From a virus, in the IMG/VR virus record IMGVR_UViG_3300023174_007844, positions 1 to 64,000 of that record: DNA of 64,000 nt. The stretch is one strand, 5' to 3'. Below, one piece after another: positions 1 to 64,000 of this stretch; within the stretch, counting starts at the first letter, position 1, and every line of letters begins with the position of its first letter. The position numbers and the translations under genes are program-made. The notes below the pieces were generated by a model. The model was given only the letters and a program-made list of their open reading frames with translations, was not told the origin of the DNA and did not search any database.

Positions 1-423
1 AATTAAGTCAATGCCATGATCTTTAAATGCTTTAATTGGAAAGATATGGTCAACTTCGTAAACTTCAGGAATATTTTCGTAACTAAATATATGATTGTAC
101 AAATCATCCCTGGTGTATCCAAGCCTTAATTCATTAGACGACATATTTGAATATTGAGCCTTAACTAATCTTGACATCAATCTATTGTAAACTTGGGATA
201 TTTTTTTATAATCCTTAAGTGTTCTAACTCTAGATCGTTTCTTTAAATTGCATTGGGGACATCTTCTACCTAGTTTAAATTCACGAAATCTGTGAGCATA
301 TTTATTTCCACAAGAGCAAATATATTCTAATTTTTTTTCACTGCTTACATCCCCACTTAATAACGTGCAGTTGTTGTCATTGAAAAACTTTTTAACTTCT
401 ACATAAATCAATTTTCTTGCCAT
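1..423 (-). CDS. HNH homing endonuclease with N-terminal Zn-ribbon (partial, runs off window)
   Basis: Not in the ORF track. Manual translation from ATG 423: MARKLIYVEVKKFF...YICSCGN...RCPQC...LGYTRDDLYNH...YEVDHIFP; the DHIxP motif is typical of HNH proteins. Confidence 0.75.
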   Translation of the reverse strand, partial: MARKLIYVEVKKFFNDNNCTLLSGDVSSEKKLEYICSCGNKYAHRFREFKLGRRCPQCNLKKRSRVRTLKDYKKISQVYNRLMSRLVKAQYSNMSSNELRLGYTRDDLYNHIFSYENIPEVYEVDHIFPIKAFKDHGIDLI

Positions 424-474
424 ATTATAGAAATTATATGTATATATATTTAAAATGTAAACTAACCTAATAAT

Positions 475-506
475 AAAAAAAAGAGGGGATTTCTCCCCTC
501 TTTTTT
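475..506. terminator. Bidirectional intrinsic terminator downstream of nrdA
   Basis: A-tract + GAGGGGA-tttc-TCCCCTC + T-tract. Confidence 0.85.
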
Positions 507-2949
507 ATGCTCCGCAGCTTTCGCAATCTGGATTATCTAATGAACAGACCTTTGCAGAAAATTCATTAGGATCAAAATCCTTCATTTGTTCCACTTCTTT
601 AGGTTTTTCAACTTCTTGAATTGTTGCACTTGAAAGATCAATTCCAAGTCCCTTTAATGCTTGTGCTTTGGGCTTGACACGTAAATAATACATACCTGTC
701 TTCAATCCCAATTTCCAACCATACATATGAGCAGAAGATAGTTTACTTGCAGTAGGTTCAGCCATAAACATATTCAATGATTGTGATTGATCAATAAAGT
801 ATGAACGATCACGGGCCATTTCAAGAATAGACTTACCCTTCATTTCCCAAACTGTCTTGTAAACTTCTTTAATATCAGTAGGAATCTCAGGGATGTTTTG
901 AACTGAACCATTCTCATTGAATAATTTGAGTCTAACACTGTCATTCCAGATACCAAGGTTGACAAGATCTTCTACTAAATGCTTGTTAATAACGGCATAT
1001 TCACCACTCAAAGTATTACGCTTATAGAGATTGGTAGTAAATGGCTCAAAACATTCATTATTTCCAAGAATTTGTGCAGTTGAAGCAGTAGGCATTGGAG
1101 CAACAAGAAGTGAATTTCTCAAACCAAATTGCTTGATTTCTTCTTTGAGCGCTGAAAAATCCCACATACCGGAAAGATCATTTTCAGTAAGTCCCCAGAG
1201 GTCATATTGTAATGAACCTTGAGATGCTGGAGATCCTTCAAAAGACGCATAAGAGCCATATTTCTTTGCCAAATCCTTAGATGCAGTAAGAGCAGCAAAG
1301 TAAATTGTTTCAAAGATATCCTTGTTCAATTTACGTGCCTCTTCTGATTCAAACGGAAGACCCATCATTACAAAAGTATCTGCCAAACCTTGAACGCCTA
1401 AACCAATAGGACGATGCTTAAGGTTGGATGCTTGTGTTTCTGGTGTTGGATAGTAATTTACATCAATAACCTGATTCAAATTCACTGTTGCTTGATAAAC
1501 AACATCGAACAAGAATTTGAAATCATATTTACGTAATTTCTTATCCTTCTCACGAACCTTGCCAGATGGAATGATTACATATTTTGGCAATGCAATAGAA
1601 GCAAGATTACAAACAGCGGTCTCATTCTTATCTGTGTATTCAATAATTTCAGTGCAGAGATTTGAAGACTTGATTGTTCCAAGGTTCTTTTGATTGCTCT
1701 TATAGTTGCAAGCATCTTTGTAAAGCATATAAGGAGTGCCAGTTTCAACTTGTGAATCAAGAATCTTCTCCCATAATTCACGAGCCTTGATAGTCTTTAA
1801 AGCTTTGCCTTCTGCTTCATACTTCTCAAAAAGTTCAGTAAAAGCTTTCTTGTCTGGCGAATCATAAGCATCAATCAATCCTGGAACTTGATCTGGAGAG
1901 AATAATGACCAATTGCCATCAGCTTCAACTCGTTTCATAAACAAGTCAGGAATCCACATAGCCAAGAACAAATCTCTAGCACGTAATTCTTCCTTGCCTT
2001 GATTCTTACGAAGATCAAGAAATTCGAAAATATCTCCGTGCCAAGGCTCAAGGTAAACAGCAATTGAACCCTTGCGCTTTCCACCACCCTGATCAACGTA
2101 TCTAGCAGTTTCATTGAATACTTTGAGCATTGGAATAATTCCATTAGAATATCCATTGGTGCCCTTGATATAACTGCCTTTTGCACGAATCTTGTGGATG
2201 TTGATACCAATTCCGCCAGCAGATTGCGAAATTAAAGCACAATCTGAAAGTGTCTTGTAAATGCCAGGAATACTATCATCATCAATATCTAGTAAGAAAC
2301 AAGATGACAATTGAGGACGATTGGTTGAAGCATTGAAAAGAGTTGGAGTAGCGTGGGTAAAAAGACCTTGAGAAAGCATATCGTAAGTCTTCTGAACCAT
2401 TTCTAAATTATCACGCCAAATTCCCACAGCAACACGCATATAGAGGTGTTGTGGAGTTTCTGCTGGCTCATTGTCAATTTTCAAAAGATAAGATTTGCGC
2501 AATGTCATAAAACCGAAATAATCAAAATTGAAATCTCGATCATGGACAATCATTCCATCTAATTCTTGAGAATACTTTTGGATGACAGCGTAAACTTCAT
2601 CAGAAATCATTCCAGCTTTTTCACCAGTTTTTGGATTGATGTATTCGTAGAGCTTCTTTGCTATTACAGAGAAATCTTTTTCTACATTCTTGTATAGAGC
2701 TGTAATTGCAATACGAGCAGCAAGTTTACCAAAGTCAGGATGAACTGTGACCATTGATGCAGCAGTTTCAGCACTTAATTGATCCAACTCAGTACTAGAA
2801 ACACCATCATAAAGACCAGATACAACCTTGGTACTTACAATGTCTGGGTCTACACGTTCGTTCAAGCCATATGTAAGCTTCTTGATACGTGAGGAAATCT
2901 TTTCTAACTTCAATGGCTCTGTAGTACCATTGCGCTTCACAATATCCAT
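505..2949 (-). CDS. nrdA: Class Ia ribonucleotide reductase alpha subunit
   Basis: N-terminal ATP cone (IVKRNG), TPTLFNA, QLSSCFL, SNLCTEI, VCNLAS, APMPTASTAQI, LKTGMYYLR, C-terminal CESC. Confidence 0.98.
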   Translation of the reverse strand: MDIVKRNGTTEPLKLEKISSRIKKLTYGLNERVDPDIVSTKVVSGLYDGVSSTELDQLSAETAASMVTVHPDFGKLAARIAITALYKNVEKDFSVIAKKLYEYINPKTGEKAGMISDEVYAVIQKYSQELDGMIVHDRDFNFDYFGFMTLRKSYLLKIDNEPAETPQHLYMRVAVGIWRDNLEMVQKTYDMLSQGLFTHATPTLFNASTNRPQLSSCFLLDIDDDSIPGIYKTLSDCALISQSAGGIGINIHKIRAKGSYIKGTNGYSNGIIPMLKVFNETARYVDQGGGKRKGSIAVYLEPWHGDIFEFLDLRKNQGKEELRARDLFLAMWIPDLFMKRVEADGNWSLFSPDQVPGLIDAYDSPDKKAFTELFEKYEAEGKALKTIKARELWEKILDSQVETGTPYMLYKDACNYKSNQKNLGTIKSSNLCTEIIEYTDKNETAVCNLASIALPKYVIIPSGKVREKDKKLRKYDFKFLFDVVYQATVNLNQVIDVNYYPTPETQASNLKHRPIGLGVQGLADTFVMMGLPFESEEARKLNKDIFETIYFAALTASKDLAKKYGSYASFEGSPASQGSLQYDLWGLTENDLSGMWDFSALKEEIKQFGLRNSLLVAPMPTASTAQILGNNECFEPFTTNLYKRNTLSGEYAVINKHLVEDLVNLGIWNDSVRLKLFNENGSVQNIPEIPTDIKEVYKTVWEMKGKSILEMARDRSYFIDQSQSLNMFMAEPTASKLSSAHMYGWKLGLKTGMYYLRVKPKAQALKGLGIDLSSATIQEVEKPKEVEQMKDFDPNEFSAKVCSLDNPDCESCGA

Positions 2950-2951
2950 AA

Positions 2952-3908
2952 CTAAAAGTCCTCATCGAATGAAATTTGTTCTTGAACTTCGCCAACACCA
3001 CTCTTAACATAGTCAGCAACTCTCTTCTCGAAGAAGTTGGTCTTGTTTTGCAAAGCAATATTAGCCATAAAGTCAAAAGGGTTCTCTGTATTATAGACTT
3101 TTCCTACACCTAAATCCATCAATAGGCGGTCAGAAACATACTCTAAATATTGCTTCATTAATTCAGAATTCATACCAATCAAAGAAACAGGCAATGCTTC
3201 AGTGATAAATTCTTTTTCAATAGTTAGAGCAGAGTCAATAATTTCAAGAATACGCTCACGAGAAAGTTTGTTCTCGATGTGGTTCTTGTATAGATGAACT
3301 GCAAAATCTGTATGCAATCCTTCATCACGAGAAATCAATTCGTTAGAGAAAGAAAGACCTGGCATCAAACCACGCTTCTTGAGCCAGAAGATACTGCAGA
3401 AAGAACCAGAGAAGAAAATGCCTTCTACAGCAGCAAACGCAATTAGACGCTCTACAAAAGACTCAGAACCAATCCACTTAAGAGCCCATTCTGCTTTCTT
3501 TTGAACAGCTGGAACTGTATCAATTGCATTGAAAAGATGGTTTTGCTCTTCTTTGTCTTTGATGTAAGTGTCAATGAGAAGGGAGTATGTCTCGGAGTGA
3601 ATATTTTCCATCATAATCTGGAAACCATAGAAGAATTTAGCTTCTGTGTACTGTACTTCAGCAACAAAATTTTCTGCTAAGTTTTCATTTACAATTCCAT
3701 CGGATGCAGCAAAGAATGCCAAAACATGCTTGACAAAATGCTGTTCTCCTTCATTCAATTTTTCCCAGTCAGTAAGGTCCTGAGCTAAGTCAATTTCTTC
3801 AGCAGTCCAGAAAACTTGCTGTGCTTTTTTGTAATAATTCCAAATGTCGTGATGTTCAATTGGGAATAAAACAAAACGATTTTTATTCTCTTGAAGTATT
3901 TTTTCCAT
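2952..3908 (-). CDS. nrdB: Class Ia ribonucleotide reductase beta subunit
   Basis: [52 protein letters not shown]; ATG 3908 preferred over TTG 3920. Confidence 0.98.
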
Positions 3909-3984
3909 ATTTTTTGACAATAAAAAATACCTGAAAGAAATCTATCAGATATTTTTTATCCCTTCCTTTAATTAGTATGAGGTA

Positions 3985-4428
3985 TTAATTGTAATTCTGC
4001 AACTCAAACGGGTCCAAATTCTTAAGCTTTTTGATTAATTCTTCTAGCCTCTTTTTATATAATCTGTTTGCAATAATATAATCTAACAATCTTTCTTGAA
4101 CTAAAGATTTATCTAAATCCTTTTCATCCAATACATCTAAAATTTCATCCACTTTTTTCTCAAAAGCAGTGTCAAGAAGCATTTGTGCTTGCTTGTCATC
4201 TGCTCTAAAACCTGACGGATGAACGTCCAAGGATGACAACACAAAACTTGGATTTAAGTTCCTAGACTCATCAATAAGTTTTGTCCAAGAGTGATATTTA
4301 CTGACTATATTATTCTCTTCTGGTTTAGAAAATTCCTCAACAGAAATGTTAATAATTCCGTTATTTTTCTTAGCAAAATAATCCGATAAAAATTGTCTTT
4401 TTTGATCAAGCCAGCTAGTTTTTCTCAT
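3985..4428 (-). CDS. Hypothetical protein
   Basis: 147-aa ORF packed in the operon; no motif recognised. Confidence 0.7.
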   Translation of the reverse strand: MRKTSWLDQKRQFLSDYFAKKNNGIINISVEEFSKPEENNIVSKYHSWTKLIDESRNLNPSFVLSSLDVHPSGFRADDKQAQMLLDTAFEKKVDEILDVLDEKDLDKSLVQERLLDYIIANRLYKKRLEELIKKLKNLDPFELQNYN

Positions 4429-4431
4429 CTC

Positions 4432-4818
4432 TTACAATGCAAACTTAATATCAATAGCAAAAATGCGTGTTGAAATTCCCTTTGTTTTCTTGCCAGCCAC
4501 TTCAGCATTGTATTCTGATTGACGACAAACTAAAACTGATCCATTAGTTAAGCTTTCAACTTCTCTGGATGCTAGTCTAAAAGCAGTCATTGTAGAATTC
4601 AATGCAGTGGGGCCAACTGATAAAATTCTAACATATTCATGGTCTTTTAGCACATGTAAAATACTACGACTTAAGCCAACAGGATCGGTGGGTCTTTTTG
4701 TAGGATCTTCCGCATTTGGATCTCCTCCTCTAGCTTTCAATATCCTTGGGTCATTTGAATTATTCTTTGACTTATCATTTGTGGCAATAGTGCTCACAGG
4801 TTCTTCAATTTTATCCAT
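4432..4818 (-). CDS. SpoVS-like (Alba-fold) protein
   Basis: ILK...TDPVGLSRSILHVLKDHEYVRILSVGPTALNSTMTAFRLA...LVC...GKKTKGI parallels the SpoVS pattern LKV...PxxVAGALAxVL...xQAIGAGALNQAVKAVAIA...LIC. Confidence 0.7.
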   Translation of the reverse strand: MDKIEEPVSTIATNDKSKNNSNDPRILKARGGDPNAEDPTKRPTDPVGLSRSILHVLKDHEYVRILSVGPTALNSTMTAFRLASREVESLTNGSVLVCRQSEYNAEVAGKKTKGISTRIFAIDIKFAL

Positions 4819-4820
4819 TT

Positions 4821-5795
4821 TTAGTTTTCCTCAATTCCAATAAGAGACATTTTCGTCTTAATATTTTCTACAGCTTTATTAAACTCTGAAGCAGTGCAAC
4901 CATATAGTTTTGAATCGTATTTTAGCTTTGAAGAGCCATTCAAGATTGTTGCAATAATTTTATTTTCAACTTCATCTAAATCTAAATTCATTAGATTATT
5001 AATTTTGTTGTCATCTTTTATACTATCATAATAACAAACATCTTCATTGTCATCTTCTTCAGACATGTAAACACTTAAAGCTCTAGGTGAAACAGTTTGA
5101 TAATCAGGATATAGCTCATTGAATTTTTGAAAAAGCATAGATGAATGCTTAGACAAAATATGCTTCTTTATGATTGCTGTACGCTTCTTGACTATACAAG
5201 TTTCGCACCCACCATCTTTTTTAGTTTCACAATTTTCATCACATTCATAACTTCTTGGCATTTTATGAGACTTGCAGAAATTACATCTTTCAAGTTCTTC
5301 TAAAATTACACCAGTGTTTAAGAGATGATCCCAAAGAATATGATGATGATGAACTAGGATGTGAGTGGAAAGAGGATTTACCCATTTTTCACATATAGGG
5401 CATTTCTGGGATGGATTTCTTTTACCAGCATTGTCAGCCTTAACTAAATTGATATAGTTGTGTTGCAATGCACCGATAAAATAGTTTTTGAATTCCCCGC
5501 TTCCTCCATAACGAGACACTTTTCTCGTATTTCGGGGTTTCCAATTTGATAAAACATTGCAAAAAATCTTTATATAATCTGATGCAAAATCTTCTTGTGA
5601 ATCATACAAATAATGGTATTGATTCCACCATTCTTGCATGTGTAAATAAGGCGGATATAACTTACATACTTCTTTGTAGTCACGATCTATCCGCCATTTA
5701 TTGCCCGACAGTAAAGCTTCTTGATATTTTAGGATGGCCTTCTCTAAATTTTCTTGAGTCCTTATCTTTGCTTGTTTTGTAATATCCTCGTTCAC
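4821..5795 (-). CDS. Divergent sigma70-family sigma factor with Zn-finger insertion
   Basis: Region-2-like QEDFASDYIKIFCNVLSNWKP...GEFKNYFIGALQHNYINLVK; Cys/His-rich middle; region-3.2-like LSVYMSEEDDNEDVCYYDSIKD; region-4-like LDEVENKII...GSS...LYGCTASEFNKAVENIKTKM. Confidence 0.6.
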   Translation of the reverse strand: MNEDITKQAKIRTQENLEKAILKYQEALLSGNKWRIDRDYKEVCKLYPPYLHMQEWWNQYHYLYDSQEDFASDYIKIFCNVLSNWKPRNTRKVSRYGGSGEFKNYFIGALQHNYINLVKADNAGKRNPSQKCPICEKWVNPLSTHILVHHHHILWDHLLNTGVILEELERCNFCKSHKMPRSYECDENCETKKDGGCETCIVKKRTAIIKKHILSKHSSMLFQKFNELYPDYQTVSPRALSVYMSEEDDNEDVCYYDSIKDDNKINNLMNLDLDEVENKIIATILNGSSKLKYDSKLYGCTASEFNKAVENIKTKMSLIGIEEN

Positions 5796-5849
5796 TTAAG
5801 ATTCCCTCGTTGATATTACAATTATAACTACTGTTTTTAAAATTAGAAA

Positions 5850-7643
5850 TCACCCAGAATGTTTTATATCTTCAAGAATCATTACTAAATTATTATTTCC
5901 TGACCAATTGTCTAACTCTACAGTGTAAACAACATCAACTTTATCGCCAGGTTGGAATTCATTGCAAATATAGCCTCGTCTCCAAGCATTAGCAGGAACC
6001 CAAGTTTTTTCACCATTTGACAATTTTAATTTAGCGTGTTTGCCTTGGGTTAGTGGCTTAGCTTCAACAAGAGTCATATTCTTGGTGATGAAAATTGGAT
6101 TATGATTGCCACTACCAAAAGGAGATATTTTTGAAAGATGAGCATATGTCTTGATATTCAAATCACCAAAAGGCATACGAGCATCAATGTCAATAATTTT
6201 CTCAGAAGATGGTTCTCCCAATTTATCTTGAGCATAATTATTTAATGCTTCTCTCATTGCTGGAATATTGTCTATAGCAAGTTCAAAACCAGCAGCAAAA
6301 GCATGACCCCCACAAACAGTAGAACCATCTGCTCTTTTCTTGAATAACTTCCAAGCTTCTTCTGACTTGAGAGCATCCAAAATATTAAAATCACGAGTGG
6401 AACGACAAGAACCTTTAGCATATCCATCTTTCTTGAACGAACAAACCAATGAAGGCTTGTTGTACATTTCAGCAATTTTTCCAGCAATCAAACCTATCAA
6501 TCCAGGGTGCCAATCTTCAGCACCAATTATTAATATATGTTCTTTTTCTAAATCAAAATTTTTCTCGACATAATCTATAGCCTGTTGAGTGGCTTTTTCT
6601 TGCTGCTCTTGTCTTTTAGTGTTTGCATTGTTCATCTGTTTGGCAAGATTAGCTGCTGTAATTTCATCTTTAGACAGCAGCAGTGACAAAGCAGTACCAG
6701 CATCAGCAAGTCTACCAATAGCATTAATTCTTGGACCAATTTGAAATCCAATAGTTGTAGGAGTTACATCTTTCACACCAGCAATACGAAGAAGTTCTTT
6801 AATGCCAGGTTTATTACTACTAGAAAGAATTGAACATCCATAATTGACAATCACTCTGTTTTCGTCAATCATTGGAGCAACGTCAGCTACAGTTCCTAAT
6901 GCTGCAAATTCAATCAATTCATCTACAAAATCAAAAACATTTAGTTTACGATATCGAGCCAATCCAAGCATTAATTTAAATGCAATTCCACAGCCAGCCA
7001 AATAGTCAAATGGATAGCGTTGGAAATCATCTGTCTTATGAGATTTAAAATGCTCACCTGGATAAAAAGGATCATCTCTATTTGGGTTTACTACTGCCAT
7101 AGCTTCTGGTAATGATCCATCTTCACTAGGATGATGATGGTCAGTGATAATCAAATCAAGATTTTTCTCTTTTGCATAAGCTCCAGTTTCAAATGCAACA
7201 ATTCCACAGTCAACACTCATAAGAAGAGTTGCACCAGAAGCTAAAGCCTGATCTACAGAATGAATCTTGATATCGTATCCATCTTCCATTCTGTGAGGGA
7301 CTTTGTATTCTATATTGGCTCCCATTTTTTCTAGAGCAGTGACAACAATAGCTGTAGATGTAATACCGTCAACATCATAGTCACCCCATACAAAGATTTT
7401 CTCACCTGTATCTATTGCTTTGCTTATTCTTTTGATAGCAATTTCTGCATCAGGAAGAGTCATTGGATTGTGAAGTTTATTGATCTTAAGGTCAAGAAAT
7501 TGTTCAGCTTTATCCACTGAATCAATTCCACGAGTAAGCATAACTTGGGCTACAGGAATAGGTATTTCAAGTTCATATGCAAGTTCTTTGACATCTTGCA
7601 TACTACAATCTCTCATTTTCCAAACAGTTTCAATTCTATCCAT
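5850..7643 (-). CDS. recJ: ssDNA 5'-3' exonuclease RecJ
   Basis: GDYDVDGITS, VDCG, TDHH, GTVADV, PRINAIGRL, GSCRS, GGHAFAAG, PFGSGN. Confidence 0.97.
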   Translation of the reverse strand: MDRIETVWKMRDCSMQDVKELAYELEIPIPVAQVMLTRGIDSVDKAEQFLDLKINKLHNPMTLPDAEIAIKRISKAIDTGEKIFVWGDYDVDGITSTAIVVTALEKMGANIEYKVPHRMEDGYDIKIHSVDQALASGATLLMSVDCGIVAFETGAYAKEKNLDLIITDHHHPSEDGSLPEAMAVVNPNRDDPFYPGEHFKSHKTDDFQRYPFDYLAGCGIAFKLMLGLARYRKLNVFDFVDELIEFAALGTVADVAPMIDENRVIVNYGCSILSSSNKPGIKELLRIAGVKDVTPTTIGFQIGPRINAIGRLADAGTALSLLLSKDEITAANLAKQMNNANTKRQEQQEKATQQAIDYVEKNFDLEKEHILIIGAEDWHPGLIGLIAGKIAEMYNKPSLVCSFKKDGYAKGSCRSTRDFNILDALKSEEAWKLFKKRADGSTVCGGHAFAAGFELAIDNIPAMREALNNYAQDKLGEPSSEKIIDIDARMPFGDLNIKTYAHLSKISPFGSGNHNPIFITKNMTLVEAKPLTQGKHAKLKLSNGEKTWVPANAWRRGYICNEFQPGDKVDVVYTVELDNWSGNNNLVMILEDIKHSG

Positions 7644-8403
7644 TTTCAGCCCTTATATTTAATGTTTTCTTACCAGAATCAATCATCTTCAAAATAGTTT
7701 CATCAAGAAGAGATATATCATATTTCTGGACAAAATCATCAGGATCCATACCTGGTGGAAGAAATATTCTTATAGCCTTCAATCCCAATTCTTCTATCTT
7801 ATTCACAACTTTTTCTGATGCAATTTTACCAGCATCGTCACCATCCATAAGAACAACTAGATTATCACAGTATCTGGAGGCGAGAGCAATTTGATGATCA
7901 GATATCGCAGTGCCACAAAGAGCCACTACATTTTCTAATCCATTATCATAAAATGAATAAACGTCAAAATATCCCTCTGTCAATATAAGGTAATTCTTTT
8001 GACGTGCCATTGTTTTTGCGATATCAAGAAAGAATAAATTTCTATTCTTTTGATATGGCTCGTTTATCCATTTGCCTTTGTTCCATTTATTGATTTTGTC
8101 AGCACACTTAGCAGGTTCATGCCCATAAAGATCCCAAAATGCTTGTACTGTTTGTTCTTTAAGATCTGGAATTTGTCTACCAGCTAGAGCAATAAAATTA
8201 CCATGAACATCTTTAATTGGAACAATTAATCTGCCTTTTAATAATGGAAATTCATATCTAGAATATGAAGGGCAGAAAGCAATAAGATTATTTTTGACGA
8301 TTTTGTCAGATAAATTTCTAGTTTCAAAATATTCTTGAACAGTTTTATTCTCTTCAAAGTTGCGGAGAAATTGATTATAGTTCAATTCAAAGCTGTTCAT
8401 CAT
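7636..8403 (-). CDS. dnaG: DnaG primase catalytic/TOPRIM module lacking the Zn-binding domain
   Basis: GRLIVPIKD...GR, LTEGYFDV, VALCGTA, MDGDDAG, DPDD; no N-terminal CHC2 finger. Confidence 0.9.
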   Translation of the reverse strand: MMNSFELNYNQFLRNFEENKTVQEYFETRNLSDKIVKNNLIAFCPSYSRYEFPLLKGRLIVPIKDVHGNFIALAGRQIPDLKEQTVQAFWDLYGHEPAKCADKINKWNKGKWINEPYQKNRNLFFLDIAKTMARQKNYLILTEGYFDVYSFYDNGLENVVALCGTAISDHQIALASRYCDNLVVLMDGDDAGKIASEKVVNKIEELGLKAIRIFLPPGMDPDDFVQKYDISLLDETILKMIDSGKKTLNIRAENG

Positions 8404-8419
8404 TTAAATTGTATCATTA

Positions 8420-8447
8420 AAGGTAGAAAAATCAACTCTTTGGAAAG
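8420..8447 (+). promoter_or_regulatory. Putative phage late promoter (AAGG-N18-GGAAAG)
   Basis: Member of the fixed-spacing motif family found upstream of leader-bearing genes. Confidence 0.45.
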
Positions 8448-8478
8448 TAATAGTATCATTTTAGTTTAGGTCGTAAAA

Positions 8479-9150
8479 ATGAATAAATTTCAAAAATTAG
8501 CTCAATTAAATAGAGACATTGAATTATTGGAAAAAGCTGGCAAAATTAAAGCAGCAAATATTCTACATGAAAAGTTTGTCAAGGAATCTCAATTGGCAAT
8601 TTCAACTCCTGTGCAAACAACAGTGCCTGTAGCTTACAGTGCGATGGCTTACAGACCAATGCCGGTTGCTCAGCCAGCAGTAAGAATGCCAAATGCACCA
8701 GTGGTAACTGCACCAGCTGCACCAGTGGCAGTTATGCCAACTCCTGGAGCTGCAGCTCTTCAGCAACAAGTAGTGCCTAATTCAGTCCCTGCGCCTTCAC
8801 CTGGTGCCACAACTCCTCCAATTAAATATGAAGCTCCACCAGTTGCTAAGCCCCAACCACAAGTTACACCCCCACCCACACCCACTCCAACAGAAGGTGG
8901 TAATTACAATATGATACCTGGGCCTGGAAAAACTACAATTTTTACAGATCCATCAACTGGAAATAATGTAGATCCCCCTGGCAGCGAAGATTTGTTTAAT
9001 ACTTTTTACGAACAATTGCAAGATGCTAACAAATATCCAGAACCTCAAAGAAGTCAATATTTAAAGTTCTTATATGGCAAAATTAATAAATTTAAATCCA
9101 AGTTAGGCAATAGATTGCATAGCAGTTTATTTGATGTGTATTTAGGATAA
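8479..9150 (+). CDS. Leader-bearing Pro/Ala-rich protein (putative virion cargo)
   Basis: N-terminal LEKAGKIKAANIL...KESQ leader followed by a low-complexity P/A/Q/T region. Confidence 0.75.
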   Translation: MNKFQKLAQLNRDIELLEKAGKIKAANILHEKFVKESQLAISTPVQTTVPVAYSAMAYRPMPVAQPAVRMPNAPVVTAPAAPVAVMPTPGAAALQQQVVPNSVPAPSPGATTPPIKYEAPPVAKPQPQVTPPPTPTPTEGGNYNMIPGPGKTTIFTDPSTGNNVDPPGSEDLFNTFYEQLQDANKYPEPQRSQYLKFLYGKINKFKSKLGNRLHSSLFDVYLG

Positions 9151-9845
9151 TGAGTATTTTTCAAAAGTTATCACAAATTAATAAAGACATTGAATTATTA
9201 GAAGCCTTTGGTGATATTAAGTCAGCAAATATTCTTCATAATAAATTCTTAAAAGTCTCTCAAGAGCTTATTTCTGAACAAGTAAAATCTCGTAAAGATT
9301 TGATGAAAGAAATATTTTTATTAGCCCAAAATCCAAATAATGATTTTGAAAAATTAGTTAGATGGTATGAAAACGATCCAGGTCGATATTCTGAAGAAGA
9401 CAGAGAATATATTGACAGAGCTATAGAAAAAGCTTCTGAACAAAGAAATATGGGCAAATTTACAACTGTCATAAATCCAGATAATCCAACTTTGCGTGAT
9501 GATTCGGATAGTAGAGATAATGGCGATAGCAACAGAAATGATGAAAGAATTGTAAAGGTTGATACAAATAAACCATCAAAATCAAAAAAGCCTATTCTTG
9601 ATAAAAGAGAGCAAGGTTATGTATACAGAAGAATTGTTGGTCAAATCAAAGATTTACTTAGAATTGTAAAAAGAAAACACGATAAAGGATATCCTGAAAT
9701 TGCTTATATTTTCAAAGAAAAAGCTGATAAGTTAGCAAATGATTATAGTGATTTTTTTGACGATCCAAAAAGTCAACATAATTTCATAACACAAGTAAAT
9801 AGAATCTATAATGACTTTTCTGAAACAAGTCCTTTGTCTCATTAA
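9150..9845 (+). CDS. Leader-bearing protein (putative virion cargo)
   Basis: First ~38 aa nearly identical to the 8479 ORF (FQKLxQxNxDIELLExxGxIKxANILHxKFxKxSQ); remainder unrelated; TAATG coupling. Confidence 0.75.
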   Translation: MSIFQKLSQINKDIELLEAFGDIKSANILHNKFLKVSQELISEQVKSRKDLMKEIFLLAQNPNNDFEKLVRWYENDPGRYSEEDREYIDRAIEKASEQRNMGKFTTVINPDNPTLRDDSDSRDNGDSNRNDERIVKVDTNKPSKSKKPILDKREQGYVYRRIVGQIKDLLRIVKRKHDKGYPEIAYIFKEKADKLANDYSDFFDDPKSQHNFITQVNRIYNDFSETSPLSH

Positions 9846-9873
9846 AAAAATCCCCTCGAAAGAGGGGATTTTT
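9845..9873. terminator. Bidirectional terminator between convergent genes
   Basis: AAAAAAATCCCCTC-gaaa-GAGGGGATTTTT. Confidence 0.9.
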
Positions 9874-9875
9874 AT

Positions 9876-11084
9876 TTAGTCTAGCATTTGTTTTGCAGCA
9901 ACATCAAAATCAATGCCACCATCATCATCTTCATCTAAATCTTCAGTAGATGGACCTTTGCTAATTGCTTCAATGAGATCAGTTAGTGGTTTGCCAATTA
10001 CTTTCAATCTTCCGCAAATAAACTCAAATGCTGTAGTAGACATATCATTTCTGGTACGCTTTTCTGGTGCTGGTTGATCCATTAGCATTTTGCAAAATTC
10101 ATATGCATCTTTTGACTCAACAACTTCTCCAGTATCAGTGTTCGTATAAATAAATTTCTTACGAACTTCCTTGATATATTCAAATCCTTTAGCTTTAGCC
10201 TTGTAAAGAAATTCGTCTACAGGATTAGTAGTTTCATCATCAGTGAACATAATCTTAAATTCACCAGTGACACCAGGCTGACCATATCGTGTCTTCATAA
10301 CAAGAACTTTGCTCTTGCCACCAATTACGACATCTTTGCCTTCAGCATCTTTCTTGGTGACCTGTCCAGCTGCACCATTGATCTTGTTGATCCAAAGACG
10401 CATATGAGTAAAGTAATTCATAGCATTACCGCCAGAAGCAGTTTTAACCATTGAACCAGGCATTGCACCACTACCCATATAAAGCTGATTGATAAGAACA
10501 ACAATAGTTCCAGATGCAGCAGTCTTTGCAGTCAAATCTTTTGTAAGACGCTTTACAAAACGTGCGTGGAGACCAATTGTTTGAACTTGCTCAAGAGATT
10601 TTTCAAGTTCATCATTAGGAATCATTGCTGAAATTGAGTCAACAACAATAACGCCATAATCTCCAGTCTCAACCATATACTTAAGAAGTTCACCATACTT
10701 TTCAGCAGAGCCAACATTCTCAATAAGTAAAAGTTGACCTGTGTTTACACCACAAGACAAAGCACGTTGAGGATAGTATGAATTCTCAATATTGAAGAAT
10801 GCACACTTCTTGCCAAGTTTTTGAGCTTCGGCCATCAACTTATAGCCAAGCCAAGTCTTACCAGATTGAGATTCACCACAAAACTCAATTAAAGTACCAG
10901 ATGGAATACCCATACCAGCACCAAGAATTGAGTCAACTTCAAAGACACCTGTAGGAACAAATTCAATATTCTCTACATCACCGGACTTGATACACTTTTC
11001 ATCAATTCCAAGTGCTTTAAGTTTTGCCTTTAATAAACGCTCTTGATCTTTATCAATTGCTTCGTTCAGTTCTTTTCTAGCCAT
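9876..11084 (-). CDS. recA: RecA/UvsX-type recombinase
   Basis: PTGVFEVDSILG, Walker A GESQSGKT, IVVDSISAM, LINQL, TASGGNAM. Confidence 0.93.
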   Translation of the reverse strand: MARKELNEAIDKDQERLLKAKLKALGIDEKCIKSGDVENIEFVPTGVFEVDSILGAGMGIPSGTLIEFCGESQSGKTWLGYKLMAEAQKLGKKCAFFNIENSYYPQRALSCGVNTGQLLLIENVGSAEKYGELLKYMVETGDYGVIVVDSISAMIPNDELEKSLEQVQTIGLHARFVKRLTKDLTAKTAASGTIVVLINQLYMGSGAMPGSMVKTASGGNAMNYFTHMRLWINKINGAAGQVTKKDAEGKDVVIGGKSKVLVMKTRYGQPGVTGEFKIMFTDDETTNPVDEFLYKAKAKGFEYIKEVRKKFIYTNTDTGEVVESKDAYEFCKMLMDQPAPEKRTRNDMSTTAFEFICGRLKVIGKPLTDLIEAISKGPSTEDLDEDDDGGIDFDVAAKQMLD

Positions 11085-11095
11085 AATTTATCCTC

Positions 11096-11123
11096 AAAAA
11101 GGGATGGATTGCTCCATCCCTTC
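11096..11123 (-). terminator. Intrinsic terminator after the SSB-like gene
   Basis: Minus strand AGAAGGGATGGA-gcaa-TCCATCCCTTTTT. Confidence 0.75.
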
Positions 11124-11129
11124 TATCAA

Positions 11130-12137
11130 TTACTTCTTGCCCATCCAACCAAGAGAAGGAGCATCATCATCATCCTCATCTTCGTCTTCGTCAATTACAA
11201 CACTCTTCTTGGCAGAACGAGTTGGCTTAGGAGCAGGTACGAATTCTTCCTCATCGTCATCTTCATCTTCAACAACAGGTGTTGGCTTAGCAACTGGCTT
11301 TGGAGCCTCAACTGGTGCTGAAACTGTGTATGAATTTGATGACACTGGAGCTTCATCACCCTTTGGGGCTGTGAATTTGAAGATTCGAGTCAATGGATAA
11401 CCATAGGCAAAGAAATCTTCCCACTCAGGCATATTTGGGTCATCTGAACGATCAGCATCATAATTGCTACGTTCACGAGTCAAATCCTCGACAGATGGTT
11501 CTCCAGCCTTACGAAGCAATTCAACCATGTCATCAGAAATATAGGTTGGCTTACCTTCAAAGTAAAGAGTATAGTCAACTGACTTAGGTGCTGGCATGCC
11601 AGTAGCAGTTGCAGTAATCTTAATACATGGAGAATTTCGACTACCATAGTGACGACCGTCACCATCCTCATTCTCAGGATCTTCGTAGTTCTGAATTGTC
11701 TGCTCAGCAATACGTCCAAAGATGCTCTTGCCCTTCTTGAGGATCTTTACTTCCCAGGAGCCATCTTCTTGCTTCTCTAGGACATTTTGAGCATACTGAA
11801 CAGTTCCAATGTAGCCCATCTTCTTCCAAGGGCACTGCTTTGGATCATCATGACCAATTCGAACAAATGACTTGTTCAAATCAGCGTCTGGGAATGGAAC
11901 ACGCTGAGTCTTACCACGAAGGGCAGGATCATTGTTAGGGTTTGGAACATAAACCTTATCGGTGTACTCAATAAATGAAATTGGATCACCAACAAGCTTC
12001 AGACGACGCACAACTTTTGGTGCATCCTTGACTGAAAGGTTTACGAGAATATCCTGCAAGCGAGGAAAAGAATTACGAGGAGTGGTTGGCGCAGTTGACT
12101 GAGCAACCATCTTTGTAGCAGAAACACGTCGAGTCAT
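11130..12137 (-). CDS. Probable single-stranded DNA-binding protein (gp32-like)
   Basis: Located next to recA; beta-rich core with KILKKGKSIF and long acidic C-terminal tail; assignment by inference. Confidence 0.55.
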   Translation of the reverse strand: MTRRVSATKMVAQSTAPTTPRNSFPRLQDILVNLSVKDAPKVVRRLKLVGDPISFIEYTDKVYVPNPNNDPALRGKTQRVPFPDADLNKSFVRIGHDDPKQCPWKKMGYIGTVQYAQNVLEKQEDGSWEVKILKKGKSIFGRIAEQTIQNYEDPENEDGDGRHYGSRNSPCIKITATATGMPAPKSVDYTLYFEGKPTYISDDMVELLRKAGEPSVEDLTRERSNYDADRSDDPNMPEWEDFFAYGYPLTRIFKFTAPKGDEAPVSSNSYTVSAPVEAPKPVAKPTPVVEDEDDDEEEFVPAPKPTRSAKKSVVIDEDEDEDDDDAPSLGWMGKK

Positions 12138-12228
12138 TTTATATTTTCTCCAATTGGGCTCTTCCGTCCCACATTTTTTAGTTTACTGTATGTTTTGTGC
12201 TGAAGCAATAGAGAATTCAAAACTTTTG

Positions 12229-12975
12229 TCAAATTCTTGAATTTCTGGTTCTTACTATAGCATTTCCCTTATTCATGGGAGTTTTATCTTTCGAATAAAG
12301 ATTAGACATTCCCTCTGTATTAAAGGATTGGTTGATTCTGGATAAGGCTTGATGCTCACGCAAAATTCTATCCATTTGGGTTGCTGCAAATTCAATATTT
12401 TTTAAATAATGCTCCAAATATGTAAGCAGCCTTTTGGAGTTTGTCATCGGAATGACAAATGGGTGAACAGTGAAAGCAGCACTAGCTTCTTTGTCTTTTG
12501 CTGTTCCTGTTGACAATTTTATAGCCATCTCTCTCAAGTTTTTATGTGCTTGAGAAATCATCTCATAGTGAGCATAAACAACAGACATAATTTCTGTTAG
12601 TCTGTTTCTATATTGCACCTGTAAAGCATAAGAAGCTGAAAATGATTCAAATTCATATTCATCTTTTGAAGGAATTGCAATATCCCATTGTCTAATTTCA
12701 TTACGAATTTCAATCTCATCATAAAAAGGTAACACACTAATTGCATCTTGCCAATTCTGCACTTCTTTGGCAAATGATTCTTCAGTTACACCCTTGAGAC
12801 GACTTACTAAATCTTTTGAAAAATTAGGATCTTGCCATGAAACTGTTTCAGGCATAGGTGCCCATTCTAACGTGGCAAGCAATAAAGAATTTTCTTCATC
12901 AAAATCTTCATCTTCTTCAGTTTTGATTTGAAATTCAGGATCGTCGTAGTCTTCGTATTCGTCAAAAATTCCCAT
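12229..12975 (-). CDS. Hypothetical helical protein (possible recombination mediator)
   Basis: Acidic N-terminus and coiled-coil body; lies between dnaE and the SSB-like gene. Confidence 0.55.
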   Translation of the reverse strand: MGIFDEYEDYDDPEFQIKTEEDEDFDEENSLLLATLEWAPMPETVSWQDPNFSKDLVSRLKGVTEESFAKEVQNWQDAISVLPFYDEIEIRNEIRQWDIAIPSKDEYEFESFSASYALQVQYRNRLTEIMSVVYAHYEMISQAHKNLREMAIKLSTGTAKDKEASAAFTVHPFVIPMTNSKRLLTYLEHYLKNIEFAATQMDRILREHQALSRINQSFNTEGMSNLYSKDKTPMNKGNAIVRTRNSRI

Positions 12976-12983
12976 AATATTTC

Positions 12984-15900
12984 CTAATCAAATAAACCAT
13001 CACTCAACAAAGTCTTTACAGATGATGATGTTGATCTTGTCTTTCTTTCTTTATTGTTGACAATATCATCATACGACAAAGAATTTTTTTCTGCAAGTTT
13101 CTGCATTCTTAAAGAATTTTTCTCTTCTTTGTTTCTTTCCGCAACAATATTGTCCCAATATTCTAAAAAATCTTCAACAACTTCAAATTCTAAAGTATCA
13201 GGCAAACAGCTCAAAGCATCATGTTCAGCCAAGAAAGCTACCATTCCACGATTCGGTCTAGCTCTATATGCAAGATCTTTACAATCGACATAAGGCTGAT
13301 GTTGCACTATGTCAATTGCCCTAGCTCCTACACCCTTGATTGCAGAGAGAGGAAGTAAAATTTCACCCTTCTTGTTTACAGTAGTTTCAACGCCAGATTC
13401 GTTTATATTTGCTGGCTTTACTGTAATTCTATCCATGCTACATTCTTTAAGTAATACAGCAAGTTTGTCTTCATCTAATCTATCAATCTGTATACAAGCA
13501 GCAAGCCATTCAGAAGGATAATAATTACGTAAATAAGCAGTGTAATAAGAAAGTAAAGCATATGAACAGGCGTGAGATCTATTGAAGGCATATCCTCCAA
13601 ATTTAGCCATTAATGCTAATACTTCATCAATAACTGCTTCAGGAATTCCACGCTCTTTACTCTTAGTGGCAAAAAGATTACAAACATCATCAAAATCTTT
13701 ACCAGACTTTTTTGAAATTGCTTTACGTAGTTTGTCCACTTGCTGCCATGTAAATCCAGCCATATCACGAGCCAAGAACATAGCTTGCTCCTGATATACC
13801 ATAATTCCATAAGTTACTGACAAATGTTTCTCAATAATAGGGTGAGCATATCGAATAGATTCTGGATGCCTTTTGCCCTCTGCATATTGAGGAATATAAT
13901 CCATAGGGCCAGGACGGTATAGAGCAGCCACAGCAATCAAGTCTTCAATATTAGAAGCATTAACATCACGTAGAGCCTGTTGCATACCCTTTGAAGCAAA
14001 CTGAAATACGCTTGCAGTTTTACCTTTGGCATAAATGTTCTTGAAAATTTTAGGATCTTCAAGATTGATCTTTTTAAAATCAATATCTTTATTGTGAAGT
14101 CTTTTGATATGTTCTAGACAGAGAGCAACTTGATGAAAAGCAGCAAGTCCAAGAAAATCGTATTTGACCAATCCAACACGCTCAACATTTTTCATATCGT
14201 AAGCAGAACACAAGTTTCCCTTACTATTTTCAATTGGCGCATTTAAATAAATTGGTTCAGAAGATACAAGAACACCTGAAGCGTGAACACCAAAGTTAGA
14301 ATAAGTGCCAACCAACTGAATGGCACTATCTAATTCTTCACGCCATTTGTCATAATAAAATTTAAACTCTTCATTTTCTTGAATTGTTTCTTCAATTGTT
14401 GTTCCGGGCTTTTTAGAAATCAATGCAGAAATTTTTAATGCCTGATTGTGAAAATCATTAGGATAAGTATCTTGGAATCTTGCAGAAGCTTTCAAACATC
14501 CTACTACAGAGTTTTTAGCAGCATATTTACCCCAAGTTCCAATTTGCGCTACGTGATCTTCTCCAAATCTTTCTTTAGTCCAATCAATAACTTCAGAACG
14601 ACGAGAATCATCAATATCTGTATCAACGTCAGGAAGGGCAGCAACTTTTGAAATTACTAGACCATCTGTTGGCATTTCTTCTGTAATGTCAAGAATATGA
14701 GCAGTCCAAAGCTGAGAATCATTATGTTTTGCTTTGATCCCCATTTTTGCAAGATTGTAGATATAAGATGACAAACCTTGATTTTCTAATACCCAAAGTT
14801 CTTTCTCAATTTCAGGCTCATATTTCTTATTTTCTGGAAATACTTGAAGCCATTGTTGAGTGATTTTCCTTAATTTTTTACTATAAGGAATTTGATCCAT
14901 ATCTCCATATTCACTAATAAATTGAGATGCTGGAAATTCAGATATATCTATTTTGTATTGAGTTCCACGACCAGGATTCAAGAAGCGTTCAAACATTAAG
15001 TTCCAACGCACAGGATCCACATTACAAACCTCAAGACAGAAGTTTACTAATGATCCAACACCAGAACCACGAATGCCAAAGTGGATATCTTTGTGCTTCA
15101 TAAACTCAACTAATTCTCTTTGAATCAAGAAGTAGTCAGTTACACCCATGTACCAAATCTGCCTTAATTCACTATCTAAACGGGCTAAATATTTGGTAGT
15201 GAATAAATTGGCTTGACGTAAACCTGTGATGCAAAGAAAGGCCAAATACGCTTCATTTGCTTTATGGTGAGGCAATCTACTTTTCCAAAAATTATTAAAT
15301 TCTTGGTTGTCTTTTGGTATACGAGCAGCAGGAAGTAAGTGAGGAACATCTAGCTTAAAGAAATCCTCAACCATTTCTGAAATTAGAACAGAATTTTTTA
15401 ATGCATCAGGCACACTTGATCCAAAAATCTTATGCATATCATCATAAGGTTTTAGATAAAACTGATGACTACCGTATGCTTCTTTCTTGCCATTTTTCTT
15501 ATCTGTTCTGCTGTCTCTTTGATCACGCATTTGAATCAAGACATCGTGAATTTTCCAATCTAATTTGTCAAGATAGTGAACGTCATTAGATGCAACAACA
15601 GGCAGATCATACTTATTAGCAAGATCCAAAAGAAAAGGCATATTGTGAGCTTGTTCATCAATTCCGTGATGCTGTAATTCAATGAAATATCGGTCTTGAA
15701 AAACATTCTTAAATCTATTTACAACACGATTGGCTAGGTCAACATCTTCTCGCATTAAGGATTGATTTAATTCAGATGCAAGACAGCCAGAAAGTGCAAT
15801 TACACCTTCACTATGCTTTTCTATACATCCCCAATCAACACGAGGAGAATAATAAAAAGCATCTGGATCATTGCCAAGAGCTGAAAGAGAAAGAAGATTC

Positions 15901-16229
15901 TTATAACCTGTTTCGTTTTGAGCAAGAAGAGTGAGGTGATTTAATTTCTTACGTCTACCATCTTCTGTTTTACTCTTATCAAAACGATCTTCACAGGTAT
16001 ATACTTCGATGCCAATAATAGGTTTGATAGGTTCAAAATTGCTATATGAACGACAAGCTTCAACAAATTCGACAGCACCACCCATCTTTCCGTGGTCTGT
16101 AATTGCTGTGGCTCGGAAACCCATCTCACGAGCTTTTAATGCATATTTTGCTGGTGTAGGTAATGCATCTTGAATTGAAAAATGCGTGTGGGCGTGTAAA
16201 TGTACGAAATCTTTATTAGAACTACACAT
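12984..16229 (-). CDS. dnaE: DNA polymerase III alpha subunit (family C)
   Basis: PHP domain HLHAHTHFS/AITDHG/SNDVHY, RGSGVGS, FERFLNP, catalytic PDVDTD and KYDFLGL, ALYRPGPM, YAFNRSH; ATG 16229 follows an SD-like AAGAGG. Confidence 0.97.
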   Translation of the reverse strand: MCSSNKDFVHLHAHTHFSIQDALPTPAKYALKAREMGFRATAITDHGKMGGAVEFVEACRSYSNFEPIKPIIGIEVYTCEDRFDKSKTEDGRRKKLNHLTLLAQNETGYKNLLSLSALGNDPDAFYYSPRVDWGCIEKHSEGVIALSGCLASELNQSLMREDVDLANRVVNRFKNVFQDRYFIELQHHGIDEQAHNMPFLLDLANKYDLPVVASNDVHYLDKLDWKIHDVLIQMRDQRDSRTDKKNGKKEAYGSHQFYLKPYDDMHKIFGSSVPDALKNSVLISEMVEDFFKLDVPHLLPAARIPKDNQEFNNFWKSRLPHHKANEAYLAFLCITGLRQANLFTTKYLARLDSELRQIWYMGVTDYFLIQRELVEFMKHKDIHFGIRGSGVGSLVNFCLEVCNVDPVRWNLMFERFLNPGRGTQYKIDISEFPASQFISEYGDMDQIPYSKKLRKITQQWLQVFPENKKYEPEIEKELWVLENQGLSSYIYNLAKMGIKAKHNDSQLWTAHILDITEEMPTDGLVISKVAALPDVDTDIDDSRRSEVIDWTKERFGEDHVAQIGTWGKYAAKNSVVGCLKASARFQDTYPNDFHNQALKISALISKKPGTTIEETIQENEEFKFYYDKWREELDSAIQLVGTYSNFGVHASGVLVSSEPIYLNAPIENSKGNLCSAYDMKNVERVGLVKYDFLGLAAFHQVALCLEHIKRLHNKDIDFKKINLEDPKIFKNIYAKGKTASVFQFASKGMQQALRDVNASNIEDLIAVAALYRPGPMDYIPQYAEGKRHPESIRYAHPIIEKHLSVTYGIMVYQEQAMFLARDMAGFTWQQVDKLRKAISKKSGKDFDDVCNLFATKSKERGIPEAVIDEVLALMAKFGGYAFNRSHACSYALLSYYTAYLRNYYPSEWLAACIQIDRLDEDKLAVLLKECSMDRITVKPANINESGVETTVNKKGEILLPLSAIKGVGARAIDIVQHQPYVDCKDLAYRARPNRGMVAFLAEHDALSCLPDTLEFEVVEDFLEYWDNIVAERNKEEKNSLRMQKLAEKNSLSYDDIVNNKERKTRSTSSSVKTLLSDGLFD

Positions 16230-16279
16230 ATAATGCCTCTTTCGCAAGCGCCATCAAAGATAGTCATTCACTTGCAGAT

Positions 16280-17077
16280 TTAGAGAATTGCTTTATTGCT
16301 ATTCGAATAAAGTTTACCATTCTTTTGATGATATTGCCTTGGTTCTAAATTAAGAATCAATTTCTTATCAATCAATTTTAGTGCCTTTGGACGAGTTCGC
16401 AAAGGCAATCTATCAAACTCCAGCAATCTATAAGAATTAGAGATTTGCTTACAGATAACGTAAGAACAACTTTTTTGGATGAGTTTGAGTTTCTTATATT
16501 CTTGAACTTGATCATTTGTAAGGGATAATTTCGTCTTTTTTAGTGTTTTGTCTACCACTTCAAGATTTTGCTTTACAGAAATAAATTTGCAGTTTTTGAT
16601 AGCATTTCTAACTGTAGATTCGCTTTGTCCAGTGTAGAAAGAAATTGTATTAATTGCCACTGGTCTTTCGTCTTCATACCGAGCAGCAAAAATACAAATT
16701 AGGAGTTCTTTGACAACTTTTTTGCTTTGACTTTGAAGGGCAGACAACGGTACTGCTACTGGTTTTGACCTAGTTATTTCTGGCTTTAAGCGGTCAATAA
16801 TTCTATTGATAGAAAATAAACAAACAGTTTTCTTGCCAAATTTTCCATGAGGAGCAGTCCAATACTTGTCAATACCTTTGTCAATAATCTTGTAAACAAA
16901 GGTAGATGAATATTGAAATACTTTGCTTGCTATATTGATTATTTCTTCTAGAGGAACGATGCCTGAATTATTAAGGTCTACTAACTTAGAAATAGCCCAA
17001 AGTATATAAACATCCACTTCATTGTGTTGTAATACTTGGGCTATAACTTCAGGATTCAGGATTATCGTTTTGGACAT
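16280..17077 (-). CDS. Hypothetical basic protein with possible HTH
   Basis: AINTISFYTGQSESTVRNAIK resembles an HTH; lies in the replication operon. Confidence 0.55.
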   Translation of the reverse strand: MSKTIILNPEVIAQVLQHNEVDVYILWAISKLVDLNNSGIVPLEEIINIASKVFQYSSTFVYKIIDKGIDKYWTAPHGKFGKKTVCLFSINRIIDRLKPEITRSKPVAVPLSALQSQSKKVVKELLICIFAARYEDERPVAINTISFYTGQSESTVRNAIKNCKFISVKQNLEVVDKTLKKTKLSLTNDQVQEYKKLKLIQKSCSYVICKQISNSYRLLEFDRLPLRTRPKALKLIDKKLILNLEPRQYHQKNGKLYSNSNKAIL

Positions 17078-17294
17078 TATTAGATAGATCTTCTAAAATT
17101 TTATTTGCGCCAGACCAGAAGATGTACTTGTAAACATCTTCTTCAGTATATCCTGGATTTTCAGCCAACATAAGCTGATGAATAAAATGAATTTTATTAG
17201 CTAGATTTCCATTGATAAGAATATTCACTGGAATTTCTTCAGGAGCATCATTAAAAGATTGTTTCAATTTTTCAATAATTTCAATGTTGTTCAT
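17049..17294 (-). CDS. Hypothetical protein
   Basis: 81 aa, overlaps both neighbours in the operon. Confidence 0.6.
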   Translation of the reverse strand: MNNIEIIEKLKQSFNDAPEEIPVNILINGNLANKIHFIHQLMLAENPGYTEEDVYKYIFWSGANKILEDLSNNVQNDNPES

Positions 17295-17913
17295 TTAGTT
17301 CTCCCATTTTTATCTTTGCATTCTTAATAAAATTTTTCCAAAGTAGATTTAAATTCTTAAAGTTTTCTTTATGTAAATCTTCATCTATTTGCTTGTAAAC
17401 ATTGTCTGTCCAAGTAATAAAATCAGGATTGTAACTATTTAAGCGTTCATATTTCTTTATTTTTTCCGCAAAAGAAATAAGAAAATCAACTTCAGATAAA
17501 CCACCGGGATAATTACTAGAATTGTTTTCTTTTTCGAGATATTTTTTGATTGTATTACTAACTTCTCTCATCAGATATTTGACATCAAAATCAACAGTTT
17601 CTATATCAATTTTAGCAAATACAGAGAGTTTATGTATAGCTTCTACAAAATTCAAACCTTCAACATCTTGTACTAGTTGAATCAAATCTCCAGTGGCTCC
17701 GCATCCAAAGCAATTATAGGTATTTGTTTTAGTATTGACACCAAAAGAAGGATTGCCGTCATCGTGATCTGGCATAGGACATCTTGTGTTTGCCCAATCA
17801 GTGTGCTTAGATATTATGAAGTCAGAATCATATTCCGACTCCATAAATTCCATAATATCAATACTTTTCACTAGATTATCAATAAATTGCCTAGTGATTG
17901 TAGTTTTATTCAT
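17281..17913 (-). CDS. Stand-alone CHC2 zinc-finger protein (primase Zn-binding domain)
   Basis: RCPMPDHDDGNPSFGV...YNCFGCGATGDLIQLVQDVEGLNFVEAI; ATG 17913 overlaps the helicase stop. Confidence 0.88.
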   Translation of the reverse strand: MNKTTITRQFIDNLVKSIDIMEFMESEYDSDFIISKHTDWANTRCPMPDHDDGNPSFGVNTKTNTYNCFGCGATGDLIQLVQDVEGLNFVEAIHKLSVFAKIDIETVDFDVKYLMREVSNTIKKYLEKENNSSNYPGGLSEVDFLISFAEKIKKYERLNSYNPDFITWTDNVYKQIDEDLHKENFKNLNLLWKNFIKNAKIKMGELNEQH

Positions 17914-19501
17914 AAAGCATCCAATCAGACACAGAAAGTTCTCTATCATCATCGTAGTTTATAGGTTCAATTTCTTCTTCGTCATCTAAAATTGCTTGAA
18001 CATTTCCATTTTCATCACGAACAACTGGATTACGTTTGATAGGAGTTTTGCCGTCAGGACGATCTGATGTGGGAACTTCCTTAACAACTGTATTTCCAGT
18101 TGCAACACCATGTAATGCCAATATTTGTTGCTGCTCTTCTTCTTCCAATTCTGATACTTTATTGTATTCTCTGTTCATGCGAATTGGAAACGGGTTGAAC
18201 CAAGCATCACGCATTTTAACTGGATGAAGAATACAATATCCATGTTCCCGATTGGGCTCCATAGCAATAGCATAGGTACAAAGGTGCATGAGGTTTTGTC
18301 CACCAGATGCAGCAGCCTGATCATAAGACATAAATTTTTTGTCATCTTTAGACTTGCGTGAATCTCTAATTGTCTCACGGTTTATCTGTTGAGCAGTGAG
18401 AACTGGAATATTGTATCTTTTGGCAAGCAAGAATAAACCCTTAACTGCTTGTGATTGATTCTCCCAATCTTTTGCTCCATTGACAGCTTTACGCACGGTC
18501 ATATTTCCAATATAGTCAACTACAAGAAGATCTGGTTTGCCTTTTGTAGCAATCAATTCTCTAATTTTTTGATCAATATATTCTGGTGTAGGATCTTCCA
18601 TATTGACATCATATTCAAAATATGGGCCATCTTCTTGACCTTTTAAACCATCATAAATTGTCTTCATTTCATCTGGAGAAAGATCAGTGCCTTTGATTTG
18701 GTCATAAGGAATCTCAAAACTTAATGAAACGTGACGAAGCAAACAAAGCCAAGAGTTCATTTCAAAAGAAAGATACAAAACTTTTTTCTTGCACACTTTA
18801 TTTGCATGAAGAGCAGAATTTAAAAGCATTACACTCTTACCACCAGAAGAAGGTGCCAAGAAAACAATAATTTGTCCAGGCATCCATCCAAAAGTTTTAG
18901 AATCTATATTGCTTATTCCACATTCAATACCCTTAAATAATTCAGGTTGAGTAAGACGTTTTTCGTACTCTAATTTGAAGAAATCAGCACTATTAGATAC
19001 ATCAAAATTTTGTATTTCAGAAAATTTTTCAGACAGTTCTTCCTGAATATCATCAAGGTCTTTCTGGATAGCTTCTACAGTTTTAGATAGATCACCATTA
19101 GCAAGAAGACTATTAGATGATTCAAAAGTTTTAGTAAGTGTGCGTAGACCTTTATTCTTTTTAAGCAATGTAGTGACTTCGTAAAAATCATTCTCATTAA
19201 AGTCAAAATTCTCAATCTCATCCCAAAGAGAAATATATTTTCTACGGGTGAAATCTTTGATATTGCTTTCATTCAATGATGATTCAAGTACAAAGCCTGT
19301 TAATAAACTTCCACCACTTCTTTCCCAATATTTCATTATAAAATCGTACATTTTTTGGGTGTAAGAAGAGGTGTCATTTGAATCTATATGAACAAAATGA
19401 TCCCTAGTAATTTGACGTGCAAGAGCCTTATCCATACACTTTTGACTTTTAGTGATGGATGATAGGAACATTATTTCTAGTGAACGTTGATCTAGTTTCA
19501 T
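17906..19501 (-). CDS. dnaB: DnaB-like replicative helicase
   Basis: Walker A APSSGGKS, YLSFEM, LLVVDYI, PVLTAQQINR, KMRD; ATGA coupling at 19498-19501. Confidence 0.9.
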   Translation of the reverse strand: MKLDQRSLEIMFLSSITKSQKCMDKALARQITRDHFVHIDSNDTSSYTQKMYDFIMKYWERSGGSLLTGFVLESSLNESNIKDFTRRKYISLWDEIENFDFNENDFYEVTTLLKKNKGLRTLTKTFESSNSLLANGDLSKTVEAIQKDLDDIQEELSEKFSEIQNFDVSNSADFFKLEYEKRLTQPELFKGIECGISNIDSKTFGWMPGQIIVFLAPSSGGKSVMLLNSALHANKVCKKKVLYLSFEMNSWLCLLRHVSLSFEIPYDQIKGTDLSPDEMKTIYDGLKGQEDGPYFEYDVNMEDPTPEYIDQKIRELIATKGKPDLLVVDYIGNMTVRKAVNGAKDWENQSQAVKGLFLLAKRYNIPVLTAQQINRETIRDSRKSKDDKKFMSYDQAAASGGQNLMHLCTYAIAMEPNREHGYCILHPVKMRDAWFNPFPIRMNREYNKVSELEEEEQQQILALHGVATGNTVVKEVPTSDRPDGKTPIKRNPVVRDENGNVQAILDDEEEIEPINYDDDRELSVSDWMLYE

Positions 19502-20295
19502 CTTGCGTAAGGCAACCTTATAGTAATGCAATTTCGAAGTAAAGAATTCCAACCAGAACCTGTTGAAATATTCGCAGTTCCATAAGTCAACAAAAAGTAT
19601 GGTTTGCCAGAGTTTACCCTTGATTTTGCTAGTCTGTCTAAATTTTGAGGGAATTGAGGGTGAGTTTGTTTATATTGTTCAATTCCATCGATGACAATAA
19701 AATCAAGACTCTTAAATTCTTCATTCATCTTGTCAAATTCATCTTTCTTATCAAAATCGCTTAAGACACTTATAATTTCAGTCCAATCATAGTACTTAGC
19801 AGACAAACCTTTTTTGATAGCAGATTGAACTAATACTGCACCGATAAAAGTTTTACCACTACCATTTTTACCATCAAAAATTAGTGATGTAAGTGGTGTC
19901 TTGATATTTCCAGTGTGACGAATAATTGGAGGATCGTTGTTTACAATATCCTTCATATATTTTTCAAAATGCTTAAGTAATACTAAAACTCGTTCACTGG
20001 TTTTAGATTCAACACCAAGATCTCTTCCATGAGAATCTGCACGAATATTCCAATCATCAAGACTTTTACCAATGAAAACTCTTGGTACATTAGCTTTAGC
20101 ATAAAGTTCTTTGAGAAATTTTTCTTTCTCACATGAACACATTACAGATTTAGCTTTGTAATTAACAGTGTAGCCCCAATAATCACAAAGAGCGCAACCG
20201 ATACCTTTACTCATTCTAAGGTTTCGTGCACTATCTCGTAAGTTTTCTTTTAAATTATTTAGACCCAATATATCTTCAAAATTAGGTTCAGCCAT
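19498..20295 (-). CDS. DnaC/IstB-like helicase loader ATPase
   Basis: CALC...CSC Zn motif, ANVP, Walker A GKNGSGKT, FIVIDGI; directly upstream of the helicase. Confidence 0.8.
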   Translation of the reverse strand: MAEPNFEDILGLNNLKENLRDSARNLRMSKGIGCALCDYWGYTVNYKAKSVMCSCEKEKFLKELYAKANVPRVFIGKSLDDWNIRADSHGRDLGVESKTSERVLVLLKHFEKYMKDIVNNDPPIIRHTGNIKTPLTSLIFDGKNGSGKTFIGAVLVQSAIKKGLSAKYYDWTEIISVLSDFDKKDEFDKMNEEFKSLDFIVIDGIEQYKQTHPQFPQNLDRLAKSRVNSGKPYFLLTYGTANISTGSGWNSLLRNCITIRLPYAR

Positions 20296-21899
20296 TACAA
20301 ATCATCCTCGTTCTCATTGTATCTCTTAATTTCAGAATTGCTACTGGAGGCATTTCTTGCTCTTTCACTAGCCCAAGATCTCAAGTATTGTATCTCTTCT
20401 TTCATCAATTTAGAAATGGGAACGGAATCTTTAATTGCGTCTACTATGTCTGATGTAATGATTTCTCTTTTGTTATCACTGAATGCTTCGTACAAAGCTG
20501 ATTCAATGGCAGCTTCTATTTCCGCACCTGTGAAACTTTCAGATAAATCTGCCAATAATTCCAAATTAAAATTCTTTGGATTTCTGTTTCTTTTCTCAAG
20601 GTGGATTTTAAATATAGTTTTTCTTTCTAGCAGTTTAGGAAGATCTACAAAGAAAATCTCATCAAATCTACCTTTTCTCAATAATTCTGGTGGCAATGAA
20701 GAAACATCATTGGCAGTAGCAACAACAAATACTGGAGACTTTCTATCCTGCATCCAAGTGAGCCAAGAACCTAAGACTCTAGATGTAGTACCGCCATCTG
20801 TTGTACTTGATGCTCTTGATCCAGACATGCCCTTATCAATTTCATCACACCAAAGAATACAGGGAGCTACAGATTCAGCCACTTTAAAAACTTGTCTCAT
20901 ATTTTGTTCAGAACTTCCAACAAGACCAGAAAATACTTTGCCCATGTCAAGTCTTAGAAGTGGGAAATTCCAAAATGATGAAATAGCTTTGGCGAATAAT
21001 GACTTACCAGCACCTTGAATGCCTACAAGTAAAATGCCTTTGGGATTTGCTGGCAATCCATAATCTAATGCCTCTAATGAAAAAGCATCTTTACGTTTTT
21101 CGAGCCAAGATTTTAATCCTGATAAACCACCAATACTATTCATATCAGTAGGGTCATCAATCCAATCCAATAAGCCTGATTTACGGATAATATCTTTCTT
21201 TTGTTGAATAATTGATTCAGGCAATAAGGATGTGTGTTTGATCATACAATAGGTACAAACTTGCTCACATTCTGATATTGTCAAACCTCTAAAACAATTG
21301 ACTACATTGTCAAGTTCTTCTTTGGTATATGATGTTTGAAATTTAGCAGCAAGATCAGGTCTTTTAGATGCTTTATCTAAAAGATATGTAATCTTTTCTG
21401 CTATTTCATCTTTACTTGGAAGAGGAAAATCAATTACAGGAACAGATTTTTCTAAATCTGTGGGAAGTTCTAGTGTGGATGAAAGAATAATTATTGCTTT
21501 GTTCTCTGTGGAAAAATCAAAGCTTAAGTTTTTCAATTGGCGGACAACTTTTATTTCTACTTGTCCACGATAGTTTCCAGAACCAAAAAATTTATTGTAA
21601 TCTTTCAACACCAAGATACAAAATTTATTCTTTGGAACTATAAGTTTTTTAAACCAGCCTAATACTTCTTCTTGGTCCAAAACACAATCAGATGCTTTTG
21701 CTGGTAAGAATTCTGGAAATGTTGAATGAAGTCCAGAAACGATATCCCATTTTACGAGATCCCAAGAAGTATCAGCTTTGGAACATAAACTTTCCAAAGC
21801 TGACATTACTCTATTTTCTTCTTGAGATACTAAATATAAGACTGTTCTTTTAGATCTTATTAGCAGCTCAATTTCATCTATTGTTTGATTGCTGTCCAT
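20295..21899 (-). CDS. Ycf46-like AAA+ ATPase
   Basis: IGGLSGLKSWL, GIQGAGKS, VGSSEQNMR, WCDEIDK, ATANDVSSLPPELLRKGRFDEIFFVDLP. Confidence 0.9.
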   Translation of the reverse strand: MDSNQTIDEIELLIRSKRTVLYLVSQEENRVMSALESLCSKADTSWDLVKWDIVSGLHSTFPEFLPAKASDCVLDQEEVLGWFKKLIVPKNKFCILVLKDYNKFFGSGNYRGQVEIKVVRQLKNLSFDFSTENKAIIILSSTLELPTDLEKSVPVIDFPLPSKDEIAEKITYLLDKASKRPDLAAKFQTSYTKEELDNVVNCFRGLTISECEQVCTYCMIKHTSLLPESIIQQKKDIIRKSGLLDWIDDPTDMNSIGGLSGLKSWLEKRKDAFSLEALDYGLPANPKGILLVGIQGAGKSLFAKAISSFWNFPLLRLDMGKVFSGLVGSSEQNMRQVFKVAESVAPCILWCDEIDKGMSGSRASSTTDGGTTSRVLGSWLTWMQDRKSPVFVVATANDVSSLPPELLRKGRFDEIFFVDLPKLLERKTIFKIHLEKRNRNPKNFNLELLADLSESFTGAEIEAAIESALYEAFSDNKREIITSDIVDAIKDSVPISKLMKEEIQYLRSWASERARNASSSNSEIKRYNENEDDL

Positions 21900-22716
21900 T
21901 TATAAACTTATCGAATTGAAATCTAGGATTGCCTGGATAATCTTCATCTCTCCACCAGGTTTCTTCCTTGTATTTAGTCGTGTATTTAACGAAAATTTCA
22001 CGCCAATCAAGCATTTCAAATCCTGGAAGATATGGGGATCTTGATATAGATTTTTGAAAAGTATCAGCTATCAGTTTCTTTTCTTCAGCATTGCCTTTGG
22101 AAAGTGTGGCAAAAAGTTGATTCAATCCAGATGTAAAATCTTCTGCACTAATGTTTTGTGTCTTAGCATAGTAGGTACAAACAATAGGAATGCCAAATTT
22201 GGAAAACATTTCTTTTGATCTTCCAAGTTTTGCCAAGCTCTTCACTTCATCATAGATATCAATCAGAGGTGCAGAATTATTTGTATTAATTACATCTTGG
22301 TAGTAACGATTCAAATAGTGAGGAAATTCCATAAGTAAGAAGTGTCCTGACCTTTGCATGATTACAGTTTTATTTATGAAGCACCAATCAATAAATTTCT
22401 TGGTCCATTCATTCTTGTCTAACTTATTGTCTTCCATAAAATCAGCAATTATGTTGATGATTTTATTGTCAGAGGTGTAAGTGACTCGGTAAACCCCATC
22501 AAATGCTTTCTTGTATTCGTTCAAGAAGTAATCTGTGAAATTCTTAGCCGTCCAATCATTAAGATTTTCTGGTGCTTCTTTCAAAGTCTTAATTACAGGC
22601 TTTTTGCGCTGTCGTTTGTTGGCTTGAAATGGATTTACCAATTCAGATTGAAGAGGAACGTGTTGCATATAAATACCTTTCACAAAGTCATAAGTGGGAT
22701 CATTAACTGTCTTCAT
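21874..22716 (-). CDS. Hypothetical protein
   Basis: 280-aa ORF overlapping neighbours in the operon. Confidence 0.7.
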   Translation of the reverse strand: MKTVNDPTYDFVKGIYMQHVPLQSELVNPFQANKRQRKKPVIKTLKEAPENLNDWTAKNFTDYFLNEYKKAFDGVYRVTYTSDNKIINIIADFMEDNKLDKNEWTKKFIDWCFINKTVIMQRSGHFLLMEFPHYLNRYYQDVINTNNSAPLIDIYDEVKSLAKLGRSKEMFSKFGIPIVCTYYAKTQNISAEDFTSGLNQLFATLSKGNAEEKKLIADTFQKSISRSPYLPGFEMLDWREIFVKYTTKYKEETWWRDEDYPGNPRFQFDKFINGQQSNNR

Positions 22717-23428
22717 CTTCTACCTCAATCAAATCAAAATTTTGCATCTCCTTTATCTCTTCTAAAGAAGTTTCTTTTACTTTGGCTATGCCATTTTCTT
22801 TATATACTAGATAATTTTTTGATGATATAAGGGCAAATTTTTCTGGAGAGTGAGTAATGAGTATATTTTGTAAACCTAATTCAGTGTTATATTTCTTCAT
22901 AAATTTCAATAAATATTTCATTACTCCATCTTTAGAAACAGCAGAAAATGCTTCATCTAAGAAATAAGCACCTGTGTATCCATTATAAGTTCCAAAAGCA
23001 ATTCGCAATATATAGCTGATAATTTCATGCAGTCCTCCTCCACTTGTTCCACGTAAAGGACGTTTTACTAACTCACCATCAATTATTTTTTCCAATGTTG
23101 GCGAAATTGTAAATTGACTTGTATTTTCACTTTCCTTTTGGCTTATTTCTTTCATTTCCATAGTGAAAGTATAATCTTGGCTATACATATCTCTTGACCA
23201 AGCAGTAACTAATTCTTCAATTGAAGAAATTGCATTAAGTCTGGTTTCTTGTGCTATTTGGCGAATAAATATATTAGCTTTTTTGTTGAGTTCTTTATCA
23301 ACTTCTAACTCTTTTATCTTACTTTCTTGTTCTTCTAAAAGAGTTTGTAAGGTTTTGCGTTCTGCTTCAAGAGTAATCAATTCTCTTTCAAGTTTACTAC
23401 AAAAGCTTTTAATTTGCTGAAGATTCAA
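22703..23428 (-). CDS. Rad50/SbcC C-terminal half (coiled coil + ABC signature/Walker B)
   Basis: Coiled-coil N-terminus, TSGGG signature, YFLDEAFS Walker B/D-loop, ILITH H-loop; no Walker A. Confidence 0.85.
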   Translation of the reverse strand: MNLQQIKSFCSKLERELITLEAERKTLQTLLEEQESKIKELEVDKELNKKANIFIRQIAQETRLNAISSIEELVTAWSRDMYSQDYTFTMEMKEISQKESENTSQFTISPTLEKIIDGELVKRPLRGTSGGGLHEIISYILRIAFGTYNGYTGAYFLDEAFSAVSKDGVMKYLLKFMKKYNTELGLQNILITHSPEKFALISSKNYLVYKENGIAKVKETSLEEIKEMQNFDLIEVEDEDS

Positions 23429-23430
23429 GA

Positions 23431-23685
23431 CTACTCTCCTTCAAGTTCAACAACTTTATCTTGTAACTCCTGAAGTTTGCTTTCTAATTCAGATTGCTTA
23501 TTTGTAATTAGATTCTTAAGATCTTTTGGTTTGCAGCCATAGTTGTTTTTGCAAGTTTGTACTAAATCATCATATTCAGTTTTAAATTGTTCAAGCTGCG
23601 TAGATAAAACTTGAACTTTACCTTCAGCATTTCCTTTTTTCTTCTTGTATGCTTCGATCTGATCTAGAATTTCTTTAGATGTCAT
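23431..23685 (-). CDS. Small coiled-coil protein within the sbcCD cluster
   Basis: Heptad-rich 84 aa. Confidence 0.7.
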   Translation of the reverse strand: MTSKEILDQIEAYKKKKGNAEGKVQVLSTQLEQFKTEYDDLVQTCKNNYGCKPKDLKNLITNKQSELESKLQELQDKVVELEGE

Positions 23686-23689
23686 TTTT

Positions 23690-24691
23690 TCATTCCCCCT
23701 TAATAGTCTTGGTATTTACGGTCTTAACAGCATTGATAGCTAAATCAATAATTTCATTGCTTATATTAGCGTTTTCTGCTTTAGTTCTTAGCGCAGAGAT
23801 TTTATCATCAAGATTTGTAAACTGCCATGATGTAGTTCTCATGTTTGCAACCTTAAGTTTGAACTCATGTGTATCTTTCTTAAGTTCTTTTGCTGCTTGC
23901 ATTTCTTCAAGCTTAAAAACTTCACTAGCTGGTTTTGCAGATTTAAGCTTGATATATTCTTCGTTTTGAATTTCACCATCCAATGTATAGTCAAGAATTA
24001 ATATTTTAATGTCTTTTTCTAAATTGTCCCTAGACGCTGAATACCTACTGATTGAACCAGGGTTAATAAATCGCTTGCCATCACTTCTTGTTTGCGTCAT
24101 TTCGTGATGTATATGACCTGAAATGACTAGATTTGTATTGGGATGCAAAGGTGTATCCTCGAAAAGATAAGCATATTCAGCAAACCTATCAATTTTTGTT
24201 GAGATCGATGCATGACAAACCCAAATAATTGCTGATGAAGTTGTAAGAAAACCTTGCTTTATTTCTCTGTCTAAAGATGGAGTGTAATGAGCAAAAGATA
24301 TACCCAAAGAAGGTTCATAGTCTGTCTTAATCAATAATCCAGCTGAAATAAGTGTTCCTAAAGCAGTCTTTTCAAGATTTGAAGAACTATCGAGATCGTG
24401 ATTCCCTACACAGATATAGATAGGAAATGACCAAGGTTTATTGCCATTTGGTATACCTTTCAAAATTTCTAAAGTTTGATTTCGTAAGAGTGGTCCAACT
24501 TCATAAACTTCAAATAGATCACCAAGAAGAACAACGGCATCAAGCTTTCTTTCTTCAGCAATTTGCAAACATTCAACAAGCTTTGCTCTGATTGACAAAC
24601 TATAATCATCAAGCCTATTTTTTGGTTGCCTATCCATTAAGTGAATATCACCAACAAACATGACTTTATTTTGTTTAATTACATTCTTCAT
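23690..24691 (-). CDS. Mre11/SbcD-like metallophosphoesterase nuclease
   Basis: GDIH, LGDLF, VGNHD, SGHIH, INPGS motifs; ATGA coupling with the upstream gene. Confidence 0.9.
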   Translation of the reverse strand: MKNVIKQNKVMFVGDIHLMDRQPKNRLDDYSLSIRAKLVECLQIAEERKLDAVVLLGDLFEVYEVGPLLRNQTLEILKGIPNGNKPWSFPIYICVGNHDLDSSSNLEKTALGTLISAGLLIKTDYEPSLGISFAHYTPSLDREIKQGFLTTSSAIIWVCHASISTKIDRFAEYAYLFEDTPLHPNTNLVISGHIHHEMTQTRSDGKRFINPGSISRYSASRDNLEKDIKILILDYTLDGEIQNEEYIKLKSAKPASEVFKLEEMQAAKELKKDTHEFKLKVANMRTTSWQFTNLDDKISALRTKAENANISNEIIDLAINAVKTVNTKTIKGE

Positions 24692-25833
24692 GATAATCTC
24701 TGGCACACACAGAATCTTCCACAGGATTCACAGCTTTCAAAATTTTCTCTTGCGTAAATCTCCAAAGATTCAATTTCTATATCACATTCTTTGATAATTT
24801 GATTTAGTTTTTTGATATCTTCTAATTTAGTATCAATATTTGAGTTTGTATTTTCAATATCAGAATCCAGCTTCTCCATAGTTAATAATTCAGTATGAAT
24901 GGAATCACAGTTTGAAATAAGTTGTCCTATATCACCTTCAGCAATTTCGTAATAATGATTGTAACTCTTTTCGGCAGTTTTATATTGAGTCACTTTATTT
25001 GAAATATTTTCAATCAAAATAAGACCATCTGATATGTCATTATAATTTTTAGTCAACTCTGGAATAACTGAGCTATAAACTTCTTCAAGTGCTTCATATT
25101 TGATTTTTTCATTTTTACAATCAACATATTGTTTGTAAGCTTTGTAAAAATCATCAACAAATTCTTCTAAAGTATCAATTTCAGACTCTAAATTTTCATA
25201 ATCTTGAATAAGATCTTTGAGTTTATTGAAATTTTCTATTCTTTCATCAAGATTTTCAAATGGCTTTAATTTTGTTTTAGTTGAGTCAAGTTCAGCAGAT
25301 ACTCTTTTTATATCTGCTGAAATTTTATTAACTTCAGAATTAAGTAATGACCCTGCTTGTTCTAGATCATCTATTCTTAGAAGTTTTGAAATATCTTTTG
25401 GTATTGCTGTATCTGTAGAATTGATAAGAAATAATTTATCTTCTTGGTTAGCAAAAGGAACATAAGAATGAGCTGTTCTTGGTGTGTGTCCGATAAATTC
25501 CACAACATCTTTTGGAAGATCAGAGCCAAATTTTGCGTGTTTGACAAGTTCTTTTCCAAAATACTGATACTCTACTTCATTGACAGTACCTTTGGTTCGC
25601 TTCAAATAGTCGCCATTCTTAAAAATGACAGTGATTTCGGTATTTTTTTGGCCATTTTTGACATCATATGACTTCCATTCATTCTCGAATACAAACATAA
25701 ATGCACGAAATAATGCTGACTTGCCACAGTCAGACGAACCTGTAATTACTGTCAAGCCAGATCCAAAAGTTAAAAAAGTATCTTCGTGATTTTGAAAATT
25801 CTTTATACGAATGCTCTCTATATGCCTATTCAT
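24688..25833 (-). CDS. Rad50/SbcC N-terminal half ending at the Zn-hook
   Basis: IKNFQNH, Walker A GSSDCGKS, Q-loop NQED, coiled coil, terminal CESCGR. Confidence 0.88.
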   Translation of the reverse strand: MNRHIESIRIKNFQNHEDTFLTFGSGLTVITGSSDCGKSALFRAFMFVFENEWKSYDVKNGQKNTEITVIFKNGDYLKRTKGTVNEVEYQYFGKELVKHAKFGSDLPKDVVEFIGHTPRTAHSYVPFANQEDKLFLINSTDTAIPKDISKLLRIDDLEQAGSLLNSEVNKISADIKRVSAELDSTKTKLKPFENLDERIENFNKLKDLIQDYENLESEIDTLEEFVDDFYKAYKQYVDCKNEKIKYEALEEVYSSVIPELTKNYNDISDGLILIENISNKVTQYKTAEKSYNHYYEIAEGDIGQLISNCDSIHTELLTMEKLDSDIENTNSNIDTKLEDIKKLNQIIKECDIEIESLEIYARENFESCESCGRFCVCQRLS

Positions 25834-26315
25834 CTTATAAGCATTGTAGACAATATATCTGGAAAATGCAAGTATACAAATTCAGAGCGAGATCTAATTA
25901 TTGAATTGGGTATATCAAACACATTTGGAATTTCAATTTTATATAGTTCAGCCTTGATCAATTTTATAGGGTTACTGGTCATAGGGCAACATTTATTTGT
26001 TTTGCCATTATGTAATTTATTGCAGCTCATACAAAGAAATTCTGATGATTTAAAATATGGAATAAAAAAATCTACAGTGATGTCAAGTTCTATTTTTCTA
26101 AATTTTAAATATGTATGATTATTGAAGTCTTTGTAATTTTCACATATTTTACGGAATGTTGTGCCTTTATTATCTACAAATAAAGTGCTGGGTATTTTTA
26201 TTTCATAATCATTTGTAAAAACAAACTTAGTCTCTGATAAAATACCAGGACTAGCCAAACAGCATAGGAGCTCATTGTTTATTTGTGAAAATCTATATTG
26301 TGCTGGCTTCTTCAT
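25830..26315 (-). CDS. Hypothetical Cys-containing protein
   Basis: 161 aa with CMSC...CC; ATGA coupled to the Rad50-N gene. Confidence 0.55.
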   Translation of the reverse strand: MKKPAQYRFSQINNELLCCLASPGILSETKFVFTNDYEIKIPSTLFVDNKGTTFRKICENYKDFNNHTYLKFRKIELDITVDFFIPYFKSSEFLCMSCNKLHNGKTNKCCPMTSNPIKLIKAELYKIEIPNVFDIPNSIIRSRSEFVYLHFPDILSTMLIR

Positions 26316-26326
26316 TGGAGGGGAAT

Positions 26327-26524
26327 ATGAAAATAAGTATTGATCGGGATATGCTACTTACTGAATTATACGATTTACGAGCAATATTGACTGAAGCGGC
26401 TTTAGAATCAGATGAAGCAAGGAAAGGCAAATTGAAACTTGATGAAATTTTAACCTTGATTATGAATTCACCACAATCAGAAAATAATTCATCATATCCA
26501 AAGCCAAAGTTGAGGAGGGGCTAA
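26327..26524 (+). CDS. Small hypothetical protein
   Basis: SD GGAGGGG before ATG 26327. Confidence 0.55.
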   Translation: MKISIDRDMLLTELYDLRAILTEAALESDEARKGKLKLDEILTLIMNSPQSENNSSYPKPKLRRG

Positions 26525-26754
26525 TGACACAAGTAAGACTAGAAGAAATATTGTCTAAAGAAAATATTTCGAATGAAGAGTTGGGAGAAATCCTTGGAGA
26601 TATGTTTGTTTCATTCAGCAAACATTTCAAAGAACTCAAAAATCAAATGAATAATCTAAGTGAAGAGATTGACGATTTAAAAAAAGAAATCCAAGCATTA
26701 GAAGATCAATCTAAACTTGGATTTGGAATAATTTTAGAGGATGAGGAAGATTAG
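26524..26754 (+). CDS. Small acidic coiled-coil protein
   Basis: SD GGAGGGG, TAATG coupling. Confidence 0.6.
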   Translation: MTQVRLEEILSKENISNEELGEILGDMFVSFSKHFKELKNQMNNLSEEIDDLKKEIQALEDQSKLGFGIILEDEED

Positions 26755-27221
26755 TCTTCCTCATCAGTCATTTGTATTCGCACTAAAAATGGCTGATCAG
26801 TCTCATAACTAGCCCATGTAGAAGAATCAACTTGGTAAACATCTGAACTTCCGGTATATGGGCAAACAATATTTGGTTGGTCTTCTTTGCTATTCATTTC
26901 AACATAAACAACTGCCATACGATCACGGTCTTTCTTTGCTGCAGTTTGGTTAGTTGTTGTATCGAAATTTGCATCAATAACTCCTAATGATCTTTCGCCT
27001 TCTTCAGTAAGGTCATCATCATCCATATCGTCTAGAAGATCAATGTCATCTACTGGAACTTCAATTTCAATGGTTTCTCCATCTCTAACAACATACATCT
27101 TCTCAAATTTCATATTATGGGAATCACTATCAACACCCATAAGTTCATCCATAGCAGCTCTTGTTTGTTCTTCAGCTGTCTTTTCATCAACAATTACACC
27201 AGCAACTTTTCGCTCTTCCAT
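26751..27221 (-). CDS. Hypothetical acidic protein
   Basis: 156 aa, C-terminal CPYTGS motif. Confidence 0.65.
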   Translation of the reverse strand: MEERKVAGVIVDEKTAEEQTRAAMDELMGVDSDSHNMKFEKMYVVRDGETIEIEVPVDDIDLLDDMDDDDLTEEGERSLGVIDANFDTTTNQTAAKKDRDRMAVVYVEMNSKEDQPNIVCPYTGSSDVYQVDSSTWASYETDQPFLVRIQMTDEED

Positions 27222-27229
27222 CTTGTTTC

Positions 27230-28075
27230 CTATGCTATATTTTTGTCAGTAAAATCATAAAGATTAAAATTTATCTTTATTGGGTAGTTCAATCCGCCAA
27301 TAGGAATAAATGTAAATACTTCAGGCACATTTTTTTCTACCTTAAGACAAAATACATCTGATTCTTGCTTGACAGATACAAATTCAGTCATTGTAATTTT
27401 ACCCTTATGTGAAAATACAAGCAATCCATCACCACCACGAGGAGAGAAAGACATCTTCATAATTCCAGATTTACGAGGGATTACAGTGAGCCTAATATCA
27501 GAACCATATTGACCCAAAACTGTGCCTTCAATTTTCTCTCCTATTAATACAGAAGATGGGATTTTCATATACACATCAAGAGATTTTTCTAGCTTGTAAT
27601 CTAATTGTAAAACATCAAGATAATTTGTCGGATTGTTCTCTACACCTAATCTGCATATAACCCTGTCATTTTGTTGAAATTCACCCTCGATTATGCCAGA
27701 TATAGTTTCTTCTGGTTCTAATTTGCAGTAGACATTCAAAGGAGCAGTTGTTTGTTTAGCTAGGAAGAAATTTTTTATTGAATATGCTCCTGCTCTATCT
27801 GGTAAATAATGAGCATTAAAAGATTTTTTCAATGATTTCACTTTAAGATCAGAATTCATATAAAATTTTTGTGGCTTGTCTGTTCCGTTTTTATAATGAA
27901 CAAAATATCTCACTCTGGTATTTTGTGTAAATTTTTTATCGTGTAGTACTCCTGACTTACAAATTGTTTCTGGGTTGTTCAAGTATAACAAATAAGATGT
28001 TTGTTGAGAATTTAAAATAAATAAAGCCGCAATCAAACATTTGATCACAGCATATAACTTAAGAGAGAACGCCAT
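27230..28075 (-). CDS. Predicted exported beta-rich protein
   Basis: Hydrophobic N-terminus; NNPE..GVL..R.F.HYKN, GQYG, PRGG motifs recall an uncharacterised bacterial cell-envelope domain; SD GGAGGG. Confidence 0.55.
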   Translation of the reverse strand: MAFSLKLYAVIKCLIAALFILNSQQTSYLLYLNNPETICKSGVLHDKKFTQNTRVRYFVHYKNGTDKPQKFYMNSDLKVKSLKKSFNAHYLPDRAGAYSIKNFFLAKQTTAPLNVYCKLEPEETISGIIEGEFQQNDRVICRLGVENNPTNYLDVLQLDYKLEKSLDVYMKIPSSVLIGEKIEGTVLGQYGSDIRLTVIPRKSGIMKMSFSPRGGDGLLVFSHKGKITMTEFVSVKQESDVFCLKVEKNVPEVFTFIPIGGLNYPIKINFNLYDFTDKNIA

Positions 28076-28127
28076 TGTTAAACCCTCCAAGGAATAACGT
28101 TAAACTAGGTTTAATATTCTAGATATA

Positions 28128-28155
28128 AAGGGCTGAAAACTCCTAAAAAAGAAAA
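28128..28155 (+). promoter_or_regulatory. Putative phage late promoter (AAGG-N18-AGAAAA)
   Basis: Fixed 18-nt spacing; upstream of the 28186-32526 operon. Confidence 0.55.
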
Positions 28156-28185
28156 GTAATCATATCTCTAATTTGGATCTCATTT

Positions 28186-30720
28186 ATGTTCAATTTAAAA
28201 AAACACGTATCAGCTGCAGATTTATCCACAAAAGTATCTCCAGAAGAAATTCCAGGCAGAACGATCGAAGAAAAAGCTGCCTATATTTCTGAATACCTTG
28301 ATAGAGAAATTGGTGAAAAATTAGCAGCTGGAGAAATCGGTATTGATGCTGCTTACAAGTTATTGGCAGAAACAAAAGTAACAGGCGTACCACAACAATT
28401 TGAGTTTCTTGAAAAATACAGAAGTAATATCACTTCTTTAATTCAATCAGCTTGTACTATCAAAGAGCAATTAGAACAAACAGGATTAGATCCGAATCAA
28501 GTTTCTGAGATTATTATCAAGAAATTATTAGAGCGTGTCAATCAAGTATTTATTCCTGAATTGATTGAATTAAGTAGAACATCAAAAAGAAACTCTCCTG
28601 AAGCCACTGAAATTTTAGGAAGATTGCCAGACTATCAAGATCCTGATCAAATTGCTTCTATCAAAACATGGATATCTAAAGAAATTGAGAAAGAAGTAAA
28701 TGAGATTATTGACGAATACAAAGAAATTAGAAGTCGTGCATTACAGATTCCTAATTTTGATGATAACGATTTGTCAACTATGCTTACTAATCCTCCAGCT
28801 GAAGCATTAAAAGTATTATTCCCTGATAGAAGGAAAACATCAAAAGAACCATTGCCTTCTAAATTTACAGACCCAACAGTTGTCAGAGATGTTGAAGGTA
28901 TTAATGAAGAAATTCAAAAATTAGCTCGTAAAACTAATGTCAAAGGCGATACTGGCTGGACTAAAGTTCTTGCATTATCTGGGAAAATGGGTGAAGAAGA
29001 AATAGCAAGATGGAGCAAATTAATTGATCACCCTATCAAGTTTAATTTGTATGAAATTGTCAAGAATGCAGGTTTATTGTCCGAATTAAGATCTGAAAGT
29101 CCTAAAGTTTTAAGGCAAACTGGTTTTAAAAATCCTGAATTAAGACAACAATTTTATCAAATTTTCTTTCCTCAATTTGATCCTAGCACTGGATTACCTT
29201 TCTTATCAGAATCTGAAATGAGATATATTGATGAGAATTTTCCTGGTCAAAGACCTCAAGATATACCTTTCAATATAGATAGGAGAATGGATGCTATCAA
29301 ACGTTCTCAAATAAAGTTGAAAGATAATTATGCAAAAAATAGACTTTATGAATTTATTCAAGAAGGTTACGATGGTCCAGGGATAGTTAAATTAATTCAA
29401 TCTGATATGCTATCTGTAGATCCAGCAGGTTTGGCAATACAATTTTATTATAGAAGTATATGCAAATACAATATAAGCCAATTTAGGAGCGATTTGAGGG
29501 ATATTGGCTTGACTGAAGTCAGTGAAGCTTTAACATCTCAAAACCATATTCCTGATCCTAATTATAATTTTTTGGGGCTTACTACAAGGTCTACAGAAGA
29601 AGCAAGAATTATAGAAATTTTGAGAAAAGAATTTGGTATTGATGCTATTCCATATCAAGTTTTAGTACCAATTCCCACTGACTGTCCAACGAATGTAAAT
29701 AATTTTGATATTGACTTTATGATTTATGTAGATGTTTTAGAATACATCGATCCAGTCACTTTTCAACCAGTAATCAAGTCAAAAGTTATGTTTGTTGGAG
29801 AATATTTTGGCTACGACAGTGATGACCCCAAAACAATTGTAGATAGAGGAAGACCTTGGGTAGATCCTGATGGCAATGTTTTCACTCCTCCACCACAAAT
29901 TAGTAAAAAAACTGGTGAAGTAATGAAAGAGTATGAGCCTCTTCTTCCTGGTGTTAAAACAAGAGAAGGAAATATATATAAGCTTAAGACATTATGGAAA
30001 AAGAGAACTTATTCTACTCTTGCTCATATTGTTGGCACTGATGCTTTGAGCTTTGAAGAACAAGATTTAAAAGTCCCATTCAATACAATAGCTCAAAAAT
30101 TAGATGAGAAAAATATTATTTATTCTTATTCAGGTTGCAGCAATACAAACAATTTCTGCAAAGCTAAGAAGATGATTGACAATAGTGTTGACTTTGAATT
30201 ACAAGCAAATATTGACAATCCAGATTATCGCAGAATGATGGTAAATGATGACAAGAGAAAATGCATTCGTGCAATTGACTCTGCAATATTACATTACAAA
30301 TTACAAAATGCAGTAAAGCAAGCTAAAAAAGAATTCATTGGTAGAGCTGGATTTGATAGAAAGACTATCAAGGAACATCATGATTATGTTGAAAGCATCA
30401 AGCACAACATAGACAATGCATCTAGAATTATAATAAGTCCTAATTCTACAGCAGAACAAAGGATGTCTGCTCAAAAAATGATAGAAGCAAATCAATCGGA
30501 TATGACAACTTTAGAAAATTCACCATTAAGACCGTTCAAGTCAAGAGTTGATGAAATATTATCTGAAAGACAACATGTTGAAAGATTACAACAATTTGAG
30601 CAACTTAAGAATGCTATAGAAAATGGAACAATATCAACTGACTTAAACGAATTACGAAAATCATTAATGGAAATTGATGAGGGTATTTTTGGATTCGTTA
30701 CAGATCCAGAAAAATTATAA
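28186..30720 (+). CDS. Large protein with MFNLKK-type leader and a central PD-(D/E)xK-like domain
   Basis: STEEARIIEIL...GI...IDF...GEYFG...YKLKTLWK pattern; rest helical. Confidence 0.6.
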   Translation: MFNLKKHVSAADLSTKVSPEEIPGRTIEEKAAYISEYLDREIGEKLAAGEIGIDAAYKLLAETKVTGVPQQFEFLEKYRSNITSLIQSACTIKEQLEQTGLDPNQVSEIIIKKLLERVNQVFIPELIELSRTSKRNSPEATEILGRLPDYQDPDQIASIKTWISKEIEKEVNEIIDEYKEIRSRALQIPNFDDNDLSTMLTNPPAEALKVLFPDRRKTSKEPLPSKFTDPTVVRDVEGINEEIQKLARKTNVKGDTGWTKVLALSGKMGEEEIARWSKLIDHPIKFNLYEIVKNAGLLSELRSESPKVLRQTGFKNPELRQQFYQIFFPQFDPSTGLPFLSESEMRYIDENFPGQRPQDIPFNIDRRMDAIKRSQIKLKDNYAKNRLYEFIQEGYDGPGIVKLIQSDMLSVDPAGLAIQFYYRSICKYNISQFRSDLRDIGLTEVSEALTSQNHIPDPNYNFLGLTTRSTEEARIIEILRKEFGIDAIPYQVLVPIPTDCPTNVNNFDIDFMIYVDVLEYIDPVTFQPVIKSKVMFVGEYFGYDSDDPKTIVDRGRPWVDPDGNVFTPPPQISKKTGEVMKEYEPLLPGVKTREGNIYKLKTLWKKRTYSTLAHIVGTDALSFEEQDLKVPFNTIAQKLDEKNIIYSYSGCSNTNNFCKAKKMIDNSVDFELQANIDNPDYRRMMVNDDKRKCIRAIDSAILHYKLQNAVKQAKKEFIGRAGFDRKTIKEHHDYVESIKHNIDNASRIIISPNSTAEQRMSAQKMIEANQSDMTTLENSPLRPFKSRVDEILSERQHVERLQQFEQLKNAIENGTISTDLNELRKSLMEIDEGIFGFVTDPEKL

Positions 30721-30721
30721 T

Positions 30722-31588
30722 ATGGCAATTTATACATCCAACCACTTAGGTAAATGGCACTGGCTCAGATACAATTCAAATATTCTTTTAATTGAAGAAT
30801 TTACATCTGAAATTGCTAGAGCAGTGTCACATAAAAACTTAATACAAGGTTCGGCTGGTGTTCATGTTCTTTCAGTTAATGGAATCACTGAGACATGTAC
30901 TTTGTCATCAGATGTTTTGTTACAATTGCCTCAAGGTCAGAATTTTGTAAATGGAAAAACACCTAAAATTGTTATTCCGCCTTATAATCCAGCGTACAAA
31001 GATATATTTGATTTAATCATTACAGATTTTGCAATTGTAAAAGCAAATCTCGACAGACAATCTTATATGTCTCAAAGAAATTTACTTACTTCAGCTTCAA
31101 TTTCAATAGGGAGCAATATTCGCTGTACCTTAAATTACAATTGTCTTTTTGATAAAATGTTTGATGAAATCAAATTTGTTGATGCATATTCAAAAGCTAA
31201 TGATTTTTTGGCTAGAACAGCAAAAAATTATGATTGTAGATTTTTTGCTACTGCTGGGTTTGACGAAACTTACAAAGTTTTATCTGGCAATATTAATATA
31301 AATGTATCATATCAAAAAGTTTATTTACTTAATTTAGAATCAGAGTATCCCTTATATTCACCTCAAGGGTATGAAGTTACAGGTTCTATAGTAATTCCAG
31401 CAAAAAATTGGTATACATTGAGGGATATGTATAAGTCTCAAGTTGTAAAATTAACTAACATATCCATAGTAATTGGCAATAGATACTTAAGATTAGGTCA
31501 AGTTATTGTTGAGGATAGTGTCAAATTGTCTATGGGAGACAACATGATGACAGCAGAAATTACATTCAAGGGATTTGCAAGACTATAA
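30722..31588 (+). CDS. Tail-tube-fold-like structural protein (paralog 1)
   Basis: Beta-rich; clear paralog of the next ORF; GYEVTGSIVI. Confidence 0.5.
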   Translation: MAIYTSNHLGKWHWLRYNSNILLIEEFTSEIARAVSHKNLIQGSAGVHVLSVNGITETCTLSSDVLLQLPQGQNFVNGKTPKIVIPPYNPAYKDIFDLIITDFAIVKANLDRQSYMSQRNLLTSASISIGSNIRCTLNYNCLFDKMFDEIKFVDAYSKANDFLARTAKNYDCRFFATAGFDETYKVLSGNININVSYQKVYLLNLESEYPLYSPQGYEVTGSIVIPAKNWYTLRDMYKSQVVKLTNISIVIGNRYLRLGQVIVEDSVKLSMGDNMMTAEITFKGFARL

Positions 31589-32526
31589 TGCCTATACTAT
31601 CGCCAGAGTTGATTTCAACTTATTATGCTGTGTCATTACTCAATAAGACTTACATTCTTGATTCTTGGAATGAAAATGTTCAACAAGATGTGAGCGATAA
31701 ATCTTTTATTCAAGGTGATATTGCTAATAGAATTATAGAAGTTAATAACCCTCTTCATCAAGCCACTATATCTGGTCCTATTTTATTATTAAAAGATTTA
31801 GATACAGAGCTTCAGGGAGATACAACATCATTCGTTAATGTAAATAGTTTTAATTACAACAAACCTCCAACAGGTATATATGATATTTTCGATTTATTGA
31901 TTGAAAATCTAAATGCAGTTTCTAAACCAATAAATGAAGTCACTGATTTGCCTTTCTTTATTGACAATGGATCAATGAACATAAACTTTTCAGATGTAAA
32001 TACCACATTGACTCTGACCAGTATATATCCACAAGGTTTTGAAAGAAATAGTAATTTTCAATTTACAAAATCTTCCGCAATTAAGACATTTGAAGAAAAG
32101 AGAATTTTAGGCAGAACAGTAAAATTTTGGGATTTGAGATTTAGAATTTTTGGAGATTTTTATTCTCTTACACAAGCTAATATAAATGTTAGAGTTGTAA
32201 GTGATAGAAAAACTCATGTAGGCAATAATTACTGGAATGGAAATGTTCATCCAGACTACATTATTAATGGCTACTCTATCACTGGTGATGCTACAATTTC
32301 TATTTTGCCTGAACAATTTGAAAACTTTAGATTATATCAAGCTCCTGGAAGTTTTAATGTATTTCAAAACTCTATTGGTTTCGGATTAATTGATAGATAC
32401 AGAGGCCATAGATTTATAGATTTTGGAAACTACTTAATTTTGCCCAGAATTGAATTGGACATGAGAACAGGGCAACTTATAACTGCAAGAATTAGTTTCA
32501 ATACATTTGTAAGAAGATCTGTCTAG
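31588..32526 (+). CDS. Tail-tube-fold-like structural protein (paralog 2)
   Basis: Shares IQG, DIFDLxI, RTxKxxDxRF, GYxxTG and C-terminal IxFxxFxR with the previous ORF. Confidence 0.5.
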   Translation: MPILSPELISTYYAVSLLNKTYILDSWNENVQQDVSDKSFIQGDIANRIIEVNNPLHQATISGPILLLKDLDTELQGDTTSFVNVNSFNYNKPPTGIYDIFDLLIENLNAVSKPINEVTDLPFFIDNGSMNINFSDVNTTLTLTSIYPQGFERNSNFQFTKSSAIKTFEEKRILGRTVKFWDLRFRIFGDFYSLTQANINVRVVSDRKTHVGNNYWNGNVHPDYIINGYSITGDATISILPEQFENFRLYQAPGSFNVFQNSIGFGLIDRYRGHRFIDFGNYLILPRIELDMRTGQLITARISFNTFVRRSV

Positions 32527-32545
32527 CAACCTGTACAAATTTGGT

Positions 32546-33088
32546 ATGCAAGATTTTTTAAAATTTCATCTTTTCTGTGAAGATGAAAAAAAATATGAAG
32601 AATTACCAGATAATACCCTAATTCTATCATTTACCATTCCTGGCAGACCATCAACCAAGAAAACTTCACAAAGGGTGGTTAGAAGAGGCAAATACACTAA
32701 GATTTTGCCATCTGCTCTTTACGAACGATATGAATTACATTGCAAAGAATATTGTGAATATTTCTGGCAAAGATTTAAACTAAACCCCATTGATTTTGGC
32801 ATTGGAATAAAACTCAATGTTTATTTAGATTCTTGGATTGTTGGTGATGAATGCGGATATCAACAAGCTCACGGTGACATTATTCAAAAGCATGGAATTA
32901 TTGCTGATGATATGTGGATTCATTGGATGGACAAAGATTCACATATGATTAATTATGATAAGGAAAATCCTAGAGTGGAAGTGGAAATTTACAGATATAG
33001 ACATCCAAAAGAACAATTTAGAAATGAAAAATTAGAAAAGGAAGCAATAAAAGAAGCAAAGAAGAAGAATAAAACAACCAAGGAATAG
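32546..33088 (+). CDS. RusA-like Holliday junction resolvase
   Basis: IPGRPSTKK, GD......GDIIQKHGIIADD, DKENPRVEVEI. Confidence 0.75.
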   Translation: MQDFLKFHLFCEDEKKYEELPDNTLILSFTIPGRPSTKKTSQRVVRRGKYTKILPSALYERYELHCKEYCEYFWQRFKLNPIDFGIGIKLNVYLDSWIVGDECGYQQAHGDIIQKHGIIADDMWIHWMDKDSHMINYDKENPRVEVEIYRYRHPKEQFRNEKLEKEAIKEAKKKNKTTKE

Positions 33089-33091
33089 TGT

Positions 33092-33373
33092 ATGAGCAAT
33101 ATTATAATTGTGGATTTCAGGGACAATGAAGACTTTGAAAATCATCCTTATATATCATATTTGAAACAAACTTTAAATATGATTTCTTATCTTGAAGAAG
33201 CTGCTGAATTGTGGAAGTTGAATGATTTCTTTGTGGAATGTGTTTCAGATTACTTACAAATAAAAAGAGAAAGAGTATTTATTACTAGATTATGGGATAT
33301 TCCAATTGATTTATCTTCTAATAGGGTGGGAATTATTACCAGTCAATCTTTCTTTCCAATAATTAAGACATAA
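33092..33373 (+). CDS. Hypothetical protein
   Basis: 93 aa followed by a terminator. Confidence 0.6.
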   Translation: MSNIIIVDFRDNEDFENHPYISYLKQTLNMISYLEEAAELWKLNDFFVECVSDYLQIKRERVFITRLWDIPIDLSSNRVGIITSQSFFPIIKT

Positions 33374-33401
33374 AAAAAGCAGGCTATACAGCCTGCTTTT
33401 T
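33372..33401. terminator. Bidirectional terminator
   Basis: AAAAAAGCAGGCT-atac-AGCCTGCTTTTT. Confidence 0.85.
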
Positions 33402-33416
33402 AGTTGGTTGAGATGA

Positions 33417-33746
33417 TTAGGAATTAGCTACGATGTAATGTGGCTCTGTGTCTGTGATTGTAAACTCACCAGAAACACCAAGAGGCTCAACAATTTCCTT
33501 CATACGCTCTTGAAGCGCAGAAGTGTTCTCATTAAGAGCTTCATTGATAGCATTCAATTGCTGTTGTGCTTGCTGAAGCTGAGCTGCATACTGTTGTGCG
33601 ACATTGACAAACTCAAGAACATCTGACTTTTGTGCCTTAAGTTCGAGCAATGACTGGCGCATAGATACTAACTCAAGATACTCATCGTGGGAGATAGCTG
33701 GCTGCTCCTCACTAACAACTGCTGAAACGTCTGTAGACTCGTCCAT
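33417..33746 (-). CDS. Coiled-coil hypothetical protein
   Basis: Q/E-rich heptads; SD AAGGA. Confidence 0.7.
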   Translation of the reverse strand: MDESTDVSAVVSEEQPAISHDEYLELVSMRQSLLELKAQKSDVLEFVNVAQQYAAQLQQAQQQLNAINEALNENTSALQERMKEIVEPLGVSGEFTITDTEPHYIVANS

Positions 33747-33871
33747 TTGATATATATCCTTTTGATCCCTTGATCTGTATTATGATACCCAATAAATTGT
33801 ATTTGTCAACCCTTGATATCTGAAAGTTAACAAGGTATCATCCAGATATCTTTATACAATAAAGGCAAGAA

Positions 33872-34561
33872 ATGAAAACAATTTTTTTAAGCCCATCAGA
33901 TCTAGCATTTTTACTAGATGATAGTCCTTGGGGATTTTATCAGAAGTATAATCTAGGCATCAAGCGGCCTCCAGTAATTATTCCACGTATCTTTACAGTA
34001 ATAGATGTTCTTACTAAAGTTTGCTGTGAAGACAAGAATATGAAGGAATTAAATTCATCTTTTCCTGATGCAATTCTCACTGGAGCAGATCAATGGGTGA
34101 AAAGTAAGCCTATCGTAAATCCAGATTTTCCTGATGTCGAAATAATCCTTCGTGGAAAAATTGATGGTGTATTAAAATTTGCTGATGGATCTCATTCTGT
34201 CATCGATTTTAAAACTTGTGAAATTCAAGAAAAAACTTTGCAGAAATATGTCCGTCAATTATCTTGCTACAGTTATGCTATGGCAAATCCAAATTCTGCA
34301 TCAGACTATTCTGTCAAAATTAATGACAAAATTGGTTTATTTGTATATGAACCAAATAAGTTTTCCATTGCTGAAGATGGATCTGCCAATTTGGGTGGAA
34401 AGCTTAAATACATTGAATACGATCTTGATTTAGATGCGTTTGCAGAATTTATCAAGAAAGAAGTGATTCCTCTAATTGCTGGCAAAGAACCACCGCCAAC
34501 AGATGATGATCCTTGTTGGGTGTATATAAAACAATTTGGATTTGAATACGAGGAAGATTAA
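33872..34561 (+). CDS. PD-(D/E)xK RecB-like exonuclease
   Basis: LSPS, LRGKIDG, VIDFKT, QLSCY. Confidence 0.85.
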   Translation: MKTIFLSPSDLAFLLDDSPWGFYQKYNLGIKRPPVIIPRIFTVIDVLTKVCCEDKNMKELNSSFPDAILTGADQWVKSKPIVNPDFPDVEIILRGKIDGVLKFADGSHSVIDFKTCEIQEKTLQKYVRQLSCYSYAMANPNSASDYSVKINDKIGLFVYEPNKFSIAEDGSANLGGKLKYIEYDLDLDAFAEFIKKEVIPLIAGKEPPPTDDDPCWVYIKQFGFEYEED

Positions 34562-34577
34562 AAACTGTATCAGAATA
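34550..34577 (+). promoter_or_regulatory. Putative phage late promoter (GAGG-N18-AGAATA)
   Basis: Fixed spacing; the AGAATA box lies in the left arm of a perfect inverted repeat (34569-34606). Confidence 0.55.
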
Positions 34578-34616
34578 CTAAACAATAATAAGTTTAGTAT
34601 TCTGATTTTTTTAACT

Positions 34617-35567
34617 ATGAGAAAAAACATATCTACCTATAATCACAAGAAATTTGCTCAGTCTTCTAGTAATACAAAAGCAACGTTAGCTAGATTAACT
34701 AATCCAGACTACATCAAGTCATTGTTGTTGCAACCAAATCTTGGTGACACATTTGCATATTTGTCATTTAGATATGTATTTAGTGACAATGAATTAAATA
34801 TCAAAGATAAAACAGAATTTGATAAAAAAATTTACACCAAAGATAATGTTGATAAATACATAAGATTTCTTGATGTTTTAAATAAAAAAATAAGATTCAC
34901 CGGAAGAGACAAAACAAGATTTGACAAAGGTATAGCTGCAGCTAAAGAACTTATAAACACAAAACTTAAGCAAGTAACTAATACAACTCCATCACAACCA
35001 CAACAACAAGGCGGATCTACAGTTGTTCCTGCAGGTTATGCAGCTCAACAAGTGCAAATAACACCTGAACAAGCCAATAAGCATTTAGGTGTCGTAATTC
35101 CTACATTAATAACACTTTCAAAAGATAAAGAAAAAATAAGAGCATTTATATCAAGATATTCAATTGAAATTGACGATATTTTGTATGCAATGAATATTTT
35201 GAGAACAGATGCTAAGTATTATGGACAATATAATTCATATAACAAAGATTTATCTGAATTGTCTAAAATTTATTATGATTCTATGTTCCCTGCAGGATGG
35301 TCAGTTGCTGGAAATTCTGTTTTTGTTCATGATGATAGAACCGTGGCCAATGAAATTTTGAAATTAATTCCAGAAGCAAAAACTAAGGGTGATGCTTTTA
35401 CTAAAGCAAATGAAAAAATTAAAATTTTCCAAAATGAATTTCTCGATAAAAACCCCGGAAACACTGATATAGCGGAAATTGCCAATAAAATAAATAAAGA
35501 AATAGACAAATTTAATGGCGACAAAGTAAATGCAGAAAAGATGGGGCGACTTACAAGACTAAAATAA
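34617..35567 (+). CDS. Leader-bearing protein (YNHKKFAQ), putative virion cargo
   Basis: ATG 34617 preferred; N-terminal MRKNISTYNHKKFAQ. Confidence 0.7.
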   Translation: MRKNISTYNHKKFAQSSSNTKATLARLTNPDYIKSLLLQPNLGDTFAYLSFRYVFSDNELNIKDKTEFDKKIYTKDNVDKYIRFLDVLNKKIRFTGRDKTRFDKGIAAAKELINTKLKQVTNTTPSQPQQQGGSTVVPAGYAAQQVQITPEQANKHLGVVIPTLITLSKDKEKIRAFISRYSIEIDDILYAMNILRTDAKYYGQYNSYNKDLSELSKIYYDSMFPAGWSVAGNSVFVHDDRTVANEILKLIPEAKTKGDAFTKANEKIKIFQNEFLDKNPGNTDIAEIANKINKEIDKFNGDKVNAEKMGRLTRLK

Positions 35568-35594
35568 AGGGCAATTTTTAATAATTGTTAAAAT
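35567..35594 (+). promoter_or_regulatory. Putative phage late promoter (AAGG-N18-TAAAAT), ATG 8 nt downstream
   Basis: Fixed spacing; leaderless geometry. Confidence 0.55.
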
Positions 35595-35602
35595 AGAAAA
35601 TT

Positions 35603-36499
35603 ATGTTTACAAAAGAATTTATTAAAATTAGTAAAGTGCTTGATGAATATGGTTTACATAGACAAGCTGATAATTTATTGAAAATTGCCCAACTTGCTAC
35701 TGATCCAAAAAAATTTTATGGACCTACACAAACAGATACAGTAAAGATTAATCCTGATGATTTTGTTAATTATAAAAGTTTAGTATCAACAAAAACAGAT
35801 CTTCAAAATAAAATAAATAGCTTAAAAAAGGGTGATAATACAGATAAAAATGTAGCTCTCAGTTTAGCAACCGAATTAACAAATTCATATAAAAATAATA
35901 AAATAGATTATTCTTCATACAAAAAACTAATTCAAGACTTAAATTCAAAAGCAAAAGCAAATGATTACAAAATACAAGATGCAGTTGCTATTGGCCCAAT
36001 TAATCCACGAGCTTATCCTGATCCAAGCACAATAAATGAAACAGCTTCGCAAGGTCGTGGTAGAACTCAAAATCCTGACGGATCTTTCACTGATCAGAAT
36101 ATACCTATCCAGCTTGCTTCACCTTTTGAAGGAGTAACAGGCAAAGGAGAAACAGCTTTTCCAAATAGAGAGTACAGAAACTTACCTGAATTACAAAAAG
36201 ATTGGAATGATTATTTTACAAAGCCTGAATTCAAAAATTCAATACAACAAAGAATTGATGAGATACAAGCAAATGATATAAAGAATAATACAAAAACTGA
36301 CACAAGCAAATTAAAAGCGTTGTTAGATAAATCAAATTCTCCAGATGGATTGCAAGTGGGTGATTTTGGAAATGCTGAAGAAACAACCGTGTGTGATAGT
36401 ACAGGGAAGTGTGAAAAAGTGAAATATGCGCCAAATAATACATTGCCTACACAAATTTATGGCACAGAATCTAATCCAACTTTTAAGCCTAACAGATAA
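35603..36499 (+). CDS. Leader-bearing protein (LDEYGLHRQAD...KIAQ), putative virion cargo
   Basis: Long-class leader followed by an unrelated body. Confidence 0.75.
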   Translation: MFTKEFIKISKVLDEYGLHRQADNLLKIAQLATDPKKFYGPTQTDTVKINPDDFVNYKSLVSTKTDLQNKINSLKKGDNTDKNVALSLATELTNSYKNNKIDYSSYKKLIQDLNSKAKANDYKIQDAVAIGPINPRAYPDPSTINETASQGRGRTQNPDGSFTDQNIPIQLASPFEGVTGKGETAFPNREYRNLPELQKDWNDYFTKPEFKNSIQQRIDEIQANDIKNNTKTDTSKLKALLDKSNSPDGLQVGDFGNAEETTVCDSTGKCEKVKYAPNNTLPTQIYGTESNPTFKPNR

Positions 36500-36503
36500 T
36501 AAA

Positions 36504-36695
36504 ATGCCAAAACCATTACATGATTTAGTAGATAAATTATTAGATAATCCTGATTTTTATCCAGAAAAATCTAAAGATGATAGAGAATCTACAGCTTGGG
36601 CAATTGCATATTCAGATTATAATAAAAATAAGAAAAGAAAAAAGAAATCATTTAATTTAAAAGAATATCGTACAGCACAAAAACCAGATCAATAG
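36504..36695 (+). CDS. Small ChaB-like basic protein
   Basis: ATG 36504; MPKPL...RESTAWAIAYSDY resembles ChaB; C-terminal SFNLKEYRTAQ. Confidence 0.55.
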   Translation: MPKPLHDLVDKLLDNPDFYPEKSKDDRESTAWAIAYSDYNKNKKRKKKSFNLKEYRTAQKPDQ

Positions 36696-36707
36696 ATCTG
36701 GTTTTTT
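36679..36707 (+). terminator. Intrinsic terminator
   Basis: AAAAACCAGATC-aata-GATCTGGTTTTTT. Confidence 0.8.
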
Positions 36708-36722
36708 ATTTATAATAGTTTT

Positions 36723-37430
36723 ATGACAAAACTATCGCTTATTATGCTTACAAACACTGTAAATAGTGATATTTACAGGATGACACAAAATGCATTAGAT
36801 TCTCTTCATAATTCCATTGGATCTGAGAATTTTAATGTAGTGTTGGTGGAATCAAACAAAGATAGAGAATGGGATTATCGTCATGTAAACTTTTATCTTA
36901 AACCGCCAATTGATTTTAATTACAATACATACTTAAATATAGCAATTGAAAACTGTGATTCTGAATATATTGGGATTGTAAATAATGATGTAAATTTCCA
37001 TAAAGATTGGTGGGTCAAAATGGAAGCAGCTATGATTAAGCATGAACTTGACACAGCTTCTCCTAGATCACCCACTGAACAAAATGGAATTGTTCCAAGA
37101 GCTGAGATTAAACACAGATTTACTCCTGAAACTATGGTGAGAGTGGGATTTGAACTTATCATTAATTTTTGTGGATGGTGTTGGATTATGAAGAAAGAAG
37201 TGAAGGATTGGCTCTTTCCCTTAGATGAACAATTTGCTTTCTTTTTCCAAGACAACGATATTATTATGAGATTACAAGAAAAAGGCTGCAAACATGGAAT
37301 GGTTGCAGCTTCAAAGGTAGATCATTATGGGCAAAAATCTCATGGAACATTCAAGGATCAAGAAGAATACATGAAAAATACATTTGCTTTAGAAAAGAAT
37401 TTTATAGAAAAATGGAGGCATCGAATGTGA
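36723..37430 (+). CDS. Glycosyltransferase family 2-like
   Basis: VVLVES, FNYNTYLN, VNNDV (DxD-like), LDEQF...QDND, VDH. Confidence 0.8.
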   Translation: MTKLSLIMLTNTVNSDIYRMTQNALDSLHNSIGSENFNVVLVESNKDREWDYRHVNFYLKPPIDFNYNTYLNIAIENCDSEYIGIVNNDVNFHKDWWVKMEAAMIKHELDTASPRSPTEQNGIVPRAEIKHRFTPETMVRVGFELIINFCGWCWIMKKEVKDWLFPLDEQFAFFFQDNDIIMRLQEKGCKHGMVAASKVDHYGQKSHGTFKDQEEYMKNTFALEKNFIEKWRHRM

Positions 37431-37445
37431 TGCCTCCATTTAGTT

Positions 37446-38363
37446 TTACTTATTGAGTAATGACAATTCTTTCATTACGTGTTCAGCAAGTGCTTTTGTG
37501 GTGTTGTATGTCTTCATATGATTCATTACTTCGGATTGGAAATATTCATAATTCTGATCAAGCCACTTTGGATCATTCTTGTCAAAGAAAGCAATCTTAG
37601 TCAATAATGCCTTTGGAAAACGCATCATAGAATATCTTGGACAATTCATGATATCTGGGAACAAAGGAATACATCCATTTCCCATAATTTCATAATGTCT
37701 CAAACAATCCCATCCAGCTTTAGGCATAGTGAAAGCATACTTGGAGAACATGTAATCCTGATAATAATCTGCTTCATTATTGAAAACATAAGTCTTCTTA
37801 TCGCGAGGATCACTGTGAGCAATACGACGTTCTTTCTTTTGACCAGCATTTACTTTGTTAGTTGGAAAAGCAAAGCTAATTGGTAGAACGTGTTGCATAT
37901 ATTCTTGAAGATGAACTTGCTTTTGGTCAGGATATAATTCACGCTTAAAGTAAACTACACCATCCTTGACTCTTTCTTCAAGGAACAAGTTAGTATCTTC
38001 GCCATCAACAAAAACAATTTTCTTCTTGTCATAATTTTCAAGTACAAGTTGAAGATGTTCTTGACAACGCCAGATACTTCCATAAACTACATAATCAAAA
38101 TACTTGTTACGAATCTTCTTAGTAATGTCTTCACGATCAGCATTGTCAGAAGTGATGTTTCGGCAAATTGTAAAACCACGACCATATTCAGTGGCCAATT
38201 GTTCATCAGAATAGTCTGAATAAAGATGAAATCTCTTATTACAATCAACTACATCATCGCCAAAAAGCTCCTTGAGTCCAAGAAGCAAACAGTCATCTTG
38301 ATAATCAGTTAGCCAAGGAAATTGCTCTGATCTTTGGTTTCCAGAAATATATAGAATCTTCAT
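37446..38363 (-). CDS. Glycosyltransferase-like protein (GT-B/exostosin-like C-terminus)
   Basis: VDGED, YFKREL, SKYAFTMPKAGWDCLRHYEIMGNGCIP. Confidence 0.65.
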   Translation of the reverse strand: MKILYISGNQRSEQFPWLTDYQDDCLLLGLKELFGDDVVDCNKRFHLYSDYSDEQLATEYGRGFTICRNITSDNADREDITKKIRNKYFDYVVYGSIWRCQEHLQLVLENYDKKKIVFVDGEDTNLFLEERVKDGVVYFKRELYPDQKQVHLQEYMQHVLPISFAFPTNKVNAGQKKERRIAHSDPRDKKTYVFNNEADYYQDYMFSKYAFTMPKAGWDCLRHYEIMGNGCIPLFPDIMNCPRYSMMRFPKALLTKIAFFDKNDPKWLDQNYEYFQSEVMNHMKTYNTTKALAEHVMKELSLLNK

Positions 38364-38390
38364 ATAAGTATTGTACACTCCGAAGCAAAA

Positions 38391-38945
38391 TTACGCTCTC
38401 ACTTCAATTGTACATTTTACATCAACTTCATAATCAATGCAAAGGTCAGCCAATTTATCTAGCAAATTCAACTGACCAATCATAATAAGATTCATAGGTT
38501 TTGGGTCTGATATAGAAATTAATTCTAAAGCTGTTTCAATTCTTTTTTTCAAAGCTACTGGGTTGTAAGATTTGTTTTTAGAAAGACTTAAAGAATATAA
38601 AATAGGCAAAATATATTCATTAGTAATTTCTAATCTATTAGTGCCATCTTGAAGGTCACACATAAACAATTGAAAGCTATAAGCTACTAATGGTTTGTCT
38701 TCAATTATATATTCTCTGCAAAATTCATGATCGTAATTAAGCTCATATTTGAAGCTATTGTCTTTTAAGATCTTTTCCCATTCATTCATTGTTCTACGAT
38801 TATTCAATTCTAGAATATCTTGCAACAAAATGAGCATAATTGAGCTATAGTTTGATGGTGGAATTACTTGTCCTTTCCACAAAACATTTTCGGCACTTGG
38901 ATGCTGTTTAATATCTGGTTCAAAAACTAAAAGTGTATAGCTCAT
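38391..38945 (-). CDS. Hypothetical protein
   Basis: TAAAAT-N6-ATG upstream. Confidence 0.65.
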   Translation of the reverse strand: MSYTLLVFEPDIKQHPSAENVLWKGQVIPPSNYSSIMLILLQDILELNNRRTMNEWEKILKDNSFKYELNYDHEFCREYIIEDKPLVAYSFQLFMCDLQDGTNRLEITNEYILPILYSLSLSKNKSYNPVALKKRIETALELISISDPKPMNLIMIGQLNLLDKLADLCIDYEVDVKCTIEVRA

Positions 38946-38965
38946 AATCTTATTTTACATTAAGA

Positions 38966-39436
38966 TTATTCTGGGACAATTAGCTTCTCATATGTTTCAA
39001 AAAATTCCTGAGAAGCAATCCTGTACACTTCAAGATAATTTGGAGAAGGTGAAACAATATAATCTCCAGGCTTTAATGACATTAATCTGCCCCATTTTGC
39101 TACAAATTCAAGTTCAGAACCATAATATCTACAAGCAAGAATCTTACCTTTTGGGATGTAAATTGCACCTTGTTCATAATAATAGAAAAATTTATATCTA
39201 CTAAACAACATATCAGAAGGAACGATATATTCTTCTTGACATTCTGTTTGTAAATTTTTCACTACAAAATCGCCTTCTTTTGCATAATTTGTAGTTTCCA
39301 ATCCATCAGCGGTCCAAGTTTCTATATATTGATTTAATTGGGCAGGATAAGCATAAATTAAACAAGTTTTAAAATACTCTTGTCCATTGTCTCTTATTTC
39401 AGGAAAAAAATAAGAGTATGCTTCATCTTGTGTCAT
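38966..39436 (-). CDS. PGDYG-like hypothetical protein
   Basis: Two internal repeats: AKEGDFVV...F..RY and LKPGDYIV...FFETY. Confidence 0.55.
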   Translation of the reverse strand: MTQDEAYSYFFPEIRDNGQEYFKTCLIYAYPAQLNQYIETWTADGLETTNYAKEGDFVVKNLQTECQEEYIVPSDMLFSRYKFFYYYEQGAIYIPKGKILACRYYGSELEFVAKWGRLMSLKPGDYIVSPSPNYLEVYRIASQEFFETYEKLIVPE

Positions 39437-40281
39437 CAGGATTCAAGCATTTGTTCGATATTGAAAAGATTAGTTCCGATATCTCTTAGATTGGTATATA
39501 TTTCTGTTAGCTTTTTTACTTGTTCTTCAGGAAGATTATTAGGATTTTCAGCAGTGTTTACCATACGATAATTTTCATCATAATTGCTTTTGACATCCCC
39601 AATTACAGAGGATATAAAACTTTGCATATCATCTAATTTTCTAGAAATTTCATCTACATTTAATTCTGATAATTTAGAAATTACTTCAGAATATTGATCA
39701 GATGACGTGCCAGATTCATCTCCTAATTCAACTTCTGACCCTCTTCTAATATCTAATTCATCGCGGGTTATATCGTTTTTCTTAAGCCAATCTAATTGTT
39801 GTCTGGTAGGATTTGTGTAAATAGTTGCATTAGCTCTACCATTATTCAAGTTTATTCTCATAGCACCAGTGAGTTCAGAAAGTACGTGTCTATCAGATCT
39901 ATCTTTCAATGCTTCTGGATTTACACCTAATCTTGATAGTAAGTATTTATCAAACATTACGTGAGATCTTAAATTAGGAGTGACAGAACCATCAGGCATT
40001 ACGTAAAATGCTTCATATGGTGTGCTAAAATGTGTGTGGGTTTCTCTTGATCCACTTACCCAAGGACTAGATTGATCAAATTCAGACATAATTTTAGAAA
40101 TTTCTGAATTGATAGCTGCAACCATTTCTTGTTCAGATCCATACTTTTCAATTAATTTTCTTTTGATTGTATCTGCATCATCAGTTGATGGATCTATATA
40201 AGATTTAGAACGAAGCTCATTTTGAATAATTTGTTCTGCTTCTTCTTTGGAAATCGCTTGTTTAATAAATGAATACCACAT
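39436..40281 (-). CDS. MWY-leader protein (putative virion cargo)
   Basis: ATG 40281 gives MWYSFIKQA; late-type motif ends 8 nt upstream. Confidence 0.7.
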   Translation of the reverse strand: MWYSFIKQAISKEEAEQIIQNELRSKSYIDPSTDDADTIKRKLIEKYGSEQEMVAAINSEISKIMSEFDQSSPWVSGSRETHTHFSTPYEAFYVMPDGSVTPNLRSHVMFDKYLLSRLGVNPEALKDRSDRHVLSELTGAMRINLNNGRANATIYTNPTRQQLDWLKKNDITRDELDIRRGSEVELGDESGTSSDQYSEVISKLSELNVDEISRKLDDMQSFISSVIGDVKSNYDENYRMVNTAENPNNLPEEQVKKLTEIYTNLRDIGTNLFNIEQMLES

Positions 40282-40289
40282 ACCAATAA

Positions 40290-40317
40290 TATACTGGAAG
40301 AAATAAAAAAGACCCTG
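40290..40317 (-). promoter_or_regulatory. Putative phage late promoter (CAGG-N18-AGTATA) overlapping a terminator
   Basis: Fixed spacing; CAGG lies in the 3' arm of AAGACTCTGA-ataa-TCAGGGTCTTTTTT. Confidence 0.5.
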
Positions 40318-40318
40318 A

Positions 40319-40873
40319 TTATTCAGAGTCTTGATTGAAATCAAACTTTTGCTGTCCAGATATCAAACTATCTAATTTTTCACTAGTATCACAGCCATAA
40401 TTCATAATATTCTTAAAAGATTGGATTTCTTTACTTGACAAATCTAAATTGAAATGCTTTATTGCTACTTTGATATTTTCTTCCATTTCGTCAGGTGTAA
40501 ATATCGAATTGTGAATAGCAAACATTCCACTATCAATTCCTAAGCTATAAGATTCAGGACCAAAATTAAACTTATAATAAAGCAAATGTCTATAAGATCC
40601 ACCTTCTTTATAATAATTTTCAAAAATCATATTAGTGATATGGAAAAATAATAACAATTGATTATCTGTTTCTAAAGATTCAAAATATTCTTTAGCTTTT
40701 TGCTTGTATTCTTCTATAGCTTTTATTTCCATCTCAAAAAATTCTTTATATTCTTCAGAGTTCAAATAGTCAGTAAATGATTTATAACTTTTTCCATTTA
40801 TATCTGGCATTGGATTACCTGTACTTTCTCGTATTGAATCTTCTTTGCGTTGTCTAATTTCTTCCCAAGTCAT
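40319..40873 (-). CDS. Hypothetical protein
   Basis: 184 aa in a minus-strand operon. Confidence 0.7.
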   Translation of the reverse strand: MTWEEIRQRKEDSIRESTGNPMPDINGKSYKSFTDYLNSEEYKEFFEMEIKAIEEYKQKAKEYFESLETDNQLLLFFHITNMIFENYYKEGGSYRHLLYYKFNFGPESYSLGIDSGMFAIHNSIFTPDEMEENIKVAIKHFNLDLSSKEIQSFKNIMNYGCDTSEKLDSLISGQQKFDFNQDSE

Positions 40874-40874
40874 A

Positions 40875-41096
40875 TTAATCTTTTACAGGTTCAATATGAA
40901 TACACTGGGCTTCTTCTTTTCTCAATGCAATATGACTTTCTCTGCAGTTTACAACCATCATATTTGTATGTTGTTTGTTGAGAATTTTTATTTCACAACC
41001 AGGATTAAAACCTAATTCGGAAAGTCTTGTTCTGACAGTTCCGCATATTGATTCAATCCTATAAGTTTCACCAGCATAACCATCAAACAAAGTCAT
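40875..41096 (-). CDS. feoA: FeoA-family SH3-like protein
   Basis: GETYRI...RLSELGFNPGCEIKI...IALRKEEA..I. Confidence 0.85.
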   Translation of the reverse strand: MTLFDGYAGETYRIESICGTVRTRLSELGFNPGCEIKILNKQHTNMMVVNCRESHIALRKEEAQCIHIEPVKD

Positions 41097-41097
41097 T

Positions 41098-41544
41098 TCA
41101 CCACCACAATTCAAACCAAAGTTTAGAAAGATATTCTACCGCTAAACGAACATCATCAGTAAGTTTTTTTCTTTCTTCGATATCTACTGAATTGAAATAT
41201 TGGTCTGTAGCATAATAATTTTCAAAAGCTTGTACGATAAATCTCAACTTTTCGTAATAAGATTCTTCAGTTTCACCATTTGCAATTCCATTATTTACAT
41301 CCATAAATCTTTTCAATCTAGGAATAATAAATAATGCCATAGTGCGATCTAAATGCCAAGTTTCTGTGTCATCAAAACCATTTAAAAATCTTTGCTGACG
41401 ATGTTGTTCTTTTCGTTCTGAATCTTTTTCGTAAACATCATCAGCAACACTAAAGCAAATATTCTCAAGACCCTCTGGCTTTATAGATAATTGCAAGAAG
41501 TCTTTTGATTTCTTCTGGGTCGATTTTGATTCTTTTTGGCTCAT
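41098..41544 (-). CDS. Conserved phage hypothetical protein
   Basis: GFDDTETWHLD...IIPRLKRF...F.ELW pattern. Confidence 0.65.
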   Translation of the reverse strand: MSQKESKSTQKKSKDFLQLSIKPEGLENICFSVADDVYEKDSERKEQHRQQRFLNGFDDTETWHLDRTMALFIIPRLKRFMDVNNGIANGETEESYYEKLRFIVQAFENYYATDQYFNSVDIEERKKLTDDVRLAVEYLSKLWFELWW

Positions 41545-41546
41545 CT

Positions 41547-41741
41547 TTATCGCTCATTTTCTTCTTTATTGGCTATATCGTAATAATTCATACCATTACG
41601 TAAGCACCAAACTGAAAGAGCGCCTAAAAGAAAATCTGATGGCAATGTCCCAGTGGTTTTCCATACATGAGTTATAGCTACCAGAGCAACTACATACCAA
41701 AGTAAACCTGCAGCCTTGTTGTTGTCAATTTTATCTTGCAT
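41547..41741 (-). CDS. Small membrane protein
   Basis: Two hydrophobic segments; TATAAT-N7-ATG. Confidence 0.65.
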   Translation of the reverse strand: MQDKIDNNKAAGLLWYVVALVAITHVWKTTGTLPSDFLLGALSVWCLRNGMNYYDIANKEENER

Positions 41742-41758
41742 AATATTTATTATATCAT

Positions 41759-41788
41759 AAAAAAAGAAGGCTGTAAAGCCTTCTTTTT
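41759..41788. terminator. Bidirectional-type terminator
   Basis: AAAAAAGAAGGCT-gtaa-AGCCTTCTTTTT. Confidence 0.85.
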
Positions 41789-42029
41789 ATTTACTGAATT
41801 CTTGAAAGTATGGGCATTTTTGATAGCCAGAACCATCTCGTACCCATCCATTACCTTTGCAAGTTTCTTTGCCTTTCCCCAGACATTCACAAACTCCAAT
41901 TGGTTTACCATTTCTGATAATCATATTGTCAATTTTAGCTTGCTCTTCTGGTGTAAGGTCTAGAAATTCAGCAATAGATCCAACACGAAATCCAGCTTCT
42001 TCTAAACGCTTCTTTTTCTCATCAGTCAT
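41787..42029 (-). CDS. Antitoxin-N-terminus-like segment fused to a Cys4 Zn ribbon
   Basis: MTDEKKKRLEEAGFRVGSIAEFLDLTPEE + CEC...CKGNG...CP. Confidence 0.55.
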   Translation of the reverse strand: MTDEKKKRLEEAGFRVGSIAEFLDLTPEEQAKIDNMIIRNGKPIGVCECLGKGKETCKGNGWVRDGSGYQKCPYFQEFSK

Positions 42030-42435
42030 CGTATTCGTCTTCTTCATCATCAGATTCATCTAATGCTACTGCCAAATCTCCTGGTATTACGTCCCACATA
42101 AAACCCTTATCTTCAAGAGTATCCGTATTCCAAGGTTCTAATTCTTCAAGCCATTCTCTATAATCTTGGTATTTCTCATTATAAAGATCTTGAAGAGTGT
42201 CAAAGTCCAATTGATATTCTTTGCCATAAAATTTCATAGCTTTGTCAAAATATCTACAATCAGAATCTATTTCAAGATAAGCATAGCCTTCTTCATTAAG
42301 AGGATCTCTGCTAGTGCCAAGGAAAGAATAATCACTAATAATGTCAATGATATTTAAATCACTTATAAGTTCAAGATCAACTTTCCAATAATCGTGTCTA
42401 CCACAGTCTATAGCTTGAATTGTAACTTTTTCCAT
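42022..42435 (-). CDS. Hypothetical acidic phage protein
   Basis: D.G.H..W...ISDYS...AYLEIDSD. Confidence 0.65.
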   Translation of the reverse strand: MEKVTIQAIDCGRHDYWKVDLELISDLNIIDIISDYSFLGTSRDPLNEEGYAYLEIDSDCRYFDKAMKFYGKEYQLDFDTLQDLYNEKYQDYREWLEELEPWNTDTLEDKGFMWDVIPGDLAVALDESDDEEDEYDD

Positions 42436-42437
42436 AA

Positions 42438-43031
42438 TTAAAAACCTTTCGCTATTGTTGCGCTACGATGATCTGCCATATGAAAGAATTCAGCTTCTTT
42501 TGTCTTAGGGAGAAAAGCAGCACCCCATTCTACCCTGCCATGATGAGAAAGTAAAATATGACTTAAGTTTTCCTTTAATTCTTTTGGAAAATCATTTATT
42601 TGATCCATAGCAGAATAAACCCACATTGCAGACAAACATAAATGTCCAATGATTTTGCCTGTTTGCGTAAAAGTGTAATAAGCTTTATTATCAACTATTT
42701 CTTGCAATTCATACTCTTCTATTTTAGCAAGATCATGAAGTAATGCAGCAGAAATTAGTAAATCTAAATCGAGATTTTCATATTTGTATGACTTTAATAA
42801 TTCACAATCAAGAATACAAAACTCAGCCACTTCAATAGAATGCTCTAAAAGACCACCAGGATAAGCATGATGCATTCCTTTGGCTGCTGGAGCTTGTTCA
42901 AATTGGCTTCTATATTTTCCATTTTGCCCAACAAGATTTGCGCATAATTCAGATAAATATGGATTTTGAATTTTATTAATTAAGACATCAAGTTTTTTTA
43001 ATAAAATCAAATGTGCTTCTGTTGTAATCAT
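42438..43031 (-). CDS. HD-domain hydrolase (YhaM/Cbf1-like, lacking the OB fold)
   Basis: APAAKGMHHAYPGGLLEHS, ALLHDLAK, GH, ILSHHG, HMAD. Confidence 0.9.
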   Translation of the reverse strand: MITTEAHLILLKKLDVLINKIQNPYLSELCANLVGQNGKYRSQFEQAPAAKGMHHAYPGGLLEHSIEVAEFCILDCELLKSYKYENLDLDLLISAALLHDLAKIEEYELQEIVDNKAYYTFTQTGKIIGHLCLSAMWVYSAMDQINDFPKELKENLSHILLSHHGRVEWGAAFLPKTKEAEFFHMADHRSATIAKGF

Positions 43032-43180
43032 GGTGCTATTTTCTTTGCTATCCACTTTGCTAATCTAATAAAAATTTTCACTGCTAATGCTATCAGTGTA
43101 CCTAATATTGCAATGATAATTATTGGCCCAAAAGGCAATAATACCCAATGAACTGCGTTGAGCCAATCAAAAAATGTCAT
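43028..43180 (-). CDS. 50-aa single-pass membrane peptide (not in ORF track)
   Basis: MTFFDWLNAVHWVLLPFGPIIIIAILGTLIALAVKIFIRLAKWIAKKIAP; ATGA-coupled to the HD gene. Confidence 0.6.
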   Translation of the reverse strand: MTFFDWLNAVHWVLLPFGPIIIIAILGTLIALAVKIFIRLAKWIAKKIAP

Positions 43181-43182
43181 GT

Positions 43183-43407
43183 TTAATCTTCTGGATACAC
43201 TTTCTTTGGCTCTATGATTAAACTATAATTAACTTTTTCTTCTTCAAAACAATATCTTAATGAATCCAAAAACTCTTTTCTATCATTGTAATAAAGTTTT
43301 TGAAGCATCTTAATCATTTCTTCTTCTGACACTTCTGAATCTTCATCACCAGTAATATCAATGTCAAAAGATAAATTCAATTTGTATTTGGCCATTTTAT
43401 TCTTCAT
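43183..43407 (-). CDS. Hypothetical protein
   Basis: Operon packing. Confidence 0.55.
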   Translation of the reverse strand: MKNKMAKYKLNLSFDIDITGDEDSEVSEEEMIKMLQKLYYNDRKEFLDSLRYCFEEEKVNYSLIIEPKKVYPED

Positions 43408-43645
43408 CTACCTTTTTGTTACCGTCAACAATATGGTCTGTATCCCAATAATCAATGTCCCAATCATCAGCAATTAAATCACGAGGTTCTAAACCAAGAG
43501 TCCAATCCATCAATTCACAATCATCACTGTAATGATACACAAAGACTTCTTCATCTTTGTCGTAATACATATATTTTTGTTTCCAGGAAGTTCTAGTGAT
43601 TGGTTCACCTTCCATCAAAGCATCTAACACTTCAGAAAATTTCAT
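43397..43645 (-). CDS. DUF2829/Tad2-like protein
   Basis: MKFSEVLDALMEGEPITRTSW...DLIADDW. Confidence 0.65.
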   Translation of the reverse strand: MKFSEVLDALMEGEPITRTSWKQKYMYYDKDEEVFVYHYSDDCELMDWTLGLEPRDLIADDWDIDYWDTDHIVDGNKKVDEE

Positions 43646-43998
43646 TTGATTTCTCTTATTTTATCAAAAATTTTATTCCAATTATTGTCATCAACTAAAT
43701 CAATAGTAAATTCTTCTTCTTCACCTGTGTCGTGATTTATGCTATGCCATAAACCTTGCAAATTCCATATTTTGATATCAAGAGATGAATCAGTGTTATT
43801 TATATTCCATTCTAAAATGACATCATCTCCAACAGCAAATATTTTGGGCAAAGATAAATCTCTGGGATAATTTTTGGTCAAGAAATCAGAAAGCAAAACC
43901 AAATCTTCAGTGTAAAGTTCAGTGTATTCATTTGCTATCCAACCATTTGAAAATATTTCTTCAAACCTATCCCAAAAGTAAGTGAATTTTTCTTTCAT
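43642..43998 (-). CDS. Hypothetical protein
   Basis: ATGA-coupled operon gene. Confidence 0.65.
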   Translation of the reverse strand: MKEKFTYFWDRFEEIFSNGWIANEYTELYTEDLVLLSDFLTKNYPRDLSLPKIFAVGDDVILEWNINNTDSSLDIKIWNLQGLWHSINHDTGEEEEFTIDLVDDNNWNKIFDKIREIK

Positions 43999-44210
43999 TC
44001 TTGATTTACTTTCTTGAGAGTGTATTTTGCTTCCATAGGTAATATAAGAAATTTTATCTCCATCCAGTCAGTTTCACCAGATTGATGCTTTACTTTATTC
44101 TGTAGCTTATTATCCTGAAATCTCCAATAAGTGGTATTTTTCTCATCTTTCACACACAGAATATGCCCAGAATTTAAAATTTCAATTACCTGTGTTGGAA
44201 TAGGAAGCAT
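43995..44210 (-). CDS. Hypothetical protein
   Basis: Coupled operon gene. Confidence 0.55.
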   Translation of the reverse strand: MLPIPTQVIEILNSGHILCVKDEKNTTYWRFQDNKLQNKVKHQSGETDWMEIKFLILPMEAKYTLKKVNQE

Positions 44211-44479
44211 TAATCAACCTCAAAACTTTTCCTAAATGTTTCTCTAACATTTTGATCCCACAACAATTCAGATGCAAAACCAAGAGTACCAGAGTCAAAA
44301 TGAATCCAAACAGTTTTACCATCATCAGAAAGACTTACTTCTATAATATCATTTTTATTGTGTTGAAATTCTTCACAACAAATATGGGCAATTTCTTGTA
44401 AATATTTTTTGAATCTAACAAAACTATAAATACGCCCTCTTACATATTGTTCACTTAATATCTTTGGATCAGCTTCCAT
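44210..44479 (-). CDS. Hypothetical protein
   Basis: Coupled operon gene. Confidence 0.6.
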   Translation of the reverse strand: MEADPKILSEQYVRGRIYSFVRFKKYLQEIAHICCEEFQHNKNDIIEVSLSDDGKTVWIHFDSGTLGFASELLWDQNVRETFRKSFEVD

Positions 44480-44669
44480 TTAACACTCGCAATGATAAGA
44501 AAAACAAAGCACTCAACATCCCACTAATAATTAGTAAAGAAGAAGTGAATTGTAAAAAAGATCGATCTTTTACAACCACAGTCTTATATGCCCCTATGAG
44601 AAAGTAAGACCAACTCATAAGAGCAAATAAAAAGACAATGGATAGAATTATAATCTTAATATTTTCCAT
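44469..44669 (-). CDS. Small two-TM membrane protein
   Basis: Two hydrophobic stretches. Confidence 0.6.
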   Translation of the reverse strand: MENIKIIILSIVFLFALMSWSYFLIGAYKTVVVKDRSFLQFTSSLLIISGMLSALFFLSLRVLNGS

Positions 44670-45201
44670 CTTTTATGTCCTGTTGATGTTTATCCACTTC
44701 TGCCACAACATCAACACTTTCCCAATCATCAGCAATTAAATCTAAATAAATAAGCTTGCCGTATCTAGCATATTTACCAACACCCCAATCAGGATGCCAA
44801 CTTTTACGTCTGATTGTTTTTCCGGCATTTAAATCATCCAATACATCTTTGAATAATTTATTTGGAACCACAACCCAATCTTCAGCAAAAAGATCTTCAG
44901 TGGTGATTGTAGATTCTGCGTGATCATATTTTTTAGGAAATAATGTAAGACTAGGGTTGCCTTCTCTTGACATCATTTTGCCATGCCCTAACATTTTGAT
45001 AGCCCAATTGATATCTCTCTTAAGCTCGATATTATTCACCTTAAGAAAACTATCAAAATTACTTCCAATATGCTTGTTCTCTAAAGCATAAGGCAAATAA
45101 TCTTCACCTGGATCGATATAATTCATAGCTGCCTTATTCAATTTTGCTTTTTTAATTTCGACATCATAAAAATATTTTTGATTTTTAGGTAATTTATCCA
45201 T
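44656..45201 (-). CDS. Tandem DUF2829/Tad2-like protein with an antitoxin-like N-terminal segment
   Basis: NKHIGSNFDSFL; AIKMLGHGKMMSR...EDLFAEDW; VLDDLNAGKTIRRKSW...DLIADDW. Confidence 0.6.
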   Translation of the reverse strand: MDKLPKNQKYFYDVEIKKAKLNKAAMNYIDPGEDYLPYALENKHIGSNFDSFLKVNNIELKRDINWAIKMLGHGKMMSREGNPSLTLFPKKYDHAESTITTEDLFAEDWVVVPNKLFKDVLDDLNAGKTIRRKSWHPDWGVGKYARYGKLIYLDLIADDWESVDVVAEVDKHQQDIKDGKY

Positions 45202-45220
45202 ATCTTATAATACCATAAAA

Positions 45221-45254
45221 AAATGAACTTGTAAGAAATCCTTACAAGTTCATT
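45221..45254 (-). terminator. Intrinsic terminator after the FN3 gene
   Basis: AATGAACTTGTAAG-aaatc-CTTACAAGTTCATT with a T-tract on the minus strand. Confidence 0.8.
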
Positions 45255-45272
45255 AACACAAAAACAATCTAT

Positions 45273-47972
45273 CTATAATAATTTAACATCAGGGAAGCTT
45301 GTCAATACCTCAAATCCCATGTTGTCCCAGTGTCTTTCATCAGCAAAAGGTCTGAAATTAATCCAATATGAGTTTTCAGGACCATAAGTTCTAACTTCAC
45401 CAATTTCATTCCATGTATGGTAGATCAAGTGAGCAAAATTAACATTTATATCTTCGAATGGAAAATCAACTGGCAAAGTAGAATCAGCTACTAAATAACC
45501 ATCTTCAATTGCCACCACTCTATTTTTGGATATATATAAGTCAAATTGTGATCGTCTATCCAATCCTTGCCAAGTTCTATTTAATGGCTCGTTTAATCTT
45601 TGAACACTAGGTCTGAAGAAAATATCACCTTCAAATAAACCTGTAGTTGGATTTTTTGAAGCTCTGTAAATTATTGCACCAGAACGAGTAGTACAATAAG
45701 CATCCATCAATTTTGTAAGTTTATTTTTTGAATCTTGACTTACCCACCAATAATCTGGGTTGAAATCAATATTATCTAATACTTTCAATGTGTCAGAAGT
45801 AAGTTCATACTCATTGACACCACCAAAGTCAGCAAATCTAATCCAAGTTGATCTAGGTACAGCTCCAGTATTCATAGTAAAAGCTGGAAATTTACCATTG
45901 TCATTAAAATTAGCAGTCCATTTTATTTCAGTAAAAGAAGGTTGATCATTAATAGAATTCACTTTGAATGTACCAACTTTATATTCAGTGCGATAATCAA
46001 CTCTTCTATAAGGCGCTGGTAAATTCCAAGGGGCACTATCTCTTCCAGCAAATTTTACTGGAATATTGTAAGATTTTCTAGAGCCATCTGGATTATAACC
46101 AGTGTCTACATTCATATTGTAACTGTTAGCATTTATTGCCCATCTGAATAATTTACCAGATAATGTATTTTGTGCAATTTTGTCAGCTGCTTTACCAGAA
46201 TATACTACTTCTCCAGCAGGCAACAAAAGAATATCACACCATCTTCTGCCACTAAAATGGGGATCAACTTCAAATGTCAGGTGTAATACTTTGCCACCAG
46301 ATATATTTGCAGTTTTCTTCGGGCTCATCAGCATCACGCCATTACTAACGTGTGATGGAGTTGATGATTGACCCAAGGTTCCACCATCATATATAGTGTC
46401 CATAAAGTGAGAACCCATTAAGAATACGGTTGAAGCAGATGTATCAAGATCATCTAAGAAGAATGACCATTTATCGTTTTCATACCATCTTAAAATGACA
46501 TCACTTTTGTTCCAATATTGCCAATTTCTTCCAAATCTTTGTTCTACTACATCTAACTTTTGTGGCATTTGAACAATCGGTTGGAAGTTTCTAAAGTTGT
46601 CAAAGAATACTTGTTCACCAGCTAAAGTTTTTTGAATTGTGGTTACTTTATATGGTGCTGATTTTGTAAGTACTATTGGATTATTAGATGGATCTCCGTG
46701 ACCATTTACTCCAGCATGAACTTCACCACTTGGACCACTTGCACCAGGACCTATCACGCCATCAATTTGTTGATATGGACCAAACTTATCTAATGCTTCA
46801 ACAATAAGATTATATGATTGGTTGCTTGTCAAACCATTCATTTCAACCATATTATAGCCTGAAGAATATTTAACAGTATTTGGATTATTTTCTACATAAA
46901 CTTTATAGTCTGCAGCACCAGGAACCAAATCAAATTTTACAACAACACTGTCATCGTTTGGAGTGTATCCTGTAATATTAACAGGAGTTGAAATTGGATC
47001 TGGTGGACCAAATCTTGTTATTATATCTGCTGCTGGGCCAAATGTTTCTTGCACTGTAAAATGATTTTTATTCACAGAAGCAACAACATATCTGTAAGTT
47101 TTGCCAGATATTACATCTTTGTCTATGTAATATTGAGACCATAAATTGGCTGCAATTAAAGTTCCATCTCTGTAAATATTATATGCATTTGGAGAGTCCT
47201 GGCCATTAATTTGTTGATCTTGCCACTTTATGAAATTTCTTGGCTTTCCATTATTCCATTCAGGGACAGCAACATATTTGCCAGGAGTTGATGGAGGTCT
47301 AGTAGTCCATCCGAAATTATAGTTAGGAGCAAATTCACCTCTTGCTAAACTTAAAGCAGAAGGCAAAGATTCTAATCCATTTTTATCAACTGCGGTAACT
47401 GTATATGTCCAGCCTTCACCAAACACCAATTGACTTACTGTAAATGAATTAGTATTCGAAGAACCAATTTTTTGACTGTATCTGTAAATATTGTAGGATA
47501 CAGCTTCAGGACTAGGATCCCAAACTAACTGATCATAAGCACCATTATTCCACAAACCAAATGTTCGTAAATTGACAGGAGCTTCGGGATTCTTCAGAAC
47601 TAATAATGGAATAATTGCAGTGGAAACATTTGACATCTGCAAAAAACCAGATGGTACAACACCACAAACATAGTAATCCCATTTGTCACGGTATTTTACA
47701 TTTCTATCAATGAAAATATTCTCGTTATTTACAAGTTTCGCATAAGGCTTATAATAATCAGGTTTGGTACCTTGACCAACCTTATAAATAAAATAACGAG
47801 TGCATTTAGGTATTAAGTCCCATCTTAATTTGACGTGATAATTAGATGGAGTACCCACGCAGTAGCACAATTCTACTTGAGAAGAAAAATTCTTTACTTG
47901 TGGTGGTTTTTGAGCCCACGCACAGGAAACAAATGTGTATAAAAACACAAATAAAACAATAGCTTTCTTCAT
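45273..47972 (-). CDS. Large exported protein with multiple fibronectin type III-like domains
   Basis: Signal peptide MKKAIVLFVFLYTFVSCAWA-Q; repeated W...YNIYR...YxVxAVD/N FN3 patterns; SD GGAGG. Confidence 0.75.
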   Translation of the reverse strand: MKKAIVLFVFLYTFVSCAWAQKPPQVKNFSSQVELCYCVGTPSNYHVKLRWDLIPKCTRYFIYKVGQGTKPDYYKPYAKLVNNENIFIDRNVKYRDKWDYYVCGVVPSGFLQMSNVSTAIIPLLVLKNPEAPVNLRTFGLWNNGAYDQLVWDPSPEAVSYNIYRYSQKIGSSNTNSFTVSQLVFGEGWTYTVTAVDKNGLESLPSALSLARGEFAPNYNFGWTTRPPSTPGKYVAVPEWNNGKPRNFIKWQDQQINGQDSPNAYNIYRDGTLIAANLWSQYYIDKDVISGKTYRYVVASVNKNHFTVQETFGPAADIITRFGPPDPISTPVNITGYTPNDDSVVVKFDLVPGAADYKVYVENNPNTVKYSSGYNMVEMNGLTSNQSYNLIVEALDKFGPYQQIDGVIGPGASGPSGEVHAGVNGHGDPSNNPIVLTKSAPYKVTTIQKTLAGEQVFFDNFRNFQPIVQMPQKLDVVEQRFGRNWQYWNKSDVILRWYENDKWSFFLDDLDTSASTVFLMGSHFMDTIYDGGTLGQSSTPSHVSNGVMLMSPKKTANISGGKVLHLTFEVDPHFSGRRWCDILLLPAGEVVYSGKAADKIAQNTLSGKLFRWAINANSYNMNVDTGYNPDGSRKSYNIPVKFAGRDSAPWNLPAPYRRVDYRTEYKVGTFKVNSINDQPSFTEIKWTANFNDNGKFPAFTMNTGAVPRSTWIRFADFGGVNEYELTSDTLKVLDNIDFNPDYWWVSQDSKNKLTKLMDAYCTTRSGAIIYRASKNPTTGLFEGDIFFRPSVQRLNEPLNRTWQGLDRRSQFDLYISKNRVVAIEDGYLVADSTLPVDFPFEDINVNFAHLIYHTWNEIGEVRTYGPENSYWINFRPFADERHWDNMGFEVLTSFPDVKLL

Positions 47973-48017
47973 TTTCAACCTCCCCAGGTTTATTTTTTGG
48001 TTAGAGAGCTATTGTTT

Positions 48018-48045
48018 TATTCTTGATTTAATAGGGTGATACTTT
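48018..48045 (-). promoter_or_regulatory. Putative phage late promoter (AAAG-N18-AGAATA)
   Basis: Fixed spacing; upstream of the FN3 gene. Confidence 0.45.
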
Positions 48046-48292
48046 ATAAATTATTGAATTCTACCTCTTCATAAATCTCCCAAACAGGTCCAGCATTATT
48101 CAAAATATGCTGATGGAGACGGATAAATTCTTCCCAATTGTAATAAAATTCATTACCCATACTATCCATCAATTTTTCTTCAACACGATAGATATAATAA
48201 TCTTCAGGCCACTTTCTAGATCTTGTCTTCAATCCTAATGCAATTAATGGACGGGTAATTTGACTAAACAACTTCACGACTTTTCTCCACAA
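48044..48292 (-). CDS. Hypothetical protein (start uncertain)
   Basis: Operon position. Confidence 0.45.
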   Translation of the reverse strand: MWRKVVKLFSQITRPLIALGLKTRSRKWPEDYYIYRVEEKLMDSMGNEFYYNWEEFIRLHQHILNNAGPVWEIYEEVEFNNL

Positions 48293-48821
48293 TATGTTTC
48301 AAAACGATTGCAGCATTATAAGCATCCCAATAAGGATCGTGCTTCTCTCCAACAAACTTTAATCCCAACTCTGCCAAAGATCGTTCTAGCCCATTATTGT
48401 AAGGCTTTCCCATAACCAAACTATAGAGCAAAGATATATTTAAGTATTCATTAGAGAAAGGATATCTACATTGTTTCTCACGACATTCACTATACATTTT
48501 CTCATCATCATTACCCCAAGCAGCACAAGGTATAGATTTTGAGTTAAGATCTTTCATAACCATCTTGCACATATCACCAAAATCTTCGCCATTATCAGCT
48601 TGCTCTTTTGTAATTCCAGTGATTCTAGTGCAATATTCAGAAATTTCACTTCTTATGGGCTTGCAAACAATATTGAAATTGCCAGATATTTCTAAAGTTT
48701 TCATATCCAAAATGCAAGCCCCAAGAGCTATTACTTCACGATATTTATGAAAATTCTCCCGCCCTTCCCAACAAGTAGCTTCAAGATCAAATATTACAAT
48801 TCGATCACAATTGAAAGTCAT
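48264..48821 (-). CDS. DEDDh 3'-5' exonuclease (ERI-1/KapD-like)
   Basis: FDLEATCW, ISEYCTRITGI, WGNDD, HDPYWDA. Confidence 0.9.
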   Translation of the reverse strand: MTFNCDRIVIFDLEATCWEGRENFHKYREVIALGACILDMKTLEISGNFNIVCKPIRSEISEYCTRITGITKEQADNGEDFGDMCKMVMKDLNSKSIPCAAWGNDDEKMYSECREKQCRYPFSNEYLNISLLYSLVMGKPYNNGLERSLAELGLKFVGEKHDPYWDAYNAAIVLKHIVEKSREVV

Positions 48822-49434
48822 TAAGTAAATTTCCCATCTTCAAATCTGACAATATCCTATCATAATCCAAAGTGTTGTTTGCCCAATAACTATCACGGAA
48901 ATATTGAATAGAATCGTAATATTCTGCACGATCATCAAAGTGAATAATTACGGGACATTCTCCAACATCGTTTAATACCTTCTGTAACAACAATCTTCCA
49001 GTACGACCATTGCCATCTATGAAAGGATGAATTACCTCAAAGAAATGATGAATATACAAAGCAGCATCAAGAGGATTAACTACACCATTCTCAACTTCTT
49101 TCATTATGTCTTTGGCAAATTTGTACCATCGTTCCATAAGAGTAGGAATTATCATATGGTTTGGACATAATTCATGACCAATATAAACATCTTCTTTACG
49201 ATATTGCCCAGAACTATTTCTTTCCTCAAAATAAGGAATACCACGAGTGAGAAATCTATGAATGTCTAATGGAGTACTAGCATTTAATTCCCAGCCATCA
49301 GACAAAGCAAAATTCAAAGCCTGAAGATGATTATCATACATATGACAACCAGGATAATTACCCAGATAACCTGGCTGAGGATCAATCAAATTACTCTCAC
49401 AAATAAAAATATGTTTCCAAGATTTAACAAACAT
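48805..49434 (-). CDS. Fic-domain protein (AMPylase-type motif)
   Basis: Canonical HPFIDGNGRTGR. Confidence 0.93.
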   Translation of the reverse strand: MFVKSWKHIFICESNLIDPQPGYLGNYPGCHMYDNHLQALNFALSDGWELNASTPLDIHRFLTRGIPYFEERNSSGQYRKEDVYIGHELCPNHMIIPTLMERWYKFAKDIMKEVENGVVNPLDAALYIHHFFEVIHPFIDGNGRTGRLLLQKVLNDVGECPVIIHFDDRAEYYDSIQYFRDSYWANNTLDYDRILSDLKMGNLLNDFQL

Positions 49435-49464
49435 TTCTACACCTCAAAAGCTTAATATCATATA

Positions 49465-49492
49465 AAAGCAAACACAACAATATAACAGAATA
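49465..49492 (+). promoter_or_regulatory. Putative phage late promoter (AAAG-N18-AGAATA)
   Basis: Fixed spacing. Confidence 0.45.
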
Positions 49493-49540
49493 TATTAATG
49501 TGATACAAAATTTAAATCACAACTAGAGAAGGAGAAAATT

Positions 49541-49735
49541 ATGTCCATCTTATCAAACATATTAAAGAAAGCTGCCGGAGTACCAGAAGTTAATCTTAAT
49601 AAACTTCCATTTGCAAACAAAATTGTAGGAGACTGGGAAACTAAAAGCATGGAAGACCTTGTCAAACAACTTCCAAAAGAAACTATCCACAGACTTATCG
49701 ACGTTTGTAATAATGAACTTAAAACAAGAAGTTGA
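49541..49735 (+). CDS. Small hypothetical protein
   Basis: SD AAGGAG. Confidence 0.65.
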   Translation: MSILSNILKKAAGVPEVNLNKLPFANKIVGDWETKSMEDLVKQLPKETIHRLIDVCNNELKTRS

Positions 49736-49828
49736 AAATAGTTAGAAGATTATTTGTTTTCTTTGTAATCGGTTTCATCACTTATCTTTTATTATCAATG
49801 AAATAAAAGATTTATCTGGAGGGAAAGT

Positions 49829-49918
49829 ATGAACGACAAAGATAGAAAACGTGATGCTTTATTTGTAATCTTATATAGCATTATAGGATACTTGATTATT
49901 CTCATAGCAACAAGATAA
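49829..49918 (+). CDS. 29-aa membrane micropeptide (not in ORF track)
   Basis: SD GGAGGG; MNDKDRKRDALFVILYSIIGYLIILIATR. Confidence 0.45.
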   Translation: MNDKDRKRDALFVILYSIIGYLIILIATR

Positions 49919-49928
49919 TAATTTGTAA

Positions 49929-49956
49929 AAGGTTATAAATTATAAAATTATAAATA
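49929..49956 (+). promoter_or_regulatory. Putative phage late promoter (AAGG-N18-TAAATA), ATG 8 nt downstream
   Basis: Fixed spacing; leaderless geometry. Confidence 0.55.
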
Positions 49957-49964
49957 AATAAATT

Positions 49965-50993
49965 ATGTTAAGAATTTCTACATCTGCTTGTTTATCATAT
50001 GCTAAACTTTGTGACTCATATGGATATTATGAACAAGCAGATTTTTATGAAAATTTAGTAAATGTAAGATTGTCTCAATTAAATTACGATTACGAAAAAC
50101 AACCAGCTTGGATTAAGGAACAATCAGCTCCTGAAAAAGCTTTCTTTCAAACATTACAATATCCATATAAATTATTAGAAAAATCAAACGCTTCTGCAAA
50201 ACAAAAAGATCTCATAACAGATGCTGCGTTTGGTTCTATGGATGCGTTTGATGTAGCATTCACCTCTCCACAAGCAATTCAAGCTGCAAGAAAAGCAAAA
50301 GATTTAGCAACCTTAATAAAGAATAATCCAGCTGCAGCAGAATCTGCAAAAAAAGCAGCTACACAAATTTCCACCAAAATACCAATATTAAGTAAACTTA
50401 TTTCAATAACACCTTTTATAGGCGTTTTAATTAATCTTTATTTGTCAAGACAAGAGATAGCAAAATATTTTGACCTTATCAATAATGGAAAATTTGATGA
50501 AATTTGGAATGATCCTGAAGAAAGATCCAAATTTATTGAAATCGTAATAATGACAATTGCAGGTGCTTTAACACTACCTGTTGTTGCAGCTATACCTGTA
50601 TATGGACAAATTATGTTTGCCACAGGAACAGCTTTATATGCTGTTTCAAGCACACTTACTTTAGGTCGCACAGCTATTGACGCTTATTTAGTAGGTACAG
50701 GTGAAAAAAATTCTGTAACTGAAGCAATTAGTAAAGATGATTATTCTTTAGAACAAAATGAAATAGTTGGAATATTACAAGGCACAAGTCAAGATATTAA
50801 AGACGCTGTCAAAATTGCAGCAAAACACCTTAAAAATAACCCAGCAGCCAAATATATTGAAATTTTTGCATTACCTGAAATAAAAAATTATCCTTGGATA
50901 CAATCTCACAACACTCCCGAAGATAATCTCAAATATAATAAGTTTATGCAAATATTATCAATTTTAAGAAAATTATCTAAACGCTCTAAATAA
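49965..50993 (+). CDS. Leader-bearing protein with hydrophobic helices (putative virion/ejection protein)
   Basis: LCDSYGYYEQAD...RLSQ leader; internal hydrophobic segments. Confidence 0.7.
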   Translation: MLRISTSACLSYAKLCDSYGYYEQADFYENLVNVRLSQLNYDYEKQPAWIKEQSAPEKAFFQTLQYPYKLLEKSNASAKQKDLITDAAFGSMDAFDVAFTSPQAIQAARKAKDLATLIKNNPAAAESAKKAATQISTKIPILSKLISITPFIGVLINLYLSRQEIAKYFDLINNGKFDEIWNDPEERSKFIEIVIMTIAGALTLPVVAAIPVYGQIMFATGTALYAVSSTLTLGRTAIDAYLVGTGEKNSVTEAISKDDYSLEQNEIVGILQGTSQDIKDAVKIAAKHLKNNPAAKYIEIFALPEIKNYPWIQSHNTPEDNLKYNKFMQILSILRKLSKRSK

Positions 50994-51018
50994 AAAACCC
51001 CCAAGAGGGGGTTTTTTA
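50991..51018. terminator. Bidirectional terminator between convergent leader genes
   Basis: TAAAAAACCCCC-aaga-GGGGGTTTTTTA. Confidence 0.9.
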
Positions 51019-51019
51019 T

Positions 51020-52210
51020 TTAGAAAAGTTTTACTTCAAAATCTTCTTCTTCAGATGAATCTCTTGGGATTGTAAAACCATATGTTTTCATAACATATTG
51101 AATTAAATTGTTTGCAATATGTTCGCCCAAATCAATCAGAGCCATGTTATAAAGTTCTTTTTTTGTTATGCCTGGTTTTATAGATCCATTGTTTTTCTTT
51201 CTTGTTAAATATTTTTCCATAGTTTCAATAGGGGTATCAAACAATTTTGCTTTTTTTCTATCAGCATCAATTTCATTTGTTAAGCGCCCTACATTTGAAC
51301 CATCTGTGCCTGTTGCCTTTGGAGCATCAGGTTTTTGTTTTCCTTTCATTAAAGCTGCCGTACCAGCAGCTGAAGCACCAGAAAAAAGCAATGCTGTAAC
51401 TGCAGGACTCATAGTTCTCTTCCAAGGTCCCATGCTATACAAATAACTTCTCATAGGAATTGTGCTGTGTTGAAGTACTTGTTCAATCATATTGTCTGTA
51501 GTGAAAGAATTGTCATACAACATTCCTCTCAATTGCCTTTCGGAAGCAATACTAGCTTTGATTTGGTTTGCATTTTCCATATTTCTTGGAATTCCATACG
51601 TACTACAAACGTGATCTATTGCTGTTTCTATAAGTGCAACATGAGCATCTCTCATCTGAACAAGTTCATTTTCTAAAGGACTTACTAATTGTTCTCTTTC
51701 TCGTGGATGAGCTTCTAACCAATCATCAATTTCATCATCAGCTAAATGATGCATTCTCTTAATTTCTTCAATTCTAGTGTCGTAAAGAGTTTTCCATCTT
51801 GCATATAACTGTGGAAATTCTTTTTGCTTAGATTGGACTTGTCTGTAAGCTGGTTGTAGAGCATTGATGATGCGATCAATTAATCTTGAATTGCTTCTAC
51901 CAACCATTGGATTATGACCACTTACATTTTTTTCATCATCTAATAATTCCAAAACTTCATCATAATCAGGTACAGTTCTCATGCGATCTATAACATTTGG
52001 ACCTCTACTTAAATCACGTACTTGTCTTCTGGCCCTCGCTGATTCATCACCAACTCCACGTATTCTGTCAACAAATCTTCTCCAACCAGTTTGAAATGGA
52101 TTTTGAGCTTCTTTGATTAAGTTGTCAATTTTGTCAGCTGATTTATAATCTCCATCACGATCAGCTTCCATAGCCAATTTTATGTACTTGTTTAATTGAT
52201 TTTCTTGCAT
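51020..52210 (-). CDS. Leader-bearing protein (putative virion cargo)
   Basis: EADRDGDYKSADKIDNLIKEAQ leader; Ala/Gly hydrophobic segment. Confidence 0.75.
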   Translation of the reverse strand: MQENQLNKYIKLAMEADRDGDYKSADKIDNLIKEAQNPFQTGWRRFVDRIRGVGDESARARRQVRDLSRGPNVIDRMRTVPDYDEVLELLDDEKNVSGHNPMVGRSNSRLIDRIINALQPAYRQVQSKQKEFPQLYARWKTLYDTRIEEIKRMHHLADDEIDDWLEAHPREREQLVSPLENELVQMRDAHVALIETAIDHVCSTYGIPRNMENANQIKASIASERQLRGMLYDNSFTTDNMIEQVLQHSTIPMRSYLYSMGPWKRTMSPAVTALLFSGASAAGTAALMKGKQKPDAPKATGTDGSNVGRLTNEIDADRKKAKLFDTPIETMEKYLTRKKNNGSIKPGITKKELYNMALIDLGEHIANNLIQYVMKTYGFTIPRDSSEEEDFEVKLF

Positions 52211-52245
52211 AATGTATAGTCCTAAAATACAAACTCTCTTATTTT

Positions 52246-52273
52246 ATATTACAGAATATTTCTAACACACCTT
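52246..52273 (-). promoter_or_regulatory. Putative phage late promoter (AAGG-N18-TAATAT)
   Basis: Fixed spacing. Confidence 0.45.
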
Positions 52274-52291
52274 TTTAAGTATAAGAAAAGA

Positions 52292-53089
52292 ATGCATGAA
52301 TACTTAAATTTAGATTGTATTGAATATCTTAAAACACTTAAAGATAATTCCGTAGATCTCATTCTCACTGACCCTCCATACTTTATTGGATACGATGGAG
52401 GCAAAGGATGGGACACTCAATGGAATTCAGATCAAGAATATCTAGATTGGTGCGAAAAATGGACTAAAGAATGCGCTAGAATCTTAAAACCTAATAAAAT
52501 GATGTGTGTGTTTGGAACTTTAAAATACAATACATTCTTGCGCTATAGATTAGATATATTAGATAAACTACCAAACTTCTTTCAACAACCAGAAATTATA
52601 TGGTCTTACAATTGGGGAGGAAGAAGTAAAACAAATTTTGCTAGAAAACATGAGTATATTTGGTGCTACTCTAAAGAAAAAACTTTTACTTTTAATGCTG
52701 ACAATGTAAGAACTGAACGTAAACAAAAAGTAAACATTAGAACAGGTAAAGAATACGAACAAGGAACTATCCCAACCTGTGTATGGGAAAAGAACAATCA
52801 CACAACTAGCAAAGAATATTGTAATTGGCATCCCACTCAAAAACCAATTAGCATATTAGAAAGATTCGTTCAAGCATACACAAATCCAGGAGAAACAGTA
52901 TTAGATATATTTAATGGTGCTGGATCAACAATGATAGCATGTGAAAATACTGGACGAATCTTCAAAGGATGCGAAATAGATCCTGAATATTATGAAAAAT
53001 CAATTGCAAGATATACTACACTTACTGGAAAACAATATAACAATAACTTAATAAAAGTGCCAGGAAAGAAAACCAAAAATAAGGTATAA
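52292..53089 (+). CDS. Orphan N6A/N4C DNA methyltransferase (beta class)
   Basis: ILTDPPY (motif IV) precedes HPTQKP and LDIFNGAGST (motif I). Confidence 0.93.
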   Translation: MHEYLNLDCIEYLKTLKDNSVDLILTDPPYFIGYDGGKGWDTQWNSDQEYLDWCEKWTKECARILKPNKMMCVFGTLKYNTFLRYRLDILDKLPNFFQQPEIIWSYNWGGRSKTNFARKHEYIWCYSKEKTFTFNADNVRTERKQKVNIRTGKEYEQGTIPTCVWEKNNHTTSKEYCNWHPTQKPISILERFVQAYTNPGETVLDIFNGAGSTMIACENTGRIFKGCEIDPEYYEKSIARYTTLTGKQYNNNLIKVPGKKTKNKV

Positions 53090-53105
53090 AACCTATAGAG
53101 CATTG

Positions 53106-53137
53106 AAGCCCTATTCTATATTGAATAGGGCTTTTTT
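53106..53137 (+). terminator. Intrinsic terminator
   Basis: AAGCCCTATTC-tatatt-GAATAGGGCTTTTT. Confidence 0.8.
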
Positions 53138-53151
53138 ATTTGGGGGATCTT

Positions 53152-53391
53152 ATGAAAATTGACTTTGAAAAAATATTCTTTTACTTTATGCTAGTGATTG
53201 TTAGTGGTAGTATTGGATATGCACTCAAACCTGCAGAACCAGTTGACCAAAAAGAACTTGAAAGAAAATACCAAAATCAACAACAAGTATGTACAGCTGC
53301 TATGCATATGATGGCAGATTTTTCTAAAAAAAATTACTATCAACCCAAAACCAAAAAAGAATGGGCCATAGAAAGAATGATGAGCAGATGA
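53152..53391 (+). CDS. Small membrane-anchored protein
   Basis: N-terminal hydrophobic segment. Confidence 0.55.
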   Translation: MKIDFEKIFFYFMLVIVSGSIGYALKPAEPVDQKELERKYQNQQQVCTAAMHMMADFSKKNYYQPKTKKEWAIERMMSR

Positions 53392-53421
53392 CACTACTAG
53401 ACTTACAAATAAATTTATATA

Positions 53422-53451
53422 TTGACAACCTTACCAACCCTAAGGTAAAAT
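53422..53451 (+). promoter_or_regulatory. Sigma70-type promoter TTGACA-N18-TAAAAT
   Basis: Near-consensus; ATG 5 nt downstream opens a 29-aa hydrophobic ORF (53457-53546). Confidence 0.65.
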
Positions 53452-53575
53452 AAATTATGAAAGAACAACGCAAACTAATAGAAAGAATTTTTGGAATGGT
53501 AGTAGTAATTGCAACAATGATTATTCTCAAAGTAGCTTGCGATTAGATTTTTCTTTGGTATAATAGTTTTGATGG

Positions 53576-53857
53576 TGGCCAGTAGCACAATGGCAGTGCA
53601 TTTGACTGTGGATTGATAGCAGCTTATTAGAGTAATTTAATATAGAAAATTGTCGAAATTCAGTGAAAGCTAAGTCGAAAGATATGCCAACACTGAGCCA
53701 AGCCCGTAAGGGAAGGTGCAGAGACTATAATGACAACATCCTACTAGGTATTGCTAAGGATGATGGTATAGTCCAGACTACAAACAGATTTATCTGGTAG
53801 TGAAAACTATAGTAGTAAGTAATCAAAGGGTTGATAGTTCGAGTCTATCCTGGCCAG
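53576..53857 (+). tRNA. trnN: tRNA-Asn(GTT) interrupted by a group I intron
   Basis: Exon 1 53576-53609 and exon 2 53820-53857 splice to give acceptor TGGCCAG/CTGGCCA, anticodon arm TTTGA-CTGTTAA-TCAAA and T-loop TTCGAGT; TGGTATAAT promoter upstream; no CCA. Confidence 0.92.
53610..53819 (+). ncRNA. Group I self-splicing intron (210 nt, no ORF)
   Basis: 5' splice site after U with P1 CTGT/GCAG (U.G); P3 TTGTCG/TGACAA; P4 TTCAGTG/CACTGAG; P7 GACTA/TAGTC within R (GCAGAGACTA) and S (GGTATAGTCC); ends in omega-G. Confidence 0.92.
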
Positions 53858-53858
53858 T

Positions 53859-53892
53859 AAATAATCCTCATATTTATTTATGGGGATTATTT
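53859..53892 (+). terminator. Terminator-like hairpin after tRNA-Asn
   Basis: AAATAATCCTCATA...TATGGGGATTATTT. Confidence 0.65.
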
Positions 53893-53898
53893 GTTTTA

Positions 53899-53926
53899 AA
53901 GGGTATAATTGTATTTGATTCGAATA
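53899..53926 (+). promoter_or_regulatory. Putative late promoter (AAGG-N18-CGAATA) with an embedded TATAAT
   Basis: Both promoter types overlap upstream of the HNH gene. Confidence 0.45.
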
Positions 53927-53945
53927 AATTATTGGTAGTACAAAA

Positions 53946-54731
53946 ATGAATACTACCAAAGGAAATTTAGATATGAAAAAATGCAAAAAATGTGAAAATC
54001 AAATACCCACTAGGATATATTTAGAAGATAAACTGATTTTAACTAAAAATCGCTTATATTGCTTTGACTGTTCGCCTTTCAAACAACATAATTTAAAGCA
54101 AACACAAACAACTTCAGACAAACCTATAATGAATACTTGTCGTGTATGTCAAAAAGATTATCCTGCAGGGCATCATCAACATAAGAGTATTTGCAATACT
54201 TGTCGTACTACTAGTTCAAGACAAAATAAAAAAAGAAGAGCCGTTGAATATATGGGAGGCAAATGTATAGTTTGTAATTATGACAAATGTATTGCTGCAT
54301 TGCATTTTCATCATATAGAACCTCACGAAAAAGAATTTGGTTTTTCAAGCAATATGACCAAGCCATTTGAAGTTTTGCAAATTGAACTTAATAAATGCAT
54401 TATAGTTTGTTCAAATTGCCATTCAGAGATACACGCTGGCTTATTTGAGATAGATGAATATGTTGTTCTACAAAATGAAATCAGGCAAACTTACATTCCA
54501 GAAACAAAGCCAGTAGTAAATTATGCACCTGTTGTAAAGATTTCTAAAAGACCTGATAAAGAAACTTTAGAAAAACTTGTTTGGGAAATGTCTTGTGTCA
54601 AAATAGGCGAAATGTATGGCGTTAGTGATAATGCTGTAAATAAATGGTGTAAATTTTATGGTATCAAAAAACCTGGAAGAGGTGATTGGGAAAAAATAAA
54701 ATTTGGAAAGCTTGAAATACCAAAACATTAG
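53946..54731 (+). CDS. Free-standing HNH homing endonuclease with Zn ribbons and C-terminal HTH
   Basis: CxxC pairs; GGKCIVC...ALHFHH...ELNKCIIVCSNCHSEIH; IGEMYGVSDNAVNKWCK. Confidence 0.88.
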   Translation: MNTTKGNLDMKKCKKCENQIPTRIYLEDKLILTKNRLYCFDCSPFKQHNLKQTQTTSDKPIMNTCRVCQKDYPAGHHQHKSICNTCRTTSSRQNKKRRAVEYMGGKCIVCNYDKCIAALHFHHIEPHEKEFGFSSNMTKPFEVLQIELNKCIIVCSNCHSEIHAGLFEIDEYVVLQNEIRQTYIPETKPVVNYAPVVKISKRPDKETLEKLVWEMSCVKIGEMYGVSDNAVNKWCKFYGIKKPGRGDWEKIKFGKLEIPKH

Positions 54732-54748
54732 GGTATAATCCTTGTGAT

Positions 54749-54821
54749 GGCCTGTTAGTCGAGTGGTTAAGATGCCTCCCTTTCACGGAGGAGACCAGGG
54801 GTTCGATACCCCTACAGGCTA
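54749..54821 (+). tRNA. trnE: tRNA-Glu(TTC)
   Basis: GGCCTGT/ACAGGCT acceptor; CCTCC-CTTTCAC-GGAGG; TTCGA loop; no CCA. Confidence 0.93.
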
Positions 54822-54845
54822 TTTGTGGTATAATGTATTTGTTGT

Positions 54846-54916
54846 TCTCTGGTGGTGTAACGGTAGCACAGAGGTTTTTGGTGCCTTTAGTTGGAGTTCG
54901 AATCTCTACCGGAGAA
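54846..54916 (+). tRNA. trnQ: tRNA-Gln(TTG)
   Basis: TCTCTGG/CCGGAGA acceptor; GAGGT-TTTTGGT-GCCTT; TTCGAAT loop. Confidence 0.88.
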
Positions 54917-54921
54917 CCTTT

Positions 54922-54992
54922 GCTCCATTAGTATAAAGATAGTACGGATCTCTTGTAAAGATTGGGTAGGCGTTTGATTCGTCTATGGAGCT
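54922..54992 (+). tRNA. trnT: tRNA-Thr(TGT), non-canonical D/T loops
   Basis: GCTCCAT/ATGGAGC acceptor; GATCT-CTTGTAA-AGATT; T-arm AGGCG-TTTGATT-CGTCT. Confidence 0.8.
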
Positions 54993-55022
54993 CCTTTCCC
55001 TTTTTTGTGATATAATAAAGTT

Positions 55023-55178
55023 ATGAACGAAACAATTTTATTTTCAATTTTATTTGCTTTAGTGGCAATAATCTTCGTCTTGTTATTTGTTGTAATTTTC
55101 CAATTGAAAAAAATGACAAAATCTTACGACAATAATTTTGAGTCTTTGAACAAAAAGACAGCTAAATTGGTGGAATAA
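55023..55178 (+). CDS. 51-aa single-pass membrane peptide (not in ORF track)
   Basis: TGATATAAT-N6-ATG; MNETILFSILFALVAIIFVLLFVVIFQLKK... Confidence 0.55.
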   Translation: MNETILFSILFALVAIIFVLLFVVIFQLKKMTKSYDNNFESLNKKTAKLVE

Positions 55179-55181
55179 ATT

Positions 55182-55319
55182 ATGAGTATTACATTAGCAT
55201 CTTGGATATCGGCTGGCATTATAGTTGCATCATCTACGGCATTTACTCTTTATTTTAATTATCGCTTAGATAGATTGATAAAGATGCTTGACTCTATGAT
55301 TACTGACCGACCAGAATAA
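55182..55319 (+). CDS. 45-aa membrane peptide (not in ORF track)
   Basis: MSITLASWISAGIIVASSTAFTLYFNYRLDR...; 3 nt after the previous stop. Confidence 0.5.
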   Translation: MSITLASWISAGIIVASSTAFTLYFNYRLDRLIKMLDSMITDRPE

Positions 55320-55335
55320 TTCGTATAATAATTTT

Positions 55336-55965
55336 ATGAAACTTAGTGATGTATTAGAAGAAGAATTTTTCTCTAGATCAAATTTAATTAATTATTTGAT
55401 TGGATTATATGGTTATAAGTCATATTTAGAGATTGGTGTCAATGATGGAATGAATTTTGAAAGGGTCAATTGTCCATATAAAGTTGGAGTAGATCCAGAA
55501 GACAGATATGACAAAATCACTTTCAATGTTACTTCAGATGAGTTTTTTGATCAGAATAAAGAAACATTTGATATTGTTTTTATTGATGGTTTGCATGTAT
55601 CAGGTCAAGTTATTAAGGATATCCGTAACAGCTTAGATATCTTGAATCCTAAAGGTACAATTGTGATGCATGATTGTCTTCCTGTAGCTGAGATAGTTCA
55701 AAGAGCAGAAAGAGAATCTCATCATTGGAATGGTGATGTTTGGAAAGCTTTTGCTCATTATAGGTCTGATCCAAATCTTACTATGTTTACGATTAGAACT
55801 GATCAAGGTTTAGGTGTCATAAAAAAGGGCAAACAAGAACCATTTGACTTGCCTGAAACTTTAGATTTTGAATTTTATTCTAAAAACGTTATTAATCTGA
55901 TGTCTGTTTTTGAAATTAGAGCTTCTCTTGATTTGATTGCTCAATTACATAAAAACAATTTTTAG
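55336..55965 (+). CDS. Class I SAM-dependent methyltransferase (Methyltransf_24-like)
   Basis: SYLEIGV, VGVDP, TSDEFF, FIDGLH, VMHDC, WNGDVWK. Confidence 0.85.
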   Translation: MKLSDVLEEEFFSRSNLINYLIGLYGYKSYLEIGVNDGMNFERVNCPYKVGVDPEDRYDKITFNVTSDEFFDQNKETFDIVFIDGLHVSGQVIKDIRNSLDILNPKGTIVMHDCLPVAEIVQRAERESHHWNGDVWKAFAHYRSDPNLTMFTIRTDQGLGVIKKGKQEPFDLPETLDFEFYSKNVINLMSVFEIRASLDLIAQLHKNNF

Positions 55966-56034
55966 TAAAGGCAAAAACGTTTACAATAATCAATAATAAA
56001 ATAGTTTATAAATCAACTATTGAAAGTGATTATT

Positions 56035-56343
56035 ATGCGTCCCTTTGCCTTTAAACATCAGCAATATCTTTTAGAAGAGATATGCAAAAATACTACAATT
56101 TTGCCCAATCATAAGTTTGTCAGCAGAAAACATTCAGGAGAATTTTCTGCTGTTTTAATCTATCCCAATGAAGCTAGAAAAATCTATTTAGAAGGTTTAG
56201 GTTTTAAGGTTTTTATTGATGAACATTATGACAAGAACCGACTTTTATTTAGTGATGAAAAATTATTAGAATGGTTCTTGGATGATAGCAAAATATATCT
56301 AACTTTTGAATTTAGTTTGAAAAGCATCTATCTTATGAAGTAA
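56035..56343 (+). CDS. Hypothetical protein
   Basis: Preceded by AAGG-N18-TCAATA (55968-55995) and followed by a terminator. Confidence 0.55.
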   Translation: MRPFAFKHQQYLLEEICKNTTILPNHKFVSRKHSGEFSAVLIYPNEARKIYLEGLGFKVFIDEHYDKNRLLFSDEKLLEWFLDDSKIYLTFEFSLKSIYLMK

Positions 56344-56378
56344 AATAATCCCATCGAATTCGATGGGATTATTTTTTT
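56342..56378 (+). terminator. Intrinsic terminator
   Basis: AAAATAATCCCATCG-aatt-CGATGGGATTATTTT. Confidence 0.85.
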
Positions 56379-56393
56379 AAGGTAAAATAAATT

Positions 56394-56717
56394 ATGTCTG
56401 AACGAGAATGGGTTGATAAGATAAAAAAAGAATGTGTGTTAAATGTTGGTAATTTCGACACTAAATATGCAATTCAGTTAGTTGGGAGAAGTGGTAGTAA
56501 GATTGGTATTGTTTCTCTCAATAAGCAGTTTATGAGTGTTGATATAATTGACAAGCAAAAATATGAGCGGTTTTATGATCAATTTTACTCTAGAAATAAT
56601 AAAGAATCTCGTGCTCCATTAGTTATAGATTATCATATTGAACATTCTATAGGCAGGGCTGGATTTAAGGAATTGTGGGATTTTTTTTACAAGAAAGTTA
56701 AATCTAGGGTAAAATAA
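56394..56717 (+). CDS. Hypothetical protein
   Basis: TAAAAT-N5-ATG. Confidence 0.65.
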   Translation: MSEREWVDKIKKECVLNVGNFDTKYAIQLVGRSGSKIGIVSLNKQFMSVDIIDKQKYERFYDQFYSRNNKESRAPLVIDYHIEHSIGRAGFKELWDFFYKKVKSRVK

Positions 56718-56736
56718 AAATAGGAGAATTAATTTT

Positions 56737-57000
56737 ATGGATGCTGCAGATTGGATTGGTTTGATTTTAGGAATTCTACTTTCAGTTTGGGCTAATAAAA
56801 GAGGATATGCTTGGTGGGCTTTCATCTTAGCTAGTCCTATTGTTGGTGCTATTGCTTTAGGAATTTTGCCTAACTTAGCTGAGCCTGGAAAAGAGTTTGA
56901 AAATAAGGAAGAATTAGTAAGAAAAGGAAATACTACAGGAATGTGGATTTCTGGACTAACAATTGGCTTCCTAATGATTATTGGAGCTTTGAATAAATAA
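56737..57000 (+). CDS. Small membrane protein
   Basis: Three hydrophobic segments; SD AGGAG. Confidence 0.7.
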   Translation: MDAADWIGLILGILLSVWANKRGYAWWAFILASPIVGAIALGILPNLAEPGKEFENKEELVRKGNTTGMWISGLTIGFLMIIGALNK

Positions 57001-57028
57001 AAAAGGGGAGAATTTTCTCCCCTTTTTT
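56999..57028. terminator. Bidirectional terminator
   Basis: AAAAAGGGGAGAA-t-TTTCTCCCCTTTTT. Confidence 0.85.
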
Positions 57029-57974
57029 ATTGGTTTCTGTAGTAGTCTAAAAGTAATTTGACACTATCTTCCAAGGTGTACTTAGGTGTCCAATTTGTCT
57101 TTTCATAAAACTTGTCAACACTAGGAATTTGAAGAGTTACATCTACAGGCCTAAGTAAGTTTGGATCTTCTTTTGAAACAATTTTACAATTTGCTTGTTT
57201 CTTAAGTTCTTCAAGAAAATCCCCTACTCTTACAGGGACAGTTGAACCAATATTGTATGCTTCTCCAATTTCGCATTCTTTAGCAGCAATCCAATAAGCT
57301 TCAACAATATCTCTTACATCAAGCAAAGTTCTTACAGAGTCTAAGTTTCCATGATAGAGAACATCTTGTTTTCCACGTTCAATATCTACAATTTGTTTTG
57401 CAAATGCGCTGGAAAAAATATCTGGCCTTCTTGGATTTATATAGCCAAAAGCACGAGTAATTACACAAGGTATTTCATAAGATCTATAATATGACTTTAC
57501 TAATTTTTCTTGTGTTAATTTACTAATAGCATAAACATTTACTGGATCTATACTTTGAGATTCTTTGATTGGTACTTCATCTGGTCTTACTTGCCCATAC
57601 ACTTCAGAAGTACCACAAAATTGAATCATTGGTTTTTGATTTAAGATTCTTAATGCTTCTAATAAATTTAAGGTTCCATTTACATTATTATTGAAAACAG
57701 AGCTTGGCGTAGTAAATGATAATTTTACATTTGCATTGGAAGCCAAGTGGAAAATGTAATCAGGTTTTGCTTCTTCGAGAGTTCTAATTAAGCTTCCAAG
57801 ATCCGTCAAGTCACATTCAAACATTTTTATCTTAGAAAAAACTCCCGATTTGTTTTTTCTATCAGTATGCCATCTCGAAATACCTTGAATTTGAATATCA
57901 GGTATTGTCGAAAGGTGTTCAGCTAAGTAAGTAGCTCCACTTCCATTGATTCCTGTAATGAGTGCGTTTTTCAT
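57027..57974 (-). CDS. GDP-mannose 4,6-dehydratase / RMD-like NAD-dependent sugar enzyme
   Basis: ALITGING, PDYIFHLAS, TSEVYG, YAISK, GNLDSVR, LRPVDV. Confidence 0.9.
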   Translation of the reverse strand: MKNALITGINGSGATYLAEHLSTIPDIQIQGISRWHTDRKNKSGVFSKIKMFECDLTDLGSLIRTLEEAKPDYIFHLASNANVKLSFTTPSSVFNNNVNGTLNLLEALRILNQKPMIQFCGTSEVYGQVRPDEVPIKESQSIDPVNVYAISKLTQEKLVKSYYRSYEIPCVITRAFGYINPRRPDIFSSAFAKQIVDIERGKQDVLYHGNLDSVRTLLDVRDIVEAYWIAAKECEIGEAYNIGSTVPVRVGDFLEELKKQANCKIVSKEDPNLLRPVDVTLQIPSVDKFYEKTNWTPKYTLEDSVKLLLDYYRNQ

Positions 57975-57997
57975 AAAGGTATTATACATTCCAAATT

Positions 57998-58405
57998 TTA
58001 GTCTTCAAATTGTTGATCATATCCATCTTCATCAGGCAAGAGAATATTCAAATCTTGGTCTGCTGAAAAATGACAATATGATAAATCTGAATGAGTAATA
58101 AGTAATTTCATAAAGATTTGATAAATAGATGGATCAGTGCTATAAGGTGTAAAGTACTGTAAAACTTTATCATAATTAACAAGAATGAATGGTTTATCAT
58201 TCAAGCTAACAATATAAAATCTATTAAGTTTTGTTTCAACAAAATGTCCTTGTAAACCAGGGACATTTTTCTTTAACAGCTCCCAATCAGCACCAATATT
58301 GTTATGAATTGAAAAGATATTTCTGCCAAAATCTCTTAATTTAAATATTTCTTCCACTGAGAATGAGGTTTTTCTAGGTAGGTTATAGATATCAATTATT
58401 TTCAT
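57998..58405 (-). CDS. Hypothetical protein
   Basis: Own TATAAT promoter upstream. Confidence 0.6.
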   Translation of the reverse strand: MKIIDIYNLPRKTSFSVEEIFKLRDFGRNIFSIHNNIGADWELLKKNVPGLQGHFVETKLNRFYIVSLNDKPFILVNYDKVLQYFTPYSTDPSIYQIFMKLLITHSDLSYCHFSADQDLNILLPDEDGYDQQFED

Positions 58406-58444
58406 CTTACTTGCATTATACCTGATCTATGGTATGCTATTCCC

Positions 58445-58624
58445 ATGAAACACAAGATTACAATTATCGATGAAAACTTTGAAGAGAAAAGTCTTGAAAT
58501 GACTTATGCTCAATTGAAAGAATTGAATCGATGGTTAAACATATATTTAAACACTGGCAAAACAATCGAATATAAAATTGAAAAATCAAAGAAAAAAGTT
58601 GAAGTTGTTAGTGCACAGATGTAA
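58445..58624 (+). CDS. 59-aa hypothetical protein (not in ORF track)
   Basis: TGGTATGCT-N6-ATG; MKHKITIIDENFEEKSLEM... Confidence 0.5.
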   Translation: MKHKITIIDENFEEKSLEMTYAQLKELNRWLNIYLNTGKTIEYKIEKSKKKVEVVSAQM

Positions 58625-58652
58625 AGTTGTGGTATAATTAGAGTGTTAATAA

Positions 58653-58725
58653 GCAACCGTAGCTCAGTGGATAGAGCAAATGCCTTCTAAGCATTTGGCC
58701 ACAGGTTCGAGTCCTGTCGGTTGTA
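58653..58725 (+). tRNA. trnR: tRNA-Arg(TCT)
   Basis: GCAACCG/CGGTTGT; AATGC-CTTCTAA-GCATT; ACAGG-TTCGAGT-CCTGT; TGTGGTATAAT promoter. Confidence 0.95.
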
Positions 58726-58749
58726 TCAGAAAAATCTCATCCTAAACAG

Positions 58750-58777
58750 ATGGGATTTTTCTTTTTAAACCAGAATA
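58750..58777 (+). promoter_or_regulatory. Putative late promoter (ATGG-N18-AGAATA), ATG 7 nt downstream, overlapping the tRNA terminator
   Basis: Fixed spacing. Confidence 0.45.
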
Positions 58778-58784
58778 AATTATT

Positions 58785-59162
58785 ATGTGGTATCGAATTT
58801 CAGCAAAGAAAAAAGTTAGCTTAGTTATTGTATTTAATGGCGATAAAGTTTTGTTAGGTGAAAAATTGTCTGGCTATGAAATTCCTGGCGGTCATGTTGA
58901 TTATTTAGAAGATGAAAAAGATTGTGCCAGAAGAGAATTGGAAGAAGAAACTAACTTAAAGATATCTAAAATTAAACTTTTGCGCACTATGGATATGCCT
59001 GACAAAATTGTTTATGTTTATTACACTAATAATTATTCTGGTGATCTCTTAGCTGGAGATGATTTAGTAGGAGCAAGTTGGCATAAAATAAATGATTTGC
59101 CCAAAATAAAATTTAATGGTGCTGAATTAATTTCTGAAGCATACGAAAAAAGCTCCTCATAA
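58785..59162 (+). CDS. Nudix hydrolase with MWY leader
   Basis: Nudix box GGHVDYLEDEKDCARRELEEETNL; N-terminal MWYRISA. Confidence 0.9.
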   Translation: MWYRISAKKKVSLVIVFNGDKVLLGEKLSGYEIPGGHVDYLEDEKDCARRELEEETNLKISKIKLLRTMDMPDKIVYVYYTNNYSGDLLAGDDLVGASWHKINDLPKIKFNGAELISEAYEKSSS

Positions 59163-59174
59163 GGGAGCTTTTTT
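59146..59174. terminator. Bidirectional terminator
   Basis: AAAAAAGCTCCT-cata-AGGGAGCTTTTT. Confidence 0.8.
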
Positions 59175-59176
59175 AT

Positions 59177-60193
59177 TTAGAATGAAATGTGTTTATATCC
59201 AGATTGTTCTAGGAATCTTAGAAATTCTCTTCCGTCAAATCCTCTTTGTTGTCCTTCCCAAATGGTTTTTTCTATTAGTTTTTCTCGCCATTTTTTATAA
59301 TTAGGGCAATTCCAATCAAACCAATTATTTTCTAGTAATTTGAGATTAAGAACAGTTTGATTTACATTTGTTGAATAAGGAAATTTCCAAAACTTAAATT
59401 CAGGGTTGTATTTTTCTTTTGTAGTATCAAAATATAATTGATTTCCAAGACAAGCCTGAGAAGCATCCAATAGATCGAATAAATCTTTATCTGCCCAAAT
59501 AATCATCCATAGTGCTTCATAACACCACCCAGAATATCCATTAGATTTATTAGGATCTTTTTCAATTAATTTCTTGAATTTTTCCTCTCTTGACAATCCT
59601 CTTAAGTAGGGGTGATACATGTCTATATCTTGAAATAAATAATCTGGTTTTTCAGCTTCTTCTAATAATTGAAATATCTTTTCATCTGTATTCCAATAAA
59701 TTAAGTTTTCATAAAAAGAAATTGGTTTTTCTTGAATTTTTTCTCTAGATACATAAAAAATTTCACCAGGACCAAAACAATAAAGGTATTTACTAATATT
59801 ATTGTCATTAATAAAACCTAGTCCTAATTTGTGAGCTATTTCTCGAATGGGATTTAATCTAACCCAACTAGATGAAAATTGATTATAAATTGGTCGTGCA
59901 TAACAAAAGGAACCATATCCAGCTGTTAGTGTGCTTTCGATAGCTAATAATGGTTCATGAACATGATCATCTGGAATAGCTTGAGAATAAATAACAAAAT
60001 CTGGCAAGTTGTTATAATTTTCAATAATCCATTTTATAAATATTGTTTGATTACTTGTATTCTTGTCTACACAAATATCATCTGGTTCTGGATTATTTCC
60101 AACATGAAAAACTGTTTTAGGGTATTTTAATTTATTGATGAAAATATCTCTATCTTCATTATTATGAATAATTATAAAGTGTTTATTTTGCAT
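59177..60193 (-). CDS. DUF3431-like protein
   Basis: WIIENYNNLPDFVIYSQ..P.DH, G.IFYVSRE.I..KP..FYE, YEALW. Confidence 0.65.
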   Translation of the reverse strand: MQNKHFIIIHNNEDRDIFINKLKYPKTVFHVGNNPEPDDICVDKNTSNQTIFIKWIIENYNNLPDFVIYSQAIPDDHVHEPLLAIESTLTAGYGSFCYARPIYNQFSSSWVRLNPIREIAHKLGLGFINDNNISKYLYCFGPGEIFYVSREKIQEKPISFYENLIYWNTDEKIFQLLEEAEKPDYLFQDIDMYHPYLRGLSREEKFKKLIEKDPNKSNGYSGWCYEALWMIIWADKDLFDLLDASQACLGNQLYFDTTKEKYNPEFKFWKFPYSTNVNQTVLNLKLLENNWFDWNCPNYKKWREKLIEKTIWEGQQRGFDGREFLRFLEQSGYKHISF

Positions 60194-60300
60194 TTAAATC
60201 CTCAAGTAAATTATACGCAGAAAAAAAATTTATTTTCTAGAATATAACACATGGAGGATATCTTAATGAAGGGAAAATTATCACCAACGGAGTTGACAAT

Positions 60301-60954
60301 TTGCATAATGACAATATTAACATTACTTGCAATTTTCATTCCAATATTTTTATTAGCATGGTCAGGTTATTAATCGATTTATTACAAAAATTTTTTTCAT
60401 CTAATAGGCATTTCGGGAATATAAGAACAAAACACGAAACGTCTGCCCCTTTAGAATGGAAAGAAAGTTTTTGGGATAAACTTAAAAAAGACAAATTATT
60501 TTCTCCAATAGATCTTAATAACAAAGAGCATTTCAAAGAAATAAGAATAAAGATAGGCAAGAAGTTTATTGTTCTTGCTATTAATATATTTTTGATATCT
60601 TTCACATTCAATATTATTAAAGATTCTTACAACATAATTAGAGCAGATTATTTGTTAATGAATAGTTCAAAGATAGATTTTTCCAATGATTTGCCAGAAA
60701 ATTTGAAAAAAGAAGAGCAAAACAAAATCGAATCTTTGAGCAATTATATAAAAAGAAAAGATTTAATAAATATTGCAAAAACTACAGCAGAATTATCTAT
60801 ATATGCCAAATGGAAAGAGTATTTTATAAGTGATAGAAAACAAAAATTTATAAAGGAAAATCAAGATGCAATTAAGGGAAATATATTTTCTTTCTTAAAT
60901 AATTTATTTATTTTGTATTTGATATTGAAGAAAAAAATTACCCGTCAACAATAG
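60301..60954 (+). CDS. Possible membrane protein (start uncertain)
   Basis: Two hydrophobic segments; an overlapping 35-aa hydrophobic ORF with SD starts at 60266. Confidence 0.4.
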   Translation: MHNDNINITCNFHSNIFISMVRLLIDLLQKFFSSNRHFGNIRTKHETSAPLEWKESFWDKLKKDKLFSPIDLNNKEHFKEIRIKIGKKFIVLAINIFLISFTFNIIKDSYNIIRADYLLMNSSKIDFSNDLPENLKKEEQNKIESLSNYIKRKDLINIAKTTAELSIYAKWKEYFISDRKQKFIKENQDAIKGNIFSFLNNLFILYLILKKKITRQQ

Positions 60955-61309
60955 AATAAGAAATACAAGTGGTGGGTGATCCGAAACCTTGTAAATATCT
61001 CACTTTCACTGATTCAACAAATCTGCTTGTATCATCAGGAATTATTTCAGCTCTTACTAATAGATCAACAATAGGTTTTACAATATTGTCTGGATCGCAT
61101 TTTAGTTTCCATTGAAGATCGGCAAGAATTAGAATTTCTATTTCAATTGGATAATTTGTTGCTGGTAATAAATTGTCTTTAATGATTGAAATGTTTTTAT
61201 CAATCCAATCATTATATTTTTTACTTTTCACCATTTTGCCACGAGCAATAGGCGCATACATTTTGTTTGCAGAGAAAGGTTCTTGGATAGTGCAAGACTT
61301 TTTAAGCAT
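60938..61309 (-). CDS. Second RusA-like resolvase
   Basis: PFSANKMY, DPDNIVKPIVDLLVRAEIIPDD; ATG 61309 preferred. Confidence 0.8.
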   Translation of the reverse strand: MLKKSCTIQEPFSANKMYAPIARGKMVKSKKYNDWIDKNISIIKDNLLPATNYPIEIEILILADLQWKLKCDPDNIVKPIVDLLVRAEIIPDDTSRFVESVKVRYLQGFGSPTTCISYSIVDG

Positions 61310-61359
61310 GAAGGTTTTATACAGAGCAAATGTGAAAGCCAGTATGGGGGTGGGAAAAA

Positions 61360-61950
61360 ATGGATACTTTTTTTTGTGAATTGGGCAGTGATAAGTATAT
61401 AAGAGAAAATTTTTTTTCTGACTATCAATACAAAGGGACAATGGTTGAAGTTGGAGGGGGACATCCAGAATTATATTCAACATCAAAACATTGGATAGAC
61501 AATGGCTGGAGAGCGATCATTTTTGAACCACAACCTAAATTTTTTGAAATGCATAAAAATTTAAACAATGAAGTATATGATGTTGCAATTTCAAATGCTT
61601 GTGGTGAAGATATAGACTTTCATATTTGTAAAGATTCGATGGGTATGTCAGCTTCAGCTTTAGCACATAGAATTGGACAATACAATTTAGATCAAATAAT
61701 TAAAACTAACACTATAACTTTGGACAAAGCTTTAGATGTTATTGATGTAAATAAAATTGATATTGTAAATATAGATGTTGAAGGCTGGGAATTGGAAGTT
61801 ATGCAGGGTTTTAGCCCAGAAAAATATAATTTTCCTCTTATTGTACTTGAAAACTTTACTAGAAGTTCTTCATATATAGAGTATATGGAAAAAATTGGTT
61901 ATAAATTAATTTGGAATCTTGAATATAATTATTTATTCCAACATGAATAA
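61360..61950 (+). CDS. FkbM-family methyltransferase
   Basis: VEVGG, GWRAIIFEP, VAISN, TITLD, IDVEGWELEVMQG. Confidence 0.88.
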   Translation: MDTFFCELGSDKYIRENFFSDYQYKGTMVEVGGGHPELYSTSKHWIDNGWRAIIFEPQPKFFEMHKNLNNEVYDVAISNACGEDIDFHICKDSMGMSASALAHRIGQYNLDQIIKTNTITLDKALDVIDVNKIDIVNIDVEGWELEVMQGFSPEKYNFPLIVLENFTRSSSYIEYMEKIGYKLIWNLEYNYLFQHE

Positions 61951-61991
61951 TAATTTTGTATTGATATAAGAATAAAGGATACTATTTCCTA

Positions 61992-63077
61992 ATGTGGTAT
62001 AAAATAGCCCAGCAATTGCAACTTCCTGGTTTAGATGTAGAGCAATCTTCACCAACAACAAGAGAAAAATCTAAGCCAAGAGAAGAATCACCAGAACTTT
62101 TAGAAACTCAAAAAAATCCTCAAAGTTTATTCTTTAGTGATTGGGCTAAAGGTCATTACGTGCCAGAAGAACCTGTCTATCACGGAACAACTCACGAATT
62201 TGATAGATTTGATATTGACAAAGGTTCAATGAGTAATTATTTTGGTCCAGCATTTTATTTTACTAGTGATGAAGAAGATGCTTCAAAAAATTACACTGGT
62301 ACTGGGCCTGATCAAGAAAGAAACATTGAAAATCTTCAATATAATTTGCTTGATCAATATGATGAAGACGAATATTATCTATGGAATTTATATAGTGATG
62401 ATCCAAGATATAGTAGAGAATTCAATGAAGACGGTAAACCATATAACCCAAGTTATCTAGCAGAAAAAATTGCCAGAGATACAATTTTAGGACCCAATAA
62501 ACCTAGAGTAATTCCTGCTCACGTTAGAATGAAAAACCCAATTCATCTAACTAGTTCACAGGATGCAGAACATCCAGAAAAAGTTTTCATTGATGATATA
62601 GAAGGTAGTATGGACTTTTTAGGGAAAAGAATCAATCCTTCTGACAACCATAATTTGAGCACAGTTATATCAAAACTTCACAATATTATAGTGGACTATT
62701 GGGATTATGATATTGCTAATGAAATTTGTGAAGAATTAGTGCAAGATAATTCTGTTGGATTTGATGAAGAAATTTCAGCCTCTTCATTGATCATGGACCT
62801 AATTAAAAAATTAGAATTTTATGATAGTGATCAAGATACTCAGTTTAAAGGTGATATTGTCAAAAGATTTATTAATTCACTAGGACATGACAGTATTGTC
62901 ATGGATCCTAATCAATTTTTCAGAATGTACTCTCAAAAGAAACCAATCAAACATTACATCACCTGGAATCCAGAAAACATTAAACACGCCAGAGAAAATA
63001 TAGAGTTTGATCCAAAAAATCCTGTTATCACTGCTAAGAGTGGTAAAATTAATTTATGGAAGAATTCTTTGCTGTAG
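61992..63077 (+). CDS. ADP-ribosyltransferase-like (ART-PolyVal-type) protein with MWY leader
   Basis: VYHGT...FDRFD...FGPAFYFTSD...VIPAHVRMKNP...GHDSIV...YITWNPENIK; N-terminal MWYKIAQ. Confidence 0.7.
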   Translation: MWYKIAQQLQLPGLDVEQSSPTTREKSKPREESPELLETQKNPQSLFFSDWAKGHYVPEEPVYHGTTHEFDRFDIDKGSMSNYFGPAFYFTSDEEDASKNYTGTGPDQERNIENLQYNLLDQYDEDEYYLWNLYSDDPRYSREFNEDGKPYNPSYLAEKIARDTILGPNKPRVIPAHVRMKNPIHLTSSQDAEHPEKVFIDDIEGSMDFLGKRINPSDNHNLSTVISKLHNIIVDYWDYDIANEICEELVQDNSVGFDEEISASSLIMDLIKKLEFYDSDQDTQFKGDIVKRFINSLGHDSIVMDPNQFFRMYSQKKPIKHYITWNPENIKHARENIEFDPKNPVITAKSGKINLWKNSLL

Positions 63078-63418
63078 TTTTCATCGAATGTATGATGGAA
63101 AATAATAGATGTTTCTCTGACAAAGATTTTTATAAATTATTAAAAACCCAAAGACTAGATAAATCAAAAGTAAATTTCAATCAACTTATGCAAGCATTTT
63201 TAATTGAATTTGAATTTGATAATTATGAGATTTTAGACAATATATGGCAGCCTAAAGGATCATTTGTTTCTCATAAAGCAATTTGGAATATAATTGATGA
63301 ATTAGAGTTACATTTAGAAGTGGAAAATTCATTGGGTGGATTTTACGAAACAAGTTGTGATGTAGTACAGAAAATTAATAATTATCTTTGGTTATGCGAA
63401 AAAGAAGCCTCCCAATAA
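63056..63418 (+). CDS. Hypothetical acidic protein
   Basis: Overlaps the upstream gene and ends at a terminator. Confidence 0.55.
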   Translation: MEEFFAVVFIECMMENNRCFSDKDFYKLLKTQRLDKSKVNFNQLMQAFLIEFEFDNYEILDNIWQPKGSFVSHKAIWNIIDELELHLEVENSLGGFYETSCDVVQKINNYLWLCEKEASQ

Positions 63419-63445
63419 AGGGGGGCTTCTTTTTTTATAAGAAAC
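63418..63445 (+). promoter_or_regulatory. Putative late promoter (AAGG-N18-AGAAAC), ATG 8 nt downstream, overlapping a terminator (63399-63436)
   Basis: Fixed spacing. Confidence 0.55.
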
Positions 63446-63453
63446 TTATTGAT

Positions 63454-63918
63454 ATGTATGCTGAAAAACTCTTAAGGATAGCAAGTAAATTAGATAGCTT
63501 AGAACAGTATAAGTTAGCAGATAAATTTCTAAAACTTGCTCAAGATATGTCTGTTCCTTATTATGTATATCCCACTCAGCAAAAATATGATTATAGAAAC
63601 AGAATACCAATGAAACGAGATTTCACTGGCAAATCTACAACAGAAATAGATAATAAGTTTGGTCAGGATGCAAAAATATATTTACAACAATTAATAAAAG
63701 ATCCATTATTATTTGACCATCCACAATCAAAAATAATGTTAGACACTATATTAAATGATCCTGACTATAAAATGAATCAATCCTCTTTAGTCAATATGGT
63801 TAATATATATCGAAATCATTATGAGCAACTAAATGACAATAGAAATGATATTCATGCAATTGCTGATTTGGAACCAGAATTACACAAGCACTTAGACAAT
63901 ATGTTGAGTAAAACTTAG
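63454..63918 (+). CDS. Leader-bearing protein (putative virion cargo)
   Basis: ATG 63454: MYAEKLLRIASKLDSLEQYKLADKFLKLAQ. Confidence 0.75.
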   Translation: MYAEKLLRIASKLDSLEQYKLADKFLKLAQDMSVPYYVYPTQQKYDYRNRIPMKRDFTGKSTTEIDNKFGQDAKIYLQQLIKDPLLFDHPQSKIMLDTILNDPDYKMNQSSLVNMVNIYRNHYEQLNDNRNDIHAIADLEPELHKHLDNMLSKT

Positions 63919-63927
63919 GAAAACTTT

Positions 63928-64000
63928 ATGTGGTACAACAGAACAATTTTAGCAGCAATACAAGATGCAATCAACGCCTTGCAATCAAAAGGTGTAAGTG
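63928..64000 (+). CDS. MWY-leader protein (partial)
   Basis: MWYNRTILAAIQDAINALQSKGVS..., runs off the window. Confidence 0.6.
   Translation, partial: MWYNRTILAAIQDAINALQSKGVS

Follow-up and report, generated by a model that had tools for sequence, protein, structure and literature searches.

A compact group I intron, probably of recent mobility, within the anticodon of a tRNA-Asn gene in a freshwater jumbo-phage lineage

How can a phage tRNA gene that is interrupted inside its own anticodon still yield a tRNA, what kind of element interrupts it, and how did that element arrive there? These questions are raised by a locus in a 64,000-nucleotide stretch of viral DNA (hereafter the window), which is the first 64 kb of the 80.4-kb IMG/VR virus record IMGVR_UViG_3300023174_007844, a record with a CheckV completeness of 22%. 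Our answer is that the locus very probably holds a functional phage tRNA-Asn(GUU) gene with a compact, ORF-less group I intron between U35 and U36, which has been mobile recently within a lineage of freshwater jumbo phages. The phage DNA of the window has a G+C content of 32.6% and encodes a ribonucleotide reductase, a DNA polymerase, RecJ, DnaB and UvsX among its replication genes. A megablast search with 24 kb found no close relative among cultured phages; contigs of related phages reach 300-358 kb and the DNA runs that contain the window stretch are lake or freshwater metagenomes, and because of these two observations we assign the source to a freshwater jumbo phage.

The initial annotation of the window had read the locus as a phage tRNA-Asn(GTT) split at positions 35/36 by a group I intron, and this central reading is borne out. 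When introns are allowed, ARAGORN reports a tRNA-Asn(gtt) at 53576-53857 (plus strand, as are the other parts of the locus from the promoter-like site to the tRNA cluster) in which an intron of 210 nt is inserted behind base 34, equivalent to Sprinzl 35/36, and thereby reproduces every coordinate that had been proposed, the length of the insert included. Exon 1 (53576-53609) supplies the 5′ strand of the acceptor stem, the D arm, the 5′ strand of the anticodon stem and loop bases C32-U35, while exon 2 (53820-53857) runs from U36 to discriminator G73 and has no encoded CCA. Removal of 53610-53819 leaves a canonical 72-nt cloverleaf with a U1-A72 pair, G73 as discriminator and the anticodon loop CUGUUAA, so that the exons do rejoin as CT-GT^T-AA in the way that had been suggested. 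Among the eight anticodon-loop positions, moreover, 35/36 is the single one that offers both a U at -1 and a terminal intron G.

The gene is flanked by signals of its own. A promoter-like site, TTGCGA-16-TGgTATAAT (53537-53564), precedes the 5′ end of the tRNA by 12 nt, matches the consensus at 10 of 12 positions, which is a consensus match only, and has a TG before the -10 element, which is itself kept in the related contigs L035, L167, L160, L162 and L166. Downstream, a terminator-like hairpin of 15 bp (-16.9 kcal/mol; 53858-53893) that a simple signal scan does not list is followed by TTTT and is kept in L035 and L167. Further along stand the uninterrupted genes for tRNA-Glu(UUC), tRNA-Gln(UUG) and tRNA-Thr(UGU) (54748-54994), the rest of a syntenic tRNA cluster whose Glu/Gln/Thr order is maintained in relatives. 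The tRNA-Asn gene is both the sole Asn tRNA and the sole interrupted tRNA of the 80-kb record. Around the cluster we also note two DNA methyltransferases, a GDP-mannose-dehydratase-like epimerase, a weak, sub-threshold match to DUF3431 and a protein with an ADP-ribosyltransferase (ART-PolyVal) domain, this set of genes lying at 52292-53089, 55336-55965, 57027-57989, 59177-60193 and 61992-63077.

The identity of the insert as a group I intron (53610-53819) is established by a covariance-model score, by covariation and by its clean presence or absence in relatives. The match to the Rfam covariance model RF00028 (Intron_gpI) runs end to end over 53600-53795 and scores 83.5 bits (E 7e-22), well above the gathering score of 50. 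It had been noticed at the outset that the insert has the U·G of P1, the strands of P3, P4 and P7 and a terminal G, and all of these are present, with P2 to P9 able to form in the sequence. P1 pairs the final CTGT of exon 1 (53606-53609; C32-U35 in the tRNA) with the internal guide sequence GCAG at intron bases 10-13 (53619-53622), in which G10 (53619) forms the wobble with U35, and the last intron base is G210, the omega-G, at 53819. P2 (53623-53645) is a hairpin of nine pairs, eight of them with compensatory changes, closed by a GUAA tetraloop whose GNRA character relatives retain. The P3 strands UUGUCG (53650-53655) and UGACAA (53731-53736) covary at six of six pairs, with 89% of alignment cells paired, and between them lies the P4-P5-P6 domain (53660-53717), consisting of P4 (53660-65 with 53691-96), P5 with a GAAA loop and P6 with a GUAA loop (53697-53717). 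P7, the guanosine-binding helix, pairs GACUA (53723-53727) with UAGUC (53769-53773), the latter inside the conserved J8/7-P7 motif AUAGUCC, and encloses the P8 hairpin (53737-53762), of which four pairs show compensatory changes. The 3′ end is taken up by P9 (53777-53816), which contains two inner hairpins, P9a (53785-96) and P9b (53798-53809, GAAA loop), an architecture common to the introns of phage tRNA-Arg, -Lys, -Thr and -Leu genes. The helices of the ribozyme occupy all 210 nt, and there is no endonuclease ORF within the intron, the sole overlapping frame being one of 45 aa with a GTG start.

We examined the fold in two alignments. The first comprises 25 tRNA-Asn introns, 7 from viral contigs and 18 bacterial, in which P1 including its guide sequence, the terminal G and all five P7 pairs do not vary, and compensatory changes are seen at 25 of the 38 pairs predicted. 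The second comprises 17 compact phage tRNA introns on which the structure of the window intron was imposed, including the P3/P7 pseudoknot: here the share of paired cells is 88.9%, while shuffles give 70.5% and sliding the partners by one to three columns gives 30-40%. Of the 56 pairs, 42 carry two-sided compensatory changes, a number that none of 500 shuffles reached. Within this second alignment P4 and P6 are 100% paired, the P9 helices are 97-100% paired with covariation in 12 of 13 pairs, and four of the five P7 pairs are invariant. Covariation thus supports P2 to P9 with the P3/P7 pseudoknot, P7 itself being nearly invariant. A separate, weak RF00028 match at 61468-61638 (15.9 bits, E 0.005), which lies amid overlapping ORFs and falls below threshold, is probably a chance hit rather than a second intron.

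The guide sequence itself covaries with the anticodon loop of the host tRNA across Asn, Lys, Thr and Arg introns. The end of the 5′ exon and its guide read CUGU:GCAG in Asn, CUCU:GGAG in Lys(CUU), CUUU:GAAG in Lys(UUU), CUU:GAG in Thr and CCU:GGG in Arg(CCU), a pattern that shows the window intron to be one member of a phage intron family whose guide has been retuned to several tRNA anticodon loops. Among the 34 viral loci of a single pattern scan are tRNA genes for Asn, Thr, Lys, Arg and Leu that carry an interruption. At L016:3526-5058, in a 281-kb viral contig, three tRNA genes within 1.5 kb each carry a group-I-like intron of about 190-240 nt, and L030 is alike; of the L016 hosts, which ARAGORN names Arg(UCU), Leu(UAA) and Glu, the U-1/omega-G rule maps the last as Lys(UUU).

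One further pairing had been proposed, a P10 helix between intron GATTG and TAATC of the 3′ exon. GAUUG (intron bases 2-6) is indeed able to pair with UAAUC in the window, but the pairing is not conserved in near-identical relatives: in five such copies intron bases 1-6 read GGATTG, AAATTG, AAATAG or GAAAAG, the 3′ exon opens on either TAATC or TAACC, and the changes in one are uncompensated in the other. In view of this uncompensated variation, P10 is ruled out as a conserved element and we do not count it among the supported helices. The exons are most likely held together by the anticodon stem of the tRNA instead, an arrangement established in Anabaena, in the intron of pre-tRNA-Leu (Zaug et al. 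1993, as cited in PMC3984707), and by this analogy the stem probably aligns the exons of the window gene as well.

The splicing pathway would then be a conventional one. The pre-tRNA would be transcribed as its own unit between the promoter-like site and the terminator hairpin, C32-U35 would pair with the guide GCAG to form P1 with its U35·G wobble, and free guanosine bound in P7 would attack after U35; the terminal G (53819) would then take over the guanosine site and the exons would be ligated to give the loop CUGUUAA, the ligated RNA reading GACUGU up to the junction and UAAUCAAA beyond it. From these features we infer that the window intron splices. That such splicing might control the supply of this tRNA, as the initial annotation also supposed, is speculative. 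RNA from the environment adds to the picture in that three lake metatranscriptome runs each yielded one contig, of 198-260 nt and 95-99% identity, spanning 53615-53854. These contigs cover the intron and adjoining exon, without neighbouring genes, in contig-only runs for which uncovered flanks are uninformative, and one of them extends upstream into the first exon of a different tRNA-Asn body (the B type described below) and so represents the unspliced precursor of a relative. No ligated exon junction was seen in these contigs, which by their nature cannot show RNA ends and come from libraries of a kind that may contain DNA; a fourth run (X15) is probably DNA. The three contigs would fit a stable and plentiful RNA of the intron or of its precursor.

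Precise splicing predicts a junction, and it is here that related phages are most informative. The predicted ligated sequence, with GACTGT before the junction and TAATCAAA after it, is the uninterrupted gene of related phage contigs: a scan of IMG/VR for the ligated form recovered uninterrupted tRNA-Asn genes with exactly GACTGT followed by TAATCAAAGGGTTGAT, so that the junction which had been put forward as a check on the reading occurs to the base in nature. In an alignment of the related loci the intron is a clean 210-nt presence or absence with the boundaries otherwise unchanged. Five contigs carry it (the window, L035, L169, L170 and L171), with introns that are 94-98% mutually identical, and the host exons are of two types that share just 52-58% identity, an A type starting TGGCCAG (the window, L035) and a B type starting TCCAACT or TCCTTAA (L169-L171). 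Each type has intron-less counterparts, the exons of L162 and L166 being 100% identical to those of L035 (A), and the exons of L172, L174 and L175 being 100% identical to those of L170 (B). The sole sequence that A and B alleles have in common around the insertion site is CTGTTAA, and we saw no co-conversion of exons. Since the intron is more conserved than either the exons or the collinear DNA around it (82-91% identical), and since it is found in two unrelated alleles and precisely absent from matching ones, the comparison indicates recent, site-specific and precise movement between tRNA-Asn alleles. P1 differs between the two, comprising six pairs (GGCUGU:GCAGCU) in the B type and four contiguous pairs in the A type of the window, where A31 faces C, and the longer P1 gives a hint that the B type is the older host.

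A contrasting reading of the locus, that the intron is a decayed relic, the gene a pseudogene or splicing dependent on a protein cofactor, would account for the short P1 of the window allele and for the fact that no spliced RNA was observed. However, all core helices and invariant nucleotides are intact, the intron remains 95-98% identical in five contigs while the collinear flanks are 82-91% identical, the exons are undamaged and match intron-less alleles exactly, and the gene is the only tRNA-Asn of the 80-kb record, and we consider such decay or dependence very improbable. A side observation concerns another tRNA gene. The uninterrupted tRNA-Arg(UCU) of the window (58653-58725) is the intron-less allele of a gene at L035:6305-6551 (minus strand), in which a 231-nt group-I-like intron sits at 34/35 between exons nearly identical to those of the window; by sequence, intron occupancy of tRNA genes varies within this phage lineage.

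What moves an intron without an ORF? A candidate lies immediately beside it, in the form of a free-standing gene for an HNH endonuclease of 261 aa (53946-54731) that starts 89 nt downstream of the tRNA-Asn gene. Its identity comes from PHROGs (phrog_2255, E 2e-33), with no Pfam match, and the protein consists of N-terminal zinc ribbons, an HNH core and a C-terminal helix-turn-helix-like domain. An alignment of 18 homologs has invariant catalytic and zinc-binding residues (CxxC...FHH...CxNCHxE) and a strikingly conserved helix-turn-helix-like C-terminus. The core is 35-51% identical to ORFs inside bacterial tRNA-Asn introns of about 550 nt (pairwise E 6e-29), one of which passes the Pfam HNH model, and among the bacterial loci examined an HNH-related hit is present in 21 of the 51 Asn loci and in 1 of the other 69. 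One HNH family is therefore found beside an ORF-less phage tRNA-Asn intron and inside bacterial tRNA-Asn introns at the same 35/36 site.

These facts suggest that the phage HNH gene may assist movement of the intron by collaborative homing, in which the HNH protein would cut intron-less tRNA-Asn genes near the anticodon loop, repair would copy the intron, often together with the HNH gene, and the intron or a changed anticodon stem would protect the genome that carries it. A close ortholog (at least 79% identity) directly follows tRNA-Asn in four of the five intron-bearing contigs, being kept in L035, L169 and L170, and in one of ten intron-less contigs (L167, 76% identical), an association with a Fisher p of 0.017 in which the relatedness of the contigs is uncorrected. 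In that lone intron-less carrier the anticodon stem is altered at two base pairs, which, together with the intron carriers, fits homing with immunity and is no proof of it. There is precedent in two phages whose free-standing endonucleases target the insertion site of an ORF-less intron (PMC3984707). Against this, L171 has the intron and no HNH gene between its Asn and Glu tRNAs, and more distant paralogs stand beside intron-less tRNA-Asn genes with an anticodon arm of the window type (L160, L162 and L166). The family as a whole adjoins many different phage tRNAs, and because of this it may have another target altogether, as SegB does in T4. Its relatives (motif KC[IVL][LIM][VL]C[SAG]NC) are encoded in 554 of 598 candidate stretches of viral contigs, and nearly all of the 80 HNH loci examined (L169-L248) have tRNA genes within 2.5 kb. 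In L170 two paralogs flank one tRNA, as is sometimes the case in this family. A strict linkage of intron and HNH gene is ruled out by the paralogs that flank intron-less tRNA-Asn and many other tRNA genes. Furthermore, alleles that share CTGTTAA alone, with no exon co-conversion, are unusual for homing by double-strand-break repair, and on balance we regard collaborative homing as a tentative proposal.

The same lack of co-conversion is equally predicted by transposition at the RNA level, in which the excised intron would reverse-splice into tRNA-Asn at CUGU and then be reverse transcribed and recombined into the genome. The occurrence of one intron in two tRNA-Asn bodies that have no exon sequence in common beyond the loop, and of a wider intron family in which the guide matches each host loop, are what insertion specified by P1 would predict (the pathway is set out in PMC3984707). 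Yet no reverse transcriptase was seen among the scanned window proteins, the pathway is described in that review as lacking direct experimental support, and a 4-nt target would allow many off-target sites, so that we think this route an unlikely one. Whichever operates, the same intron in two unrelated tRNA-Asn bodies, each with exact intron-less alleles, provides unusually clean population data, and makes the spread of an ORF-less intron, by nuclease-assisted homing or by reverse splicing, a question that can be taken to the bench with defined substrates. As a tentative extension, the phage lineage could be a natural intermediate on the proposed way from a free-standing nuclease and an ORF-less intron to a mobile intron with its own nuclease; if this is true, the phage nuclease drives the intron, or immunity to the nuclease selects for its spread, from one tRNA-Asn allele to an unrelated one with nothing but the anticodon loop in common.

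The initial annotation had further mentioned 35/36 introns in tRNA-Asn genes of Patescibacteria and had supposed that phages may shuttle them. The first statement is sound. The Williams 2020 preprint (bioRxiv 10.1101/2020.01.27.920355) extends the four classical settings of bacterial tRNA introns to 21 and its seed alignment contains Pam37.Asn.4Ug, and when we scanned bacteria with each species represented by one genome, 120 loci matched, of which at least 51 were tRNA-Asn genes with a 35/36 intron, many with record titles that name Patescibacteria, the lineages including WWE3, Saccharibacteria, Uhrbacteria, Moranbacteria, Doudnabacteria, Pacebacteria and Kaiserbacteria. By its position, the window intron can be placed in this published class, Asn.4Ug. 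The supposed shuttling holds in part: the two alleles and their intron-less matches argue for movement among phages, but a shuttle between phages and Patescibacteria is not shown, because a tree branch with an SH-aLRT of 96 sets all 27 sampled bacterial and 4 viral-contig Asn introns apart from the clade of the window, on whose side are phage introns of tRNA-Lys, -Thr, -Arg and -Leu. The tree was built on a MAFFT alignment of a structured RNA and is of moderate strength; at that strength, it recovers no common descent with the bacterial Asn.4Ug members and does not support direct descent from the Patescibacteria introns. Outside its own clade the best matches of the window intron are phage introns, and short blastn matches fall in introns of crAss-like and Pelagibacter phage protein genes and in a tRNA-Arg gene annotated in a Microcoleus phage. 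Over a stretch of about 60 nt, the 3′ part of the window intron shows 80-85% identity to introns that split the DnaB helicase gene in two crAss-like phages (L001:336-2629 and L004:749-2582) and that carry GIY-YIG endonuclease genes. The Microcoleus phage is My-WqHQDG, whose GenBank record (OR578706.1) annotates a 286-nt ‘tRNA-Arg’ (L002:1311-1596), in our analysis a tRNA-Arg(CCU) interrupted at 36/37 by a group-I-like intron of 213 nt, the P9 region of which resembles that of the window intron.

Genes of this kind are easily overlooked. It had been anticipated that standard tRNA scanners would miss the interrupted gene, and with default settings both ARAGORN and the Rfam tRNA model do so, each reporting only the four uninterrupted tRNAs of the window. 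The intron fares no better, as an Rfam run at gathering thresholds over the whole window passed over it and the 83.5-bit match emerged when 500 bases were given; the miss is not evidence of absence, because speed filters had dropped the intron, and routine annotation of AT-rich phage DNA may lose such introns through the same Rfam defaults. Since default tRNA finders and default Rfam both miss interrupted genes, phage tRNA repertoires are undercounted, which touches the inferences on codon usage and recoding that are built on them. Together with the dozens of phage contigs recovered alongside it, the locus shows that introns are common in the tRNA genes of large phages. A review of 2014 still placed every phage group I intron known at the time in a protein-coding gene, numerous as phage tRNA genes are (Hausner et al. 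2014; PMC3984707). Our literature search turned up no paper that describes group I introns in the tRNA genes of phages, and what it gave on introns of tRNA-Asn and of Patescibacteria was confined to organelle or unrelated papers. The element is an ordinary ribozyme in kind, and it is the phage-tRNA host context that has no description in the searchable literature.

How, then, does the window locus compare with systems that have been described? A phage parallel is found in the Lak megaphages, for which Devoto et al. 2018 (10.1101/356790) stated that there was no earlier report of introns in phage tRNAs and called those of Lak ‘enigmatic’; the hosts are again very large phages and the introns are present in some variants and absent from others, but the terms ‘group I’ and ‘self-splicing’ are absent from that paper, whereas the window intron is a textbook ribozyme. 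The collaborative homing pairs reviewed in PMC3984707 are similar to the window in combining an ORF-less intron with a free-standing endonuclease gene nearby, and differ from it in that the host gene here is a tRNA and the HNH family also flanks intron-less tRNAs. The two phage precedents are presumably the psbA intron of cyanophage S-PM2 with F-CphI and the nrdB intron of T4 with mobE. SegB of T4 is a member of the GIY-YIG family, and the window protein is an HNH. Like the window gene, that of SegB (cited in PMC3984707 and the subject of PMC13096335) encodes a free-standing nuclease embedded in a phage tRNA array, and it probably drives preferential inheritance of the tRNA region; the T4 system has no intron, while in the window one lies beside the HNH gene.

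Among bacterial introns, the members of Asn.4Ug have the same host tRNA-Asn(GUU), the same insertion at 35/36 after the fourth loop base, U-1, a terminal G and the CUGU/GCAG P1. They differ in having, for the most part, extra hairpins between P7 and P3′ that the window intron does not possess, a single P9 hairpin in place of two, bacterial rather than phage hosts, and, where an HNH gene is present, its location inside the intron rather than beside the tRNA. In layout and motifs the window intron resembles the tRNA-intron seeds that Williams reports as IC3, so that it may belong to this subgroup. Its overall architecture is like that of bacterial tRNA introns (IC3-like). The classical bacterial representatives of IC3 are found in cyanobacterial and plastid tRNA-Leu(UAA), in tRNA-fMet, in Azoarcus tRNA-Ile and in Agrobacterium tRNA-Arg. 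With these the window intron has in common a compact anticodon-loop ribozyme some 200 nt in length, a P1 formed from loop bases, GNRA loops on P2, P5 and P9 and an anticodon stem that can hold the exons; what sets it apart is another tRNA, another position and a phage as its host.
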